Origin: Candidatus Aenigmatarchaeota archaeon
GTDB taxonomy: Archaea > Aenigmatarchaeota > Aenigmatarchaeia > CG10238-14 > SpSt-28
Direction: 5' to 3'
NCBI GenBank assembly: GCA_032249395.1
Contig: JAVVFY010000005.1
Location: 1-51,908 of the forward strand
DNA: 51,908 bases
The translations under genes were made by a program, and so were the position numbers. Position 1 is the stretch's first letter; the number at the start of each line of letters is the position of its first letter. Below are positions 1 to 51,908 of the stretch, in pieces. The notes beneath the pieces were generated by a model. That model was not told where the DNA came from and made no database searches. It worked only from the letters and a program-made list of their open reading frames with translations.

Positions 1-435
1 GTATATGTAGGAAAGATGAAAGGAACAACAACAGCAGGTGGAACATACAAGACATATGCTCCATTAAGCCTACCAGTTGCTAAGTTAGCAAGTGAAGTAA
101 CAGCTGCAGACAAAACAAATGCAAACATTGTGCTAGTAGGAGGACCATGTGCTAACTCTCTAGTACAAGCATTGGTAGATGCAGGAAAGCTAGATGCCAG
201 CATGACATGTGCTGGTGGTAATCCAGGTCCAGCTTGGACTCCAGGAGCAGCTTATGTTAAAGTAGTTGAAGATGCATTTGCAACAGGGAGAATTGCTCTA
301 GTAGTTGCAGGTACAAATGCAGCTGATACAAGATTGGCAACAAGCTTGCTATCTCAAGGAAAGCTTGCTGATCAAACAGCAAGCGGCGTTAAAGTCAGCG
401 GAACTGTAACAGCTCCAGTAGTAACTCCAATGTAA
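1..435 (+). CDS. S-layer protein, C-terminal part (5'-partial)
   Basis: Frame is open from position 1. NIVLVGGPCAN and LVVAGTNAADTR match the archaeal S_layer_C motifs. The sequence is Ala/Thr/Val-rich. Confidence 0.85.
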   Translation, partial: VYVGKMKGTTTAGGTYKTYAPLSLPVAKLASEVTAADKTNANIVLVGGPCANSLVQALVDAGKLDASMTCAGGNPGPAWTPGAAYVKVVEDAFATGRIALVVAGTNAADTRLATSLLSQGKLADQTASGVKVSGTVTAPVVTPM

Positions 436-443
436 ACGCTTAA

Positions 444-480
444 CTTTCTTTCCTCCTTTCTTTCCTTTTTTAATTTTTTG
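444..480 (+). terminator. Pyrimidine/oligo-T archaeal terminator after S-layer gene
   Basis: ctttctttcctcctttctttccttttttaatttttt directly after TAA. Confidence 0.6.
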
Positions 481-736
481 AAAAATCCTTAACAAAAACT
501 GATAATTTAATTTCAAAGCGATTTCTCAAAACAAAATATACATTCTATAGCTGGATAGTTCTCTAAAAATTTATCTATAGCTAAAATGTTGTAAGCAAAT
601 TATCATACTTTCAATACAATAGAAACAACAATTTGCACATAAGTTATTCTAAAATTTCAGTTACGACAGGCAGAAAAATATGATATTAGAATAATTTTAT
701 CTCTAGCCAAAGCCAAACATCTAATGAACTTTTAAA

Positions 737-758
737 TTTATGTCACATGTGACATAAA
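737..758. repeat. Perfect 22-bp palindrome TTTATGTCACATGTGACATAAA
   Basis: Read directly. A degenerate copy (AAATTTATGTTATATGATACAC) starts at 766. Confidence 0.8.
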
Positions 759-850
759 ATTGTTCAAATTTATGTTATATGATACACAGAATAGAATGAG
801 ATAAAGCTTTAGTTTGAATATAAAAGCTTGAGAATATTGTGGCTGAAAAC

Positions 851-875
851 CACAAACTTTTTAAAAAAGTTTGTG
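851..875. repeat. Inverted repeat CACAAACTTTTT-A-AAAAAGTTTGTG
   Basis: 12-bp arms read directly; lies downstream of the minus-strand gene ending at 920. Confidence 0.7.
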
Positions 876-919
876 AATATGGCTTTACACTGAAACAAAC
901 AAAGAACGTTTTGTCTAAT

Positions 920-1096
920 TCAAAATCCAAAAGCTTTCTCTAGTTTTTTATAATCTCTCCAAAACTTCCTATATTTCTTTGGATTATTCTTCTTCCAATA
1001 TTCAAGAGTTTTCCAGAATTTATCAGCCGCTCTATCCCAAGCTTCCTCTATTCTTTTTCTTTCTTCCTCACTCACTTCTTTCTTCCTCTCGCTCAT
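920..1096 (-). CDS. Small charged protein, possible antitoxin partner of the adjacent PIN gene
   Basis: MSERKKEVSEEERKRIEEAW... lies just downstream of the PIN gene. The start at 1096 is inferred. Confidence 0.45.
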   Translation of the reverse strand: MSERKKEVSEEERKRIEEAWDRAADKFWKTLEYWKKNNPKKYRKFWRDYKKLEKAFGF

Positions 1097-1131
1097 ACAA
1101 TCATTCCCCCAATGATAATTTAAATAATCCT

Positions 1132-1602
1132 TCATTCATAATATCTTCTCAGCGTGTTGTAACTCCAAATTTTATTGTAAAACTTTCTGCATTTTTCTAT
1201 AATCTCTTTATCGCCAGTAACAAAAATTAAATTGTTCTTCTTTGCTATTGCCAAATGCTCAAGGTTGGTCACTCTTCTTTTAATTGGTAACTTAACAACA
1301 ATGTTAACGATTTCCTCATAAATCTCTTCTAATGGTTGTGAAACCGACGTATACAATGGAGAGATATCTAGAATAAACCCTTTCCACATATTTATTATTT
1401 AATCTTCTTCTAACCCAAACTCACTTCTTAACTTTCTCATTATTTCTGCTTTCCTCAGAATAGAAACAGCATAACTCATCTTTTTAGAAGAATGAATAAG
1501 AAAGTTAGCAACCTTTGCTTCTATTTGTTTTCCTTTCTTTTCTGCAAACTTTTTAAGAAAATAGCTGAAAATGATGTTTGTGTCCAGGTAAAATCTTTCC
1601 AT
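1132..1602 (-). pseudogene. PIN-domain (VapC-like) nuclease split by one in-frame TAA
   Basis: FYLDTNI at the N-terminus and HLAIAKKNNLIFVTGD at the C-terminus. The two ORFs are in frame: GAA GAT TAA ATA ATA AAT ATG. Confidence 0.8.
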
Positions 1603-1768
1603 TTAAAAACATTGGTTTTCGGCAGAGAGATGAGTTGCTATAAGAAACTTATAGAAAACTTATTGTTTACTTCTAAGCTTTCCATGAATAATTCTAGTAG
1701 CTATAATGAAATTTTTATGTATCCTTTTACTATATCGATCTTTATATTTTTACTTCGAGAAACCAAAA

Positions 1769-1789
1769 TTTAAATATAACATGTTATAT
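1769..1789 (+). promoter_or_regulatory. TATA box plus palindromic operator ATATAACATGTTATAT upstream of sufC
   Basis: TTTAAATA overlaps a 16-bp palindrome 5 nt before the ATG; the same motif precedes sufS. Confidence 0.6.
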
Positions 1790-1794
1790 ATTTT

Positions 1795-2484
1795 ATGATT
1801 CTCAAAGTAGAAAACTTGAGTGTTTGGAAAGGAGAAAAGAAGATTTTGGATAATGTTAATCTTTTAGCAAAAAGCGGAAATATTGTAGCTATACTTGGTC
1901 CTAATGGCTCTGGCAAAACAACATTGTTTAGAGCGATAATTAACGATCCGGATTTGAAAAAAGAAGGGAAAATTTACTTAGATGAAGAAGATATAACAGA
2001 TAAGCCTACAGAAGAAATTGCGAAGAAAATATACATGGTTTTTGATTCTCCACCTCAATTCGAATACATAAACACAAGAGTATTGCTCAAAAACGTTTTG
2101 AGCGAATATGATGAGGAAAAAGTTTATAAATTAATGGAATTGTTAAAGTTGCCTAAAGATTTGTTGGAAAGGGGAGTTAACTATAAGCTATCAGCTGGAG
2201 AAAAGAAAAAGTTTGAAATTTTGTTAATGTTGCTAAAAGACCCAAATGTAATTTTGCTCGATGAAGTAGATTCAGGTTTAGATTCAGATTCTATACTGCT
2301 AGTTAGAGATATTTTAAAAAAAGAAAGAGAGAAAGGTAAATTGATATTAGCTATAACGCATGTGGCAAAAATATTCCAAGGTTTGTATCCAGATGAAGTA
2401 TACGTTATGAAAAATGGTAAGGCTATTCATGCTGACATAAATACACTAAAAGAGGTGATAGAACATGGCTACGGAAATATCTAA
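1795..2484 (+). CDS. sufC: Fe-S assembly ABC ATPase SufC
   Basis: GPNGSGKT Walker A, LSAGEKKK signature, LLDEVDSGLD; overlaps sufB. Confidence 0.9.
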   Translation: MILKVENLSVWKGEKKILDNVNLLAKSGNIVAILGPNGSGKTTLFRAIINDPDLKKEGKIYLDEEDITDKPTEEIAKKIYMVFDSPPQFEYINTRVLLKNVLSEYDEEKVYKLMELLKLPKDLLERGVNYKLSAGEKKKFEILLMLLKDPNVILLDEVDSGLDSDSILLVRDILKKEREKGKLILAITHVAKIFQGLYPDEVYVMKNGKAIHADINTLKEVIEHGYGNI

Positions 2485-5020
2485 AGTTTTTGAAGATATA
2501 GAAGTTTGGAAAAACAGACAGTGGTTCGAATCTAAGTATATTCCTCAAGTATTATTAAAAGGGAAGCTTAGCGAGGAAGTAATTAGAAAGATTTCTGAGA
2601 TTAAAAACGAACCTGAATGGATGTTAGGCACAAGATTGAAAGCAATGGAAGCTTTTAACAAAATTCCTTTGCCCGATTGGGGACCAGATTTAACAGAAAT
2701 AAACTTCGATGAAATAAGTTATTATACCTCTCCAGTATTATATCCAAAACCTTCTACTTGGGAAGCTTTGCCAGAGAGTTTTAAAGAAGTTTATAGAAAA
2801 CTTGGTTTAAGCAGAGAATACGTTGAGGAGTATTTAGGTGGGGCATTATTCCAACACGACTCAGCTCCAATATTTAGAGAAGTTAACAAGTACTTGGAAG
2901 AAAAAGGAGTTATATTTTTGTCTCTGGATGAGGCTGTTAGAGAATATCCAGAAATAGTTAAGAAACATTTTGGGAAAGCTGTTTCAATGTGGGAGAATAA
3001 GTTTGCTGCTTTGAATACAGCTGTTTGGTCTGGTGGAGTTTTCATTTATGTTCCAGAAAACACAAAAGTAGAAATTCCTTTGCATGCATACTTTAGAATA
3101 AACATGGATAAGACAGGTCAATTCGAAAGAACATTAATAGTTTGTGAGAAAAATTCTGAAGTTACTTATGTGGAAGGATGCTTTACTAAAGGAACTTTAA
3201 TATCAACAAATCCTGATTTTAAGCCAATAGAAGAAATAAAGCCTGGAGACAAAGTATTAACTCACAAAGGAGAATATAAACAAGTTTATTTTACTCAAGT
3301 AAGAGAGTATAGTGGAAATTTGTATAAAATAAAGGTTTATGGTAGCCCTAACGAAGAGCTCGAAGTTACCGAGGAACATCCGTTTTTATGTGTTAGACGA
3401 ACTAGAAAAGATGAAAGAAATAAAAAATGGAAGTTAGAGTGGGTTAGAGCTAAAGACCTTAGAGAGGGAGACTATTTAGTTACACCAATAAACAAAATTG
3501 TTGAGAATAAGGATAGTTATGAAATTGAAATAACTGTAAATAAGAAAAGGATTAAAAGAAAAGTCCCTTTGACAAAAGAATTTTTCAGACTAGTTGGTTA
3601 TTATCTTGCTGAAGGAAGCATTAGTAAGAAATCTTATCTTCGTTTCTCTTTTGGATTGCACGAGGAACATTTGGTTGAAGATGTTAAACAACTTCTTCGA
3701 AAATGTTTTGGAGTAAATAAGTTTTATGAGTTCGTTCATAAGAAATATAAAGGTGTAGATGTAGTTGTAGCATCATCAGAACTATGCAGAATTTTTGAGA
3801 TTTTTGGAACTAGTAGCGAAAGCAAAAAGATACCGCATTGGATGATGTTAGAAAATCCAGAAAAGCAAAAAGAATTAATAATTGGATTGTTCAGAGGAGA
3901 TGGCAACTATTATAAAAAGAGGGTAAAGAATGGATGGCTGAAAGAGATTTTTAGAATAAATACTACTTCATTTATATTAGCTAAACAAGTTCGGGAAATC
4001 CTTCTAAGGTTAGGTATAGCTAGCTTTATTAATGTCAGAGATAGAAGGAAAGAGAAAAGAAAGATAATGTATACTATTGGCATAGGTGGCGAGTTTTTGA
4101 AACCTTTTGGAGATTTGGTAGGAATTAAAGTAGAAGAAAAAATTAATGGAAAGAAAAGAGCAAGCATGTTTTATGTAGATAAGGATTATCTATATGCGCC
4201 AATAAGAAAAATAAGCAAGAGATTCGTTAATAATATAAAGGTTTATAATTTTGGTGTTTTAGAAGATGAAAGTTATGTAGCAAACGGATTTGCGGTCCAT
4301 AATTGTACAGCACCTATTTACTCTTTAGGTTCTTTACATGCTGCTGTTGTTGAAGCTTTTGTTGGTAAGAATGCGAAATTAACTTATGTAACTCTGCAAA
4401 ACTGGTCTAAGAATGTTTATAATTTAGTTACCAAAAGAGCTATTGGCGAAGAAGATTCTCAGATAAATTGGATATCTTTAGAAATGGGAAGCAAGAAAAC
4501 AATGCTTTATCCTTCATTAATTCTTAAAGACAGAGCTAAAGGTAAGATTTACACTGTATCTATTCCATCTGACGGTCAAATTATTGATAGTGGTGGAAGG
4601 CTTTTCATGTTAGGGAAAGATTCTAAAGCAGAAATTGTTAGCAAAGGGATTTCAATAGGTCTAAGAGAATTTTCAAAAGCAGTCAATAGAACTGATGTTA
4701 GGATTTTTGAAGGAGCAAAAAATGCTAATGTTAAAAGTAGTTGCGAGGCCTTAATCATTGGGAAAGGATTTTCCGAATCTATTCCAAGATTCATAATAGA
4801 AGAAAAAGACGCTCATTATAACCATGAAGCCAAAATGGATATAATAGACAAGGAAAGGTTACTTTACTTGAAGAGCAAGGGAATTAACGAAAAAGATGCA
4901 ATAAAAATGTTAGTTTTTGGTTTTCTTGCAGATATAGAAAAAGAAGTTCCAAGCTTTTTCATGTTAGAAATAAGGAAGCTTCTTGATATAGAGCTAGAAG
5001 AGTATGGAGGATTTGGTTAA
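2465..5020 (+). CDS. sufB: Fe-S assembly protein SufB containing an intein
   Basis: KFAALNTAVWSGG, GQFERTLI, EG|C...HN|CTAP, LHAAVVE, QNWSKNVYNLVTKRA. Confidence 0.95.
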   Translation: MATEISKVFEDIEVWKNRQWFESKYIPQVLLKGKLSEEVIRKISEIKNEPEWMLGTRLKAMEAFNKIPLPDWGPDLTEINFDEISYYTSPVLYPKPSTWEALPESFKEVYRKLGLSREYVEEYLGGALFQHDSAPIFREVNKYLEEKGVIFLSLDEAVREYPEIVKKHFGKAVSMWENKFAALNTAVWSGGVFIYVPENTKVEIPLHAYFRINMDKTGQFERTLIVCEKNSEVTYVEGCFTKGTLISTNPDFKPIEEIKPGDKVLTHKGEYKQVYFTQVREYSGNLYKIKVYGSPNEELEVTEEHPFLCVRRTRKDERNKKWKLEWVRAKDLREGDYLVTPINKIVENKDSYEIEITVNKKRIKRKVPLTKEFFRLVGYYLAEGSISKKSYLRFSFGLHEEHLVEDVKQLLRKCFGVNKFYEFVHKKYKGVDVVVASSELCRIFEIFGTSSESKKIPHWMMLENPEKQKELIIGLFRGDGNYYKKRVKNGWLKEIFRINTTSFILAKQVREILLRLGIASFINVRDRRKEKRKIMYTIGIGGEFLKPFGDLVGIKVEEKINGKKRASMFYVDKDYLYAPIRKISKRFVNNIKVYNFGVLEDESYVANGFAVHNCTAPIYSLGSLHAAVVEAFVGKNAKLTYVTLQNWSKNVYNLVTKRAIGEEDSQINWISLEMGSKKTMLYPSLILKDRAKGKIYTVSIPSDGQIIDSGGRLFMLGKDSKAEIVSKGISIGLREFSKAVNRTDVRIFEGAKNANVKSSCEALIIGKGFSESIPRFIIEEKDAHYNHEAKMDIIDKERLLYLKSKGINEKDAIKMLVFGFLADIEKEVPSFFMLEIRKLLDIELEEYGGFG
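3179..4303 (+). mobile_element. 375-aa intein with LAGLIDADG homing endonuclease in SufB
   Basis: Starts CFTKGT; block B VTEEHPF; LAGLIDADG motifs GYYLAEGS and IGLFRGDG; ends AVHN before extein Cys. Confidence 0.93.
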
Positions 5021-5624
5021 GTTATTCAAGAGATATTACAAAGAGGATTTTGAGAAGTTGCAGAGAGATTTTCGTAGCATTGAAGCTAAAGATAGTTATA
5101 CTGAAAAAATAGAAAAAGAAGGGATTTTTATAAGAGAAATAAAGGCTAGCAAAGGATCAAATATAAACATAATTGTAAAAGTTGATGAAAACAAAATAGC
5201 TGTTATAGTTTTAAGGGTTTTTATTCCAGAAAATTCAACGGTAAACGTTAATGTTATAGGCAAATCTGAAGGGGAGCTGTACTTTTATTCTGAAGCTATA
5301 CATGAGAAAAAATCAGTTTCTTATTTATCTGAAAGGTTTATCATTGTTGGAAAAATGGTAAACATATCAAAAATTATTATTCCTGAAGCTTCTGAATATT
5401 CAGAGGGAAATTTAGAGCAAATAATAATAAACAAGGAAGGTTCTAATGTAGTAACTATACCTATATTAGACGTCAGGAATAACACATCAAAAGGTATGCA
5501 CGCTTCTAAGAATATTAAACTAAGCGAAGAAGAGATATTCTATTTGAAGCATTTTGGAATTCAAGGTGATAAGATATTTAATTTGATTGAAGAGAGTATG
5601 TTTCCTGAATTGTTTGCAATCTAG
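5004..5624 (+). CDS. sufD: Short SufD-like beta-helix protein
   Basis: Follows sufB; VTIPILDV...GMHAS...EEEIFYLKHFGI resembles the SufB/D C-terminus. Confidence 0.7.
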   Translation: MEDLVKLFKRYYKEDFEKLQRDFRSIEAKDSYTEKIEKEGIFIREIKASKGSNINIIVKVDENKIAVIVLRVFIPENSTVNVNVIGKSEGELYFYSEAIHEKKSVSYLSERFIIVGKMVNISKIIIPEASEYSEGNLEQIIINKEGSNVVTIPILDVRNNTSKGMHASKNIKLSEEEIFYLKHFGIQGDKIFNLIEESMFPELFAI

Positions 5625-6856
5625 TGCTGTTTTAAAATATTTTCTATTTCTTCGAAAAATCTCTCAATTTCTTCTTTTGTGTTGTAAACATATAGGCTTG
5701 CTCTTACAGTACCGCCTTTCTCAAAAATTTTCAAGTATTTCATTAAAGGATGCGCGCAATGATAACCAGACCTAACGGCAATGTTTTTTAAATCTAAAGC
5801 TTTTGCTACAAAGTGGGGATGTAAATCTTTGAAAAAGAGCGAAAAAACGGCTCCTCTATTTTTAGTATCGTTAGGACCAATAAGCTCTATTTTATCATCA
5901 AACTTATCTCTAGTTTCATTAAATCTTTTCAAGAAAAATTCAATCAAACTTCTTTCATAAGTTTCGACATTCTCCATTCCTAGGTTTTTCAAATATTCTA
6001 TAGCTTCCATAAAAGCTATTCCATCGCATATGTTAGGAGTGCCTGCTTCAAACTTCCATGGCAATTCATTCCAGTATGCTTCGTTAAAATCGACATCGCT
6101 TATCATATCCCCTCCATACAAGAAAGGATCCATTTTTTCTAACACTTCTTTTTTGCCATATAAGACACCAATCCCAGATGGACCTAACATTTTATGAGCA
6201 CTAAAAGCTAGAAAATCTGCATCTATTTTTCTAACATCAGTTTTCATATGGGGGACACTTTGTGCACCATCAACAACTACTATAGCTCCTTTCTCATGAG
6301 CAATTTTTATTATTTCTTCAACTTCATTAATTGTGCCTAAAACGTTAGACATGTTAGTAATAGCTACTATTTTTGTCTTTTCATCAATCTTCTTTTCAAC
6401 TTCGTTCAAATCCAATCTGTAATCTTTTGTTAATCCAATATATTCTAAAGTGGCTCCAGTTTTTTTAGACACGAATTGCCAAGGTACCAAATTGGAATGG
6501 TGCTCCATGACAGATAAGACTATCTTGTCGCCTTTCTTCAAGTTATTCAAAGCAAAAGAATAAGCTATCAGGTTAATTGCTTCTGTTGTATTTTTAGTAA
6601 ATATTATTTCACTCCACTCTTTTGCATTTATGAAATTAGCTACAATCTTATGAGAATCTTCATACATTTCTGAAGATTTTATACTTAAGTTGTAAACCCC
6701 TCTATGGATGTTTGAATAATATTTTTCATAAACTTCCTTAATTTTTTCTATAACTTGTTTTGGTTTTTGAGTGGAAGCAGCATTGTCGAAGTATATTAAA
6801 TTTGGATTATTTTTGAAAATTGGAAAATCGTCTCTTATTTTTTTTATGTCTATCAT
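5621..6856 (-). CDS. sufS: Cysteine desulfurase SufS
   Basis: IYFDNAASTQKP, SAHKMLGPSGIG (PLP lysine), VRSGYHCAHP. Start taken at MIDIKK. Confidence 0.95.
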   Translation of the reverse strand: MIDIKKIRDDFPIFKNNPNLIYFDNAASTQKPKQVIEKIKEVYEKYYSNIHRGVYNLSIKSSEMYEDSHKIVANFINAKEWSEIIFTKNTTEAINLIAYSFALNNLKKGDKIVLSVMEHHSNLVPWQFVSKKTGATLEYIGLTKDYRLDLNEVEKKIDEKTKIVAITNMSNVLGTINEVEEIIKIAHEKGAIVVVDGAQSVPHMKTDVRKIDADFLAFSAHKMLGPSGIGVLYGKKEVLEKMDPFLYGGDMISDVDFNEAYWNELPWKFEAGTPNICDGIAFMEAIEYLKNLGMENVETYERSLIEFFLKRFNETRDKFDDKIELIGPNDTKNRGAVFSLFFKDLHPHFVAKALDLKNIAVRSGYHCAHPLMKYLKIFEKGGTVRASLYVYNTKEEIERFFEEIENILKQH

Positions 6857-6864
6857 GAAACAAT

Positions 6865-6882
6865 ATGACATGTTATTTTAAA
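6865..6882 (-). promoter_or_regulatory. TATA box plus ATAACATGTCAT operator upstream of sufS
   Basis: Minus strand reads TTTAAAATAACATGTCATATTGTTTCATG, mirroring the sufC upstream region. Confidence 0.6.
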
Positions 6883-6931
6883 TGCATTTATAAATGTGAA
6901 AAACATTTAATTTCCTCTTAGAAATCTTATT

Positions 6932-7183
6932 ATGGATTATAGAATAAATAAACTCTGCGGAAGAGACGACTATTCAGTCAAATTTAATGGAAAAATAGGT
7001 AGCGAAATTGCTAATAAAATTTTAGAAGTTTTGAAAGATTTTGAAGTCAAATCAAAGAGTAGCGACTCTATATGGCTTCAGAAAGGAGACAAAAGAATTT
7101 TTGTTTTTTTCTATGGTGAGATATTGTTCACGAACTTTACAAAAGATGAGGTAACATCAATAGTAAATTCTATAGTAGGATGA
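6932..7183 (+). CDS. Hypothetical protein
   Basis: 83-aa ORF with normal composition, divergent from sufS; contains LCGRD. Confidence 0.6.
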   Translation: MDYRINKLCGRDDYSVKFNGKIGSEIANKILEVLKDFEVKSKSSDSIWLQKGDKRIFVFFYGEILFTNFTKDEVTSIVNSIVG

Positions 7184-8530
7184 TTATTTTTCAATTTTTA
7201 AAATCTTTACATTTTTATACTCGAAAACTTTTTCAAATCCAAAATTTTCAAGTTGTAAGGCGTAAGGTGGCAGGGTTATTTCATTATTCACAACAACAAA
7301 CTTTACATTAAAATTCTCGACGACTTTCTGAAAATGATGTAAATCACCAGCGAATGGCAAAACATAAGCTTTAGTGAAATAATGTAAAACAGGATAATTC
7401 TCTCCGATAATAAAATCTCCTTCTTTAACAAAACTCTTCAAGAAATTTGCAGCTTTAATAATGCTGTCATCTTCTTGAATGTTTAAATAATTCCAGGAAA
7501 CATTTAACTCTAAAACAGAAACAATTAAAACAACAAGCAAGAAAAGTTTTTTATCTTTAATAGCATTCTTTAAGCTAATTGCTGAAGCCAAAAAGAAAAT
7601 TGGAAAATATGGAACAAGATATCTGAACTCTTTTCTTGCTAGAATAGAAAATGCTATGAAAATTAACAAGAATGTTAATAACAAAAGCTTATTTTCTTTT
7701 TTCCAATTTAACAAGAAGAAAATAGAAAAGAAAATTGGAAGGCCTAAAATGGGAAGCAAGTTAACAAAATAATAATAAAACGGATAGTGAAAGTATTTTT
7801 TTCCATAAACTTCCTTCAAAGAAACTATCAAAGCGCCTAAGAAATTTCCATATCTCAAATGGCTAAAAACAAACCAAGGCAACAATAAGATTAAAACAAC
7901 AATAGAAAACTCAAAAATCATTTTGAAATCTTTTTTCTTCAACCAAACAAAAAAGAAAGGAAATAGAATTAACAAATTCGGATATCTTGTGAGTAAAGAT
8001 AGAGCAACTGTTATTCCAAGTGGCAAGATAAACCTTCGATCTTTAAGAAGTTTTAGTAAGAACAAAAAAGAAAGTAAGAAGAGAAAAGATGATAAACTTT
8101 CTGTTAGTATCTTTGATGAAAAGAAGAGAAAATGGTGAGAAGATGCAACGAAAAGAGATGAGGCTAATCCAACATATTCATCTTTGAGTTTTTTACCAAC
8201 TATGTAGGTTAGAAAAGTAGTTAAAGCGGCAAATAGAGGAGAGAGAATTCTTTGAAGGTTTTCACCAAACCAATAAAGGAAAGATAGCAAGAAAGGAAAA
8301 AAAGGTTGCCTGAAACTCTCATCAATTACCAAAGTGTAATTGTAAAATTCGAAAAGTCTCTCTGGATATGGATAATTCATTCCAAAATAAGCTCTAGTTG
8401 CCAAATTTCTTGCTAAGCTTAGATAAACTGCTTCATCCCACCAGTAAGTTTTTTGATTTAATGAAAAACTATACGTAAGAAAAAACACAAATAGCGAGAC
8501 AATTAATGCTATTACTAAGCCCCTTTCCAT
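7184..8530 (-). CDS. GT-C membrane glycosyltransferase (GT39/ArnT/PMT-like)
   Basis: WWDEAVY motif after the first TM, many TM helices, KEFRYLVP. Confidence 0.85.
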   Translation of the reverse strand: MERGLVIALIVSLFVFFLTYSFSLNQKTYWWDEAVYLSLARNLATRAYFGMNYPYPERLFEFYNYTLVIDESFRQPFFPFLLSFLYWFGENLQRILSPLFAALTTFLTYIVGKKLKDEYVGLASSLFVASSHHFLFFSSKILTESLSSFLFLLSFLFLLKLLKDRRFILPLGITVALSLLTRYPNLLILFPFFFVWLKKKDFKMIFEFSIVVLILLLPWFVFSHLRYGNFLGALIVSLKEVYGKKYFHYPFYYYFVNLLPILGLPIFFSIFFLLNWKKENKLLLLTFLLIFIAFSILARKEFRYLVPYFPIFFLASAISLKNAIKDKKLFLLVVLIVSVLELNVSWNYLNIQEDDSIIKAANFLKSFVKEGDFIIGENYPVLHYFTKAYVLPFAGDLHHFQKVVENFNVKFVVVNNEITLPPYALQLENFGFEKVFEYKNVKILKIEK

Positions 8531-8640
8531 TAAACCTATTTTGAAATCAAAAATTAAGAGTTAAGATTTTGTGCGGAGATAAAGTGTTGATATTCTAAAT
8601 ATCAAGAGGTATTTAAATACTTGATATTCCAAATATCAAC

Positions 8641-9969
8641 ATGGAATTGGAAATTTTATCAAAACAAAACCCTTGGTGGAAAGATAAAGCTGAAATTGAA
8701 AACGATGAAGATATTAGAAAATGGAAAGAAGGAAAAAGAAAATGGATACCTTCTGAAATAAATGAGATTAGCTTAAAGCTCTTTTCTCTCGACTTCGTTT
8801 TCGGTCCAAGGCAAGTAGGTAAGACAACTCTTCTAAAACTTTTAATCAAAAAACTTTTGGATGAAGGAGTAGGAAAAAGAGAGAATTTTCTATTTTAGAT
8901 GTGATAAGTTGACAGATTATAAAGAGCTTGATGAGGTTTTGAAAACTTATTTTGAATTTAGGAAATCAAAAAACATCTCAAGCTCATTCATTTTTTTTTT
9001 GATGAAGTTACCTTTCCAAAAGAATGGTTCAGAACTATAAAGTTTTACATAGATACAGGAGATTTCAAAAACGATGTTTTAGTTCTAACTGGATCTTTGA
9101 GTATGTATTTAAAGAAAGAAGTTGAATTGTTTCCTGGAAGGAGAGGTTTCGGTAGAGATATTGTTATTATGCCTTTAACTTTTAGAGAGTTTATCAAAGT
9201 TTTTTCTCCAGAAATTTATGAGAAAATTCCAAAGATTGAGAGAATTGAAAAGGAGGAAATTTTCAAAAAAGCTTATGAAGCGTTGCCATACTTCGATAAA
9301 ATACAAGAGCTATTTAAAAAGTATCTGAAGATTGGTGGATTTCCACTAGCAGTAAAGAACGAAGAAATAACACAAGATGTTAAAGAATCTTATTGGGCTT
9401 GGATAAAAAGTGATTTGGCAAAAATTGATAGAAGTGAGGAAAATTTCAAAAGAATAGCAAAAGCAATATTAGAAAAGACACCATCAGCTATAAGTTTGAA
9501 CAGTATAGCGAAAGAATTCGATATATCAACTCACAAGACTGTTTTCGAGTATTTGGATGTTATGGAAAAAATGTTTATAGTTAAAATCTTGTACCATATT
9601 GATCTTGACAAAATTATACCAAATCTTAAGAAAAACAGAAAAGTTTGTTTCACAGATCCATTTTTCTTTTATTTATTCTCAGATATTTGTCTAATAAAGT
9701 TACCAGATGAAAGCGTTTTAGTAGAAAATGTAGTAGCTTCTCACTTGTCAAGAAAATTTGATGCATTCTATTGGAAAAAACAAAGAGAAATTGATGTGGT
9801 TATAAGAAGCGAGGAAATAATAGGTTTTGAAGTTAAGTGGAGCGAAAAAGTAGATGATTTTTCAAAAATTAAAATCGGAAAAATGAAAAACGTTTTTTGT
9901 TTAACAAAAGATTTGATAGACAAATAGAAAAATCTACTACCGACATCTTTATTCTTAGCTATAATGTGA
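8641..9969 (+). pseudogene. AAA+ ATPase (AAA_14/DUF4143 type), disrupted
   Basis: NPWW, GPRQVGKTT, FDEV Walker B, LTGS, GGFP, EIDVV..FEVKW. Frameshifts at about 8872 and at the T10 tract 8991-9000; premature TAG at 9925. Confidence 0.85.
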
Positions 9970-10001
9970 ATTGAATTTATTTTTTTATTTAAAATAAACT
10001 T

Positions 10002-11246
10002 ATGCTGAACTATTGGGACTATGTAACTTTTGTAACATCGGCAATTTCATTTTTCGCCTTCTTTACTTACTTGCTAGTCTATTTAGAAAATAGAAAAAAA
10101 GTTTTTAAGGATCCACCTTTGCCAAAAAAGCTACCAAAAGTTAGCATACTTGTGCCAGCTTACAATGAAGAGAAAACTATTGCAAAAACATTAAAATCTT
10201 TGCTTAGACTAAACTATCCAAAAAATTTGCTTGAAATTATCGCAATAAACGACGGAAGCACCGACAATACTCTAAAAATAATGAAGAAGTTTGAGAAATA
10301 TGGAGTAAAAGTTATAGATAAGCCGAATGGCGGAAAGGCATCAGCATTGAATGCTGGATTAAAAGTTGCTAAAGGAGATATTATTGTTTGCATGGATGCC
10401 GATTCTATAGTTTCAAGAAATGCGCTAAAAAATACGGTTGGATATTTTAATGATCCTAATGTTGCTGCTGTTGCAAGTAGTTTAAAAGTTTATAAACCGA
10501 GAACTCTTTGGCAGAAAGTACAATATGTAGAGTATATTTATAATGTTTTTTTAAGAAAAGTTTTATCTTTGATGGATTCTCTTTTTGTTGTTCCAGGACC
10601 ATTTGGTTTATACAGAAGGAGTGTTTTAGAAAAATTGGGTGGATGGGAGGAAGGCAACATAACAGAGGATATGGAGCTTACTATGAGATTACAAAAGGCA
10701 GGATATAAAATAGAGACTTCGCTAAATTCTGTTGTTTATACTAAAACTCCAGATACATTTAAAAGATTGATACGACAGAGAGTTAGGTGGTACAGAGGAT
10801 TTTTAATTAATGCAAAAAAATATAGGGATATGTTTTTTAATCCTAAATTTGGTAATTTGGGTGTTTTTACGTTACCACTTTATATAATTTTTGTTTTAGT
10901 TCTTTTTGTAGCAGTTGGTTCAACCTTTTACGCTTTATATAATACTGCACACGATTTTATTTTTATAAATTTGAAAGCAGGAATAGAAACTCCAGATATC
11001 AGTTTAAAAAACATAGAGCCGCCACATTTGTTTATTGCGGTTCCTCACGTCTTTTGGTTAACAAATTTTGTTATATATGTTTATCTATTCTATATAAGTC
11101 TACAAATGAGCAGAGAAAGGAATTTTATAAGAGGTTTTTTAATATATTTTGTTAGCATACTTTTCTATCCATTTGTGTTAGCCTATGCGTGGACATTAAG
11201 TATATTAAAAGAATTAAGAGGGGCAAAGATAAAATGGGAAAGATAA
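10002..11246 (+). CDS. Processive GT2 glycosyltransferase (PgaC/cellulose-synthase-like)
   Basis: PAYNEE, DGSTD, DADS, TEDMEL, QRVRW; C-terminal TMs. Confidence 0.9.
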   Translation: MLNYWDYVTFVTSAISFFAFFTYLLVYLENRKKVFKDPPLPKKLPKVSILVPAYNEEKTIAKTLKSLLRLNYPKNLLEIIAINDGSTDNTLKIMKKFEKYGVKVIDKPNGGKASALNAGLKVAKGDIIVCMDADSIVSRNALKNTVGYFNDPNVAAVASSLKVYKPRTLWQKVQYVEYIYNVFLRKVLSLMDSLFVVPGPFGLYRRSVLEKLGGWEEGNITEDMELTMRLQKAGYKIETSLNSVVYTKTPDTFKRLIRQRVRWYRGFLINAKKYRDMFFNPKFGNLGVFTLPLYIIFVLVLFVAVGSTFYALYNTAHDFIFINLKAGIETPDISLKNIEPPHLFIAVPHVFWLTNFVIYVYLFYISLQMSRERNFIRGFLIYFVSILFYPFVLAYAWTLSILKELRGAKIKWER

Positions 11247-11893
11247 GCACTAAAATTTATTTAAAAGCGGCTGTATTGACTTTTCTTGTTTTTATTAGCG
11301 GAGTTTTGATAGGTTTGTATTTGGATGAGAAGAGAGTATCTTTTATAAAATCAAGAATGGATGAATTGGAAATAAGCTTTTCTAACTTGGCGTTAGAAGA
11401 AGAATTTTACAGAAGTGTTGCAATCAACAAAGAGACACTTTGTCCAATTTACATTTCTAAAGCTAATGATTTGGCAGTACAAGCAGGAAAAATGGGTAGT
11501 TATCTTGAAACATTTAGAGAAGTAAGCAGGTTCAGTAGAGGCGAGATAGAAAAATTAAAAGACAAATACTTCGTTTTAAATTTGCATTTGTGGTTGTATA
11601 TAAGAAAATTGAGAGAGGAATGTAATTACAATGCTACAACAATTTTGTTTTTTTATACTTCTGTTAGAGGGTGCGAAGATTGCATATCTCAGGGAATCGT
11701 TTTGGATAGATTAAAGAAGAGTGAACCAGAAAAGTATATGATTTTTGCGATAGATGTCGATTCCAAACTTGGAATAGTGGATGCTCTAAAGACATATTTT
11801 AATGTTACAAAAGTTCCTACTTTAGTAATAAATGAAAGACACAAATTAGAAGGCTTTGTTTCGAAAAAAGAGTTAGAAGAAATGACTAGATGA
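11234..11893 (+). CDS. Membrane-anchored thioredoxin-fold protein
   Basis: N-terminal TM, CEDC (CxxC), VPTLVIN cis-Pro loop; overlaps the GT2 stop. Confidence 0.65.
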   Translation: MGKISTKIYLKAAVLTFLVFISGVLIGLYLDEKRVSFIKSRMDELEISFSNLALEEEFYRSVAINKETLCPIYISKANDLAVQAGKMGSYLETFREVSRFSRGEIEKLKDKYFVLNLHLWLYIRKLREECNYNATTILFFYTSVRGCEDCISQGIVLDRLKKSEPEKYMIFAIDVDSKLGIVDALKTYFNVTKVPTLVINERHKLEGFVSKKELEEMTR

Positions 11894-11921
11894 TTTATTT
11901 AATTTTTTGTAAATATATTCA

Positions 11922-12506
11922 ATGACATACAGGCGTGTTCCAAGAGAAGTCAGAATAAAACTAACTAGAATGAGAATAATACTTTTTTTAATAGTGATGG
12001 CATTTATAGCAATTATATACTTGTCCTATCCACACTTACAAAAATGGTATCAATCTACTAAACCAATGACTGAGATAAACTATTTTGGAGTACCTATGAG
12101 ATTCAGAGAAGATGTAAGACTAGCAAAAAACATAGAAGTCTATCCAAATGAAACTTACATCAAATCAATTTTCAGAAGTAGAGAAATTAATGGCATAACC
12201 ATTGGTATATTGAACTTCACAAATGAAACAAACATTATTGGGGTAGAGGCAGTGGAAATAACTTTCAAATTATCTTCCTTCTATTCTTTAGCATCTTTGC
12301 CAGTAGCTATAAAAGGAAAAGAAATTGGAAGCTTATATGAAATTTCTGGAAATTCGACAAATCCAGTGATAATCATAATTCCACCAACAATAGCAAATGA
12401 AACTTTGGTAAGAGCTGAAAATTACACTGTTTTCATTTCCGGAAAAACATTGAAAGATTTGGACTTAGCGACAATAAAATTCATAGAAGTTGTTTTAGGG
12501 ATATGA
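11922..12506 (+). CDS. Membrane-anchored hypothetical protein
   Basis: Single N-terminal TM and several N-x-S/T sequons. Confidence 0.7.
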   Translation: MTYRRVPREVRIKLTRMRIILFLIVMAFIAIIYLSYPHLQKWYQSTKPMTEINYFGVPMRFREDVRLAKNIEVYPNETYIKSIFRSREINGITIGILNFTNETNIIGVEAVEITFKLSSFYSLASLPVAIKGKEIGSLYEISGNSTNPVIIIIPPTIANETLVRAENYTVFISGKTLKDLDLATIKFIEVVLGI

Positions 12507-12560
12507 AATATCGACCAAATTCGATAAAATTCCAGTTTTTTATCGATTACAGTAGATAAA

Positions 12561-12902
12561 TTACAATAGTTTCAACTTTCCAGTTATTTTATCTATAATC
12601 TTTTCCTCTATTGGCCCAACTCCAATACAAGTTACTGTACCTTTATCTAGTTGAGTTAAGCCAGCATCAGAAATTTTGACATACTTTATCTTCTTTTCTT
12701 TAAGTTTCTTTTCTATTTTTTCTAATTCTTTCAAATCCTTAACTTTAAGGACAATCTTTTTTGCTCCTTCTTTTCTCCATTTCTCTAAAGTTTCTCTATC
12801 TACTTGTAAGGCAGCTTCTAGGCTGGCATGGGCAACATGTGTTGCGAGCTTACCTTTACCCCAATCAAGATCCTTTCTAACAATTATAACTTGCTTCAGC
12901 AT
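12561..12902 (-). CDS. pth2: Peptidyl-tRNA hydrolase Pth2
   Basis: KQVIIVRKDL..GKGKLA, DAGLTQ, GVGP, ITGKLKLL. Confidence 0.95.
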   Translation of the reverse strand: MLKQVIIVRKDLDWGKGKLATHVAHASLEAALQVDRETLEKWRKEGAKKIVLKVKDLKELEKIEKKLKEKKIKYVKISDAGLTQLDKGTVTCIGVGPIEEKIIDKITGKLKLL

Positions 12903-12951
12903 AGATTTTTTTGATTTGGAGATTTTTAACTTAGGAAACCAATTTAACTTT

Positions 12952-14904
12952 ATGAAGAATGTTGCAGAGAAAAGCTACTTTTTGGTTGGTAAAAAATGCT
13001 TTTTCCATAGATATTGTGATGGCGGCTTTAGAACAAAGTGGACTGGCTTATGGAGGCTGACTAGGAAATATCTAGAATACTATGCGATAAAAATTAACGA
13101 AGAATGGCTCTCTCCAAGCAATATTCAAACATTTGTAGAAGAAAAGGAAACAGTTAAACATATTTATTCATTGAAAGATTTTGTTGTTGAAGAAGAAGTT
13201 TTTGTTCCAGAGAACGAGCCAATATTGATAATTGTTTTGAATGTAAAGAATAATTCAAATGAGACAAAAGACTTGAAGATTGAATTTGAGATTGCTGCAA
13301 ACATCAGAGATTGGAATGAAGATTGGTATGAGAGAGATTACGAGATAACTTATAGAAAAAATCATTTTGTTATAAAATCGGAAAAAGGAAAGCTAGCTTT
13401 CGTCTCTTCTACTAATGGCAACTTTATTGGATACCATTTCTACAAAACTCATTATCCAGAGGGAAAATTGCAGAAATGTTTTGTTACAAAAAACTTTTTG
13501 ATTGAAGATAGAGTCAATTCTAACGAGGAAAAGAAGTTTAGTTTTCTTTTTGCTTGCGATAAAGATGAAATTTTTGAATTAGAAGCATTGCTCAAAAATT
13601 ACGATTATTTAGTTGGAGAAAAAAGAGCTATCTACAAAAAACTTTTAGAAGAAAATAATTTCTTTTCGTCAATTGACTTCTTAAACGATCTTTTCAGAAT
13701 AGCAGTTTTCAATTTGAAGAAATCTATAGTGGATTTTAACAACCAAAAAGTTTTTATTGCGGGATATCCTTGGTTCACTCAAGTTTGGGGAAGAGATTCT
13801 TTACTTTCTATAGCACTTAATCAATTTGATGAAGAAGCTTGTAGAAACACTTTAAAGTTGTTAGCAAAGTATCAATCTGAAGAAGGAAAAATACCAAACA
13901 TTATTTTGTTGGATGGAAAAGTTGATTACAATTCTTCAGATGCAACTCCTCTTTTCCCAATAGCTTTGGATTCTTATTTGAAAAGATTCGGCAATGTTAG
14001 TTTGGTTTTGGATTTGAAAGATACACTTTACAAAATTTTTGATTTTTACAAAAGGAACAAAAACGAAGATGGTTTTGTTTATTCTCCTAAAAACTCAACA
14101 TGGATGGATAGTTTAGAGAGAGAAGGTTATTGTATTGAAGTTCAAGTTTTTTGGCAAAAAGCTTTGGAAATTCTTTCTGATCTATTTGAAATTTTAGAAG
14201 ATGATAAAAGTGCTAAGGAAGCAACTCAATTAGCAAAAACTTTAAAGACAAACATTCTAAAAAAATTTGCAAAAGGTAAGTATTTTGTAGATAGAATAGG
14301 AAGTGACATTGAAACGATAAATCCACTATTTTTATTTGTTTTTGGTTTAGTCGAGAGAAGAGATTTGTTGAATTACATAGAAGAAAATTTTGAAACAGAA
14401 GTTGGTTTATCAACTATCAACAAAAATTCTGCTCACTATAAGCCAAGTTCTTACCACTCTGGTTGTACTTGGAGTCATTTGCTAGCCTTGCTTTCTTCTG
14501 TTCAATTCAAAAAAATGAGAGTAGATAAAGCTCTGGAGAATTTGAGAAAAATTTATGTTAAAACTCAAGAGCATGCATTAAACTGTATACCAGAAGTTTG
14601 GGATTCAGAAAATGGAAGTTTGTATGTTGATAAGCCAGTTGGAAGGGAAATTTCCTCTTTTATTCAAGCTTGGAGCGCAGCAGCTGTAATAAGAGCTATA
14701 GACGAGATGTTAGGAATTGAAATAGATGCTTTAAAGAATGTTATAAAAGTTTCTCCAAAAATGGAAGGAGAATTTAAGAGAGTTCTAAAAATTGGAGAAG
14801 ATGTTGTTGAACTTCAAATAACTTTCAAAGAAGCAAAGGTTGATGTTTTATATAAAAGCAAGCTAAATAAAAATTACAAGATAATTGCCTTGCCAGAAAT
14901 CTAA
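12952..14904 (+). CDS. Glycogen debranching enzyme (amylo-alpha-1,6-glucosidase family)
   Basis: IAGYPWF.QVWGRD, YNSSDATPLF, TWMDS, YHSGCTW, QAWS. The 5' extension in the ORF track overlaps pth2 and is rejected. Confidence 0.88.
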   Translation: MKNVAEKSYFLVGKKCFFHRYCDGGFRTKWTGLWRLTRKYLEYYAIKINEEWLSPSNIQTFVEEKETVKHIYSLKDFVVEEEVFVPENEPILIIVLNVKNNSNETKDLKIEFEIAANIRDWNEDWYERDYEITYRKNHFVIKSEKGKLAFVSSTNGNFIGYHFYKTHYPEGKLQKCFVTKNFLIEDRVNSNEEKKFSFLFACDKDEIFELEALLKNYDYLVGEKRAIYKKLLEENNFFSSIDFLNDLFRIAVFNLKKSIVDFNNQKVFIAGYPWFTQVWGRDSLLSIALNQFDEEACRNTLKLLAKYQSEEGKIPNIILLDGKVDYNSSDATPLFPIALDSYLKRFGNVSLVLDLKDTLYKIFDFYKRNKNEDGFVYSPKNSTWMDSLEREGYCIEVQVFWQKALEILSDLFEILEDDKSAKEATQLAKTLKTNILKKFAKGKYFVDRIGSDIETINPLFLFVFGLVERRDLLNYIEENFETEVGLSTINKNSAHYKPSSYHSGCTWSHLLALLSSVQFKKMRVDKALENLRKIYVKTQEHALNCIPEVWDSENGSLYVDKPVGREISSFIQAWSAAAVIRAIDEMLGIEIDALKNVIKVSPKMEGEFKRVLKIGEDVVELQITFKEAKVDVLYKSKLNKNYKIIALPEI

Positions 14905-15617
14905 ATTTTGTAGAATTTCTTGTACTTATTAGGGTACATCAGAATTTGAGAAAGCTTTTTTATTGGAAGAGACAATTTCTTTGCGGAAACTTTTTCTATT
15001 GAAAATCCTTCGTACTTCTTATTTTCAACAATTTTCAACCAACCATTTTGCATGAAAACGTGGTGAGGAAATCCTTTATTTTTAACAATATTGTAATCAT
15101 GTCCAGCGTCTTCTGGAACTATTCCCAAAACTAAACAATCTTTTCCAGTTGATATTAAACGGTGAATAAACCTTGGATGTATTAACACTGAAGTCCCTTC
15201 TTTCATCTCAACGATTATTGATTTTTTCTTGTTTAGATCAGAAAGCAATAGATAGCATTCGTTTTTCAAAACAGTATAAAACTCTCCTCTATTTTTTTCA
15301 TGTTTATGTCCATAGGTTAGAAATGTTTCACCATCTTTTGTCAAAGAAAACAAACCAAATTTTAAGAGAGTCACATCAAAATTTAGCTTATATTCATCCT
15401 TAATTTTCTTGTATCTTTCTATACCTCTCCATAAGTTATAGACATAGTAAACTGTCCTATCACCAAAAAACTCCAAAGCTTTTTTTGCATTTTTCAAATC
15501 GAGAATTACTTTATCTTTTATCAACTCACTCATCTTTCTTTCCCAAAAAACTGGCATTTCTTTAAATTCTAGCTCGAGAAATTGCTCTCCTTTAATTTTC
15601 ATTTCCTCAATCTCCAT
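14901..15617 (-). CDS. Cupin-type glucose-6-phosphate isomerase
   Basis: TYGHKH...EFY, IHRLI, GHDY cupin motifs. Confidence 0.75.
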   Translation of the reverse strand: MEIEEMKIKGEQFLELEFKEMPVFWERKMSELIKDKVILDLKNAKKALEFFGDRTVYYVYNLWRGIERYKKIKDEYKLNFDVTLLKFGLFSLTKDGETFLTYGHKHEKNRGEFYTVLKNECYLLLSDLNKKKSIIVEMKEGTSVLIHPRFIHRLISTGKDCLVLGIVPEDAGHDYNIVKNKGFPHHVFMQNGWLKIVENKKYEGFSIEKVSAKKLSLPIKKLSQILMYPNKYKKFYKI

Positions 15618-15663
15618 TTTTAACTTTGTTTTCTGTTTTAATAATTCTCTTCTAAAATTGATT

Positions 15664-16965
15664 ATGAGAGAAGATGTGTCTCCACCAAAAGGATTTAGGG
15701 ATTTTCCGCCAGAGGATGAAATTTTGAAAAAAGAAATTTTTTCTAGAATTGAGAAGATTTTTCAAAGGTACGGTTTTGATCCTATAGAAACACCAATGGT
15801 AGAAAAGTGGGAGACTTTGGCAGGAAAATATGGTGAGGAAGCAGAAAACAGATTAATTTGGAGGTTTAAATTGCCTTATAGCGAAAAAGAATTTGGTTTA
15901 AGATATGATTTGACAGTTCCGTTGGCAAGGTTTGTAGCTAGATTTAATCCAAGATTTCCTTTCAAAAGATATCAAATAGGGAGAGTTTTCAGATACGAAG
16001 ACCCACAAAAAGGAAGATACAGAGAATTTTGGCAGTGTGATGTCGATATTGTTGGAGAGTCTTCTCCACTGGCCGACGCTGAGATTTTAAATATTGTTAT
16101 AGACGTTTTTGAGGAATTCGGTTTCAAGAATTACACGATTAAAGTTAATGACAGAAGGATTTTGAGAGAAATTTTTGAGAAGTTTCTTGGAATTAGTGAT
16201 TATTCTACGATTCTCAAAATCTACAGAATAATTGATAAGTTGGATAAGATTGGTAAAGAAAAAGTTCTTTTACTTTTGAAAGAGTTGAATCTTGGAGAAA
16301 AACTCTTGAAGCAAATAGAAAGTTTTATAGATGCGTCTAAGTTAAGCAACGAGGAAATATTTAGATATTTAGAATCTTTTGATTCAAGTGAGATAAAAGT
16401 TGCAATAGAAAGCTTGAAAACTATTTTGGAATTCTCTAAGAAAAAAGATAGAATAAAGATAGATTTGTCTCTTGTCAGAGGTTTAGATTATTATACAGGC
16501 ATGATTTATGAGGCTGTTGTTGAAGAACCGAAGATTGGAAGTTTGTCTGGAGGAGGAAGATATGATAATCTAATTGGGATTTTTACTGGCAATAAAATTC
16601 CTGCGGTTGGAGGCTCCATAGGAGTAGAAAGACTTATAGATGCGGGTTTAGAGTTGGGAATTTTCAAAAAAGAAAAGAAAACTTATTCTAAGGTTGGAAT
16701 CGTTTACACTAAAGATGTTGACGTTAAAAGAGTTTGGGAAATTGCTGATTATTTGAGAAACAAAGGAATTAATACTTTTGTTCCATTTGAGAGCTACTCT
16801 GGGATTTTAGATGGAGTAAAAGATTTGGATAAAAGAGGAGTACAATTTGCATTAATTGTTGGTAAGAAAGAGATTGAGGAAGGAAAATTGACTTTGCAAA
16901 ATTTGTTGACGAGAGAAAGACAGGTTGTTAAATTGGAAGAAATAGATAAAATAGTCAAAGGTTAA
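15664..16965 (+). CDS. hisS: Histidine--tRNA ligase
   Basis: PKGFRDF, LRYDLTVP, GRYREFWQCD, RGLDYYTG, GGGRYD. Confidence 0.97.
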   Translation: MREDVSPPKGFRDFPPEDEILKKEIFSRIEKIFQRYGFDPIETPMVEKWETLAGKYGEEAENRLIWRFKLPYSEKEFGLRYDLTVPLARFVARFNPRFPFKRYQIGRVFRYEDPQKGRYREFWQCDVDIVGESSPLADAEILNIVIDVFEEFGFKNYTIKVNDRRILREIFEKFLGISDYSTILKIYRIIDKLDKIGKEKVLLLLKELNLGEKLLKQIESFIDASKLSNEEIFRYLESFDSSEIKVAIESLKTILEFSKKKDRIKIDLSLVRGLDYYTGMIYEAVVEEPKIGSLSGGGRYDNLIGIFTGNKIPAVGGSIGVERLIDAGLELGIFKKEKKTYSKVGIVYTKDVDVKRVWEIADYLRNKGINTFVPFESYSGILDGVKDLDKRGVQFALIVGKKEIEEGKLTLQNLLTRERQVVKLEEIDKIVKG

Positions 16966-16989
16966 TTCTTTCTTTCAAATCTAAAAAAT

Positions 16990-17061
16990 GGGCCGGTAGA
17001 TCAATGGTAGATCGCCGCCCTCGCAAGGCGGAGGCTCCGGGTTCGAATCCCGGCCGGTCCA
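16990..17061 (+). tRNA. tRNA-Ala(CGC)
   Basis: GGGCCGG/CCGGTCC acceptor with G3:U70; anticodon arm CCGCC-CT-CGC-AA-GGCGG; TTCGAAT T-loop. Confidence 0.97.
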
Positions 17062-17367
17062 AAATCCTGGAGTTCAAAAGAAGAAAATTTGGAAATTTTT
17101 GAATTAGATACTTAATAGCGAAATAATGAGAAAATTTTTTGAGAAAAATTTTAGGAGATTTCAAGAGAGAAATCCTCATGAAACTTTGGTTTTTAGACTT
17201 AGGATTTTTGTAATTTTGAGTTAAATTCTGATTGCTTTGAGCAAAATTTTCTATATAAACAAATTTCTCCCTTGTTTACTTTTCAATTCCACTTGGACAA
17301 AACAAATTTTGTAGAATTTTCAATAAGTACTTTGGAATCTTTGCACTTCTCACAGTTTTCTTTACTG

Positions 17368-17730
17368 ATGTTTTTATGTGAGGATTCTATTCGATTTATA
17401 TATTCACTTGGTTTGGGTTTTATTTTTGTTTGGCTATTATCTACGAAAAATCAGTTATCTTTTTTCGATAAGTATACTAATCTTGTAAAGAAAACAATAA
17501 TAACAGCAGCTATCTAAATTTTGTTGTTTGATTTTTGGAGTGGTATAATAGGAACTACTTTAATGGGTTGGAATGGATTTCCAGCTTCCATAGATTCTTG
17601 GATAAAATCCGCTATTGGTCAAATACCATTTACACTATATCATTTGCTTTCAATTATTTTTGTTCCTCCATTGGTAGCTCTTGGAAAATTTGTTTCGAGA
17701 GTAAAAATAGCAATCCCGGTCATAGTGTAA
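17368..17730 (+). pseudogene. Remnant of a membrane protein, ECF S-component-like
   Basis: Hydrophobic frame broken by TAA at 17515 (ITAAI*ILLFDFWSG...GQIPFTLYH). The 5' boundary is uncertain. Confidence 0.45.
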
Positions 17731-17773
17731 AATAGGCTTAGAGTAGGATATAGGTCGAGAAATAAGTTTCGGT

Positions 17774-18142
17774 TCAATCTATTTGAGGTAGAGGTCTAGA
17801 AATATTTTCACAAATAATGGCCTTTTTTAAATCTCCAGATGCTACCAGGAACACACCATACCTATTTGTTTTACAAATTTCATCCGAATTTTTTCTTATT
17901 AAATCAAAACTACAAACTGTATTTCCATTTTCATCTAAAACTTTTACATCCTTCAAATCGCTATAAGCAGATATTATTATGACATCTTTATTACAATACG
18001 AAAAGAATTGGTTGCTTGGAATTTCTCTATATTCTCTATTTAATTTGTAGTACCAGTGAGTTGCTAATCCTGCAAATATCAATGCTGAGATACCAACTAA
18101 AAAAACTCCAATCTTTAAAATATCTAGTTGTTTTCCCTTCAT
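17774..18142 (-). CDS. Membrane-anchored hypothetical protein
   Basis: N-terminal TM and four Cys in the soluble part. Confidence 0.65.
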   Translation of the reverse strand: MKGKQLDILKIGVFLVGISALIFAGLATHWYYKLNREYREIPSNQFFSYCNKDVIIISAYSDLKDVKVLDENGNTVCSFDLIRKNSDEICKTNRYGVFLVASGDLKKAIICENISRPLPQID

Positions 18143-18170
18143 GATTGTATATATTTTATAGGCTTAAAAA

Positions 18171-18590
18171 TTATTTCAATCTTTCTAATATTATTGCTGG
18201 ACAAACTTTTGTTATCATTTTATTTTTTTCTAACCTTTTTACAAACTCGCTAAGTTCTTCGTTTGTTCTAAAAACCACCTTAGCTAAAATCATGTGATCT
18301 CCTGTTGAAGTGTACAACTCTTTAACTTCTTTGTCTTCCTTTAACATTTCTATAATTTTAACAAAATGTTCTGGCAACACATCAATACCTATTATAGCTA
18401 CATAATTGTATCCAAGTTTTTTGTAATCAATATCTAAACTGAACCTAATTATTCCAAATTTTAGAAGTTTCCTAACTTTCTTTCTTATCGCAGCTTCGCT
18501 AACTTTGAATTTTTTAGCTATTTCAGTAAATGGTTTTCTGCAATCTTTTTCTAATTCTCTAATTAGATCAATGTCCGATATTCGAACCAT
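18171..18590 (-). CDS. Lrp/AsnC family regulator (LrpA/Ptr2-like)
   Basis: HTH FTEIAKKFKVSEAAIRKKV; STGDHMI; VCPAIILE. Confidence 0.92.
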   Translation of the reverse strand: MVRISDIDLIRELEKDCRKPFTEIAKKFKVSEAAIRKKVRKLLKFGIIRFSLDIDYKKLGYNYVAIIGIDVLPEHFVKIIEMLKEDKEVKELYTSTGDHMILAKVVFRTNEELSEFVKRLEKNKMITKVCPAIILERLK

Positions 18591-18618
18591 AATATTTATA
18601 AATTCGAACCTTTAAATA
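18580..18618 (+). promoter_or_regulatory. ATTCGAACC direct repeat (22-bp period) next to TATA box TTTAAATA
   Basis: Copies at 18580-18588 and 18602-18610; TATA at 18611-18618; lies between the divergent lrp and prx genes. Confidence 0.55.
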
Positions 18619-18634
18619 TTTATTGGTGGTGTTT

Positions 18635-19315
18635 ATGGAAATGTAGAAAGAAGTTCATAGATTACCTTTAATCGGAGAAAAAGCTCCTTCATTCAAAGCA
18701 AAAACAACACATGGAATGATAAACTTCCCAGATGATTATAAAGGAAAGTGGGTAGTTTTGTTCAGTCATCCAGCAGACTTTACTCCAGTGTGTACAACAG
18801 AGTTCTATGCATTTCAAAAGAGATATGAAGAATTCAAAAAGTTGAATACAGAGCTTATTGGTTTAAGCATTGATCAAGTTTTCAGTCATATAAAGTGGGT
18901 AGAGTGGATTAAAGAAAAGCTAGGGATAGAAATAAAGTTCCCAATAATTGCTGACGATTTAGGAAATGTAGCGAAGTTATATGGCATGATTCATCCAGGA
19001 AAAGGAACTAATACAGTTAGATCAGTTTTCATCATAGATCCAAATTGAATAATAAGGGCAATTCTCTACTATCCACAAGAAGTTGGTAGAAACATTGATG
19101 AAATTTTAAGAGTTGTAAGGGCCCTTCAAGTTTCAGATAATAATGGAGTTGCAATGCCAGCCAATTGGCCAAACAACGAATTGATCGGTTCAAAAGTGAT
19201 AATACCACCAGCATCTAGTGAGAAAGAAGCTAAAGAAAGATTAGAAAAGGCTAAAAGTAAAGAGATAGAAGCATTTGACTGGTGGTTTGCATATAAAGAA
19301 GTAAAGGTAGAGTAA
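18635..19315 (+). pseudogene. Archaeal peroxiredoxin (Prx6/TPx type) with two in-frame stops
   Basis: GGTGGTG SD; [17 protein letters not shown]...[12 protein letters not shown]...[20 protein letters not shown]...DWWF. TAG at 18644, TGA at 19046. Confidence 0.9.
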
Positions 19316-19316
19316 A

Positions 19317-19451
19317 TTGAGATGGGTTTGTCAAGTTTGCGGATACGTTTATGATGAAGAAAAAGAGGGAAGGAAATTCGAAGATTTACCAGAAAAGTGG
19401 CAATGCCCAGTTTGTGGGGCACCAAAAAGTATGTTTGAACCGGAGGATTGA
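19317..19451 (+). CDS. Rubredoxin (44 aa, absent from ORF track)
   Basis: TTG start; [38 protein letters not shown]. Confidence 0.93.
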
Positions 19452-19456
19452 GATGT

Positions 19457-19834
19457 ATGGCATTGAATGAAATAATAAGAAGTGAAGATTGGAAAAAAGA
19501 AAAGCATGTTCCAGTAATAGAAGTAATTGATAAAAAAGAAGGAATGATTGTAGTAAAAGTAACAGTCGGTAAAGAAATTCCTCATCCAAATACAACAGAA
19601 CATCACATAAGATTTATCGATCTTTACTTTTTACCAGAAGGAGAACAGTTTGCATTTCATATAGGTAGACAAGAATTTAACTCTCATGGGGAATCAACAA
19701 AAGGTCCAAATATGAGCGGAGTATACACAGAACCAATAGCTTACTTTACATTCAAAACAGACAAAAAAGGAAAGCTTGTAGCATTTTCCTACTGTAACAT
19801 ACATGGACTATGGTCGAGCGAAGAAAAAATATAG
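19457..19834 (+). CDS. Superoxide reductase-like (neelaredoxin/class II SORL) protein
   Basis: EKHVP, PHPNTTEHHI, CNIHGLW. Confidence 0.92.
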   Translation: MALNEIIRSEDWKKEKHVPVIEVIDKKEGMIVVKVTVGKEIPHPNTTEHHIRFIDLYFLPEGEQFAFHIGRQEFNSHGESTKGPNMSGVYTEPIAYFTFKTDKKGKLVAFSYCNIHGLWSSEEKI

Positions 19835-20094
19835 ATTTAGAAAACTTGGAGAGGAAAGTGAATGAAGCAATAAGACTTTTCAATAAATATAGGGCTCCAG
19901 AGGCAAACGCGAAACTAATAAAGTTTGACAATAGAAAAATTGTTGTAGACTTTACTGGAATTTTCTGTAGAACTTGTGGATTTTATGATTACTTTGATGA
20001 TCTAAAAATATTTCTAGAAGAAAGAGGAATAAAATCAAAGGTTTCAAAAATTGAAGAAAAAGAAAATGGGGCAATAGTTATATTTAGTTTTTAA
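19810..20094 (+). CDS. Small CxxC protein (NifU-C-like pattern)
   Basis: FTGIFCRTCGFYDYFDD; the start is uncertain. Confidence 0.6.
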   Translation: MVERRKNIDLENLERKVNEAIRLFNKYRAPEANAKLIKFDNRKIVVDFTGIFCRTCGFYDYFDDLKIFLEERGIKSKVSKIEEKENGAIVIFSF

Positions 20095-20369
20095 GTTTTT
20101 CATTCAGATTCGTACACATTTATATTACAAGTTGTAGTCATCACTCAATTCCAATACCTCACTTTTTTAATTATGTATTTAATCTTTAGCCTTCTATTAA
20201 AGACTTTTTGAATGGACTTTCGGAAGACACTAATACTAAGTTGGCTTTTCTAACCACCACTGATGGTGAAAATTATCGCATGAAGTACATAGCCTAATTT
20301 AACCCTGCAGTGTGGATAAACTTTAAAAATATTTTGGAAAACCTTTTTAAATTGACTTTAAATAATCTT

Positions 20370-21545
20370 ATGAGAATTGCCTTTTTCTCGTGGGAGTCTT
20401 TGCACTCTATTCCTGTTGGAGGATTATCTGTACACGTTACAGAATTAGCAGCAGCATTACAGAGAAAGGGGCACGAAGTTCACGTTTTTACAAGAATAGG
20501 AGATAATCAGTCAATTTATCAGAACATAGATGGAGTTCATTATCATAGATGTCCATTTGCATTTTCTTCCGATTTTTTATACGAAATGACAAACAATATG
20601 TGTAAATCGATGATTTATTATTTTAACGAGACTGAAAATTACATAGGCAATTTTGACATAATTCATGGTCATGATTGGCATGTTGTTTTGGCATTGGACG
20701 AATTAAAAAAGAAAAAAGGAAAAAAAGTAGTTTTCACTCTTCATTCAACCCAATACGGAAGAGATGGAAATCATTTTCACAATGGTAAAGCCCAAGATAT
20801 TTCTAACATAGAATGGTATGGTACTTATATTGCTGATAGGCTTATTGTTTGTTCCCATGCAATGAAAGATGAAGTCATGCGTTTGTATAGAGTACCAGAA
20901 TGGAAAATAAGAGTTATACCAAATGGAATTTGGGCTGATAGGTTTGATGGCATAGAAATTGATGCTTGGAATGAAGTAAAGAAACATTTTGGTTTTGGAG
21001 TTTATGATCCGATGATTGTTTATGTTGGTAGGATGACATATCAAAAAGGTGTTGATTTACTGATAGAAGCTATTCCAGATGTTCTGAAAGATTTTCCAAA
21101 CGCCAAATTCGTTTTTATTGGAGATGGCTACATGAGAAGTCAATTGGAAAGAAGAGTTAGTGAGTTAAATCTTTGGCATGCTGTTAGATTTACTGGTTAT
21201 GTTCCTGATGATTGGAAATTGAAAATAATTAAAGCTAGTGATGTTGTTGTAGTTCCAAGTAGAAATGAACCATTTGGTATAGTTGTTTTAGAAGCTTGGG
21301 CTGCTGGGAAACCAGTTATAGCCACTCATGGTACCGGAGCAGGAGAATTAATATGGCACGATGTAACTGGCTATAGAGTTTATCAAGCTCCAAATTCTAT
21401 AGCATGGGGAATAAAAGAAATTTTGAAGAATCCAGAGCATGCAAGATGGATGGGTGAAAAAGGAAGATATGCTGCGAAAACTGTTTTTAATTGGGATAAT
21501 ATTGCTGAGCAAACAATAAAAGTTTATGAGGAGTTGTTAAAATGA
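20370..21545 (+). CDS. GT4 glycosyltransferase, glycogen-synthase-like
   Basis: VGGLSVHV, IHGHDWH, GRMTYQKG, EPFGIVVLEAW. Confidence 0.88.
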   Translation: MRIAFFSWESLHSIPVGGLSVHVTELAAALQRKGHEVHVFTRIGDNQSIYQNIDGVHYHRCPFAFSSDFLYEMTNNMCKSMIYYFNETENYIGNFDIIHGHDWHVVLALDELKKKKGKKVVFTLHSTQYGRDGNHFHNGKAQDISNIEWYGTYIADRLIVCSHAMKDEVMRLYRVPEWKIRVIPNGIWADRFDGIEIDAWNEVKKHFGFGVYDPMIVYVGRMTYQKGVDLLIEAIPDVLKDFPNAKFVFIGDGYMRSQLERRVSELNLWHAVRFTGYVPDDWKLKIIKASDVVVVPSRNEPFGIVVLEAWAAGKPVIATHGTGAGELIWHDVTGYRVYQAPNSIAWGIKEILKNPEHARWMGEKGRYAAKTVFNWDNIAEQTIKVYEELLK

Positions 21546-21766
21546 AAGTAAAAAAGATTTTGTTGCCAAAATGGGTTCCTTGGTTTGTTTTGGTTATTGC
21601 ATTTTTTACAGTTTTGCTATCCTATTCTGAGTTAAAAACTAAACAAAATCCTAATTTTACTAGCTTCATAATAACCATAATTATGTTTGTTTTTATTCTC
21701 TTTGTTTTGTTTTTAGTTTCCTATAGACAAATTCCTTATTTGCTCTTGACGGAGGTGAAAAAATGA
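21542..21766 (+). CDS. Small two-TM membrane protein
   Basis: ATGA overlap with the GT4 gene; two hydrophobic helices. Confidence 0.7.
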   Translation: MKVKKILLPKWVPWFVLVIAFFTVLLSYSELKTKQNPNFTSFIITIIMFVFILFVLFLVSYRQIPYLLLTEVKK

Positions 21767-21985
21767 AATGTTGGTTCTGTAGTGAAGGAAGCAGTAGCAG
21801 TGTCTATGGGAGGAAAAGCTGTTTGCAGAGAACATGCTAATGTTATTTACAGAATATGCTTTGCGAAATCAGATACAAGCATAGGCTATGCAACTTATGA
21901 ATGGGTTCACAATGTAGTTTTAGCACCAGATGAATGGATAGAATGGGAAAGCTGGGAAGGAGGAAAGAAAGTTGTTAGAACTTAA
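21763..21985 (+). pseudogene. Small Zn-finger-like protein with +1 frameshift
   Basis: Perfect GGAGGTGA SD and ATGA overlap. MKCWFCSE shifts at about 21787 into EAVAVSMGGKAVCREHA. Confidence 0.55.
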
Positions 21986-22692
21986 ACAACTTTAACTCCA
22001 GGCATTATCCACTTATCACTTCTCCATTCTTTTGATCTTTCTATTATTTTTATTGGAGTACTACTCAAAGCTTCTTTTGCCTCCTTCATTTCTAAACCAA
22101 GAGTAACTAGATAAGAAATCAAAACTTTTGGGTCCTTTATTTGCCAGTGCGAAAGAGCTCCAGAAGAAATTATTAAAGGAAACTTAAACTTTTTGTACAA
22201 TCTTATAATCTCCATATGATTTGCTAGAACATTTTTTCTAACTAACCCTTCTGAGTTCAAGACTTCTCTAAAGTTTATTTCTATTGCAACTTCATTCTCT
22301 TTTGCTAATCTTGCCAAAACATGATTTATACCACAATCTTTTCTCTCGTAATCGGGATGAGTTAAAATATCTACGCCTCTATTTTCAACAGCAATTCTAT
22401 TCATGAAATTCGTTCCACCTCTCACTAAAAGTAAATCGAATTCTCTTCTCCTATTCAAAAGTTTCTTTAATTCCATCTTGTTAGTTACCTCAAAGCCAAT
22501 GTAGATTTCAAAGTTGTATTCTTTGCTGACTCTGTTTATCTCAGCCTTTAACAAATCCTCTTCTTCCCTTTTCAGAGGATAAGAAATAAAGCCAATTCCC
22601 TTATAACCCAACTCTTTTGCAGTTTTTATAATTTCTTCTAGAGTAGATTCCCCAGAACTAAAAGTGCTGTGTATGTGCAAATCATACATCAT
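21982..22692 (-). CDS. rnp3: RNase P protein component 3 (Rpp30)
   Basis: PHP fold YDLHIH; NRIAVEN..VDIL; INHVLARLAKENEVAIEINF; ISSGA. Confidence 0.88.
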   Translation of the reverse strand: MMYDLHIHSTFSSGESTLEEIIKTAKELGYKGIGFISYPLKREEEDLLKAEINRVSKEYNFEIYIGFEVTNKMELKKLLNRRREFDLLLVRGGTNFMNRIAVENRGVDILTHPDYERKDCGINHVLARLAKENEVAIEINFREVLNSEGLVRKNVLANHMEIIRLYKKFKFPLIISSGALSHWQIKDPKVLISYLVTLGLEMKEAKEALSSTPIKIIERSKEWRSDKWIMPGVKVV

Positions 22693-23978
22693 TTAATTCT
22701 TTTTTCTCTAATCAAATAAATCAAAATTCCTATTAAAAGCCACATACTGCCAACAATCTTAGCGTTGTTTTCAAGAAATAACATTAAAACAAAACAACTT
22801 ATTGCTCCAGCTATTGGTATTAGTGGATGAAATGGTAACTCGAAGGTTGGCTTTTTCTTTATTTTCGTCTTTAGTTTTATCAAACTCAAATTTGTAAAGA
22901 TAAAATTGAACAAAGACCCAAAACTAACGATTGAAACAACGAAATGTATGCTGCCAGACAAAACTATTAAAACACTTAAGATAGATGAGATTATTATCGA
23001 AGTTATAGGTGTTCCAAATCTTTCGCTAACTTTTGCGAATGTTTTAGGTAATAAATTATCTCGAGAAAGGGCAAACAATGTTCTAGATGAGCTGTAAATG
23101 CTTGTTAAAGCTACGCTGGCGGTAGCAACTAGGGAGCCAAATGTTACAAACAAACTAGCATATTCATTGTTTGTTATTTTTTGTATAACATAAGATAGAG
23201 GATGGTCTACGCTTCCAAGAATTTTCCAATCAACCGAGCCAACACTAACTATAGCAACTCCAATGTAGATTAAAGAGCAAATTAAGAGAGAGAGGATTAT
23301 TGCTAGGGGAATATCTTTTTTTGGATTTTTTGCTTCCTCAGACGCCATTGCAACTGTTTGAAAGCCAAGGAATGCAAAGAAAACAAGGGAGCTGGCAGTC
23401 AAAGTAGATGAAAAACCGTTTGGGAAAAATGGAACAAACTTGGTTTCATCGAAATTTTTAAAAATGTGAAAAATGCCAACAAAAATTAAAAACGATAGTG
23501 CAGATAGCTTTATCAAAACTAGAATTGATGAGAGTATAGAAGTTGTTTTTACCCCAACAATGTTTGGTATAGTTAACAAGATAATTAAAGCTATTGATGG
23601 TACTATAAGAAAACTTTTTGAGATAAATGGGAAGAAAAAAGAAATTAAGTATGCCGAAAAACCCAAAGAAACTGCTGATATTGAGACAACGTTATCAAAA
23701 TATCTAATCCATCCAACCAAAAATCCAAAGAACTTTCCAAACGCTCTTTTTGTATAAGCATATGAGCTTCCAGTCTCTGTTATTATGGAAGAAAGTTCAG
23801 CAGTTGTTAGAGCAGTTAATAAGGCGACTAAGCCTGCAATCCAAAAAGACAATATAACAGAAGGACCAGCAATACCTGCGGCTATTCCACTGACGACAAA
23901 AATGCCTGCACCAATTATCTGAGATATTCCAACAACAACTAGGTCAAATAAACCAAGTTCCTTCTTTAAATTACTCAT
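22689..23978 (-). CDS. APC family amino acid permease
   Basis: IIGAGIF, FFAFLGF, EEAKNPKKDIP; about 12 TMs. Confidence 0.92.
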   Translation of the reverse strand: MSNLKKELGLFDLVVVGISQIIGAGIFVVSGIAAGIAGPSVILSFWIAGLVALLTALTTAELSSIITETGSSYAYTKRAFGKFFGFLVGWIRYFDNVVSISAVSLGFSAYLISFFFPFISKSFLIVPSIALIILLTIPNIVGVKTTSILSSILVLIKLSALSFLIFVGIFHIFKNFDETKFVPFFPNGFSSTLTASSLVFFAFLGFQTVAMASEEAKNPKKDIPLAIILSLLICSLIYIGVAIVSVGSVDWKILGSVDHPLSYVIQKITNNEYASLFVTFGSLVATASVALTSIYSSSRTLFALSRDNLLPKTFAKVSERFGTPITSIIISSILSVLIVLSGSIHFVVSIVSFGSLFNFIFTNLSLIKLKTKIKKKPTFELPFHPLIPIAGAISCFVLMLFLENNAKIVGSMWLLIGILIYLIREKRIK

Positions 23979-23992
23979 TAATAAATTTTAAT

Positions 23993-24523
23993 TTATGCTC
24001 TTAAACCTCTGGATTTTTTCCCAGCTGATGTTAATCCTCTGAAAACCCTTCTTCTATGCTTTCCACTTGTTATCCAATTTATTTTTGGATCAGCTTTTAT
24101 GTTTGGATGATGAGGATCGACTAGAATAACTTCAAACCATTTGTATTGACCATCTTCACCAACATAATAGCTGTTTAATACCTCTAAATTTGGGAACTTT
24201 CGTGCAGCCCTTTCTTCTGCAATCCATCTATCCGATTTTCTTGCCGTAAATTTTAATAGTCCTGCAGAAGAAGGTTTCCTACCACCACTTCTTTCGTATA
24301 ACCTTCTAGGCTTACCACCCTTTCTAACTCTAACTCTTACTATTACAAAACCTTGCTTGGCTTTGTATCCAAGAGCTCTCGCTCTATCTAGACGAGTAGG
24401 TTTTTCTATTCTTACTACAGCTGGCTGTCTCCTCCACTCTATTAATCTCTTCTTTTCCAACTTCTCTGTTTCTTCTGTCTTAGTTTTCCACATTTCTCTT
24501 AAAGCTTTATATAGATTCAGCAT
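23993..24523 (-). CDS. rpl15e: 50S ribosomal protein L15e
   Basis: [37 protein letters not shown]. Confidence 0.97.
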
Positions 24524-24583
24524 AAAAACACTGTTGGTATTTAAATTTAAATCGTTAAAATCGAATTGATTTTTAGTGATAAT

Positions 24584-24844
24584 ATGCATCCGTTAGCAAA
24601 AGCTCTTATAGGTGTACTAATTGTAGTGTTATCAGTAGCGTACATTATTGTAGGGATTCCAGGATTAGTTAAACCAGCATGGCAAGACGTCTTGACAGTA
24701 TTGAACGGTGGTCTACCGCTTTTATTTATATTGATAGGAATCTTCATAGCATGGCTAGAATGGGACGAGTGGAAGATAGAAAGAGAACTAGCAATGGAGG
24801 AGAAAAAACTAGAAGAAGAAAGGAAAAGAAGGAAAAGGAAATAG
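24584..24844 (+). CDS. Small membrane protein with charged tail
   Basis: Two TMs followed by [12 protein letters not shown]. Confidence 0.7.
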
Positions 24845-24882
24845 TTCGCTTATTTTTTATTTTTTTATTGTTTAATATATAT

Positions 24883-25206
24883 ATGGAAATTTCGCATGAA
24901 GATTTCAAAAAAGTTGAATTAAGAATAGGAAAAGTAATTCAAGTAGAAGATATCTTGCAATCAAATAAACTTCTGAGGTTAACTGTAGATTTTGGAGATG
25001 AGAAGAAGATAGCTGTTGCGGGAATAAAACAGCAATATAGACCAGAAGACCTTTTGAATAAAAAGTTTGTATTTGTAACGAACCTTCAAAAGAGAAAAAT
25101 AATGGGAATAGAATCTCAATGCATGATTCTAGCAGCAGAAGACAACGGAACTATTGCATTGCTTCAACCTACAAAAGATGTTAAAGAAGGAAGTATAATT
25201 AGATGA
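24883..25206 (+). CDS. tRNA-binding OB-fold protein (Trbp111/MetRS C-terminal-like)
   Basis: DFKKVELRIGKV, KLLRLTVDFG, NLQKRKIMGIESQCMIL. Confidence 0.9.
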   Translation: MEISHEDFKKVELRIGKVIQVEDILQSNKLLRLTVDFGDEKKIAVAGIKQQYRPEDLLNKKFVFVTNLQKRKIMGIESQCMILAAEDNGTIALLQPTKDVKEGSIIR

Positions 25207-25767
25207 ATGGAAGAAAAAACAAAACAATACATTTTAAAGCTAGCAAGAAGAGCAGTTGAAACTTATGTAAGGACAGGAAGGATGATCTCTAGACCGAAAG
25301 ATTATCCAAGAGAGCTAGACGAAAAAAGAGGAGTTTTTGTAACAATAAACAAAATTTTTTATGGAACAGCGGAATTAAGAGGTTGTATAGGTCTACCATA
25401 TCCAACAAAACCTTTAATAGATGGAATAATAGAGGCAGCAATTTCTGCAACAAGAGATCCAAGATTCCCACCTTTATCAGAAGACGAATTAGATAAAATA
25501 AAGATTGAGGTCTCTATATTGACAGAACCTAAGAAACTTGAAGGAAGTGTTAAGGAAGCTGTTGATAAAATAGTTCCATTCAAGCATGGAGTAATAATAA
25601 AGAAAGGCTTTAAGACTGCGTTATTCTTACCTCAAGTTTGGGACGAATTAACAAAAAAAGAAGTTTTTCTTTCTCAACTTTGTCTAAAAGCAGGTTTGCC
25701 AGCTGACGAATGGAAAAAGGAAGGAACAGAATTTTACGTATTTGAGGCAGAAGTCGTTAAAGAGTAA
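25207..25767 (+). CDS. AMMECR1-domain protein
   Basis: GVFVT, LRGCIG, DPRFPP, LFLPQVW, LCLKAGL. Confidence 0.93.
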   Translation: MEEKTKQYILKLARRAVETYVRTGRMISRPKDYPRELDEKRGVFVTINKIFYGTAELRGCIGLPYPTKPLIDGIIEAAISATRDPRFPPLSEDELDKIKIEVSILTEPKKLEGSVKEAVDKIVPFKHGVIIKKGFKTALFLPQVWDELTKKEVFLSQLCLKAGLPADEWKKEGTEFYVFEAEVVKE

Positions 25768-25903
25768 GAGTTATAAAACCATTTAATAATCTCTATGCTA
25801 CCCCTTGAGATATAAGGTGAAGTCTATTCCAGCTTTTATATCTTTAATTTTCATCAATTTACTTTTTTTAAAAAATAAATGCTCCCAACAAAAACTATAG
25901 GAA

Positions 25904-26641
25904 ATGGATGTATTGGTTTGGATAGTTTCTGCACTGATATTAGTTAGTTTAATAGGATTAGCTGGAGTATTTTCGTTATTTATTAAAAGAAAAACTTTAG
26001 AGAAAATAGTTTTCCCACTAGTATCTTTTGCTGCAGGATCACTCGTGGGGAGTGCTTTGTATCATTTGTTTGCAGAGGGTTTGGAAAGAATCGGAACATT
26101 ACAGGCTATAAATTGGTTTGTTATTGGTTTTATTGTTTTCTTCATTCTCGAGAGAATATTGAGATGGCACCATTGTCATAATTTAAAATGTAAAGTTCAT
26201 CCATTTAGCTATCTTATATTTGTTGGGGACGCAATTCACAATATCATTGATGGTCTAATCATTGCTTCTACATTTTTAGTTGACATAAGATTAGGAATTT
26301 TAACAACATTCCTAATAATAGCCCATGAGGTTCCGCAAGAGCTCGGAAATTTTGCTACAGCGTTATACGGAGGAATGAAAAGAAACAAAGCAATAGTCTT
26401 CACATTTTTATCACAAACAACTTGTATTATCGGCGGTTTCTTTGGATATTACTTTTTGTCTAAAGAGACAATTTTACATTTGCTACCATTTACTGCAGGT
26501 GGTTTCATTTATATTGCGACTTCAGATTTAATACCAAAACTTCATAGGGAACTAAACATTAAAAAGTCTATAATTTCATTCACGCTCTTCCTGTTTGGTT
26601 TAGCTTTTGTGATTGGATTAAAATTTCTAGAAGTCGCATAA
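25904..26641 (+). CDS. ZIP family metal transporter
   Basis: WHHCH, GDAIHNIIDG, AHEVPQELG, GGFIYIATSDLIP. Confidence 0.93.
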   Translation: MDVLVWIVSALILVSLIGLAGVFSLFIKRKTLEKIVFPLVSFAAGSLVGSALYHLFAEGLERIGTLQAINWFVIGFIVFFILERILRWHHCHNLKCKVHPFSYLIFVGDAIHNIIDGLIIASTFLVDIRLGILTTFLIIAHEVPQELGNFATALYGGMKRNKAIVFTFLSQTTCIIGGFFGYYFLSKETILHLLPFTAGGFIYIATSDLIPKLHRELNIKKSIISFTLFLFGLAFVIGLKFLEVA

Positions 26642-26684
26642 AAAATAATTGCTGTACCCACTATTTCAATTTCATATTTTATAT

Positions 26685-26802
26685 CGCTGGGGGTGGGATT
26701 TGAACCCACACGGGCGTAAAGCCCACCGGCTTTCTTCATTTTAATCAGTCCTTGAGTCTAAAAACTCAAGGCCGGCGCCATACCTGGTTAGGCGACCCCA
26801 GC
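26685..26802 (-). tRNA. tRNA-Ser(TGA) with 33-nt intron at 37/38 (26732-26764)
   Basis: GCTGGGG/CCCCAGC acceptor, G73, long variable arm, CCGGC-CT-TGA-G[intron]A-GCCGG. Confidence 0.93.
26733..26757 (-). ncRNA. Putative intron-encoded guide-D'-C' box module targeting U34 of tRNA-Ser
   Basis: ACTCAAGG-A-CTGA-TTAAA-ATGAAGA; the guide is the reverse complement of CCTTGAGT in the host tRNA. Confidence 0.65.
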
Positions 26803-26813
26803 ACTAAAAATAA

Positions 26814-27290
26814 TTATGTAATCTTGCTTTTAAGTTCTATACTTGTCATACATTCTACGTTCACAAATTTAGCAAATTTTATAAGATTTAAGTCGTTGGT
26901 TATTAATATTAAGTTGTTTTCTTTCGCTATGCTTAAATGAATAGCATCCTTAAAGTCTAATCTATTCAAGCACCACTTAAGTACATTTTCGTCAATTTTT
27001 GCTTTTTCTATCAATTTGACTTTCATGCTTTTTATTTCATCTTTAACGAAATCTTCTATACTTCTTCTACTAATATTCATTTCTCTTTTTAACACATTTA
27101 CTAATTCTATTAAAGTAAAAAATGATGAAATTGGGGTGATTTGTGTATTATTGAAAAAAATAAACTTTATTTCTTTATTGGTGCCACTAATTTTTTCCTC
27201 TATCTTTTTCTTTAAGTAGGAGTAAAGAACGTTTGTATCTAGGTATACTTGCACCTCTTTCACCTTATGCAGATGCATATTTTCTGACAA
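26814..27290 (-). CDS. PIN-domain (VapC-like) nuclease
   Basis: VYLDTNVL, TLIEL, DFKDAIHL, LITND. The start may be slightly downstream. Confidence 0.88.
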   Translation of the reverse strand: MSENMHLHKVKEVQVYLDTNVLYSYLKKKIEEKISGTNKEIKFIFFNNTQITPISSFFTLIELVNVLKREMNISRRSIEDFVKDEIKSMKVKLIEKAKIDENVLKWCLNRLDFKDAIHLSIAKENNLILITNDLNLIKFAKFVNVECMTSIELKSKIT

Positions 27291-27984
27291 TGTCTACTAC
27301 TTGCCTTATCTCGAATCTTGGTCTCCACTTGTAGTCTGGCAAAGGAGAAAATCTAATTGAACCCTTATCTCCGTTTATAGTTACTTGATATCTTCCTCCA
27401 TTCAAAAACTTTATAGCAGGTCTAATTGAAATTACTCTTAAACAATCTTTGAATTTTGTCATATATTCTAGAAATCTTTTGTTTGTTTCTAGATTACTAC
27501 CTCTCATTGTTTGATAGAATAACCCATCAACATTTTTAAACATAGCTTGCGTTACTTCCAAACTATGTTTTTGGTATATTTGTTGTAGTCCGCTTGCAGA
27601 GACCTTTACTCTCTTAAATTTAATTCCAGTAATTTCTGTAAGTTTTTCTACGATCCTTTCTGTAATTTTATCCGGACCTCTGCAGATTTCTAAAAGCTTA
27701 TTGTTGACATTGAAAAAACCTGTTATCTTTTTTATAACCTTTGAATTATCATTTTGTTTTAAAACTGATATGACTTCTTCTACTTCGTCTTTCTCCAAAA
27801 CTCTTGAAAGATGCTCTTCTATGCTTTCTTCGAAAAAGTAATTTATTATTATTTCCTCTGGTTGATATTTGTTTAAAGTTGCTGAAAACCACTCCTTTTC
27901 TCCCCTCCCATTTTCGTTTATCTCTTTTATTATCTGGAATTTTGGTTTAACATTTTCAGCTATGAACAATGTTATAGCAGGCAT
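27265..27984 (-). CDS. Hypothetical protein coupled to the PIN gene
   Basis: 239-aa ORF with GGTGAT SD; overlaps the PIN gene. Confidence 0.8.
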   Translation of the reverse strand: MPAITLFIAENVKPKFQIIKEINENGRGEKEWFSATLNKYQPEEIIINYFFEESIEEHLSRVLEKDEVEEVISVLKQNDNSKVIKKITGFFNVNNKLLEICRGPDKITERIVEKLTEITGIKFKRVKVSASGLQQIYQKHSLEVTQAMFKNVDGLFYQTMRGSNLETNKRFLEYMTKFKDCLRVISIRPAIKFLNGGRYQVTINGDKGSIRFSPLPDYKWRPRFEIRQVVDIVRKYASA

Positions 27985-28499
27985 TTTTAATCACCTACAT
28001 ATATTTTTTATTTTATACACACTAATTTAATATTATAAAGGGTATTTAATATCTTTTCGGGGGAGAGCACCTGAGACTGTATGCAATTTATCTCTAGTCT
28101 AAATATGTTCCACATAAAGCGTTTCGTATTTAATAAAGCGTAAAGTTTAATGTATATAAATTGTCTTAACCGGACTTAAAGAAGCTAAATCTTCTAAAGG
28201 TCGTCCCATAATAGGGTGTTTGAAATAAAGTTAGAAGTAAGTTATAGTATCTTACACTATCTTATGACAAAGCTTATATACGAGTGCAATCCTCCATAAG
28301 AATTCTCTTTCAATTATAATTCCGTTTTCCTGCTTTATGTTTTTGTCTCATATATTATCCTCTTCTACCTGTGACTGGGATAACACATACGTCCATTCAT
28401 GGATTATACCATACTATCTAGAGTTGCTTTCATCAATTCTATCCGTATTTACAGGGAATATACTCTACTACTACAGCGAATAAGTATAAACTTCGTTAA

Positions 28500-28646
28500 A
28501 TGGCTCTGGAGAAGGAATTGAAAAAGTTGGGGAGTTTGCTTAAAATAGGCTATCGGCTTAAAGTTGTTTGGTCACCGAACAATAGTTCAAGCTTATCTGC
28601 CATTCATCTATTAGCGTTAAGGTATAGTTTATTGGAAAGTATTTAA
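28500..28646 (+). pseudogene. Possible truncated gene fragment
   Basis: MALEKELKKLGSLLKIGYRLKVVWSPNNSSSLS reads as protein-like, then degenerates; 48 codons. Confidence 0.3.
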
Positions 28647-28684
28647 GCTTTATTTGTTAATATAACAATATAGGATGAGATAGT

Positions 28685-28957
28685 ATGGTAGGAGTAATCA
28701 TCCGCTTATACCACCAAGGTAAGATTATAGAAAAAGAGTTGATTTCGAAGAGCCCAAAACCTATCTGCAGATATGTTGTCAGAGAAGAGCTAAGTGAAAA
28801 GGATCTAGCGATGCTTCCAGAGAATGCGAGAAAACACTTTTTAGAGAGACCTGATACAAGAGTCTATTTTTATAACTGCAACTTTAATGTAGGAGATTAT
28901 GTGTATGTATATTTAGTAACAGATCCCAAAAAATTATCCCAACAATTTATTTTGTGA
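28685..28957 (+). CDS. Hypothetical protein
   Basis: 90-aa ORF with TATA-like and purine-rich upstream sequence. Confidence 0.55.
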   Translation: MVGVIIRLYHQGKIIEKELISKSPKPICRYVVREELSEKDLAMLPENARKHFLERPDTRVYFYNCNFNVGDYVYVYLVTDPKKLSQQFIL

Positions 28958-29257
28958 AACAACAGGACTTATGGTGTAATGTTTTGTTGGTTTTTTATAA
29001 TAAAATCTGACATCTATACAGAAAGTTAACAAACTGGTCATAGCAAAGAAAAAGTTACTTAGAGTGAGGGAAAATCATTCAACAGTATCATCAGAAAGAC
29101 TACTGAAAATATTGCGCAACCCTGCTAGCTCACAAACAACTTCGAATTGTCCTAAAAATTTTGGAGAGAGTTATACACAACATCTTGACATCGTAAACTT
29201 TGTTTAATCATTTTATATTTTCTAGAAAAAACTTAAAGATAGACAATAAACTAAAGA

Positions 29258-30550
29258 ATGGAATATTTTACACTTGATGACTTTGATGTTAAAGGAAAAG
29301 TAGTTATCGTAAGAGTTGATATTAATTCATACTACGATGTTCCTTCAAAGAAGCTTCTTGATTCACCAAGAATAAAAGCTCATTCGAAGACTATAAAAGA
29401 GCTTCAAGAAAAAGGCGCAAAGGTTGTTGTTTTGGCACATCAAGGAAGGAAAGGAGACGAAGATTTTATTAGCTTGGAAAAACATGCCGAACTTTTAAAC
29501 AAGTATTTAGAAAGGCCGATTGAGTTTATTGATGATATTGTTGGAGAAAAAGCGAAGAAAAAAATTAAAGAACTAAAAGAAGGAGAAGCAATACTTTTAG
29601 ACAATGTTAGATTTTTAGACGATGAAACAAAAGAGAAGAGCATAGAAGAGCATGCTAACTCAACAATAGTTAAAGAGTTAGCACCGCTTGCAAACTACTT
29701 TGTGCTAGACGGATTTTCTGTTGCTCATAGAAGCCATGCAAGTGTTGTTGGTTTTTCAACACTTTTGCCATCAATGGCAGGTAGAGTGATGGAAAAAGAA
29801 TTGAATGCTATAAGCAGAGCATTTTTCGATTTTGGAGACAAATTCAAGATAGTTGGTAAACTATTGATACACGACTTACCAAGATTTCAATTAAAATGGG
29901 ATGTATTCATTTTAGCTGGTGCAAAAGTTGATGATTGTTTGAAAGTTATGGAGAGATTATTGTCTTCGAAAAATTTGGAGATTAAAAAAGTTTTGCTAGG
30001 TGGATTAACTGCTAATCTTTTCTTGCACGCCTCTGGCATAGATATTAATGATGATAACAGAAAAGTTTTACAAGACATGGGATATTTGCAATTAGAAGAG
30101 CGAGCCAAGAAGTTGCTAAATGATCACAAAGATAATATCCTTCTACCAGAAGATGTTGCAATAGAAGAAGACGGAAATAGAGTTGAGTATGATGTTAACA
30201 ATATTCCTAAAAAAGGTTTGATTTTGGATGTCGGTAAAAAAACGATTGAGAAATTTAAGGAAATTTTGAGAGATGCTAAGTATATAATTGTCAAAGGACC
30301 ATTAGGAATGTACGAAAGACAACCATTTTCAATAGGAACAAAAGAAATTCTTGAGACTTTATCTAACTTGAAGTCTTTTACATTGATAGGAGGCGGAGAT
30401 ACATCTACAGCTTTAGAAGTTTTTGGAATACCTGAAGAAAAATTCTCTTATGTGAGCTTGGCAGGAGGAGCTTTAATAGATTACTTATCAGGAAAAGAAT
30501 TACCTGGAGTCAAGGCCTTAGAAATTTCCTATAAAAAATTCAAGAAATGA
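29258..30550 (+). CDS. pgk: Phosphoglycerate kinase
   Basis: VRVDINS, AHQGR, DNVRF, AHRSHAS, GGGDT, SLAGGA. Confidence 0.97.
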   Translation: MEYFTLDDFDVKGKVVIVRVDINSYYDVPSKKLLDSPRIKAHSKTIKELQEKGAKVVVLAHQGRKGDEDFISLEKHAELLNKYLERPIEFIDDIVGEKAKKKIKELKEGEAILLDNVRFLDDETKEKSIEEHANSTIVKELAPLANYFVLDGFSVAHRSHASVVGFSTLLPSMAGRVMEKELNAISRAFFDFGDKFKIVGKLLIHDLPRFQLKWDVFILAGAKVDDCLKVMERLLSSKNLEIKKVLLGGLTANLFLHASGIDINDDNRKVLQDMGYLQLEERAKKLLNDHKDNILLPEDVAIEEDGNRVEYDVNNIPKKGLILDVGKKTIEKFKEILRDAKYIIVKGPLGMYERQPFSIGTKEILETLSNLKSFTLIGGGDTSTALEVFGIPEEKFSYVSLAGGALIDYLSGKELPGVKALEISYKKFKK

Positions 30551-30554
30551 TTTC

Positions 30555-31220
30555 CTATCTGGATGAAAAAACTTTAGCAATTTTTTCTAGGAACTTTCTT
30601 TTGTTTTTTGCAAACACAAAAGCGCTTGCTATTAAAACACCTTGTGTACCAAAATCTAAGGCAGATTTTACATCTTCTTCATTAGTTATTCCTGCTCCAC
30701 AAAGCTTAACAATTTTTGGATTAATTCTCTCAACAAGCTCTACAAAATCCCTAAGAGATTCTGCCTTGTATTTTGACACAGCTTTTCCTGTAGCTATTAG
30801 TTCTGGCGGCTCATAACTCAAAGAATATGGTGATAGCTTTGCAATATTTTCAGCTTCTTTCAAGTCGGATGCTAAAGCAAATATTTTGATTCCATACTTT
30901 TTTGAGATTTTTATAATTCTTTCAATTTTTTCTATTGGAACTTTTTTCTCAGAGTGATTAATTAAGGAACCATAGACACCATATTCCTTTAGTGAATTGA
31001 AAGAGACACTTCCAGTAAATCTTCCTTCTTCTACATCATCAACATGCTGAGCTATTATAGGTATATTAACATTCTTTACTATAAGTGGAATATCTAAAAA
31101 CTGTGGTGCGACGAAAATGTCAATTTTATATCTTTTTGAAATTTCTTCAGCAATCTTTGCAAGTTTTAGAGATTTTTTACCGCTAGCTTCTTTGTATGCT
31201 TTAAAATTCAAAACTATCAT
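30555..31220 (-). CDS. tpiA: Triosephosphate isomerase (archaeal type)
   Basis: LNFKAY, LINHSE, YEPPELI, CGAGI, GVLIAS. Confidence 0.96.
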   Translation of the reverse strand: MIVLNFKAYKEASGKKSLKLAKIAEEISKRYKIDIFVAPQFLDIPLIVKNVNIPIIAQHVDDVEEGRFTGSVSFNSLKEYGVYGSLINHSEKKVPIEKIERIIKISKKYGIKIFALASDLKEAENIAKLSPYSLSYEPPELIATGKAVSKYKAESLRDFVELVERINPKIVKLCGAGITNEEDVKSALDFGTQGVLIASAFVFAKNKRKFLEKIAKVFSSR

Positions 31221-31984
31221 TTGTGAACAATCCTCCTAATTTCTTTAAGTAGGTTTACTGCCTCTTCATCTTTTCTCATCCAGATATTTCTTCCAATTGC
31301 TACACCAGCTGCACCAACGCTCATTACATCTTCTACAATTTTCAAAACATCTTTCTCTTCCGAAATTTTTGGACCACCTGCAACTAAAACTGGAACAAAA
31401 CAGTCTTTAACAACTTTAGAAAAACTTTCTTTATCTCCAGTATAATAAGTTTTAACTACATCAAAACCGATTTCTGCTCCAACTCTAGCTGCATATCTTA
31501 TAGCATCTGGATCATATTTTGATTTAAGTTTTTTACCGCGAGGGTAAGCAAAACCAAAAATTGGCATTTTGTATTTGTTGGCATCTTGCTTTATTTCTTC
31601 AAAAATTTTAAACATCTCAGCCTCTCTATCAGAACCAAAGTAGATTGTGCAAGCAATTGCTTTCGCACCAATATCTCTAGCTTCTTTAACGCTTGTCACA
31701 ATTTGTTGAATTTGATTTTCATCAGTACTCAAACTTGTTCTTGCAGTCAATTTAACAATTATTGGCAATTTCCCAACCACCCTCTTAATCTTTTTTGCAA
31801 CACCAATATGAACTATTATTCCATCAACTTTTCCTTCCACAGCAATTCTTGCTATTCTTTCTGGTGACAAATCTATTCCTTCATAAACACTCGGCCCATG
31901 CTCTACAGCGTGGTCAAAAGCTAAAAGTAACGCCTTTCCATCTTTCATTATTTCTTTAAGCTTTTTCTCTTTTGATTCGAACAT
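31217..31984 (-). CDS. Class I (DhnA-type) fructose-bisphosphate aldolase
   Basis: AFDHAVEHGP, YPRG, DVVKTYYTGD, VAGGPK, GRNIW. Confidence 0.9.
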   Translation of the reverse strand: MFESKEKKLKEIMKDGKALLLAFDHAVEHGPSVYEGIDLSPERIARIAVEGKVDGIIVHIGVAKKIKRVVGKLPIIVKLTARTSLSTDENQIQQIVTSVKEARDIGAKAIACTIYFGSDREAEMFKIFEEIKQDANKYKMPIFGFAYPRGKKLKSKYDPDAIRYAARVGAEIGFDVVKTYYTGDKESFSKVVKDCFVPVLVAGGPKISEEKDVLKIVEDVMSVGAAGVAIGRNIWMRKDEEAVNLLKEIRRIVHK

Positions 31985-32912
31985 TTTTCTCACTCATGAA
32001 TTCTAAGACTTCTTTTTCGTTTGGAAAATATCCTTTGCCTTTACTAATCTTAAGTGCAGCATATGCATTTGAGAATTTTATAGAATAATCTATATCTTTT
32101 GTTTTTGAGAAAGAATGGGAAAAGGCTGCAGTGAAAGAATCCCCCGCTCCCGTCGTGTCAATAACTTTAACTTTATAAGCCTCAAAAATTTTTAGCTTAT
32201 CATTAAAAACAACTGCACCTTTCTTACCCATTGTAACTATAACTGTTGCTTTTGAAATTTTTTTCAATTTTTTACAAGCTTCTAGAGGATTTTTTGTTTG
32301 AGTTAATTTCATGGCTTCTTTTTTATTCATTATGACAAACTCAGATTTCTTCATAAATTCTAGCAAGTTTTCTCTCTGATAATCGACCATTGCAACGCTT
32401 GGATTACAAATTATCTTAATTCCATGAGTTTTAGAAACTTCTATAGCTTTTCTTAAAAATTTAATATTCTCATTGCTTGTCATGCTTGTAAAAATAAACC
32501 AATCGCATTTTTTTAAAACACTAACATCTAAATCCTTTTCTGATAAAAGATTGTTTGCCCCTCTATAAGTTAATATTGTCTTTTCTTCTCCATAAAGGAA
32601 AATTAATGAGAAGCCCGTCATAGAATTTTCTTTTTTAACATTTTTTGTTGATATTTTGCTTTTTTTCATTTCCTTTAAAATCATTTCTCCATAACTATCA
32701 TTACCGACTTTTCCAAAAAATTCTACTTTATTTCCGAGAATTGAAAGAACTTTTGCAACGTTAAAGCCAGAACCACCAACATCCAAAGAAATCTTTTCAA
32801 TTTGGGTTTTGTAATCAAACGGAAAAGCAAGCAAATCTTTAATTAGGAAAAAATTTTTCGAAGGATAGATTGTTATGTCGATAACTAACGATCCAACAAC
32901 ACAAGCCTTCAT
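31956..32912 (-). CDS. PfkB/ribokinase family carbohydrate kinase
   Basis: GGSGFNVA, GKVGNDSYG, DTTGAGDSF. Confidence 0.92.
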   Translation of the reverse strand: MKACVVGSLVIDITIYPSKNFFLIKDLLAFPFDYKTQIEKISLDVGGSGFNVAKVLSILGNKVEFFGKVGNDSYGEMILKEMKKSKISTKNVKKENSMTGFSLIFLYGEEKTILTYRGANNLLSEKDLDVSVLKKCDWFIFTSMTSNENIKFLRKAIEVSKTHGIKIICNPSVAMVDYQRENLLEFMKKSEFVIMNKKEAMKLTQTKNPLEACKKLKKISKATVIVTMGKKGAVVFNDKLKIFEAYKVKVIDTTGAGDSFTAAFSHSFSKTKDIDYSIKFSNAYAALKISKGKGYFPNEKEVLEFMSEKNVRIKREKA

Positions 32913-32916
32913 TACT

Positions 32917-34179
32917 CTATTTTTTCTCTTCAAATAAATTTCTTCTACTTTCTAACAACAATCTAGTTTTGAAGTCTGCTAATATTCCCATGAAGTTTGC
33001 AAAAGCTTCTTCTGGAGTACCAAAACTGCTGAAATACTTGTGAACATCACCATCGGCCCACCATTTATTACAAATATAATAATAATGGTCGCTTTGTTGT
33101 AATAATCTCCAAATCTTTATCAAATCCTCATTTTTACTTTTCTTAACAATCTTTTCTAGATTTTTAACTTCTTCAAAGGCAATTTGCTGCATTTTATTTC
33201 CCAGCCATGCGGATACGTCTCTTTCCATATCTGCCCAAGAAACTGTTGAAAATTCAAAAACATCAATTTCTCCGATTGGTTGGTATTTTTCTATGGCTTC
33301 GCTTGCTTTTAAAAACTCTAGATTATCGTATTTAAGAACCATGTATGGTAAAGCCTTCAAAAACCAAAATATTCCACTTTCTTCTGGCTGATGTTCTCCA
33401 AAAGTTTCATAATCTATGAAAATATTGATAACCTGGCCAGGCGTAGCACTTAGCCAAGCAGCATATTTTTCAGCTGTTAAAGGCCATTGGTCCCAATTTC
33501 TTGCGGAGAATCTATAACCAATATCGTCGCTTAATCTATAATTTCTTAACAAAACTCTTATTCTTTTATCTGGTGTAGGGTCATTTGGATAACAATATTT
33601 TCTCACATAAACATAGTTTGGATTCCTCCATTGTAATATTCTTTCTGCACCTTCGGTAAATATTGCCTTAAAGCCTAAATTTTCAACTATTTTTGCAATT
33701 CTATTATTATAAATCATCTCTGTATTTACAAAAACTTTTGGTTCTATGTTGAAATAATCTTTTAACATTTGTCTATGCATTTCAACCTGTTCTACGAATT
33801 CTTCTTCACTCTCATACAAACTAGCTAACGAATGAAAATAAGTCTCCCCGTAAAACTCAACTTCTTTTTTCTCAGCAAGTTGCTTAAAAGTTGATAAAAC
33901 ATCCTTATTAAATTTTTCTGCACTTTCTACGAATGTTCCAGTTAAACTAAAACCAACTTTGAATTTTCTTTTTTCATGTTTTAAATTGTCTAAAATTTCC
34001 AAAATTATTCTATTTGTAGGTAAATAACATTTGTTAGCTACTCTATCAAAAATCCATTTGTTCAACCCATTATTAAAGTAGGCATCATAAAGCTTTCTAT
34101 CTTCTATAAATCCATTTGATTGAAAATGTGCAATTCTAATAGGTTGATGAACTTGAAATGAAAGAGTTACGGATGGCAT
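32917..34179 (-). CDS. GH57 alpha-amylase
   Basis: FQVHQP, ETYFHSL, NTEMIY, LSDDIGYRFS, DYETFGEH, SDHYYY. Confidence 0.93.
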   Translation of the reverse strand: MPSVTLSFQVHQPIRIAHFQSNGFIEDRKLYDAYFNNGLNKWIFDRVANKCYLPTNRIILEILDNLKHEKRKFKVGFSLTGTFVESAEKFNKDVLSTFKQLAEKKEVEFYGETYFHSLASLYESEEEFVEQVEMHRQMLKDYFNIEPKVFVNTEMIYNNRIAKIVENLGFKAIFTEGAERILQWRNPNYVYVRKYCYPNDPTPDKRIRVLLRNYRLSDDIGYRFSARNWDQWPLTAEKYAAWLSATPGQVINIFIDYETFGEHQPEESGIFWFLKALPYMVLKYDNLEFLKASEAIEKYQPIGEIDVFEFSTVSWADMERDVSAWLGNKMQQIAFEEVKNLEKIVKKSKNEDLIKIWRLLQQSDHYYYICNKWWADGDVHKYFSSFGTPEEAFANFMGILADFKTRLLLESRRNLFEEKK

Positions 34180-34222
34180 AAGTTTTATTTCTTTTATATT
34201 AAAAATTTTTGATTTTAGATGA

Positions 34223-34684
34223 TTAAATTAATTTAAACTCAGCTCCAACTAAAGCAAAAATTAGTATCTTAAAAAATCTACCAATAAACGTTGCCAATAT
34301 AAATTTTTTTATTTCATAGTTAGCCAAACCTGCTAATATGCCTACTGCATCGAATGGTACAGGAAAGAAAGCAGCCAGAGATATCGTGATGAAACCATTT
34401 TTCTTAAAGAATTTTTCGAATATCGTCACAATTCTATTTCTTTTACTTTCTATTAGTTTGTTTCCCCCCAAACCAACAAAATATCCTGTTAGTTCTCCTA
34501 TTGCCATTCCTGCAGCAGAAAAAATTGCGATTAAAAAAGGATTCATCCCAAGCGAAGATGCTAGTATCACAATAAGATATAGTGGTGTGGGTAAGAATAT
34601 GGTAGATGCCGAAATTGCGCTAATTATGAATATTCCTATATATCCAAAATACAAAATTAAAGGGTAAATTAACGACTCAAACAT
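34223..34684 (-). CDS. VTT/DedA-type membrane protein
   Basis: TIFLPTP, AIGELTGYFVG, PFDAVGILAG, GRFFK. Confidence 0.85.
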   Translation of the reverse strand: MFESLIYPLILYFGYIGIFIISAISASTIFLPTPLYLIVILASSLGMNPFLIAIFSAAGMAIGELTGYFVGLGGNKLIESKRNRIVTIFEKFFKKNGFITISLAAFFPVPFDAVGILAGLANYEIKKFILATFIGRFFKILIFALVGAEFKLI

Positions 34685-34687
34685 AAT

Positions 34688-35110
34688 TTATCCTATATAG
34701 TTTTTATCTTCCTTTTTGGTTGGAACGACAATGGGGAACGGAAGTGGGGAAGGAAGCCTTAATTCATCCGCCAATATTATAGCTAAAGTTAGGCATTTTT
34801 TAAAAAGAAAATTTTTTATTTCTATATCTATATCTTCTGGCAACCTTTGGTCTTTTTTCCACATTTTTAGGCCATCTTTTATATTTTTTCCATCATATAG
34901 CAATTTTCCAAACATTCTTATATTTCCGAAACCTTCTTTATACTCAACTAGAAATTCAAATTCTACCTCCAAAACCCTCTTCTTATTTAAGATTTCTATT
35001 TCTTTTTCTTCTACAGATATTATTTTAGCTGATGAGGTTATATCTAACTTGCCAGAAATTTCTTTCACTTTGTTTGCTTCTATTTTATCAAAGTTATATC
35101 CTATTATCAT
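34688..35110 (-). CDS. Conserved archaeal hypothetical protein
   Basis: IIGYNFDKIEA...FLVEY...GKLLY...LRLPSPLPFP. Confidence 0.75.
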   Translation of the reverse strand: MIIGYNFDKIEANKVKEISGKLDITSSAKIISVEEKEIEILNKKRVLEVEFEFLVEYKEGFGNIRMFGKLLYDGKNIKDGLKMWKKDQRLPEDIDIEIKNFLFKKCLTLAIILADELRLPSPLPFPIVVPTKKEDKNYIG

Positions 35111-35157
35111 CTTTATACCTTACTTTCTAATTATTTAAGCATAATTTTCTAAGTTTT

Positions 35158-35985
35158 TTGATGAGGGAGACATTAATTCTTTTAATTTTTTTTGTTATTA
35201 CTTTGCTTTTTTCAATTTATCTTGGAATTTTAACCAAAAAATCTATAGAGAAAGGGGAAATTGAACCAGTATTTAAAGATCCGAAGGATTACAGAAACTC
35301 GATATATCTTTTACTTCTTGTTTTAGCAGGAACTATAGTACTACTATTTTTTATGAAAACGAAGTTTGAGATGATAAGATTAATGGAAAATGTGGCTCTT
35401 TTCTTTTTAATTTCTACTACCTTTTCCTATTTTCTTCCTACCATTTTGTCCATAGTTATATCTATATCCCTGCTAATATTATCGGAAGTAAAGAGATCTC
35501 AAATTATTAAAAACATATGTTTGTTTTTGTCTGTTTCATCCGCCTCGGCGTTGGTAGGTTCATCTTTAGACTACAAGGTAACTCTTTTATTTTTTCTACT
35601 TCTTTCTTTTTATGACTTTATTTCAGTTTTTATTACAAAACACATGGTTTTTATCGCAGAGAAATTGCTCTCAAGACCAACAGCATTAATTTCAGTTTTT
35701 CCTTATAAGAAAGAAAGGAGAGTAACATTTACAAGAGGTAAGAAGAAAATAAAAATTATAGCGCTTGGTGCAGGAGATTATTTTGTACCAGCTGTGTTGT
35801 GTGTCTCTCTTTTAGAACTAGGTATTAAATTTTCTCTATTGTGTGTAGGTTTTAATACTATAATGCTTTTCATAATTTTTTACTTGATTAACATTAGGGA
35901 AGTTGCTGGACCATTGCCTGCAATACCATTTTTGTTTTTATCGTCGATTTTATCATTAGCCACAGGTTTTTTACTTTTTAGATAA
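35158..35985 (+). CDS. Presenilin-like GxGD intramembrane aspartyl protease
   Basis: YDFISVF, LGAGD, PLPAIP; multiple TMs. Confidence 0.9.
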   Translation: MMRETLILLIFFVITLLFSIYLGILTKKSIEKGEIEPVFKDPKDYRNSIYLLLLVLAGTIVLLFFMKTKFEMIRLMENVALFFLISTTFSYFLPTILSIVISISLLILSEVKRSQIIKNICLFLSVSSASALVGSSLDYKVTLLFFLLLSFYDFISVFITKHMVFIAEKLLSRPTALISVFPYKKERRVTFTRGKKKIKIIALGAGDYFVPAVLCVSLLELGIKFSLLCVGFNTIMLFIIFYLINIREVAGPLPAIPFLFLSSILSLATGFLLFR

Positions 35986-36039
35986 ATTTAAAGAAAATTA
36001 AAATCAATATTGATAAAATAAAATATTATTTAAAGACAT

Positions 36040-36150
36040 AGCCCCGTCGTCTAGCGGCCAAGGATACCGGGCTTTGGTCTATAACCAAAGCTTTGACAAA
36101 AGATGATAGGAAGAAACCCGGGGACGGCGGTTCGAATCCGCCCGGGGCTA
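36040..36150 (+). tRNA. tRNA-Gln(TTG) with 38-nt intron at 37/38 (36078-36115)
   Basis: A1:U72 AGCCCCG/CGGGGCT acceptor; CCGGG-CT-TTG-G[intron]A-CCCGG; BHB with CTTT/GAAG helix, GGT and AAA bulges, CTAT/ATAG stem. Confidence 0.95.
36084..36109 (+). ncRNA. Putative intron-encoded guide-D'-C' box module targeting U34 of tRNA-Gln
   Basis: ACCAAAGC-T-TTGA-CAAAAG-ATGATAG; the guide is the reverse complement of GCTTTGGT in the host tRNA. Confidence 0.6.
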
Positions 36151-36702
36151 TCATGCAACAAATAATTTATGTCTTTCTTCTTTGTTTTGTATTTCTTGAA
36201 GTATTCTTTTTACAATCATTTTTTTAGGGTCCGGCAACATTTCAATTCTGTTTTTAATATCTTCGAATGATTCGAATGGTTTTCTTTTTCTTTCTTGCAG
36301 TATGTTAAAGAGATGTTTTTTGCCCAAACCCGGTAAGAGTTCTAGGGAATGCATTCTTGTGGTTATCGGACCACTTGTATTAAAGAAATTTACAAATCTT
36401 TTTTCATTTTTCTCAACAATTTCGCTAACAACCTCTTCTAAAATATTTTTCGCAAAGCTTGTTAAATCTTCATACGTTATTCTTCTTTTTATATATTCTA
36501 CTTCTTCTCTTTTTCCACTTCCAATGTAGATCCTATCTTTTGGTTTAGGTTGTATACCCTTTTTTATAACAACCTCTAGTAACATAAAGTAAGATTCTCC
36601 TATACCTTGAACTGTTGGTTCTGCTCTCTTGTCTGTGGCTTTTCCCATTGGCAGAAAATCTAGAACTATCAAGTATTCTTCTTTTTTTATCAAATCTCTC
36701 AC
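36151..36702 (-). CDS. DUF655 family putative RNA-binding protein
   Basis: IVLDFLP, FMLLE, TRMHSLELLPGLGKK; sits in the usual rpl21e-rpoF context. Confidence 0.9.
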   Translation of the reverse strand: MRDLIKKEEYLIVLDFLPMGKATDKRAEPTVQGIGESYFMLLEVVIKKGIQPKPKDRIYIGSGKREEVEYIKRRITYEDLTSFAKNILEEVVSEIVEKNEKRFVNFFNTSGPITTRMHSLELLPGLGKKHLFNILQERKRKPFESFEDIKNRIEMLPDPKKMIVKRILQEIQNKEERHKLFVA

Positions 36703-37032
36703 CTAAAGAAACTTTTTAACAGTTTCAATTATTGTGTTTAATTCCGAATCTTCAAAAAGAGTGTAGTCTTTATAAAGAACTGTTCTTAACTCTTCTTTTG
36801 TGGTAGGAAGAAAGTTACAAATTTGAATTATTTGCTCTTCTTTTAGTTTTTTTATTTTAGTTAGTTCTTCTTTCATTTTCTTTACGCTTTTTAAATCCAA
36901 TTTAGTAAACTTTGATAAGTGTTCTAGTGCGTTATTTTGTTCGTAGGTAAGACTTTTAGTTTTTTTACTTTTATTTTCCATTATTTCTTTAGCTTCAGCA
37001 AATGTTACTGGTTGCTCAGCTATTATCTCCAT
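36703..37032 (-). CDS. rpoF: RNA polymerase subunit F (Rpo4)
   Basis: VTFAEAKEI, LTYEQNNALEHL.KF, NFLP; gene order. Confidence 0.88.
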   Translation of the reverse strand: MEIIAEQPVTFAEAKEIMENKSKKTKSLTYEQNNALEHLSKFTKLDLKSVKKMKEELTKIKKLKEEQIIQICNFLPTTKEELRTVLYKDYTLFEDSELNTIIETVKKFL

Positions 37033-37061
37033 GATTATATTATTTGATTGTTAATTTAAAA

Positions 37062-37352
37062 CTAAAAATTCAAAGGTTTAAGGTGTTCCGGTCTAGAAAT
37101 TACTTTCTTTATTTTTTTACCGACTTTTACTTTAACAACATATGCTCTTCCTCTTTTTTCTATGATCTCACCTACCATTCCTTTAAACCTTGAAAAAGGC
37201 ATTCCTTTGAAGCTAGTCGGTTCTTGATCTATAATTACTTTTTCTCCTATGTTAAACTTTTGTATAAATTTGGTTATAAGAGGCCTATACCTAGCTTCTC
37301 TTGCTAGCTTTTTTCTTGTTTTCACCCTAAAGCCTTGAGACTTTTTAACCAT
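37062..37352 (-). CDS. rpl21e: 50S ribosomal protein L21e
   Basis: SQGFRVKTRKKL, KGMPFSRFKG, RPEHLKP. Confidence 0.95.
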   Translation of the reverse strand: MVKKSQGFRVKTRKKLAREARYRPLITKFIQKFNIGEKVIIDQEPTSFKGMPFSRFKGMVGEIIEKRGRAYVVKVKVGKKIKKVISRPEHLKPLNF

Positions 37353-37366
37353 TATAATCACTTTAT

Positions 37367-37897
37367 TTATACAACTAAATCCTTTTTCAATTGCTCATAA
37401 CAATTCGGATCAAACAGTTTGACTATTTCTAGTGCAAACTCTATTGCGGTTCCCGGTCCTTGAGAGGTTATTATGTTACCATCTACAACAACTTTTTCAT
37501 CAACATAATTTCTTATTTTATCTTTCATTTTCGGAGAACAAGTGGCTTTCTTGCCTTCCAATATACCAATTCTCTCTAATATTGTTGGTGCTGCACATAT
37601 GGCTGCTATCAGCTTTCCTTTACTATTAAAGTGTTTAATAAAGTTTATTACTTGTTGGTTATTCTCCAAATTTTTATAGCCAGGATTTCCTCCAGGTAGA
37701 ACTATTCCGTCATAATCTTCTGGCTTAACATCAGTAATTATCTTATCACAAAGGATTTTTATACCATTTCTTCCAGAAACAATTTCATCTTCTATGCCCA
37801 CAACATCAACCTTTATATTAGCTCTTCTAAGAATATCTATCACAGCTACTGCTTCAATTTCTTCGAATCCTTCAGCCAAAGGAACAATCAACCTCAT
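37367..37897 (-). CDS. DJ-1/PfpI (ThiJ) family protein
   Basis: GFEEIEA, LPGG, AICAAP, TSQGPGTA. Confidence 0.93.
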   Translation of the reverse strand: MRLIVPLAEGFEEIEAVAVIDILRRANIKVDVVGIEDEIVSGRNGIKILCDKIITDVKPEDYDGIVLPGGNPGYKNLENNQQVINFIKHFNSKGKLIAAICAAPTILERIGILEGKKATCSPKMKDKIRNYVDEKVVVDGNIITSQGPGTAIEFALEIVKLFDPNCYEQLKKDLVV

Positions 37898-39172
37898 TCA
37901 CTCACCCCTGTGGATTTTGATTACATCCAATAAAATCTTTTTTGGAGTGTTATTTAAAATTTCGCTAATGTTGGGTTTTGTTCTACCATTATCTCCAGTT
38001 ATTAGTTCTTTTATGTAAAGGCCGGCAGAAGTCCTTATTATCAATTCTAAGGTTCTTTTGTTTATCAACCTGTATGAAATTTTTATTACCTTTCTCTTCC
38101 TCTCCCTATCCGACCTTCTAGCTAATACTCTTGTAGGCGTTTTTTGAAATATTATTGCACCATTTAATTGTTTTAGCTCTTTAAGCTTCTCTTTGTCTAT
38201 TGGTTTTTCGAATATTACTATTGCTCTATACGTTTTTTCAGACCTCTCCGTCTTTAGCTTTCTTATTAGTTGCTTTCCATCTTCTATAATTTTGAGGTTT
38301 CTAACTTTGACTTTCTTTGATTTGTTTATTTTTTTCTCAATATCTCTTAAATCAATTTTTCTAATTTTTGGTTTGACAATTTCTATAACGAACGGTCTCC
38401 AAGCCAAACATCTAGCATCTATGTCCTCACGCCCTTCTGCATGTATCTTACTTTTCTTTCCTTTTGTTGCCTTTAACAATGGTTTTTCTATTATCATCTG
38501 AACAGAAGTCGGATATAATAATCCGGTACCTTTACATTTCTCACATCCTTTACCCTTACAATATGGACAATGCCATGTTGCTTGTGGTATTCTTCTAGAA
38601 AGTTTTTGATATTCGCCATAAACAAATAGACTTTTAACTTGCAAACTTATTGTATTCCTTTCTAAATCAACTAAAACTGTTATATCAGGATTATCTCTAT
38701 TTGCTTTTTTACCAGTTTTCCTTTCTATAGTTTTGCCAATTTCTCTATTAAATGTAGATTTTAGCGATTCATAATATTCGGCCCCAACCTCTTCTATCAT
38801 TTCTTCTTCTTTTTGTAAAAGTTCAGAAGAGAGTTTCGTTCCAATTAGAAAAGTATCAAATTCATATTCTTTCAACTTTTCTATTATTTTGTCAACCATT
38901 TCTTCAATTTTTTCAAAAGTATTGTTGCAAAAATAGCAAGACTTTTTTTCTACCTCAACTCTTCTATTTCTAAAATTTATGCCATGAAAGTTGCTTAAAT
39001 CTATATCCAGATTTTCACCAGAGTCGAAAAACATTGCCAAAACTTGTCTTATTGTTTCTCCTCTCTCTTTGTTAGATTTTCCAGTTAACAAATTCCCAAA
39101 AGCTCTGCCTAAGCAATAATCACAAACATATCCTTTTTTCATTAGCTTAACTACACTTTCTATAACTTTCAT
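37898..39172 (-). CDS. pus10: tRNA pseudouridine(54/55) synthase Pus10
   Basis: CDYCLGR, GREDIDAR, QKTPTRV, GLYIKELITGD.GRT.P. Confidence 0.95.
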   Translation of the reverse strand: MKVIESVVKLMKKGYVCDYCLGRAFGNLLTGKSNKERGETIRQVLAMFFDSGENLDIDLSNFHGINFRNRRVEVEKKSCYFCNNTFEKIEEMVDKIIEKLKEYEFDTFLIGTKLSSELLQKEEEMIEEVGAEYYESLKSTFNREIGKTIERKTGKKANRDNPDITVLVDLERNTISLQVKSLFVYGEYQKLSRRIPQATWHCPYCKGKGCEKCKGTGLLYPTSVQMIIEKPLLKATKGKKSKIHAEGREDIDARCLAWRPFVIEIVKPKIRKIDLRDIEKKINKSKKVKVRNLKIIEDGKQLIRKLKTERSEKTYRAIVIFEKPIDKEKLKELKQLNGAIIFQKTPTRVLARRSDRERKRKVIKISYRLINKRTLELIIRTSAGLYIKELITGDNGRTKPNISEILNNTPKKILLDVIKIHRGE

Positions 39173-39756
39173 AATCCTCTCCTATCCATCTCATAATTTA
39201 CAATTGCTATTACTTGGGAAGTCAAATATTCTATTCTACCAACAGATACTTTTCTTATTTCATTTCTTAAAAGAAAATTTTCTTCCTTTTTAGGAATTCC
39301 TTTGTTATCACCCAAAATAAAAACAGAATCTTTTTTTATTTCAATATTTCCTATATCCTCACCATCCATATGTAAGTAGAAAATGTTATTGCTGCCATAC
39401 TCTTCAATTTTCTCTTTTATCAATTCTTCAAAGCTTTTTTTATCGATGTATATTCCTGGCTCAGAATTTTTCTTACCAATTGCAAAATTTTTTATTGCTA
39501 TGTTTATGTGAGATGCTATGTTTCTTTCATCAGGAGAGACATTCTTTAACTCGTTAGTGAAAAAAGTTACTGTCAGTGGTGGAGATGGCGGACCGTTTAA
39601 GACAGCATGAAATTTAACATCTTTTCTTAAAGAGTAAGATAAAAAAATTGCTGTTGAAATACATCTGGCTATTAAATCCATTCTACCCGCATTAGGCAAA
39701 TCATTTAACTTAAACTCTTTAGTTACTCCTCTAGAAAAAAGTATGAATTCCCTCAT
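39169..39756 (-). CDS. trmY: tRNA pseudouridine-54 N1-methyltransferase TrmY
   Basis: GRMDLIARC, PDERNIA, FILGDNKG SPOUT motifs; adjacent to pus10. Confidence 0.9.
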   Translation of the reverse strand: MREFILFSRGVTKEFKLNDLPNAGRMDLIARCISTAIFLSYSLRKDVKFHAVLNGPPSPPLTVTFFTNELKNVSPDERNIASHINIAIKNFAIGKKNSEPGIYIDKKSFEELIKEKIEEYGSNNIFYLHMDGEDIGNIEIKKDSVFILGDNKGIPKKEENFLLRNEIRKVSVGRIEYLTSQVIAIVNYEMDRRGL

Positions 39757-41054
39757 AATCTCAAACCAAATTGTCTCATTAACTGTTCTAATTGACCTCT
39801 TTTCAAACCTTTTATTCCACCCATACTTTTCATGAGCTTTTTCATCTTGAAATATTGATCTAAAAGTTCTCTAACTTCTTCTTCTCTTGTTCCACTCCCC
39901 CTAGCAATTCTCCTTATTCTACTATCGTTTATTATTTCTGGATTTTTCCTTTCTTCCGGTGTCATGGATTGCATCATATATTTCCACTTTTTCATTTTCT
40001 CTTCCTGTTGTTTTAGTAAATCTTTTGGTAGGCTTAATCCCGGTATCATAGATATTATATTTGATAATGGTCCAATTTTTCTTACAGACTCTATTTGTTC
40101 TATAAAATCTTCAAGAGTAAATTCACCTTCTACAATTTTTTCAACTTTTTCTAGTTTAACTACTTCTTTTGCTTTTTCCAGCAAAGTCTCTAAATCTCCA
40201 AGACCAAGCATTCTAGAAACAAACCTCTTGGGGTCGTATTTCTCAAAAGCGTCAAATTTTTCTCCAACACCAATAAACTTTACTTTTGCGCCTGTCACAC
40301 TACAAGCAGCTATAGCTGCTCCTCCTTTTGCTGAAGAATCCATCTTAGTTATTATAATTCCAGTTATTCCAACAAGTTTGTTAAATTCTTCAGCTTGTTT
40401 TCTTGCTATTTTTCCTATGTCTGCGGGCAAAACTAACAAAACTTCATCTGGCTTTATTATCTCTCCTAATTTCTTGAGTTCGTATGCTAATTCTTCATCC
40501 AAAGCGTCTCTACCTGCAGTGTCATAAATGATATAATCATAATCTTTGAATTTTTCCAAACTTTCTTTTGCTACCTCAAAAGCATCCTTACCAATAAAAA
40601 ATTTTACATTTATTTTTTCTGCAATTTGTTTTAGTTGCTCTGGGGCAGCAGGTCTATGATAATCCAACCCAACTAGGACAACCTTCCCTCTCTTTTTTAG
40701 ATAATATGCAAGTTTCCCAGCTGTTGTTGTTTTTCCACTTCCAAAAAGACCAACCAACATTATCTTTTTTCCTCTTATGTCTGTTACCTCTTTTCCAAGA
40801 ATTGAAACTAATTCATCATAAACTACCTTTATTAAATATTCTTTAAGCGTCAATCCTTCTGGAATTTTTTCACTTAAAACCTTATTCTTCACAGTTTCAA
40901 TAAATTTGTTTGTTATCTCAACGTCTACGTCAGACTGAAGAAAAATTGCTTTCAGTTCCTTCAAGAACTCTTCTACGACCTTTTCATCAACAACACTTTT
41001 ACCAATTATTTTTCTTATTACATTTTTCAATCCTTCTGAAAAAGTCTCTAACAT
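39753..41054 (-). CDS. srp54: Signal recognition particle protein SRP54
   Basis: GLFGSGKTT, DTAGR, TKMDSSAKGG, M domain SRIRRIARGSG. Confidence 0.96.
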   Translation of the reverse strand: MLETFSEGLKNVIRKIIGKSVVDEKVVEEFLKELKAIFLQSDVDVEITNKFIETVKNKVLSEKIPEGLTLKEYLIKVVYDELVSILGKEVTDIRGKKIMLVGLFGSGKTTTAGKLAYYLKKRGKVVLVGLDYHRPAAPEQLKQIAEKINVKFFIGKDAFEVAKESLEKFKDYDYIIYDTAGRDALDEELAYELKKLGEIIKPDEVLLVLPADIGKIARKQAEEFNKLVGITGIIITKMDSSAKGGAAIAACSVTGAKVKFIGVGEKFDAFEKYDPKRFVSRMLGLGDLETLLEKAKEVVKLEKVEKIVEGEFTLEDFIEQIESVRKIGPLSNIISMIPGLSLPKDLLKQQEEKMKKWKYMMQSMTPEERKNPEIINDSRIRRIARGSGTREEEVRELLDQYFKMKKLMKSMGGIKGLKRGQLEQLMRQFGLRL

Positions 41055-41078
41055 AAATCAACTTAACCTTTTAACAAT

Positions 41079-42149
41079 TTATTCTCTTTCAAAATTTAGT
41101 ATGTTGTTGATGAACTCATCTTTATCAAAATATTTTATATTTTCATAATTTTGCCCATCGCAAACAAAAAGTATTGGTTTTTTAAGCAAATAAGAAACAG
41201 AAAGTATAGCCCCACCCTTCTCATTAACATCTAGCTTTGTGAAAATTACAGCATCAATTCCAATTTCATTGTAGAATTTTGCTTGGTTAACAGCATCGTT
41301 TCCCGTCAAGCTATCTATAACCAATACTTTCAAATCAGGCCTATTTACTCTTACAATTTTCTTTAATTCTTCCATTAAATTTTCGTTTGTATAGCTTCTT
41401 CCAGCAGTGTCAGCAAGAATGACATCTATTTTCTTGGCTTCCGCATATTTTTTAGCGTCAAAAATTACAGCAGCGGGATCCGCGCCATATTTTTGCTTTA
41501 CAATAGGTACTCCAATTCTTTTTGCGTGTTCTTCTAATTGTTCTATAGAGGCAGCCCTAAAAGTATCTCCAGCAGCTAACACACATGTAAAACCCCTTTT
41601 AATTAAATAGTTTGCAACTTTAGCAATTGTTGTTGTTTTGCCAGATCCATTAAATCCAAAGAAAACTATTAGATAGTGTTTTTTGTTTTTTATCTCATTT
41701 TCTAAATTAATTTGTGGTAAACTTAGAATTTCGCTTAAACTTTTCCTCATCGCCTCAATAACAACCTCTTTTTCCTTACCTCTTTTTATTTCTTTTCCGT
41801 CTAGTTCTTTGATCAAATCATTCTTAATTTTTTCTGCGACTTCGAACGCTACATCAGCTTCAATAAGTTCAAATTCTAAATCACTTAGTAAAGGTTCTAT
41901 GTCTTCTCTCTTTAACTTTTTCTCCAAAACCTTTTTTACAATTTTTTCCTTAATTCTAGAAAGCAGACTTTTATTTTTCCTAACTTCTTTAACTTCTTCT
42001 CTTATTTCAGGTATTTTTTCTTCTACTTTTTCCTCAATAACCAATTCCGGTTTTTTTAGTATTTTTTCTTTTTCTTCTTCTATTTCTTTTTGTTTTCTTA
42101 CTATTTTTTCTGCTATTTCCTTAAACTTTTTCTTCAAAAAGTCGAACAT
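41079..42149 (-). CDS. ftsY: SRP receptor FtsY
   Basis: GFNGSGKTT, DTFRAASIEQL, DTAGR, TKLD..EKGG. Confidence 0.95.
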   Translation of the reverse strand: MFDFLKKKFKEIAEKIVRKQKEIEEEKEKILKKPELVIEEKVEEKIPEIREEVKEVRKNKSLLSRIKEKIVKKVLEKKLKREDIEPLLSDLEFELIEADVAFEVAEKIKNDLIKELDGKEIKRGKEKEVVIEAMRKSLSEILSLPQINLENEIKNKKHYLIVFFGFNGSGKTTTIAKVANYLIKRGFTCVLAAGDTFRAASIEQLEEHAKRIGVPIVKQKYGADPAAVIFDAKKYAEAKKIDVILADTAGRSYTNENLMEELKKIVRVNRPDLKVLVIDSLTGNDAVNQAKFYNEIGIDAVIFTKLDVNEKGGAILSVSYLLKKPILFVCDGQNYENIKYFDKDEFINNILNFERE

Positions 42150-42539
42150 TTATCTACCCGCCTTTCTTATGATATCTTCCAGTTTTTTTTGCTGCGAAAT
42201 AATGATTTCTATATCATCTTCTAACTCTTTCATAGCTTTTTTAAGTGTATCTATCCTTTTTTTAAGGATATCTAAAACGTCATCTTTGCTTAACTCTAGG
42301 AAGACTCGTGCTCCTATATTAACTAGAAAGTTTTCTTCTTTCAATACCCCTTTACAATAAACTCCGCTTTCAAGCGAAAAAATAGTTTCAACATCTTTTT
42401 TAAGTTCACTTAATGATGAAATAGTGTTTTCAGTTTCTTTTATACTATCTAATATTTTTTCCCTTTCTTTCAAAAGGGCTTCCATTCTAGCTTGTAAATA
42501 TGAGTATTGAATTATGGCTTCTCTTTCTTCTTCTTTCAT
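42150..42539 (-). CDS. pfdA: Prefoldin subunit alpha
   Basis: Coiled coils flanking beta hairpins (FLVNIGARVFLE); conserved position before ftsY. Confidence 0.85.
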   Translation of the reverse strand: MKEEEREAIIQYSYLQARMEALLKEREKILDSIKETENTISSLSELKKDVETIFSLESGVYCKGVLKEENFLVNIGARVFLELSKDDVLDILKKRIDTLKKAMKELEDDIEIIISQQKKLEDIIRKAGR

Positions 42540-42571
42540 AAAACTTTTTCAATTCTAACTATTTACTTTTA

Positions 42572-43048
42572 TTACACATTAATTCCAAACTCTTCCCTTG
42601 CCACTTTTTTCAAAATTTTTATTATTTCTTCTAACTGTGATTTCTTTATAGCTACAGCTCCTACACTCCTAAATTTACTCTCTGTTCTAATTAGATTGTC
42701 GTGTTTGGTTTGATTAATTCTAACAAAAGGTTCCTCACCTCTATATCTTGGTTGTTTGAAGACATCTATCCAAATAAATTCTATTGGTGAGACTTGAATT
42801 TTAGCAATAAACTTGCTTGGTCCCACCGAATAAAAAACTTTCGCAGGTCCCTTCTCATCATAGTCTATTTTCTTCTCTAATAACATTTTCTCACAAAGCT
42901 TTGTTACTGTGTGTCTATTAAGGTTTAATGCTTTTGCTATTTCAGCTATTGTCATTCCCCTATCACTCTTTTCAAGAAGCTCATATATTCTTCTTGCATT
43001 TTCAGTATCGTATTCAACTTCTTTTGATGTTTTTATTTGATCTGCCAT
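42572..43048 (-). CDS. Winged-HTH protein with extra C-terminal domain
   Basis: GMTIAEIAKALNLNRHTVTK HTH plus a C-terminal beta-beta-beta-alpha-like segment. Confidence 0.75.
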   Translation of the reverse strand: MADQIKTSKEVEYDTENARRIYELLEKSDRGMTIAEIAKALNLNRHTVTKLCEKMLLEKKIDYDEKGPAKVFYSVGPSKFIAKIQVSPIEFIWIDVFKQPRYRGEEPFVRINQTKHDNLIRTESKFRSVGAVAIKKSQLEEIIKILKKVAREEFGINV

Positions 43049-43130
43049 AGGTGTTATTCATTTTAGTATATATATAAATTTTTTCTCTACTGATGATAAG
43101 CTTATAAATTTAAGAAAGAGAATCATAATT

Positions 43131-43250
43131 GGTTGGCGGCCAGATCGGGAGGGAAACACCCGGTCTCGTTCCGATCCCGGAAGTTAAGCCTCCCGGAGGT
43201 GTGGAAAGTACTGCTCCGCATGGAGCGGGAAATCCACGTCGCCGCCAACC
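43131..43250 (+). rRNA. rrf: 5S rRNA
   Basis: GGTTGGCGGC/GCCGCCAACC helix I; ACACCCGGTCTCGTTCCGATCCCGGAAGTTAAGCC; AGTA loop; 120 nt. Confidence 0.95.
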
Positions 43251-43302
43251 GAATTTATTTCTGCAAAAATTTTAATTCTATGGTAAACTTAAAATTATAG
43301 AT

Positions 43303-43375
43303 GCCCTCGTCGTCTAGTGGTCTAGGATGCAGGCCTGTCACGCCTGAGACCCGGGTTCGAATCCCGGCGGGGGCG
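43303..43375 (+). tRNA. tRNA-Asp(GTC)
   Basis: GCCCTCG/CGGGGGC acceptor; CAGGC-CT-GTC-AC-GCCTG; G73. Confidence 0.97.
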
Positions 43376-43429
43376 TTTTTATAATAATCGAATAATACAA
43401 CCATTTAAGTTTTTCTAGTAAACATACAT

Positions 43430-43822
43430 ATGTACATTCGGCAATATTATTCGAGTCATATTAGAAGAGACGATACTTTGGGAAGCATAAGGCTATATTT
43501 AGACAAACGAGAAGATAGGTTCTCAAAGAAATATAATGATTATACTAAAGTTTACATATCTGGTAAGGATGTTGCTACTGGAATAGCATTAGTTGGAGTG
43601 GGAGCGGGATTAATATTTCTAAGTGCCACATTAGGTGCATTAATTGGTGCTCTTTTTGGGGAAATTTTAGATCACACACCATATCTTAATACTGCTATCT
43701 CAGAAACATTGAACGTAATCTTTCAAACAAACTATTTTAATGGTAATTTAGACAAACTTGGTGCTACCCTAGGATTTGTTAGCGGATTTTTCAAAAACTA
43801 CAATTTAAAATTGGAAGAATGA
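43430..43822 (+). CDS. Hypothetical membrane protein
   Basis: Gly-rich hydrophobic segments. Confidence 0.6.
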   Translation: MYIRQYYSSHIRRDDTLGSIRLYLDKREDRFSKKYNDYTKVYISGKDVATGIALVGVGAGLIFLSATLGALIGALFGEILDHTPYLNTAISETLNVIFQTNYFNGNLDKLGATLGFVSGFFKNYNLKLEE

Positions 43823-44067
43823 AAAAAGTTTTTTACTGTGTCGTTTATCATCCATAACTTACTGTAATTTGTCCTTGTTATATCGCTGTATTTATCCAAA
43901 GCAAAAAATACTGCTAACTTGCTATATCTTCTTGCTTTTCCCATATTGAAATTCTCATAAACTTCTTTTCCAATAGCCATATATCCAGGAGTTTCTATTG
44001 GAGTTGAATCTATTCCATTAAATTTTATTCTATTCCATATGGTGTCAATTCCAAAGATAAATCTCTT

Positions 44068-44353
44068 TTAAAGTCAGTAATTCCAGCCTTGCTCGCATAA
44101 TAATGAACCGGTTGCAAAAATCAAACAATAGTTCCGGCGATTGAAGTTATGTTTATTATTTTTCAATATTTTTGTTTTATCATCGTTTCAACAACATCCT
44201 TTATACAATTTGGAGTTTCTTTAAGATTTACTAAGATTTACATTGATAAACTTATATTACAATTGATTTCTCCCATCTCAACAAAAGTATCCAAGACGTA
44301 TAGAATGCAACATTGTTTACTAGTATATCTACCCTTTCAAAATACTTTAGAGT
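44068..44353 (-). pseudogene. Decayed FabG-like short-chain dehydrogenase fragment
   Basis: Manual translation gives RVDILVNN...VNLK...MIKQKY*KIINITSIAGTIV*F...HYYASKAGI (YxxxK motif). Confidence 0.75.
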
Positions 44354-44391
44354 TTATAAATTATTTTTAGATCTTCACTTATAATTTGGAG

Positions 44392-45552
44392 TTAAAACTT
44401 CCTGTAGCATTTTCCATCCTTTCCAATATAGAAGCCTTCAGGACAAGTTACGCAGATATTATTATAAGTTTGATAACCTGGAGGACATTCTAAACAAGTT
44501 TTGTTATCTGAAGCCAATCCAGTACCATTTGGGCAAGCATTAATACATTTGTTATTATAAGTGAAAGGATATTCTTTTGGACATTCTAAACAAAGATAAT
44601 TTTTGTTTCCAGTTCCTGTACCCCCAGGACATTTAGAATAACAAGAACCATTGTAGTAAAATGGATATTCTTTTTTGCATGGGTTCTTACAATAGTATTT
44701 TACCGTTGAAGTGTTTAGTGCATTTAAGCAATCATCGACAATTCTACCAACTTTGTATGTTGTATCGAACGGTATCCAAATTCCATCTTCTGCTTCAAAA
44801 TACTGAAATTCTTTTTCATTTGAATAAAAAGAGAGCTCGTTAATTATTTCTTCAACATTATTTGTTGGAAAGAAAAGTTCACTCCAAGCATGTCGACAAC
44901 CTTCAACATATCTTACTCTAACAACGCTCCCTATAGAAGCACTCATAGACGCAAAAAGTATTGCTTGGTCATCACACTTTCCAGCTTTTAATTGAATGGT
45001 TTCGTTTGGAGGCATAGCTTCAGAATAACTTCCAGGCAAGTATCTTATGTTTTCTTTTATCCATTTGTAAATTTGAAAATTGTATAGAAGGTAAGGAAAA
45101 ACCGAAGCTCCATAGTTAGGCAATAGTGAAATTGTAAAACTTTTCAAATTCTCTGCATCTATTTTTTCTTCACACTCATAATTTACAAAAGCATTTGTAA
45201 GTTTATCGTATAAATAGCTAACGTTCGGTTGATAATAAATACATTTTCCAGTTCTATTTTCATAACATTCTAAATATCCAATTTCACACTTTTGATAACA
45301 AACGCCTCTACAAAATATAGGATAGTTTTTAGGACAGTTCGAAGATTTGTATGAAATTAGTGTTGATTCAACTTTCTTTAAACTTTCGTTTTCTATTTTA
45401 AATTCTAAAGTCGGAGAGAATTCTTTTACAGTTTGATTAAATTTGTATTCTTCTTGAGTTGGAAATAAATTGTTAAAGTTATGAAATAGAAAGATCAAAG
45501 ATAATAGTAAGAAAGAGGCAAAAGTTATTAAAATGAATGTTTTATTCATCAT
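44392..45552 (-). CDS. Membrane-anchored transglutaminase-like protein with Cys-rich repeats
   Basis: N-terminal TM; GKCDDQA / HAW / WIPFDTT triad; repeated C-x(3)-YPF-x-YN-x-x-C-x(3)-CP-x-G units. Confidence 0.85.
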   Translation of the reverse strand: MMNKTFILITFASFLLLSLIFLFHNFNNLFPTQEEYKFNQTVKEFSPTLEFKIENESLKKVESTLISYKSSNCPKNYPIFCRGVCYQKCEIGYLECYENRTGKCIYYQPNVSYLYDKLTNAFVNYECEEKIDAENLKSFTISLLPNYGASVFPYLLYNFQIYKWIKENIRYLPGSYSEAMPPNETIQLKAGKCDDQAILFASMSASIGSVVRVRYVEGCRHAWSELFFPTNNVEEIINELSFYSNEKEFQYFEAEDGIWIPFDTTYKVGRIVDDCLNALNTSTVKYYCKNPCKKEYPFYYNGSCYSKCPGGTGTGNKNYLCLECPKEYPFTYNNKCINACPNGTGLASDNKTCLECPPGYQTYNNICVTCPEGFYIGKDGKCYRKF

Positions 45553-45553
45553 T

Positions 45554-46636
45554 TTATCCCTTTACAATTAATCCAAGTTCTCTAGCCTTTTCTAAAGCTT
45601 TTCTATACTCTTCTTTTGTTATCCTTCTGTTTACTTTTTCGTTTTCTAATGCTTTGAAGTAAGGGTAGTATTGATTCATAACATTCACTATACAATTTTG
45701 TCCTAAATTTTTTGAGATCCATTCTAAAATTGGAAAAGTACAACATTCAATGTGGTTTGGTAAAATTAAGTGCCTAACAACAACTTCAGCTTGTTTGTTA
45801 GCTATTAAATGATTTCTTGTAACCACATTCCAATAATTTTTTGTTCTCGCAAGTTCTTTGGAACAATCTCCTGGACCAAACTTAAAGTCAGTCAAATAAA
45901 CATCAATAAAACCATCTAAAAGTTTCATAGAAAGCTCGCTCATATACATATTACTATTCCATATTACTGGAACATTGTCATTCACATACTCGAAAACTTC
46001 GAAAATATTATGTAGAAACATGGTAGGTTCTGCACCAACTAAATTAACATTTCTGCAGCCTTCTCTCCTTCTCCTTTCTATAATCTTTGCTAATGTTTTA
46101 GGATCTATTGTTTCTCCGTCTTCTAAGCGAAAACTTATAGTATAGTTTTGACAGAAAATGCAAAACATGTTGCAAGACCAAAAGAAAATTGTGTGAGAAG
46201 GAGTAATAAAGCTTTCTTCTCCCATATGTATAAATTCTGAGGATATTCTAAGTTTATCATCAAGCTGACAAACTCCTTTTTGTCCTTTAGTTCTATCAAC
46301 TTTGCAATTCCATTCACAAAGTTGACATTTTTTTACAATTTCTTTTGCTATAAGTTTTTTAAGAGTTAGAAGATTAGTTTCGTAAAACTTTGTTTTTTTG
46401 ATTTCACTTTCTTTAAACTCTTTCATTAAACTATCATGTAGCCTCCAAAGTTCTTCTAAGCTCGCATCTTTTGGTATTTCTACTTCTAAACTTTTTAAGA
46501 GGAGAAATTTTGCAGGAATCTCATTTTTTACTATATTGACGTATCTACTCAATACCCTTTTCACATCATTGTCTTCAAGTGCTTGAAGCGCGTCAGGTCT
46601 TAAGTAAAATAGGTCAAGATATATTTTTTCAATCAT
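45554..46636 (-). CDS. Radical SAM protein, PflX-like
   Basis: CQLCEWNCKVDR, HMGEE, CNMFCIFCQN, WNSNMY, VRHLILPNH. Confidence 0.9.
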   Translation of the reverse strand: MIEKIYLDLFYLRPDALQALEDNDVKRVLSRYVNIVKNEIPAKFLLLKSLEVEIPKDASLEELWRLHDSLMKEFKESEIKKTKFYETNLLTLKKLIAKEIVKKCQLCEWNCKVDRTKGQKGVCQLDDKLRISSEFIHMGEESFITPSHTIFFWSCNMFCIFCQNYTISFRLEDGETIDPKTLAKIIERRRREGCRNVNLVGAEPTMFLHNIFEVFEYVNDNVPVIWNSNMYMSELSMKLLDGFIDVYLTDFKFGPGDCSKELARTKNYWNVVTRNHLIANKQAEVVVRHLILPNHIECCTFPILEWISKNLGQNCIVNVMNQYYPYFKALENEKVNRRITKEEYRKALEKARELGLIVKG

Positions 46637-46645
46637 ATTAATTTT

Positions 46646-47752
46646 ATGTCTAGTGAGAATTTTTTGTTTTTTAAAAAATTGTACGAAGAATACAAGAAGT
46701 TTTCAAAAGATTTTCTAATAGAGAATTATAGGTATTGGATTGGAAGCAAAAAAATGAGAAGATATAAACTAGAGGAGGCGTCCAAATTTAGAGTAGAAAC
46801 TTTTTTTTCATTTTTGGATATTATCAGATTTCTTTATTATTATGGAGACATAATCAAGGTTATAAGGAAATACAATGATGATGTTTGGTTTGGCTATGAG
46901 ATATTGAAGTTTCTTTTAGAAAAGAATTTGGTTAAAGTTAGCGGAAACAAAATAATATTTATAGATAGTTATGGAGATTTTTTCATAAAGCCTATAAGCG
47001 ATTTAACAATATTAAAAAAACTAAGGAAGAGTGTTAAAAGAAAAATAAATCTTAATAAACCTTTAGTTTATAATTTTAATCCTCATTCAAAATTTAAGTG
47101 GAAATCTAAATACGACCAAATACCAATAACAACCAAGTCAGCAATATTTATTCTCTCGAAAATTTCGTATTATTTTCCTGCCAGACTAAATTTTGCTTTT
47201 GTTGGTGATGACGATTTTCTTTCTGTAGCATTCAATCTTATTTTTAATTCAAATACTTTTTCAATAGATAAAGATAAGTTTGTGATTAGCGAGATTGATA
47301 AAATATGCAGTAAATTTGGTGCTAAGGTTATTACTTTAGAGCACGATATAAGAAAGTTAAAAAAGATAGATACTTTTTATGGTTGTTACACCAATCCTCC
47401 TTATAACATTTCTGGTTCTCTTAAGTTTGTAAGGTTTTCGACGAATCTTTTATCTAAAGATGGTGGAGCTATATTTTTAATTTTAGGAAGTGATGCAATA
47501 AAAAGAAGAGGAGTTTTCTTTCAAAAAGAAATTAGCAATTATGGTTTAATATTAAGAGAGTTAACTCCCTCTATCATATCTTACGAATTTAATCCACATC
47601 ACAAGGAAGATGTAATAATACAAAAGAAGATGAAATCAATTGGAATAAAAATAGAGAAAAAAGAAACAATGTTTGCCGCTTTTTATGTTTTGGAATATGT
47701 TGGGAAGTTTAGAAATTTTAAACTACCATCAGGAATTTATTCTTATGTTTGA
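46646..47752 (+). CDS. bpsA: Branched-chain polyamine synthase BpsA-like aminopropyltransferase
   Basis: YDQ, FVGDDDFLS, HDIRK, TNPPY; directly upstream of an AdoMet decarboxylase. Confidence 0.75.
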   Translation: MSSENFLFFKKLYEEYKKFSKDFLIENYRYWIGSKKMRRYKLEEASKFRVETFFSFLDIIRFLYYYGDIIKVIRKYNDDVWFGYEILKFLLEKNLVKVSGNKIIFIDSYGDFFIKPISDLTILKKLRKSVKRKINLNKPLVYNFNPHSKFKWKSKYDQIPITTKSAIFILSKISYYFPARLNFAFVGDDDFLSVAFNLIFNSNTFSIDKDKFVISEIDKICSKFGAKVITLEHDIRKLKKIDTFYGCYTNPPYNISGSLKFVRFSTNLLSKDGGAIFLILGSDAIKRRGVFFQKEISNYGLILRELTPSIISYEFNPHHKEDVIIQKKMKSIGIKIEKKETMFAAFYVLEYVGKFRNFKLPSGIYSYV

Positions 47753-47821
47753 TAAAAAATTTAAAGTGAAACTTTAACAACAAATTAGGAGACTTTGGGA
47801 GGATGGGTAGTAGATTGTAAA

Positions 47822-48166
47822 ATGAAGGTAAAACATTTGAATGCAAAATTGGAAAATTGTAATATAGAAGAAAGTTTGTTTAGTGATGAGCTTTTTGTTA
47901 AAAAAGTTCTCGATGAAATAGTTAATAAATTGAACATGACTTTTATTAAGGAGATCTCTTTCAAGTTTAACCCTAAAGGATTAAGCGTTATTTATTTGAT
48001 TGCAGAAAGCCACATAGCAATACATACATGGCCAGAGTTAAGGTTGATAGATTTAGAAATCGTAACTTGCAAGGAAGATTCTGATGTTATGGAAAGTTTA
48101 GAAATTGCTGTAAATTACTTTAAACCAAAAAATGTGGAAAAAAACTATTGGGAATATAGTTTTTAG
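47822..48166 (+). CDS. speD: S-adenosylmethionine decarboxylase proenzyme
   Basis: FNPKGLS...AESHIAIHTWPE...TC (pyruvoyl ES cleavage site). Confidence 0.9.
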   Translation: MKVKHLNAKLENCNIEESLFSDELFVKKVLDEIVNKLNMTFIKEISFKFNPKGLSVIYLIAESHIAIHTWPELRLIDLEIVTCKEDSDVMESLEIAVNYFKPKNVEKNYWEYSF

Positions 48167-48205
48167 TGTGTTAGAGGTTTGTGTATAAAATATATTGTAT
48201 TTAGC

Positions 48206-49345
48206 TCAAGTGAAATCCGAATGCTTTATTTTCATTTCCTCTTCGCTTATTTTCTCAATTCTTGTAATAATGTAAAGGTAAGCTTCTAACGAAAATAAAG
48301 TTCTTAACTCAAAGATAGATTTTTTAGGGTCTGTAGGATAGTAGCTTGTTATAAGTCCATCTAAATTTTCTTCAATCCTGCCTGGAATTAAAACCAATGC
48401 GTCTGCTATCTTCGCTAATTCTTTATTTTTATTAGATGTTATAATTCCTATATTTGCGCCCTTTTCTTTTGCAATAGAAGCGTATCTGTAAAATTTTTCT
48501 CTACCAGAACCAGAAATAATTAGTAATAGATCTTTTTCCCTAACGCTTACGTTTCCAGCATCTGTATAAAAACTAACGTCTCTCTCATCATTTTCTTTCG
48601 CACAGTGTCTGAATCTTGTAACAAAAAATTTACCTACTATTCCCGAAAAACCTTCTCCAACAACCACAGTTTTACCACTTAGAGGATTGTGTAGAGACCT
48701 GGGTTTAGGTGTTATATTGTATAAGTTTTCAAATTCTTTTTGGTTGGGAGAAAATTCCCTAATCGATTCGCAAAGTTTAAGGTAAATATCTTTAGCTTTT
48801 CCTTCTTGGATGCTTCCTACAAACGACATCAATGTTAATAACAACCTAAGTTCGAATAAAGTGCCTAGTGGTGTTAAAGGGGAATCAGATTCTCCTATTA
48901 TTACTTTACCTAATCTTTCTGTTGAGACATCTACTTTGGTTCGACCTTTTATGTTAATAACATAGTCAGAAAGTAATCCAATTTCTGAAGTAGGATAGGA
49001 CGTAAAGCTTATTATTTTTGCACCAACTTTTCTTCCTATTCTTCCTACTTCTTTTGGCAGTTCTGAAGTTCCGCTACCTGAGAAAAGTAGAATTAAATCA
49101 CTTGAAGTTAACTTGTAAGGAATTGTGTTTGGATCGAAAGAATTATACCCTAAATTTCTTAAATAGGAACTAAAAATTTCAGCAACATAGCCTGTTCTTC
49201 CAACACCAACGCATATAATTCTTTTGTTTTTATGTTTTCTAAGCTCTTCTTTGAGAAAAGAGAACTTTTCTTCTTCTAAGTCTAGTTCGCAAACGAGATC
49301 ACAAAGACTTTTATAAGCTTTTGGCAATTCTTCAAACGAATACAT
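48206..49345 (-). CDS. Tandem SIS-domain protein (6-phospho-3-hexuloisomerase-like)
   Basis: Two units: GVGRTG..FSGSGT..PLGTLFE and GEGFSG..ISGSGR..SIFE. Confidence 0.8.
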   Translation of the reverse strand: MYSFEELPKAYKSLCDLVCELDLEEEKFSFLKEELRKHKNKRIICVGVGRTGYVAEIFSSYLRNLGYNSFDPNTIPYKLTSSDLILLFSGSGTSELPKEVGRIGRKVGAKIISFTSYPTSEIGLLSDYVINIKGRTKVDVSTERLGKVIIGESDSPLTPLGTLFELRLLLTLMSFVGSIQEGKAKDIYLKLCESIREFSPNQKEFENLYNITPKPRSLHNPLSGKTVVVGEGFSGIVGKFFVTRFRHCAKENDERDVSFYTDAGNVSVREKDLLLIISGSGREKFYRYASIAKEKGANIGIITSNKNKELAKIADALVLIPGRIEENLDGLITSYYPTDPKKSIFELRTLFSLEAYLYIITRIEKISEEEMKIKHSDFT

Positions 49346-49387
49346 ATAATTATTGAAAATTTAATTAGAAATGTTGTTATCTAAAAT

Positions 49388-50227
49388 ATGTCGAAAAGAT
49401 TTAGATCTATCCTAGAAAAGAATTTTGAGAATTTCGAAAATGTTTTACCTAAAGGCTATCAAAAAATTGGAGATATAGTAATAATTTCTCTTCATCCAAG
49501 TCTTATAAAGTACGAGAAAAAAATAGGAGAAATTATCCTTAAAAATATACCAAATGTTAGAGTTGTTTGTAGAAAAACAGGTCCAGTAGAAGGAGAAATA
49601 AAAAAACCTCAATTGAAAGTAATAGCAGGAGATAAAAATACAGAAACTATTCATAAAGAGGGTAAATGCATTTACAAGATGGATGTTAGAAAGATAATGT
49701 TTTCAAAAGGAAACATAAACGAAAGACATAGGCTTCAAAAGCAAGTGAAGGAAGGAGAGGTTGTTGTTGACCTTTTTGCCGGTATTGGGTATTTTTCAAT
49801 TGGAATAGCAAAATTTTGCAATCCAAAAATAATTTATGCTATTGATATTAATCCAATTGCGATAGAGTATTTGAGGGAAAACATAAAATTAAATAAAGTC
49901 GAGGGAAAAATAGTTCCTATACTTGGGGATTGTAGAGAAGTTGTTAGAAAATTGGGTAAAGTTGCAGATAGAGTTATAATGGGGTTTCTGCCAGGAACTT
50001 ATAGATTTTTAGATTCTGCTTTTTCTGTTCTAAAGGAAGAAGGGGGAATAATTCACTATCACGATGCATTTAAAGAAGAAGAGTTATTCGAAAAACCAAT
50101 AGAAATACTTAAAAATGCTGCTGAAAGAAATGGGTATAAGCTTTCTGAAATATTGTATAAAGGAATAGTAAAATCTTACGCCCCAAGAATATATCATATT
50201 GTCATAGATGCAAAATTTTCTAAATAA
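49388..50227 (+). CDS. Trm5/Taw2-family SAM-dependent tRNA modification enzyme (Taw2-like)
   Basis: IGDIVII, MFSKGNINER, DLFAGIGYF, DRVIMG, IHYH. Confidence 0.82.
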   Translation: MSKRFRSILEKNFENFENVLPKGYQKIGDIVIISLHPSLIKYEKKIGEIILKNIPNVRVVCRKTGPVEGEIKKPQLKVIAGDKNTETIHKEGKCIYKMDVRKIMFSKGNINERHRLQKQVKEGEVVVDLFAGIGYFSIGIAKFCNPKIIYAIDINPIAIEYLRENIKLNKVEGKIVPILGDCREVVRKLGKVADRVIMGFLPGTYRFLDSAFSVLKEEGGIIHYHDAFKEEELFEKPIEILKNAAERNGYKLSEILYKGIVKSYAPRIYHIVIDAKFSK

Positions 50228-51062
50228 TTTTCGCATCTATACAAACTTTATATAGCCTAACACCAAACCTCCCAACTATTCTTTTGTATAAGATTTCAAC
50301 TTTTCTTCCTAATTTTTCAACCTCTTTTATCAAAATCTCTATAGCATCTTGAAAAAGTCTTTCTTCAGAGGAGATGAAATAAAAGTGTAATATGCCATTT
50401 TGCTTTAAGCATTTAATTGCAGTTTCTAAATGCTTCCAACCTTCTGTTGCAAAAGGCATTATAACTCTGTCACAAATGCCAAAATAATCCTTACATTTTT
50501 CTTCTACATCACCAAGTATTGGAATTATTTTATCCGATAATTTATTTATTCTTATATTTTCCTGCATGTAGTAAAATGCATCTGGATTTATTTCTATTGC
50601 TATTATTTTTCCCACGTTTGGTTGCTTCTTACAAATTGCTATCCCATAAACTCCTGTACCTGCAAACATTAACATTACAATTTCATTTGGTTTTACTTGG
50701 GATGCTATTCTTTGCCTTTCAGTTGATTCGCGAGGAGAAAAATAGGCCTTTCTAGGATCGACCTTAATAATATATCCATATTCTTTGTGGATTACTTCTG
50801 TATTTTCGTCGCCAGCTATCAACTCTAGATTGTAAAGTCTGTATTGTCCTATTCTTCCAGACAACTTTTTTAAAACACTTTTGACGTTTTTGTTAAGCTT
50901 CATTATAGCTTCTGCTATTAACTTATCCTTAGACTCGAGCTCTCTTCTAATTTTAACTATTGCTACAGCTTTTCCTTTAGAACCTATTATATCGAAGCTT
51001 CTGGGAACAAATTTTAATTCTTCTTCGCTTAGCTTATCTTTTAGTAATTCTCTTAGATCCAT
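50220..51062 (-). CDS. Trm5-like tRNA (guanine-37-N1) methyltransferase
   Basis: PRSFDIIG, HKEYG, YFSPRESTER, MFAGTG, EINP, DRVIMP. Confidence 0.82.
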   Translation of the reverse strand: MDLRELLKDKLSEEELKFVPRSFDIIGSKGKAVAIVKIRRELESKDKLIAEAIMKLNKNVKSVLKKLSGRIGQYRLYNLELIAGDENTEVIHKEYGYIIKVDPRKAYFSPRESTERQRIASQVKPNEIVMLMFAGTGVYGIAICKKQPNVGKIIAIEINPDAFYYMQENIRINKLSDKIIPILGDVEEKCKDYFGICDRVIMPFATEGWKHLETAIKCLKQNGILHFYFISSEERLFQDAIEILIKEVEKLGRKVEILYKRIVGRFGVRLYKVCIDAKII

Positions 51063-51129
51063 AAAAAATTTTTAATTTTGCTTATAACTTGTTTGGAGAA
51101 ACTTTTTTATAGCTTATGTAAAAAATTAA

Positions 51130-51879
51130 ATGAGGCTATTGCTAGAGCTTACGTCCACTAAAGATTGCGAGTATGATCTTAAATACTATCATAAACTTCA
51201 GGGATTTATTTATTCTCTTTTAAGAGACACACCATATTCTGTTTTGCATGATAAGAAAGGCTACAAATTTTTCTGTTTTTCAAATATTTTTCCTGTACCA
51301 GAGGATGGAAAGATAAAAATGGGAGATAAAAAGAAACTATTGATTTCAAGTCCAGATAAACTTTTCATAAATTTTTTGGAAGAAAGAATAAAGGAGAGAA
51401 AAGAAATTAACATAGGGGAAATGCAATTTGAATTGAATAATGTAAAGAGATTGAATGTTAAGTTAAGAAAGAATTTTGAGCTAATTACAGCTACCCCTAT
51501 TATAATTAGGATTCCTGAGAAGAATTATGAAAAGTATAAAATTCCAATGGAATTTAGGAAGAAAAGATATGTTTATTGGAGATCAATGTATTCTTTTGAA
51601 GCTTTCATCAAACAACTTGAGGAAAATTTGATTAAAAAATACAACGAGTTTTATAAAGCGAGTTTTTCTATTGACAGAATTTTTGAAATTTTTAGATTTA
51701 GAAAAGAAGTAGCAATACCTCTTATAATTAATGGAAGAGAGCAAATTGTAATTGGTTCTACTTGGAGTTTCATTTTTACTTATCTAACTAAAGAACAAAA
51801 GGAAATACTGGAGTTTGGAATTGATTGTGGATTTGGGGAAAGAAATAGTTTGGGGTTCGGATTTGTTAATGTGAAGTAA
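51130..51879 (+). CDS. cas6: CRISPR-associated endoribonuclease Cas6
   Basis: LQGFIYSLL, LHD..GYKFFCFS, ISSP, C-terminal Gly loop GFGERNSLGFG. Confidence 0.93.
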   Translation: MRLLLELTSTKDCEYDLKYYHKLQGFIYSLLRDTPYSVLHDKKGYKFFCFSNIFPVPEDGKIKMGDKKKLLISSPDKLFINFLEERIKERKEINIGEMQFELNNVKRLNVKLRKNFELITATPIIIRIPEKNYEKYKIPMEFRKKRYVYWRSMYSFEAFIKQLEENLIKKYNEFYKASFSIDRIFEIFRFRKEVAIPLIINGREQIVIGSTWSFIFTYLTKEQKEILEFGIDCGFGERNSLGFGFVNVK

Positions 51880-51908
51880 ATCATAACCTACACTAGTCTG
51901 ATTTTAGC

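What the first reader, a model, noticed from the sequence alone, without database searches (positions are those of the whole stretch)
26685..36150. Candidate new system: tRNA mini-introns encoding self-targeting box C'/D' guides for wobble U34
Seen: the only two intron-containing tRNAs here have different introns with the same layout. Each has an 8-nt exact antisense to host positions 31-37 plus intron nt 1, then one nt, a D-type box (CTGA or TTGA), a 5-6 nt spacer and a C-type box (ATGAAGA or ATGATAG). The guides differ exactly as the anticodon arms differ. In both, the 5th nt upstream of the D box pairs with U34. Known: archaeal box C/D sRNPs (L7Ae, Nop5, fibrillarin) methylate the base paired to D+5; D'-loop-C' forms a K-loop; the much longer euryarchaeal pre-tRNA-Trp intron guides Cm34 and Um39. 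Inference: these 33-38 nt introns are minimal single-guide RNAs for Um34 in non-Trp tRNAs, giving short introns a function. I do not know of this being described.
Basis: partly seen in the sequence, partly recalled or inferred. Interest (0 to 1): 0.92.

Follow-up and report, generated by a model that had tools for sequence, protein, structure and literature searches.

The report
tRNA mini-introns carrying methylation half-guides
Short introns in many tRNA genes of this small hot-spring archaeon look like half of a known RNA methylation guide, aimed at the tRNA's own wobble base, which would give these introns a job.

Summary
Both intron-bearing tRNAs in the window, Ser(UGA) and Gln(UUG), carry an 8-nt antisense to nt 31-37 plus intron nt 1, then one nt, a D'-type box, a 5-6 nt loop and a C'-type box. 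D'+5 pairs with U34.

The pattern is general. In this genome 12 of 20 intron-bearing pre-tRNAs have the layout: 10 aim at nt 34 and 2 (Thr, Cys) at nt 39. Across 16 Aenigmatarchaeota genomes, 56 of 73 automatically parsed K-loop introns pair 6/6 with nt 31-36 in the D'+5=34 register. None do in eight shifted registers; shuffled introns average 0.05. Guides change with their targets, and D' nt1 pairs with C' nt6 in 64/64. Fibrillarin, Nop5 and L7Ae are encoded.

Best reading (about 0.7): intron-borne, single K-loop box C'/D' half-guides for 2'-O-methylation of nt 34 or 39 of their own pre-tRNA, before splicing. Methylation is untested. Single-motif RNPs lost site specificity in vitro (PMC1635284).

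My searches of the held library found only the tRNA-Trp intron described as an intron-encoded guide, so this is a new variant of a known kind.

The parts
26685..26802 (-). pre-tRNA-Ser(UGA) gene: 5' exon 26802..26765, 33-nt intron 26764..26732 (after nt 37), 3' exon 26731..26685
   Evidence: Rfam tRNA 45.9 bits with a 36-nt insertion in the anticodon loop; sequence read; ARAGORN intron mode calls Ser(tga) i(38,33).
26764..26771 (-). Ser target: nt 31-37 plus intron nt 1 (CCUUGAG|U); U34 is at 26768
   Evidence: Exact reverse complement of the guide; D'+5 pairs with U34. RNAalifold on 8 orthologues predicts this helix, with nt31:D'+2 as C-G in 5 and U-A in 3.
26750..26757 (-). Ser guide ACUCAAGG (D'+2..D'+9), followed by spacer A at 26749
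   Evidence: Continuous duplex of 9 bp with a 4-nt connecting loop. The single-sequence MFE fold contains this helix.
26733..26748 (-). Ser K-loop: D' box CUGA 26748..26745, loop UUAAA 26744..26740, C' box AUGAAGA 26739..26733. The C' box overlaps the GAAG strand of the bulge-helix-bulge
   Evidence: D' nt1 C pairs with C' nt6 G; this pair is kept in 64/64 introns.
36040..36150 (+). pre-tRNA-Gln(UUG) gene: 5' exon 36040..36077, 38-nt intron 36078..36115 (after nt 37), 3' exon 36116..36150
   Evidence: Rfam tRNA 47.4 bits with a 41-nt insertion; sequence read. ARAGORN finds the 38-nt intron but misnames the anticodon.
36071..36078 (+). Gln target: nt 31-37 plus intron nt 1 (GCUUUGG|U); U34 is at 36074
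   Evidence: Exact reverse complement of the guide; D'+5 pairs with U34. RNAalifold on 10 orthologues predicts the helix, with G36 paired to C in 5 and to U in 5.
36084..36091 (+). Gln guide ACCAAAGC (D'+2..D'+9), followed by spacer U at 36092
   Evidence: Duplex of 8 bp with a 5-nt connecting loop.
36093..36109 (+). Gln K-loop: D' box UUGA 36093..36096, loop CAAAAG 36097..36102, C' box AUGAUAG 36103..36109
   Evidence: D' nt1 U pairs with C' nt6 A, which is the U-A form of the covarying pair.
36110..36115 (+). Gln intron tail GAAGAA. GAAG can pair with C32-U35 as the central helix of a canonical bulge-helix-bulge, and CUAU (intron nt 2-5) with AUAG (36106..36109) as the outer helix. This fold excludes the guide helix
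   Evidence: Read directly. Across 56 introns the central helix forms 3-4 pairs in 50, against 10 of 56 for shuffled introns.

Best explanation
These short tRNA introns are minimal methylation guides, equal to the inner half (guide, D' box, loop, C' box) of an archaeal box C/D sRNA. In the unspliced pre-tRNA, 6-10 nt of the intron pair with nt 31-36 of the anticodon arm, sometimes reaching across the 5' splice site. The D' and C' boxes just downstream fold into a K-loop. L7Ae would bind the K-loop and recruit Nop5-fibrillarin, which would methylate the 2'-OH of the nucleotide paired to the fifth guide position upstream of D'. That nucleotide is the wobble base, C34 or U34. In tRNA-Thr(UGU) and tRNA-Cys(GCA) the guide instead pairs across the intron/3' exon junction and D'+5 falls on nt 39. 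Nt 32-35 can alternatively pair with the conserved GAAG tail of the intron to form the bulge-helix-bulge. So the pre-tRNA would then refold, be cut by EndA and be joined by RtcB. What is shown: the motif, its exact register, covariation of the guide and of the K-loop stem, conservation across a phylum, the two competing folds, and the genes for the proteins. What is inferred: L7Ae binding, RNP assembly on a single motif, methylation itself, the order of events, and whether the guide works in cis or between molecules.
For: (1) Register. In G000, 10 of 20 intron-bearing pre-tRNAs have D'+5 opposite nt 34 and 2 have it opposite nt 39. Of 73 automatically parsed K-loop introns, with nt 34 located from the cloverleaf and not from the guide, 56 pair 6/6 in this register. 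None do at shifts -4..+4. Swapped targets average 2.6 and shuffled introns 0.05. A further 16 of the 29 loci the parser rejected put D'+5 on the wobble base, as judged by eye. (2) Covariation. Nt 31 shows four pair types (G-C 37, C-G 14, U-A 4, A-U 1), and nt 34-36 covary with the anticodon across 11 anticodons. There are compensatory switches within Ser(UGA), Ser(CGA), Trp and Leu(CAA). (3) K-loop. GA is fixed in both boxes by the way introns were selected, so only covariation tests the motif. D' nt1 pairs with C' nt6 in 64/64 (U-A 34, C-G 19, U.G 11), and 0 of 5000 permutations reach this. (4) Natural control. In five genomes of family f5 the Leu(CAA) K-loop intron sits at 30/31, upstream of the anticodon, so guide and target are in reverse order. 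D'+5 is still C34 in 5/5. (5) Nt 39 class. 8 of 8 short Thr(UGU)/Cys(GCA) K-loop introns pair 6/6 with D'+5 = nt 39, on different stem sequences. Nt 34 and 39 are the two sites guided by the tRNA-Trp intron (PMC7994747 and PMC11408192, passages). (6) Targets make sense. All have a pyrimidine at 34, and most are NNR-decoding tRNAs of split codon boxes. Four (Trp, Met, Leu CAA, Leu UAA) are nt-34 targets of Pyrococcus sRNAs (PMC7994747), and Gln U34 is a target in Pyrobaculum and Sulfolobus (PMC6009581, PMC7668247). (7) Machinery. Fibrillarin, Nop5 (N-terminal plus Nop domains) and L7Ae are encoded, as are EndA x2 and RtcB. (8) Spread. 9/9 genus genomes, 61/61 order-sample genomes and 90/101 phylum-sample genomes have the K-loop/T-loop pattern, with reversed-pattern controls of 0-2 per genome.
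Against: There is no second K-turn. The mini-introns lack terminal C and D boxes, whereas natural C/D RNAs are described as always having two motifs. In vitro, a single-motif RNP was active only in special conditions and lost site specificity (PMC1635284, passages). Guides are short: 27 of 56 give only 6 bp and 7 give 7 bp, below the roughly 10-12 nt of canonical archaeal guides (the canonical length is recalled). In cis the duplex is a tight hairpin, most often with a 4-nt loop, and whether fibrillarin can reach it is unknown. 17 of 73 K-loop introns do not pair 6/6 at nt 34. Of these, 8 belong to the nt 39 class, 2 Trp introns have 5/6, and 7 longer introns have no clear target. Leu(UAA) of G000 and two genus orthologues have an A.A mismatch at nt 36. 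The 100 loci from relatives were chosen by a K-loop pattern, so the counts describe K-loop introns, not all introns. The genomes are related, so the counts overstate the number of independent events. There are no RNA data, no modification data and no binding data.
Confidence: 0.7

Rival explanations
1. The same RNP and the same chemistry, but acting between molecules. The K-loop of one pre-tRNA, or of an excised and possibly circularised intron, guides methylation of another pre-tRNA or of a mature tRNA. Two K-loop RNAs could share one Nop5 dimer, which would restore the two-motif geometry.
For: The tRNA-Trp intron RNP was reported to act in trans (PMC7994747 and PMC11408192, passages citing Singh 2004). 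Archaeal tRNA introns are known to circularise (PMC7994747, passage). Many guides pair with exon nt 31-36 only (27 of 56 give 6 bp), so a spliced tRNA could also be a target. A dimer of half-guides would answer the single-motif objection raised by PMC1635284.
Against: Guides of the nt 39 class span the intron/exon junction (8/8), and many nt 34 guides extend to nt 37 and into the intron (29 of 56 give 7-10 bp). That points to the unspliced precursor as substrate. The cis hairpin is the predicted minimum-energy fold and would compete with pairing in trans. No RNA data are available to show a stable excised intron.
Confidence: 0.25
2. A structural or processing element with no methylation. L7Ae binds the K-loop and the antisense helix masks the anticodon loop. 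Together they form a compact three-way junction that chaperones folding, times splicing or protects the precursor. The D'+5 register would be a by-product of the helix starting at nt 31, next to the anticodon stem.
For: L7Ae binds K-turns in several RNPs unrelated to methylation (recalled). The guide helix and the bulge-helix-bulge use the same nt 32-35, and the C' hexamer overlaps the BHB strand in 34 of 56 introns, so the element must affect splicing. The missing second motif and the short guides are not a problem for this reading.
Against: It gives no reason for the helix to start exactly at D'+2 and nt 31 in 11 different tRNA species. It gives no reason for D'+5 to stay on C34 when the intron sits at 30/31 with guide and target in reverse order (5/5). 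It also gives no reason for a second class to place nt 39 at D'+5 (8/8). Nt 34 and 39 are the two sites of the known intron guide. Only tRNAs with C34 or U34 have anticodon-directed guides, which a general folding device would not require.
Confidence: 0.12
3. Decaying remnants of once full-size C/D introns, or chance resemblance, with no present function.
For: Relatives have longer introns (53-65 nt) in other tRNAs that look like complete C/D RNAs. The mini-introns could be reduced forms of such ancestors.
Against: Compensatory changes in the guide and in the K-loop stem, and conservation across families of a phylum, show that selection is acting. Shuffled introns give 0.05 of 73 against 56 observed.
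Confidence: 0.03

Closest known systems
Box C/D guide in the intron of euryarchaeal pre-tRNA-Trp (Haloferax volcanii, Pyrococcus sR50; Clouet-d'Orval 2001. The original paper, PMC92551, is not held; known here from passages in PMC7994747, PMC11408192 and PMC4033218)
   Same: A guide carried in a tRNA intron after nt 37. It targets its own pre-tRNA at nt 34 and nt 39 by the N+5 rule, and methylation is thought to precede splicing. This genome's tRNA-Trp intron also has a C34 guide.
   Different: The Trp intron is a complete sRNA with C, D', C' and D boxes and two guides. Here the introns are 23-48 nt with only D'-loop-C' and a single guide of 6-10 nt. They occur in at least 13 tRNA species (11 anticodons aimed at nt 34, plus Thr UGU and Cys GCA aimed at nt 39), and the nt 34 and nt 39 guides sit in different tRNAs.
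sR-tMet of Haloferax volcanii (Joardar 2011; seen only as a table entry and reference in PMC4033218)
   Same: A C/D guide for Cm34 of intron-containing elongator pre-tRNA-Met. Elongator Met(CAU) is also a target here (7 of 7 parsed Met introns pair 6/6).
   Different: sR-tMet is a separate gene acting in trans. Here the guide lies inside the Met intron itself.
Free-standing archaeal C/D sRNAs that target tRNA position 34 (Pyrococcus: Leu CAA, Leu UAA, Met, Trp, from PMC7994747; Pyrobaculum sR26/27/45/46: Trp, Gln, Val, Thr, from PMC6009581; S. acidocaldarius Gln U34, from PMC7668247; passages read)
   Same: The same target nucleotide, the same N+5 rule and an overlapping set of tRNAs.
   Different: Those are two-motif RNAs of about 50-60 nt encoded apart from the tRNA. 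A regex scan of G000 found no convincing two-motif sRNA (0 strict; 4 relaxed against 2 in the control).
Engineered single-motif ('hemi') C/D RNPs (Hardin and Batey 2006, PMC1635284; passages read)
   Same: One K-motif plus one guide, which is the architecture proposed here.
   Different: These were artificial. Activity needed a monomeric Nop5 and high salt, and site specificity was lost. The authors describe the two-motif architecture as absolutely conserved in nature. A natural working single-motif guide would contradict that generalisation.
Ordinary archaeal bulge-helix-bulge tRNA introns
   Same: Position 37/38 (or 30/31). The intron's 3' end pairs with nt 32-35 in 3-4 of 4 positions in 50/56. 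EndA and RtcB are encoded.
   Different: Ordinary introns need only the splicing motif. These carry an extra conserved, covarying K-loop and a second pairing partner for the anticodon loop that competes with the BHB.

Membership tests
Archaeal box C/D methylation guide sRNA | Internal D' box (CUGA-like), a short loop and a C' box (UGAUGA-like) able to form a K-loop with tandem G.A pairs and a paired 4n-4b position | tested here: met
   D' is YNGA (TTGA 42, CTGA 16 of 65). C' is UGAnnn with a loop of 2-10 nt. D' nt1 pairs with C' nt6 in 64/64, and 0/5000 permutations match this. The GA dinucleotides were required by the search pattern, so their invariance is not evidence.
Archaeal box C/D methylation guide sRNA | Antisense guide directly upstream of D/D', with the target nucleotide paired to the 5th position upstream of the box (N+5 rule) | tested here: met
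   56/73 pair 6/6 with D'+5 = nt 34 and 0/73 in any shifted register. 8/8 Thr/Cys introns have D'+5 = nt 39. Duplexes are only 6-10 bp.
Archaeal box C/D methylation guide sRNA | Terminal C box (RUGAUGA) and D box (CUGA) forming a second K-turn, giving a two-motif RNA with spacers of about 12 nt | tested here: not met
   The window introns hold only two UGA/GA motifs each, both used by D' and C'. There are 3-16 unpaired nt between the target's 3' end and the guide's 5' end, and no C box. By this definition they are not full members. They correspond to the C'/D' half only.
Archaeal box C/D methylation guide sRNA | Core proteins L7Ae, Nop5 and fibrillarin encoded in the genome | tested here: met
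   Fibrillarin 234 bits at C2:1541-2185. Nop domain 210 bits in the adjacent gene, which also has an archaeal Nop5 N-terminal domain. L7Ae 96.7 bits.
Archaeal box C/D methylation guide sRNA | Guide-dependent 2'-O-methylation of the target, and L7Ae binding to the RNA | not testable with these tools
   No RNA run holds the stretch. No modification or binding data are available.
Rfam-curated C/D families | Match to any curated C/D covariance model | tested here: not met
   Only tRNA matched the window at gathering threshold, apart from 5S rRNA. Only tRNA matched at E<=1 in 26600-36250. In the ten other boxed-intron loci only tRNA scored above its gathering score, alongside five weak non-C/D chance matches.
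Intron-encoded guide of pre-tRNA-Trp | The guide lies in the intron of the tRNA it targets, and the targets are nt 34 and/or nt 39 | tested here: met
Intron-encoded guide of pre-tRNA-Trp | Complete C/D plus C'/D' sRNA with two guides in one intron, restricted to tRNA-Trp | tested here: not met
   Single motif and single guide, found in 11 anticodons aimed at nt 34 plus Thr and Cys aimed at nt 39.
Archaeal BHB tRNA intron | Splice sites in bulges flanking a 4-bp helix formed by nt 32-35 and the intron's 3' end; EndA and RtcB present | tested here: met
   Gln has a canonical hBHBh' (read). The central helix forms 3-4 pairs in 50/56, against 10/56 shuffled, so it is relaxed in many. EndA domain x2 and RtcB are encoded.

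The most novel reading that the evidence does not exclude
Aenigmatarchaeota use natural single-motif C/D RNPs. A K-loop and a 6-10 nt guide inside the tRNA's own intron would be enough to direct fibrillarin to nt 34 or nt 39. These intron guides, rather than free-standing sRNAs, would be the main clients of the C/D machinery in this reduced lineage. tRNA introns would then persist because they are modification guides, replacing protein enzymes that were not found here (Elp3, SpoU-class methylases, Trm56). The guide fold and the splicing fold are mutually exclusive, which would enforce 'methylate first, then splice'.
Probability: 0.45. Interest if true: 0.88.

Novelty: new variant of a known kind. 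Interest (0 to 1): 0.8.

Why it matters
Why short tRNA introns persist is an old open question. The one clear case of an archaeal intron with a job is the long tRNA-Trp intron. Here at least 13 tRNA species across a whole DPANN phylum carry a conserved, covarying half-guide aimed at the wobble base or at nt 39. That would give a direct function to introns of 23-48 nt. It would also challenge the view that C/D guide RNPs need two K-motifs, offer the smallest natural guide module known for fibrillarin, and show how a reduced genome might replace wobble-modifying enzymes with a few nucleotides of RNA. The hypothesis can be tested directly with three recombinant proteins and a T7 transcript.

Tried and rejected
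**Covariance model.** I planned to build one from alignments A1 and A2. MAFFT misplaced the variable spacers and the T-arm dominated, so I dropped it in favour of a strict pattern anchored on the T-loop.

**Rfam tRNA search of relatives.** The listing stops at 150 rows and the intron-bearing tRNAs fell below the cut, so it was not used for counts.

It contained an indexing error (C' nt6 read one position off) and a poor rule for picking C'. Its K-loop pairing figures are void and are replaced. Its BHB figures were recomputed.

**Free-standing two-motif C/D sRNAs in G000.** The strict regex found 0 and the relaxed one 4, against 2 in the reversed genome. A regex negative does not prove absence.

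**A dedicated K-loop guide for C56.** 24 hits against 22 in the control. Three look-alike hits lie inside ORFs sharing a GKALSFDG.DDY motif and were rejected.

**Permuted tRNA layout in G000.** None found.

**Expression.** No RNA holder is listed for window 26300-36250. All 20 listed runs are DNA runs labelled hot springs metagenome, and three may be the source of the assembly. Read laying was not used because DNA contigs cannot show splicing.

**Longer introns (53-65 nt) of Ser, Arg(CCU) and Thr(CGU) in relatives.** I could not assign a convincing target by the N+5 rule (and inspection).

**Outgroups.** Five genomes outside the phylum gave 0-6 pattern hits. I did not fetch them, so absence outside the phylum is not shown.

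**Tools and papers not available.** Supplementary files of papers were not opened; the sRNA target tables of PMC6009581 and PMC7668247 may list further tRNA targets.

**Claims that something is not in print** rest on searches of the held library only. Subscription papers are not covered, including Clouet-d'Orval 2001 and 2005, Singh 2004, Joardar 2011 and Marck and Grosjean 2003.

Full report
**What is in the window.** Rfam finds four tRNAs and a 5S rRNA. Two of the tRNAs are interrupted in the anticodon loop: 26802..26685 on the minus strand and 36040..36150 on the plus strand. Reading the sequence with the Rfam alignments gives tRNA-Ser(UGA) with a 33-nt intron and tRNA-Gln(UUG) with a 38-nt intron, both after nt 37.
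- In Ser the intron reads UUUUUAG-ACUCAAGG-A-CUGA-UUAAA-AUGAAGA-A. ACUCAAGG is the reverse complement of C31-G37 plus the first intron base.
- In Gln it reads UCUAUA-ACCAAAGC-U-UUGA-CAAAAG-AUGAUAG-GAAGAA. ACCAAAGC is the reverse complement of G31-G37 plus the first intron base.
- A fixed-rule script places the fifth base upstream of the D'-like box opposite U34 in both.
- Single-sequence folding puts the antisense helix in the minimum-energy structure of both precursors.

**The genome.** The window is contig C5 of a 752,806-bp assembly in 25 contigs, 31% G+C and 89.5% complete. Its closest fibrillarin relatives are MAGs titled Candidatus Aenigmatarchaeota, a DPANN group. ARAGORN in intron mode predicts 45 tRNA genes and Rfam 41. 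I printed 23 long candidates, dropped three intron-less long-arm tRNAs, and scanned the other 20 intron-bearing precursors.
- Twelve carry YNGA, a short loop and UGAnnn, preceded by an antisense element.
- In ten, D'+5 is the wobble base: Met CAU, Trp CCA, Ser CGA, Ser UGA, Gln UUG, Glu UUC, Lys UUU, Leu CAA, Leu UAA and Arg UCU.
- In Thr UGU and Cys GCA the guide pairs across the intron/3' exon junction and D'+5 is nt 39.
- That scan also gave two stray hits, in Leu CAA and Arg UCU, on other box-like strings.
- Eight intron-bearing tRNAs have no such motif: Tyr, Ile UAU, Gln CUG, Leu UAG, and the 11-12 nt introns of Arg UCG, Phe, Pro GGG and Glu CUC.

**Relatives.** I wrote a pattern that runs from the T-loop to the C' and D' boxes and contains nothing of the guide. 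In G000 it recovers all 12 boxed introns plus one false hit in an intron-less tRNA-Ile. The reversed control finds none. It matches in 9 of 9 genomes of the genus, 61 of 61 sampled genomes of the order and 90 of 101 sampled genomes of the phylum, with controls of 0-2 per genome. Five genomes from other archaeal groups gave 0-6 hits, which I did not fetch. I fetched the complete listed hit sets of nine relatives, the listed hits of G020, one hit of G037, and all genus orthologues of the two window tRNAs. That makes 100 loci.

**Register test.** For 112 loci (12 from G000 plus these 100) I located nt 34 from the cloverleaf alone, using the acceptor, D stem, anticodon stem and U33. 83 parsed, 74 had an intron of at least 18 nt after nt 37, and 73 of those had a K-loop candidate.
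- The six bases D'+2..D'+7 pair 6/6 with nt 31-36 in 56 of the 73. Two more pair 5/6 and 15 pair 4/6 or fewer.
- None of the 73 pairs 6/6 in any of the eight registers shifted by 1-4 nt.
- Targets swapped between tRNAs give a mean of 2.6 (max 8). Shuffled introns give a mean of 0.05 (max 1).
- The 56 cover 11 anticodons, all with C34 (27) or U34 (29).
- Of the 17 that fail, eight are short Thr UGU or Cys GCA introns that all pair 6/6 with D'+5 at nt 39. The rest are two Trp introns with one mismatch and seven longer introns with no clear target.
- Of the 29 loci the parser rejected, mostly tRNAs with two introns, 16 put D'+5 on the wobble base of Lys UUU, Arg UCU, Leu UAA, Glu, Trp or Leu CAA. 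I judged those by eye from the sequence context.
- Leu UAA of G000 and two genus orthologues have an A.A mismatch at nt 36, flanked by five and three pairs.

**Covariation.**
- Nt 31 is paired as G-C 37, C-G 14, U-A 4 and A-U 1. Nt 35 shows four pair types and nt 36 five.
- Within single tRNA species, nt 31 and D'+2 switch together in Ser UGA (C-G to U-A), Ser CGA, Trp and Leu CAA.
- RNAalifold, given only the sequences, predicts the guide-target helix for eight Ser(UGA) orthologues and scores nt31:D'+2 as compensatory (C-G 5, U-A 3). It also predicts the helix for ten Gln(UUG) orthologues, where G36 pairs with C in five and U in five.
- The box pair covaries too. D' nt1 pairs with C' nt6 in 64 of 64 introns (U-A 34, C-G 19, U.G 11). 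The permutation mean is 53.9, and no permutation in 5000 reaches 64. My first attempt at this had an indexing error and is void.

**A natural control.** In five genomes of family f5 the tRNA-Leu(CAA) K-loop intron lies between nt 30 and 31, upstream of the anticodon. The order is therefore guide, K-loop, target. D'+5 is still C34 in all five. Because the +5 position stays on nt 34 when the topology is reversed, and because a separate class holds nt 39 at +5, I prefer a fibrillarin-type reading to a purely structural one.

**Machinery and competing fold.**
- Fibrillarin and Nop5 are adjacent on C2 and L7Ae is also on C2. All three score far above the Pfam cut-offs, and Nop5 has both its N-terminal and Nop domains.
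- Two EndA-domain genes and RtcB are present.
- The intron's 3' end, usually GAAGAA, can pair with nt 32-35 as the central helix of a bulge-helix-bulge. It forms 3-4 of 4 pairs in 50 of 56 introns, against 10 of 56 for shuffled introns. The C' hexamer overlaps that strand in 34 of 56.
- In Gln this gives a textbook hBHBh' (read).
- Nt 32-35 therefore have two mutually exclusive partners, which fits guide action before splicing.

**Caveats.**
- The introns have one K-motif, not two. Hardin and Batey describe the two-motif architecture as absolutely conserved in nature and found a single-motif RNP to be non-specific (PMC1635284, passages).
- Duplexes are short: 6 bp in 27, 7 in 7, 8 in 10, 9 in 8 and 10 in 4 of 56. 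The connecting loop is most often 4 nt.
- No RNA run holds the locus, so expression, splicing and modification are all untested.
- The relatives' loci were selected by the K-loop pattern and the genomes are related, so the counts are not independent events.

**Context in the genome.**
- I found no convincing free-standing two-motif C/D sRNA.
- No Rfam C/D family matches the introns.
- Elp3, SpoU-class methylases and Trm56 were not found in this 89.5%-complete genome. Only weak FtsJ-like matches were seen, 37.5 bits at best.
- Trm56 was found in 16 of 18 genomes of family f5, which has few K-loop introns, but in only 2 of 18 of f2, 0 of 3 of f3 and 1 of 8 other genomes of this genus. This is suggestive only.

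**Literature.** Eight full-text searches and passages from seven papers show one intron-encoded C/D guide in print, the tRNA-Trp intron, which guides Cm34 and Um39 (PMC7994747, PMC11408192, PMC4033218). They also show free sRNAs aimed at nt 34 of Leu, Met, Trp, Gln, Val and Thr (PMC7994747, PMC6009581, PMC7668247) and Um34 in Sulfolobus tRNA-Gln(UUG) (PMC7668247). I found no description of single-motif guides in short introns, nor of such guides in DPANN. The original Trp paper is not held, and many subscription papers are outside the library.

**Verdict.** The best explanation is a family of intron-borne C'/D' half-guides for Nm34 and Nm39. The sequence evidence for selection on both the guide register and the K-loop is strong. 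The biochemical function remains inferred.

Noticed in passing
G000:C1:71188-71287 (L013) and G000:C1:89845-89945 (L014); relatives L024, L030, L041, L063, L077, L080: tRNA-Thr(UGU) and tRNA-Cys(GCA) introns have the same K-loop, but the guide pairs across the intron/3' exon junction so that D'+5 is nt 39. This holds in 8 of 8, on different stem sequences.
   Followed up: yes
L093, L146-L149 (genomes G012, G027, G022, G035, G031): tRNA-Leu(CAA) with the K-loop intron between nt 30 and 31, upstream of the anticodon. D'+5 is still C34 in 5 of 5.
   Followed up: yes
L076, L092, L103, L112 (Ser CGA/UGA/GGA), L068 and L039 (Arg CCU), L105 (Thr CGU), L071 (Gly UCC): Introns of 53-65 nt in relatives look like complete C/D RNAs. 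They have a C-like box at the intron's 5' end, a D-like box at its 3' end, internal D'/C' boxes and an internal stem. I could not assign targets by the N+5 rule.
   Followed up: partly
G000:C6:21145-21268 (L010) and all Leu(CAA) introns; T-loops of tRNAs: The Leu(CAA) guide UUGAGC can also pair with T-loop nt 53-58 (one or two G.U pairs), with D'+5 on C56. Trm56 was not found in G000, nor in 7 of the 8 other genomes of the genus. Across the order it is common in family f5 (16/18) and rare in f2 (2/18) and f3 (0/3). A Cm56 guide acting in trans is conceivable but unsupported.
   Followed up: partly
L015 (G010:C1:111476-111651) and L029 (G009:C3:4346-4521): A tRNA 3' half is followed after about 8 nt by what looks like the 5' start of the same tRNA, which is the layout of a circularly permuted tRNA gene. 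My scan found no such layout in G000.
   Followed up: partly
G000:C9:29202-29326, C6:36742-36876, C6:11912-12041, C3:65486-65598, C1:35201-35285: Several tRNAs (Lys UUU, Leu UAA, Leu UAG, Arg UCU, Gln CUG) carry a further intron at a non-canonical position, such as in the 5' strand of the anticodon stem or in the D region. Rfam misses three of these genes.
   Followed up: partly
whole genome G000: No convincing free-standing two-motif C/D sRNA by regex (0 strict; 4 relaxed against 2 in the control), although fibrillarin, Nop5 and L7Ae are encoded. Elp3 and SpoU-class methylases were not found either (genome 89.5% complete).
   Followed up: partly
window 43132-43376 and 16989-17062: A 5S rRNA gene is followed after about 50 nt by an intron-less tRNA-Asp(GUC). 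An intron-less tRNA-Ala(CGC) lies at 16989-17062.
   Followed up: no
G000:C11:3498-4214: ARAGORN calls a tRNA-Arg(tct) with a 625-nt intron on a contig of higher G+C (35.8%). Rfam does not list it. It may be an artefact or lie in an rRNA region.
   Followed up: no
G000:C3:~91796, C8:~35089, C19:~3453: Three paralogous ORFs share a GK(A)LSFDG.DDYV motif whose DNA mimics a guide-D'-loop-C' unit. They are false positives of the K-loop regex.
   Followed up: yes

What the first reader, a model, noticed from the sequence alone, without database searches (positions are those of the whole stretch)
26731..26771. tRNA-Ser(UGA) intron: canonical CUGA, near-consensus C' box and an imperfect BHB
The intron is TTTTTAG-ACTCAAGG-A-CTGA-TTAAA-ATGAAGA-A. 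ACTCAAGG pairs with CCTTGAGT (up to 10 bp in trans with one G-U), placing D+5 on U34. The C'-like ATGAAGA supplies the GAAG strand of the BHB helix, leaving a G35-G mismatch against CTTG. This suggests the box is kept at the cost of a perfect splice motif. The guide duplex and the BHB are mutually exclusive, which could order modification before splicing (inference).
Basis: partly seen in the sequence, partly recalled or inferred. Interest (0 to 1): 0.85.

Follow-up and report, generated by a model that had tools for sequence, protein, structure and literature searches.

The report
Mini methylation guide inside tRNA intron
The intron of this archaeal serine tRNA gene appears to carry a stripped-down guide-RNA module that pairs with the tRNA's own anticodon and would mark its first letter for sugar methylation before the intron is removed, a design that recurs in a dozen tRNAs of this tiny genome and in its relatives.

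Summary
tRNA-Ser(UGA) lies on the minus strand (26802..26685) with a 33-nt intron at 37/38. The intron reads loop, ACUCAAGG, A, CUGA, UUAAA, AUGAAGA, A. The 8-mer pairs with nt 31-37 plus the first intron base, so the fifth base upstream of CUGA faces U34.

This is not a one-off. In the same 753-kb genome, whose relatives are labelled Aenigmatarchaeota, 12 tRNA introns share the module: guide, one spacer base, a D'-like box, a 3-8 nt linker and a C'-like box. Ten aim at nt 34 and two (Thr UGU, Cys GCA) at nt 39. These are the two sites guided by the known tRNA-Trp intron of Haloferax.

Guides co-vary with anticodons; the putative BHB helix does not. The box pair next to a T-arm occurs in 113 of 118 genomes of the order. 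Fibrillarin, Nop5, L7Ae and two EndA paralogues are encoded.

Best reading (about 0.68): a single-K-loop, intron-borne C/D-type guide for 2'-O-methylation of U34, acting before splicing. There is no RNA or modification data. Only one box pair is present, and synthetic one-site complexes lost site specificity. This is a new variant of a known kind, and interest is high.

The parts
26685..26802 (-). tRNA-Ser(UGA) gene with intron (pre-tRNA of 118 nt, class II with a long variable arm)
   Evidence: Rfam tRNA, 45.9 bits. ARAGORN -i calls Ser(tga) i(38,33). Letters checked.
26765..26802 (-). 5' exon (nt 1-37). The anticodon UGA is at 26768-26766 and the wobble base U34, the proposed methylation target, is at 26768.
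   Evidence: G37 and A38 are inferred from the intron-less Ser(GGA) loop CUGGAGA in the same genome and from the conserved AA|A 3' junction.
26732..26764 (-). 33-nt intron at the canonical 37/38 position
   Evidence: ARAGORN's own cut is two bases further 5', which would give A37; the 37/38 cut is my inference.
26750..26757 (-). Guide ACUCAAGG, the complement of C31-G37 plus the first intron base. Its fourth base counted from the 3' end (position 5 upstream of D') faces U34.
   Evidence: 8 of 8 positions paired and contiguous. It is the MFE hairpin and the RNAalifold consensus. Compensatory changes are seen in orthologues.
26749..26749 (-). One-base spacer (position 1 upstream of D'), unpaired. 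It is A here and U in the other 11 modules of the genome.
26745..26748 (-). Box D' (CUGA)
   Evidence: The GA is invariant in 10 of 10 Ser(UGA) orthologues.
26740..26744 (-). 5-nt linker UUAAA closing the putative K-loop
   Evidence: Linkers are 3-7 nt in the 12 modules of this genome.
26733..26739 (-). Box C'-like AUGAAGA (6 of 7 to RUGAUGA). Its last five bases overlap the conserved intron tail GAAGAA, which would form the central BHB helix with nt 32-34.
   Evidence: The same AUGAAGA serves as box C or C' in full-size C/D RNAs with 10-13-nt spacers, 12 nt in most, in introns of relatives.
26685..26731 (-). 3' exon (nt 38-73). A38 is at 26731 and nt 39-43 (GCCGG) at 26730-26726.
36040..36150 (+). 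Second example in the window: tRNA-Gln(UUG) with a 38-nt intron of the same design. Guide ACCAAAGC is at 36084-36091, spacer U at 36092, D' UUGA at 36093-36096, linker at 36097-36102, C' AUGAUAG at 36103-36109, tail GAAGAA at 36110-36115 and U34 at 36074.
   Evidence: Rfam tRNA, 47.4 bits. 8 of 8 guide positions pair, with position 5 opposite U34. Letters checked. ARAGORN mislabels it 'Stop tta'.

Best explanation
The intron of pre-tRNA-Ser(UGA) is a minimal box C/D-type methylation guide that targets its own tRNA.

Proposed steps (all inferred unless marked):
1. In the unspliced transcript the 8-nt guide pairs with nt 31-37 of the same molecule. A second molecule is possible instead; cis versus trans is unresolved.
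2. CUGA and AUGAAGA, joined by a 5-nt linker, fold into a K-loop that binds L7Ae.
3. Nop5-fibrillarin is recruited and 2'-O-methylates the nucleotide paired to the fifth guide base upstream of D', which is the wobble base U34.
4. The guide duplex and the K-loop both use bases that the central helix of the splice motif needs (nt 32-34 and the tail GAAG). The RNP must therefore leave before the splicing endonuclease can cut at 37/38, which orders modification before splicing.

Shown: the sequence anatomy, the register, the covariation, the conservation and the presence of the protein genes. Inferred: K-loop formation, protein binding, methyl transfer and the order of events.

The Ser intron is one member of a genome-wide set of 12 such introns, 10 aimed at nt 34 and 2 at nt 39. 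The set is spread through the organism's order.
For: 1) Register. In all 12 introns of this genome that carry the box pair, a 5-8-bp contiguous complement starts at position 2 upstream of D'. It puts position 5 opposite nt 34 in 10 tRNAs (Ser UGA, Ser CGA, Glu UUC, Gln UUG, Lys UUU, Arg UCU, Leu CAA, Leu UAA, Met CAU, Trp CCA) or opposite nt 39 in 2 (Thr UGU, Cys GCA). Own-target contiguous pairing averages 6.4 bp, against 1.73 for the 90 non-own guide/target combinations.

2) Known sites. Positions 34 and 39 are the two sites guided by the Haloferax tRNA-Trp intron. Stand-alone C/D RNAs aim at nt 34 of Leu(CAA), Leu(UAA), Met and Trp in Pyrococcus (passages of PMC7994747) and of Trp and Gln in Pyrobaculum (passage of PMC6009581).

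3) Covariation in Ser orthologues (alignment A3, 9 rows).
- Guide hairpin: 98.3% of cells paired, with 0 of 500 shuffles reaching this.
- Compensatory changes at 31:pos2 and 34:pos5. Sliding the partner by one column drops pairing to 45-49%.
- RNAalifold predicts the same hairpin on its own.
- The partner of G35 in the BHB helix never pairs (0 of 9), and the partner of nt 34 is not compensated in Ser(CGA).

4) Relatives, automated test.
- The sample was 60 box-bearing tRNA regions from 10 genomes.
- In 46 tRNAs the anticodon stem could be placed independently of the guide.
- 86.6% of guide cells pair when position 5 is set opposite nt 34, against 27-53% at slides of -4 to +4.
- 37 are in register. 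They cover 10 anticodon labels, one of which (CGG) is a misplaced stem.
- Positions 34-36 show G:C, A:U and U:A alternation.
- Adding reading by eye, 54 of 59 usable regions are in register: 51 on nt 34 and 3 on nt 39.

5) The guide follows the target, not the splice site. In Leu(CAA) of four relatives the module sits in an intron at 30/31, 5' of the anticodon, and still aims at C34 (L091, L092, L094, L159).

6) Box identity. Full-size double-guide C/D RNAs with 10-13-nt spacers (12 nt in most), found in tRNA introns of relatives, use the same box variants: AUGAAGA, AUGAGGA, UUGA, CAGA, CCGA.

7) Conservation. The box pair plus T-arm pattern occurs in 113 of 118 genomes and 46 of 46 genera of the order, with 2 hits for the reversed control.

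8) Machinery. Fibrillarin (234 bits), the adjacent Nop5 (211 bits), L7Ae (96.7 bits) and two EndA paralogues are encoded.

9) Logic of the set. All five U34 tRNAs of split codon boxes found in the genome (Glu, Gln, Lys, Arg UCU, Leu UAA), plus Met and Trp, carry the nt-34 guide. Nm34 is documented in thermophilic archaeal tRNAs (passages of PMC7668247).
Against: No RNA, modification or binding data exist for this organism or its relatives.

Only one box pair is present. There is no terminal C/D pair and no 12-nt spacer to an upstream box C.
- The abstract of PMC1635284 reports that a synthetic single-site complex is active but loses site specificity.
- It also says earlier one-motif constructs were not viable.

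The boxes are loose.
- D' is UUGA, CCGA or CAGA in 8 of 12 modules of this genome.
- The second GA of C' is often lost, as in AUGAUAG and AUGAAAG.
- The bare box pair is common by chance in this 32% G+C genome: 437 of 448 regex hits lie outside tRNAs.

Guide duplexes of 5-8 bp are shorter than the 10-12 bp I recall as usual for archaeal guides.

The modules are probably homologous, so their shared register is not 12 independent events. Relatives are kin, so the shuffle controls overstate.

Pairing between anticodon and intron is common in tRNA introns generally.

Ser(UGA) and Ser(CGA) read a four-codon box, where a need for Nm34 is not obvious.

Fifteen of the 54 'in register' calls in the wider sample, and 13 of 30 in the first sample, were read by eye.
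Confidence: 0.68

Rival explanations
1. The module is a protein-binding or folding element only. The K-loop binds L7Ae, or nothing at all, and the hairpin masks the anticodon. This would stabilise or time pre-tRNA folding and splicing at high temperature, with no methyl transfer.
For: Only one box pair is present, and single-site complexes lost specificity in vitro (abstract of PMC1635284). The hairpin is the most stable fold of the arm and competes with the splice motif: -50.8 versus -45.7 kcal/mol. L7Ae binds K-turns outside guide RNAs in other archaea (title and abstract of PMC5539422 in the listing).
Against: It does not explain why the spacer to D' is exactly one base in 12 of 12 modules, so that position 5 always faces nt 34 or nt 39. 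It does not explain why these are the two sites known from the tRNA-Trp intron. It does not explain why a module in a 30/31 intron still aims at C34. Sliding the register by one base halves the pairing.
Confidence: 0.12
2. The anticodon-complementary hairpin is part of the substrate recognised by this lineage's splicing endonuclease (a relaxed, non-BHB motif), and the boxes are incidental.
For: The central BHB helix is poor (2-4 of 4 pairs) in all ten nt-34 introns. The genome has two EndA paralogues of 223 and 400 aa. Multi-unit EndA types accept relaxed motifs (abstracts of PMC3239211 and PMC5829648 in the listings).
Against: - Introns without the module are present in the same genome and must also be spliced: Ile UAU, Tyr GUA and the 11-12-nt introns of Arg UCG, Pro GGG, Phe GAA and Glu CUC.
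- In the nt-39 class and in the 30/31 introns the duplex has a different position relative to the splice sites but the same register to D'.
- The GA of D' and the UGA of C' are invariant in the Ser orthologues.
Confidence: 0.08
3. The module is a decaying remnant of a full-size intronic C/D RNA with no present function.
For: Relatives in other families carry full-size C/D RNAs of 53-65 nt in tRNA-Ser introns. One tRNA of this genome, Leu UAG, has what looks like a degenerate copy (read by eye).
Against: Compensatory changes keep the guide matched to nt 31 and nt 34 within the genus. The design is kept in 46 of 46 genera of the order. The full-size Ser-intron RNAs do not target their own tRNA (best complement 3-7 bp), so the self-guide is not their leftover.
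Confidence: 0.05
4. Chance resemblance in an A+T-rich intron.
For: The bare box-pair regex hits 448 times in 753 kb.
Against: The reversed-pattern control gives 0 hits in this genome against 11, and 2 across the 118 genomes of the order. The register is shared by 12 of 12 modules.
Confidence: 0.01

Closest known systems
[quoted passage not shown]
   Same: It is encoded in the 37/38 intron of the tRNA it modifies. It aims at nt 34 and nt 39, and it must act on the unspliced or separate RNA before or apart from splicing. I read passages of PMC7994747, PMC11408192 and PMC4090602. The primary papers were not held.
   Different: The Trp intron is a full-size double guide with both C/D and C'/D' pairs (median about 65 nt per PMC4090602). 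It is restricted to tRNA-Trp, guides both sites from one intron and was shown to work in trans. Here there is one box pair, one guide, introns of 25-45 nt and one site per tRNA. The 12 tRNAs per genome include Ser, Glu, Gln, Lys, Arg, Leu, Met, Thr and Cys.
C/D-like RNA in the 66-nt intron of Nanoarchaeum equitans elongator tRNA-Met
   Same: It comes from a DPANN-type reduced genome and is an intronic C/D-like RNA in tRNA-Met (abstract and passages of PMC3491384).
   Different: It is a single tRNA and a longer RNA with a stable GC hairpin. No self-target at a fixed register is described in the passages I read.
Stand-alone archaeal C/D sRNAs that target the wobble position (Pyrococcus guides for Leu CAA, Leu UAA, Met and Trp; Pyrobaculum sR26, sR27, sR45, sR46)
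   Same: They have the same target position and largely the same tRNAs, and they follow the same D/D'+5 rule.
   Different: They are separate genes that act in trans, with the two-motif architecture and 12-nt guides.
Synthetic single-site ('hemi') box C/D RNPs
   Same: They have one K-turn motif plus one guide (abstract of PMC1635284).
   Different: They are engineered, act in trans and were reported to lose site specificity. The natural module has its target tethered in the same hairpin, which might restore specificity (my inference).
Intron-dependent anticodon modifications in eukaryotes (for example m5C34 of tRNA-Leu CAA)
   Same: An intron paired to the anticodon is needed to modify nt 34 before splicing (passages of PMC4090602 and PMC11408192).
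   Different: A protein enzyme reads the intron-containing structure. There are no guide boxes and no fibrillarin.

Membership tests
Archaeal box C/D methylation guide RNA | A box C-type (RUGAUGA) and a box D-type (CUGA) motif placed so that they can form a K-turn or K-loop | tested here: met
   CUGA, a 5-nt linker, then AUGAAGA (6 of 7). The same variants occur in full-size C/D RNAs of relatives. The fold itself was not tested.
Archaeal box C/D methylation guide RNA | Two motif pairs (terminal C/D and internal C'/D') with about 12-nt spacers | tested here: not met
   Only one pair is present in the intron. There is no box C upstream of the guide and no box D downstream of C' (read). So this is not a canonical member.
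Archaeal box C/D methylation guide RNA | An antisense guide immediately upstream of D or D', with the target nucleotide paired to the fifth base upstream | tested here: met
   8 contiguous bp from position 2, with position 5 opposite U34. The same register holds in 12 of 12 modules of the genome.
Archaeal box C/D methylation guide RNA | A guide-target duplex of about 10 bp or more (length recalled, not from a call) | tested here: inconclusive
   8 bp in cis, or 10 bp with one G-U if in trans, for Ser(UGA). The other modules have 5-8 bp.
Archaeal box C/D methylation guide RNA | The core proteins L7Ae, Nop5 and fibrillarin are encoded | tested here: met
   All score over the Pfam cut-offs, and the fibrillarin and Nop5 genes are adjacent.
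Archaeal box C/D methylation guide RNA | 2'-O-methylation of the predicted target | not testable with these tools
   No RNA run holds the locus and no modification data exist.
Intron-encoded pre-tRNA guide (tRNA-Trp type) | The guide lies in the intron of the tRNA that it targets, at nt 34 and/or nt 39 | tested here: met
   The intron at 37/38 targets its own U34. Thr and Cys introns of the genome target nt 39.
Intron-encoded pre-tRNA guide (tRNA-Trp type) | Both guides (nt 34 and nt 39) in one full-size C/D RNA | tested here: not met
   Each intron has one guide.
Archaeal BHB tRNA intron | Two 3-nt bulges separated by a 4-bp helix at the splice sites | tested here: not met
   The central helix is C32:G, U33:A, U34:A plus a G35-G mismatch, so 3 of 4. 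G35 is unpaired in 9 of 9 aligned Ser introns. The motif is relaxed. The BHB-like fold is 5.1 kcal/mol less stable than the fold that keeps the guide hairpin.
Archaeal BHB tRNA intron | A splicing endonuclease is encoded | tested here: met
   Two EndA paralogues of 223 and 400 aa, each with the N-terminal and catalytic domains. Their subunit type was not determined.

The most novel reading that the evidence does not exclude
In this DPANN order most tRNA introns may be kept because each is a self-contained, single-K-loop methylation guide. This would be a natural 'half' C/D RNP whose substrate is tethered to the guide in one hairpin. It would install Nm34 on every split-box U34 tRNA plus Met, Trp, Leu and Ser, or Nm39 on Thr and Cys, before splicing. 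That would give a direct functional reason for retaining 37/38 introns. It would also show that the two-motif architecture thought necessary for site-specific C/D methylation can be replaced by tethering in cis.
Probability: 0.5. Interest if true: 0.9.

Novelty: new variant of a known kind. Interest (0 to 1): 0.8.

Why it matters
Why tRNA introns persist at position 37/38 is an old open question. Intron-encoded guides have been treated as a curiosity. The passages I read call tRNA-Trp 'a unique example' (PMC4090602), and tRNA-Trp remains the only example a 2024 review gives (PMC11408192), with one further tRNA-Met case in Nanoarchaeum (PMC3491384).

Here a whole set of tRNAs in a very small genome, and in 113 of 118 genomes of its order, carries a minimal guide aimed at the wobble base or at nt 39. 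If the guide is active, three things follow.
- tRNA introns would be tied to decoding fidelity in reduced genomes.
- It would provide the smallest natural C/D guide: about 20 nt of guide, D', linker and C'.
- It would challenge the view that two box pairs are needed for site specificity.

All of this can be tested with a 118-nt transcript and three recombinant proteins.

Tried and rejected
Covariance model. MAFFT could not align the ten modules of different tRNAs, because variable loops and co-varying arms were misaligned (A1 and A2). No covariance model was built. I used an IUPAC pattern and my own register scripts instead.

Rfam. No family other than tRNA matches the locus, even at E up to 10. 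One Tetrahymena C/D family scores 11.5 bits on the opposite strand and is noise.

Expression. The look-up of sequencing runs listed no RNA holder. Read laying was therefore not used. Nothing can be said on expression, splice junction or circular intron.

Stand-alone C/D sRNAs in this genome. Three regex scans gave nothing convincing.
- 0 hits.
- 4 hits against 2 in the reversed control.
- 24 against 7 for box C ... box D, none with internal boxes when read by eye.
This is a weak negative from simple patterns, not proof of absence.

Targets of the full-size intronic C/D RNAs of relatives. They show no convincing complement in their own pre-tRNA (3-7 bp). Only one-mismatch hits of unknown meaning turned up in this genome. 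I dropped this line.

ARAGORN's intron boundaries would give A37. I rejected them in favour of 37/38, which gives G37, from the Ser(GGA) paralogue and the conserved AA|A junction. This is an inference.

The idea that Thr(UGU) and Cys(GCA) lack a guide was my first reading and was wrong. Their guides pair with the 3' junction and put position 5 on nt 39.

Literature. Six full-text searches and the passages read found no description of single-box-pair guides in tRNA introns, nor of such guides in Ser, Glu, Gln, Lys, Arg, Thr or Cys tRNAs. The primary tRNA-Trp papers were not held and supplements are closed. Supplementary sRNA tables, for example those of PMC6009581, could hold relevant cases that I could not see.

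Full report
WHAT IS THERE

The finding lies on the minus strand. Rfam places a tRNA at 26802..26685 (45.9 bits) with a 36-nt insertion in the anticodon loop. ARAGORN in intron mode calls tRNA-Ser(UGA) with a 33-nt intron. The default run missed it.

Read 5' to 3', the anticodon arm is:
CCGGC CUUGAG | UUUUUAG ACUCAAGG A CUGA UUAAA AUGAAGA A | A GCCGG
The window coordinates are listed under parts and were checked.

I place the splice sites at 37/38, which gives a mature loop CUUGAGA. The reasons are that the intron-less Ser(GGA) of the same genome has CUGGAGA and that all comparable introns end in AA|A. ARAGORN's own cut, two bases further 5', would give A37. The 37/38 placement is an inference.

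- The 8-mer is the exact complement of nt 31-37 plus the first intron base. It extends to 10 bp with one G-U if the loop constraint is removed (read).
- The fifth base upstream of CUGA faces U34.
- The intron tail GAAG pairs with C32, U33 and U34 and leaves a G35-G mismatch.

FOLDING

The guide hairpin is the minimum-energy structure of the whole pre-tRNA (-52.7 kcal/mol, z -4.2, 0 of 200 shuffles as good). It is also the minimum-energy structure of the arm alone (-15.6 kcal/mol, z -3.0, 4 of 200).

- Forcing the anticodon stem keeps a 7-8-bp guide hairpin stacked on it (-50.8 kcal/mol).
- Forcing the anticodon stem plus the three possible pairs of the central splice helix costs a further 5.1 kcal/mol (-45.7).

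So the guide duplex excludes the central BHB helix but not the anticodon stem. The sheared-pair bases of the C' box (G-6 and A-5 counted from the intron end) are also the bases the central helix would use. A K-loop and the splice motif therefore also exclude each other (read).

THE ORGANISM

The window is one of 25 contigs of a 753-kb, 32% G+C genome estimated 89.5% complete.
- Public relatives of its fibrillarin at 80-93% identity are titled Candidatus Aenigmatarchaeota, a DPANN group.
- DNA runs that hold the locus are labelled hot-springs metagenomes. Leaving out three possible source runs, one run of another study holds 0.85 of the sampled words.
- Fibrillarin and the adjacent Nop5, L7Ae, and two EndA paralogues of 223 and 400 aa are encoded.

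THE WIDER PATTERN IN THE SAME GENOME

Printing every intron-bearing tRNA and scanning for a D'-like box, a short linker and a C'-like box shows that the Ser intron is one of 12 with the same module:
guide, one spacer base (U in 11, A in Ser UGA), YYGA or CAGA, 3-7 nt, AUGANNN.

- Ten put position 5 opposite nt 34: Ser UGA, Ser CGA, Glu UUC, Gln UUG (in the window, 36040-36150), Lys UUU, Arg UCU, Leu CAA, Leu UAA, Met CAU (elongator type, judged from its anticodon stem) and Trp CCA. They have 5-8 contiguous pairs from position 2.
- Two, Thr UGU and Cys GCA, at first looked guide-less. Their guides pair with the last two intron bases plus nt 38-43 and put position 5 on nt 39 (7 and 8 contiguous pairs).
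- Each guide fits its own tRNA: a mean of 6.4 contiguous pairs, against 1.73 for the 90 non-own combinations. The few good cross-fits are between near-identical anticodon loops.
- Introns without the boxes have no such segment: Tyr GUA, Ile UAU, the second intron of Leu UAG, and the 11-12-nt introns of Arg UCG, Pro GGG, Phe GAA and Glu CUC.

The bare box pair is frequent by chance here (448 regex hits, 11 in tRNAs). It is the context and the register that carry the evidence.

COVARIATION IN THE SER ORTHOLOGUES

Full-length orthologues of the gene were found in eight other genomes at 86-97% identity, and one in a second genus of the family. Introns shrink from 33-35 nt to 25-29 nt.

All ten keep the GA of D' (CUGA in 8, CCGA in 1, UUGA in 1) and the UGA of C'.

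On the 9-row alignment A3, which includes the paralogous Ser(CGA):
- The guide hairpin has 98.3% of cells paired.
- Compensatory changes occur at nt 31:position 2 (C-G in 6, U-A in 3) and at nt 34:position 5 (U-A in 8, C-G in 1).
- 0 of 500 shuffles reach the observed pairing, and sliding the partner by one column drops pairing to 45-49%.
- nt 31 also co-varies with nt 39, so one base is kept complementary to two partners.
- RNAalifold predicts the hairpin by itself.
- The proposed central splice helix does not co-vary. The partner of G35 pairs in 0 of 9 rows, and the partner of nt 34 is not adjusted in Ser(CGA).

Across the ten nt-34 introns of the genome the tail is GAAGAA in 7 and differs by one base in 3. 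This gives 2-4 of 4 central pairs regardless of the anticodon.

The G35-G mismatch is therefore a consequence of a fixed tail. In Ser(UGA) the C' box overlaps this tail. In Gln, Glu and Leu CAA the box sits upstream of it.

RELATIVES

The pattern YYGA-N2-8-ATGA-N10-40-T-arm finds 11 sites in this genome, all in tRNA introns.
- It occurs in 113 of 118 genomes and 46 of 46 genera of the order, with 1-12 sites per genome. The reversed control gives 2 hits.
- In the rest of the phylum it occurs in 87 of 253 genomes, mostly 1-2 sites each. The control gives 4 hits over all 371 genomes.

First sample, 30 loci with one per genome:
- The script found 6 or more contiguous pairs in register with nt 34 in 15.
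- By eye, 8 more are in register with one mismatch or another D' choice.
- 3 are Leu(CAA) modules sitting in an intron at 30/31 that still aim at C34.
- 2 aim at nt 39 (Thr, Cys).
- 2 are not in register.

Second sample, 60 regions from 10 genomes, seven of the order and three of another family:
- 1 region was cut by a contig end, leaving 59.
- 36 are nt-34 guides and 3 are nt-39 guides by script.
- 15 are nt-34 guides by eye, where the anticodon stem was interrupted by a second intron or had a mismatch.
- 2 are ambiguous, with an AUGA-type D'.
- 3 are full-size C/D RNAs without a self-target.

A stricter automated test placed the anticodon stem without reference to the guide in 46 tRNAs:
- 86.6% of guide cells pair with position 5 opposite nt 34, against 27-53% at slides of -4 to +4.
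- 37 are in register over 10 anticodon labels, one of which is a misplaced stem.
- Position 5 is G:C in 17 and A:U in 18, with similar alternation at nt 35 and nt 36.

New targets seen in relatives include Gly UCC.

Full-size double guides with 10-13-nt spacers, 12 nt in most, in tRNA-Ser, Arg CCU and Thr CGU introns of other families use the same box variants: AUGAAGA, AUGAGGA, UUGA, CAGA and CCGA. This supports reading AUGAAGA and the non-CUGA D' boxes as real boxes in this lineage.

WHAT IT MOST LIKELY DOES

The anatomy fits a C/D-type guide in every respect that can be read from sequence, except that there is one box pair instead of two. Three observations favour guidance over a merely structural hairpin.
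- The invariant one-base spacer always sets position 5 on nt 34 or nt 39.
- These are the two sites guided by the Haloferax tRNA-Trp intron. nt 34 of Leu CAA, Leu UAA, Met, Trp and Gln is targeted by stand-alone guides in Pyrococcus and Pyrobaculum (passages read).
- The guide follows the target when the intron sits elsewhere, as in the 30/31 introns.

The choice of tRNAs also makes sense. All five U34 tRNAs of split codon boxes, plus Met and Trp, are covered. Nm34 derivatives are documented in thermophilic archaeal tRNAs. Ser UGA and Ser CGA, which read a four-codon box, are the unexplained members.

WEAKNESSES

- There are no RNA or modification data.
- The single box pair runs against in-vitro work in which a one-site complex was active but not site-specific (abstract read).
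- The boxes are loose.
- Duplexes are short.
- The modules and the genomes are related, so the counts are not independent.
- Part of the wider tallies was made by eye.
- Whether the guide works in cis, with the target tethered (which might replace the second motif as the ruler), or in trans as shown for tRNA-Trp cannot be decided here.

COMPARISON AND NOVELTY

The closest known system is the intron-encoded guide of pre-tRNA-Trp. A C/D-like RNA in the Nanoarchaeum tRNA-Met intron is the only other case named in what I read.

The present module fails the two-motif criterion of canonical C/D RNAs and the two-guide criterion of the Trp type. I therefore do not file it as a canonical member. It most likely works like one.

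Six full-text searches found no description of such minimal intron guides, or of intron guides in Ser, Glu, Gln, Lys, Arg, Thr or Cys tRNAs. Primary tRNA-Trp papers and all supplements were out of reach.

Verdict: a real feature and a new variant of a known kind. Mechanism confidence is about 0.68 and interest is 0.8.

Noticed in passing
window 36040-36150 (+): tRNA-Gln(UUG) has a 38-nt intron with the same guide / D' / C' module aimed at U34. ARAGORN mislabels it 'Stop tta' because it misplaces the intron.
   Followed up: yes
G000 C1:71188-71287 (Thr UGU) and C1:89844-89947 (Cys GCA): These introns carry the same box pair, but the guide pairs with the 3' intron end plus nt 38-43. This puts D'+5 on nt 39, a second target class that also appears in relatives (L080, L098, L110, L140, L153).
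   Followed up: yes
L091, L092, L094 and L159 (Leu CAA of four relatives): The module sits in an intron at about 30/31, upstream of the anticodon, with the target 3' of the K-loop. It still aims at C34.
   Followed up: partly
G000 C9:29202-29327 (Lys UUU), C6:36742-36876 (Leu UAA), C6:11912-12041 (Leu UAG), C3:65486-65598 (Arg UCU), C1:35200-35286 (Gln CUG): These tRNAs appear to have a second, short intron in the 5' strand of the anticodon stem or in the D-arm region. ARAGORN mislabels them as Stop, Asn, Phe, Ser and '???'. The boundaries were read by eye only. The first intron of Leu(UAG) looks like a degenerate copy of the guide module.
   Followed up: partly
L041-L048, L050, L051, L059 (tRNA-Ser), L108 and L129 (Arg CCU), L102 (Thr CGU), L131 (Gly UCC): tRNA introns of 53-65 nt in other families of the order look like full-size double-guide C/D sRNAs (C, a 10-13-nt spacer, D', C', a 10-13-nt spacer, D). 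They have no complement in their own tRNA. One D guide is conserved across three genomes. Their targets are unknown.
   Followed up: partly
G000, whole genome: Simple patterns found no convincing stand-alone full-size C/D sRNA gene, although fibrillarin, Nop5 and L7Ae are present. Intron modules may be a large share of this organism's guides, or its free guides may be atypical.
   Followed up: partly
G000 C1:83060-83153: tRNA-Ile(UAU) has an 18-nt box-less intron and a perfect 4-bp central BHB helix. tRNA-Ile(UAU) was also noted in ARMAN genomes in a passage of PMC3239211.
   Followed up: no
G000 C11:3498-4214: ARAGORN proposes a tRNA-Arg(UCU) with a 625-nt intron. This may be spurious, since another Arg(UCU) is on C3.
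   Followed up: no
window 43132-43250 and 43303-43375 (+): A 5S rRNA (88.6 bits) is followed 52 nt later by tRNA-Asp(GUC). No 16S or 23S rRNA matched in the window.
   Followed up: no
alignment A3, columns 2-4 with 29-31: RNAalifold also pairs nt 28-30 of the anticodon stem with the CUG of box D'. In naked RNA this would mask D'. It may be meaningless.
   Followed up: no
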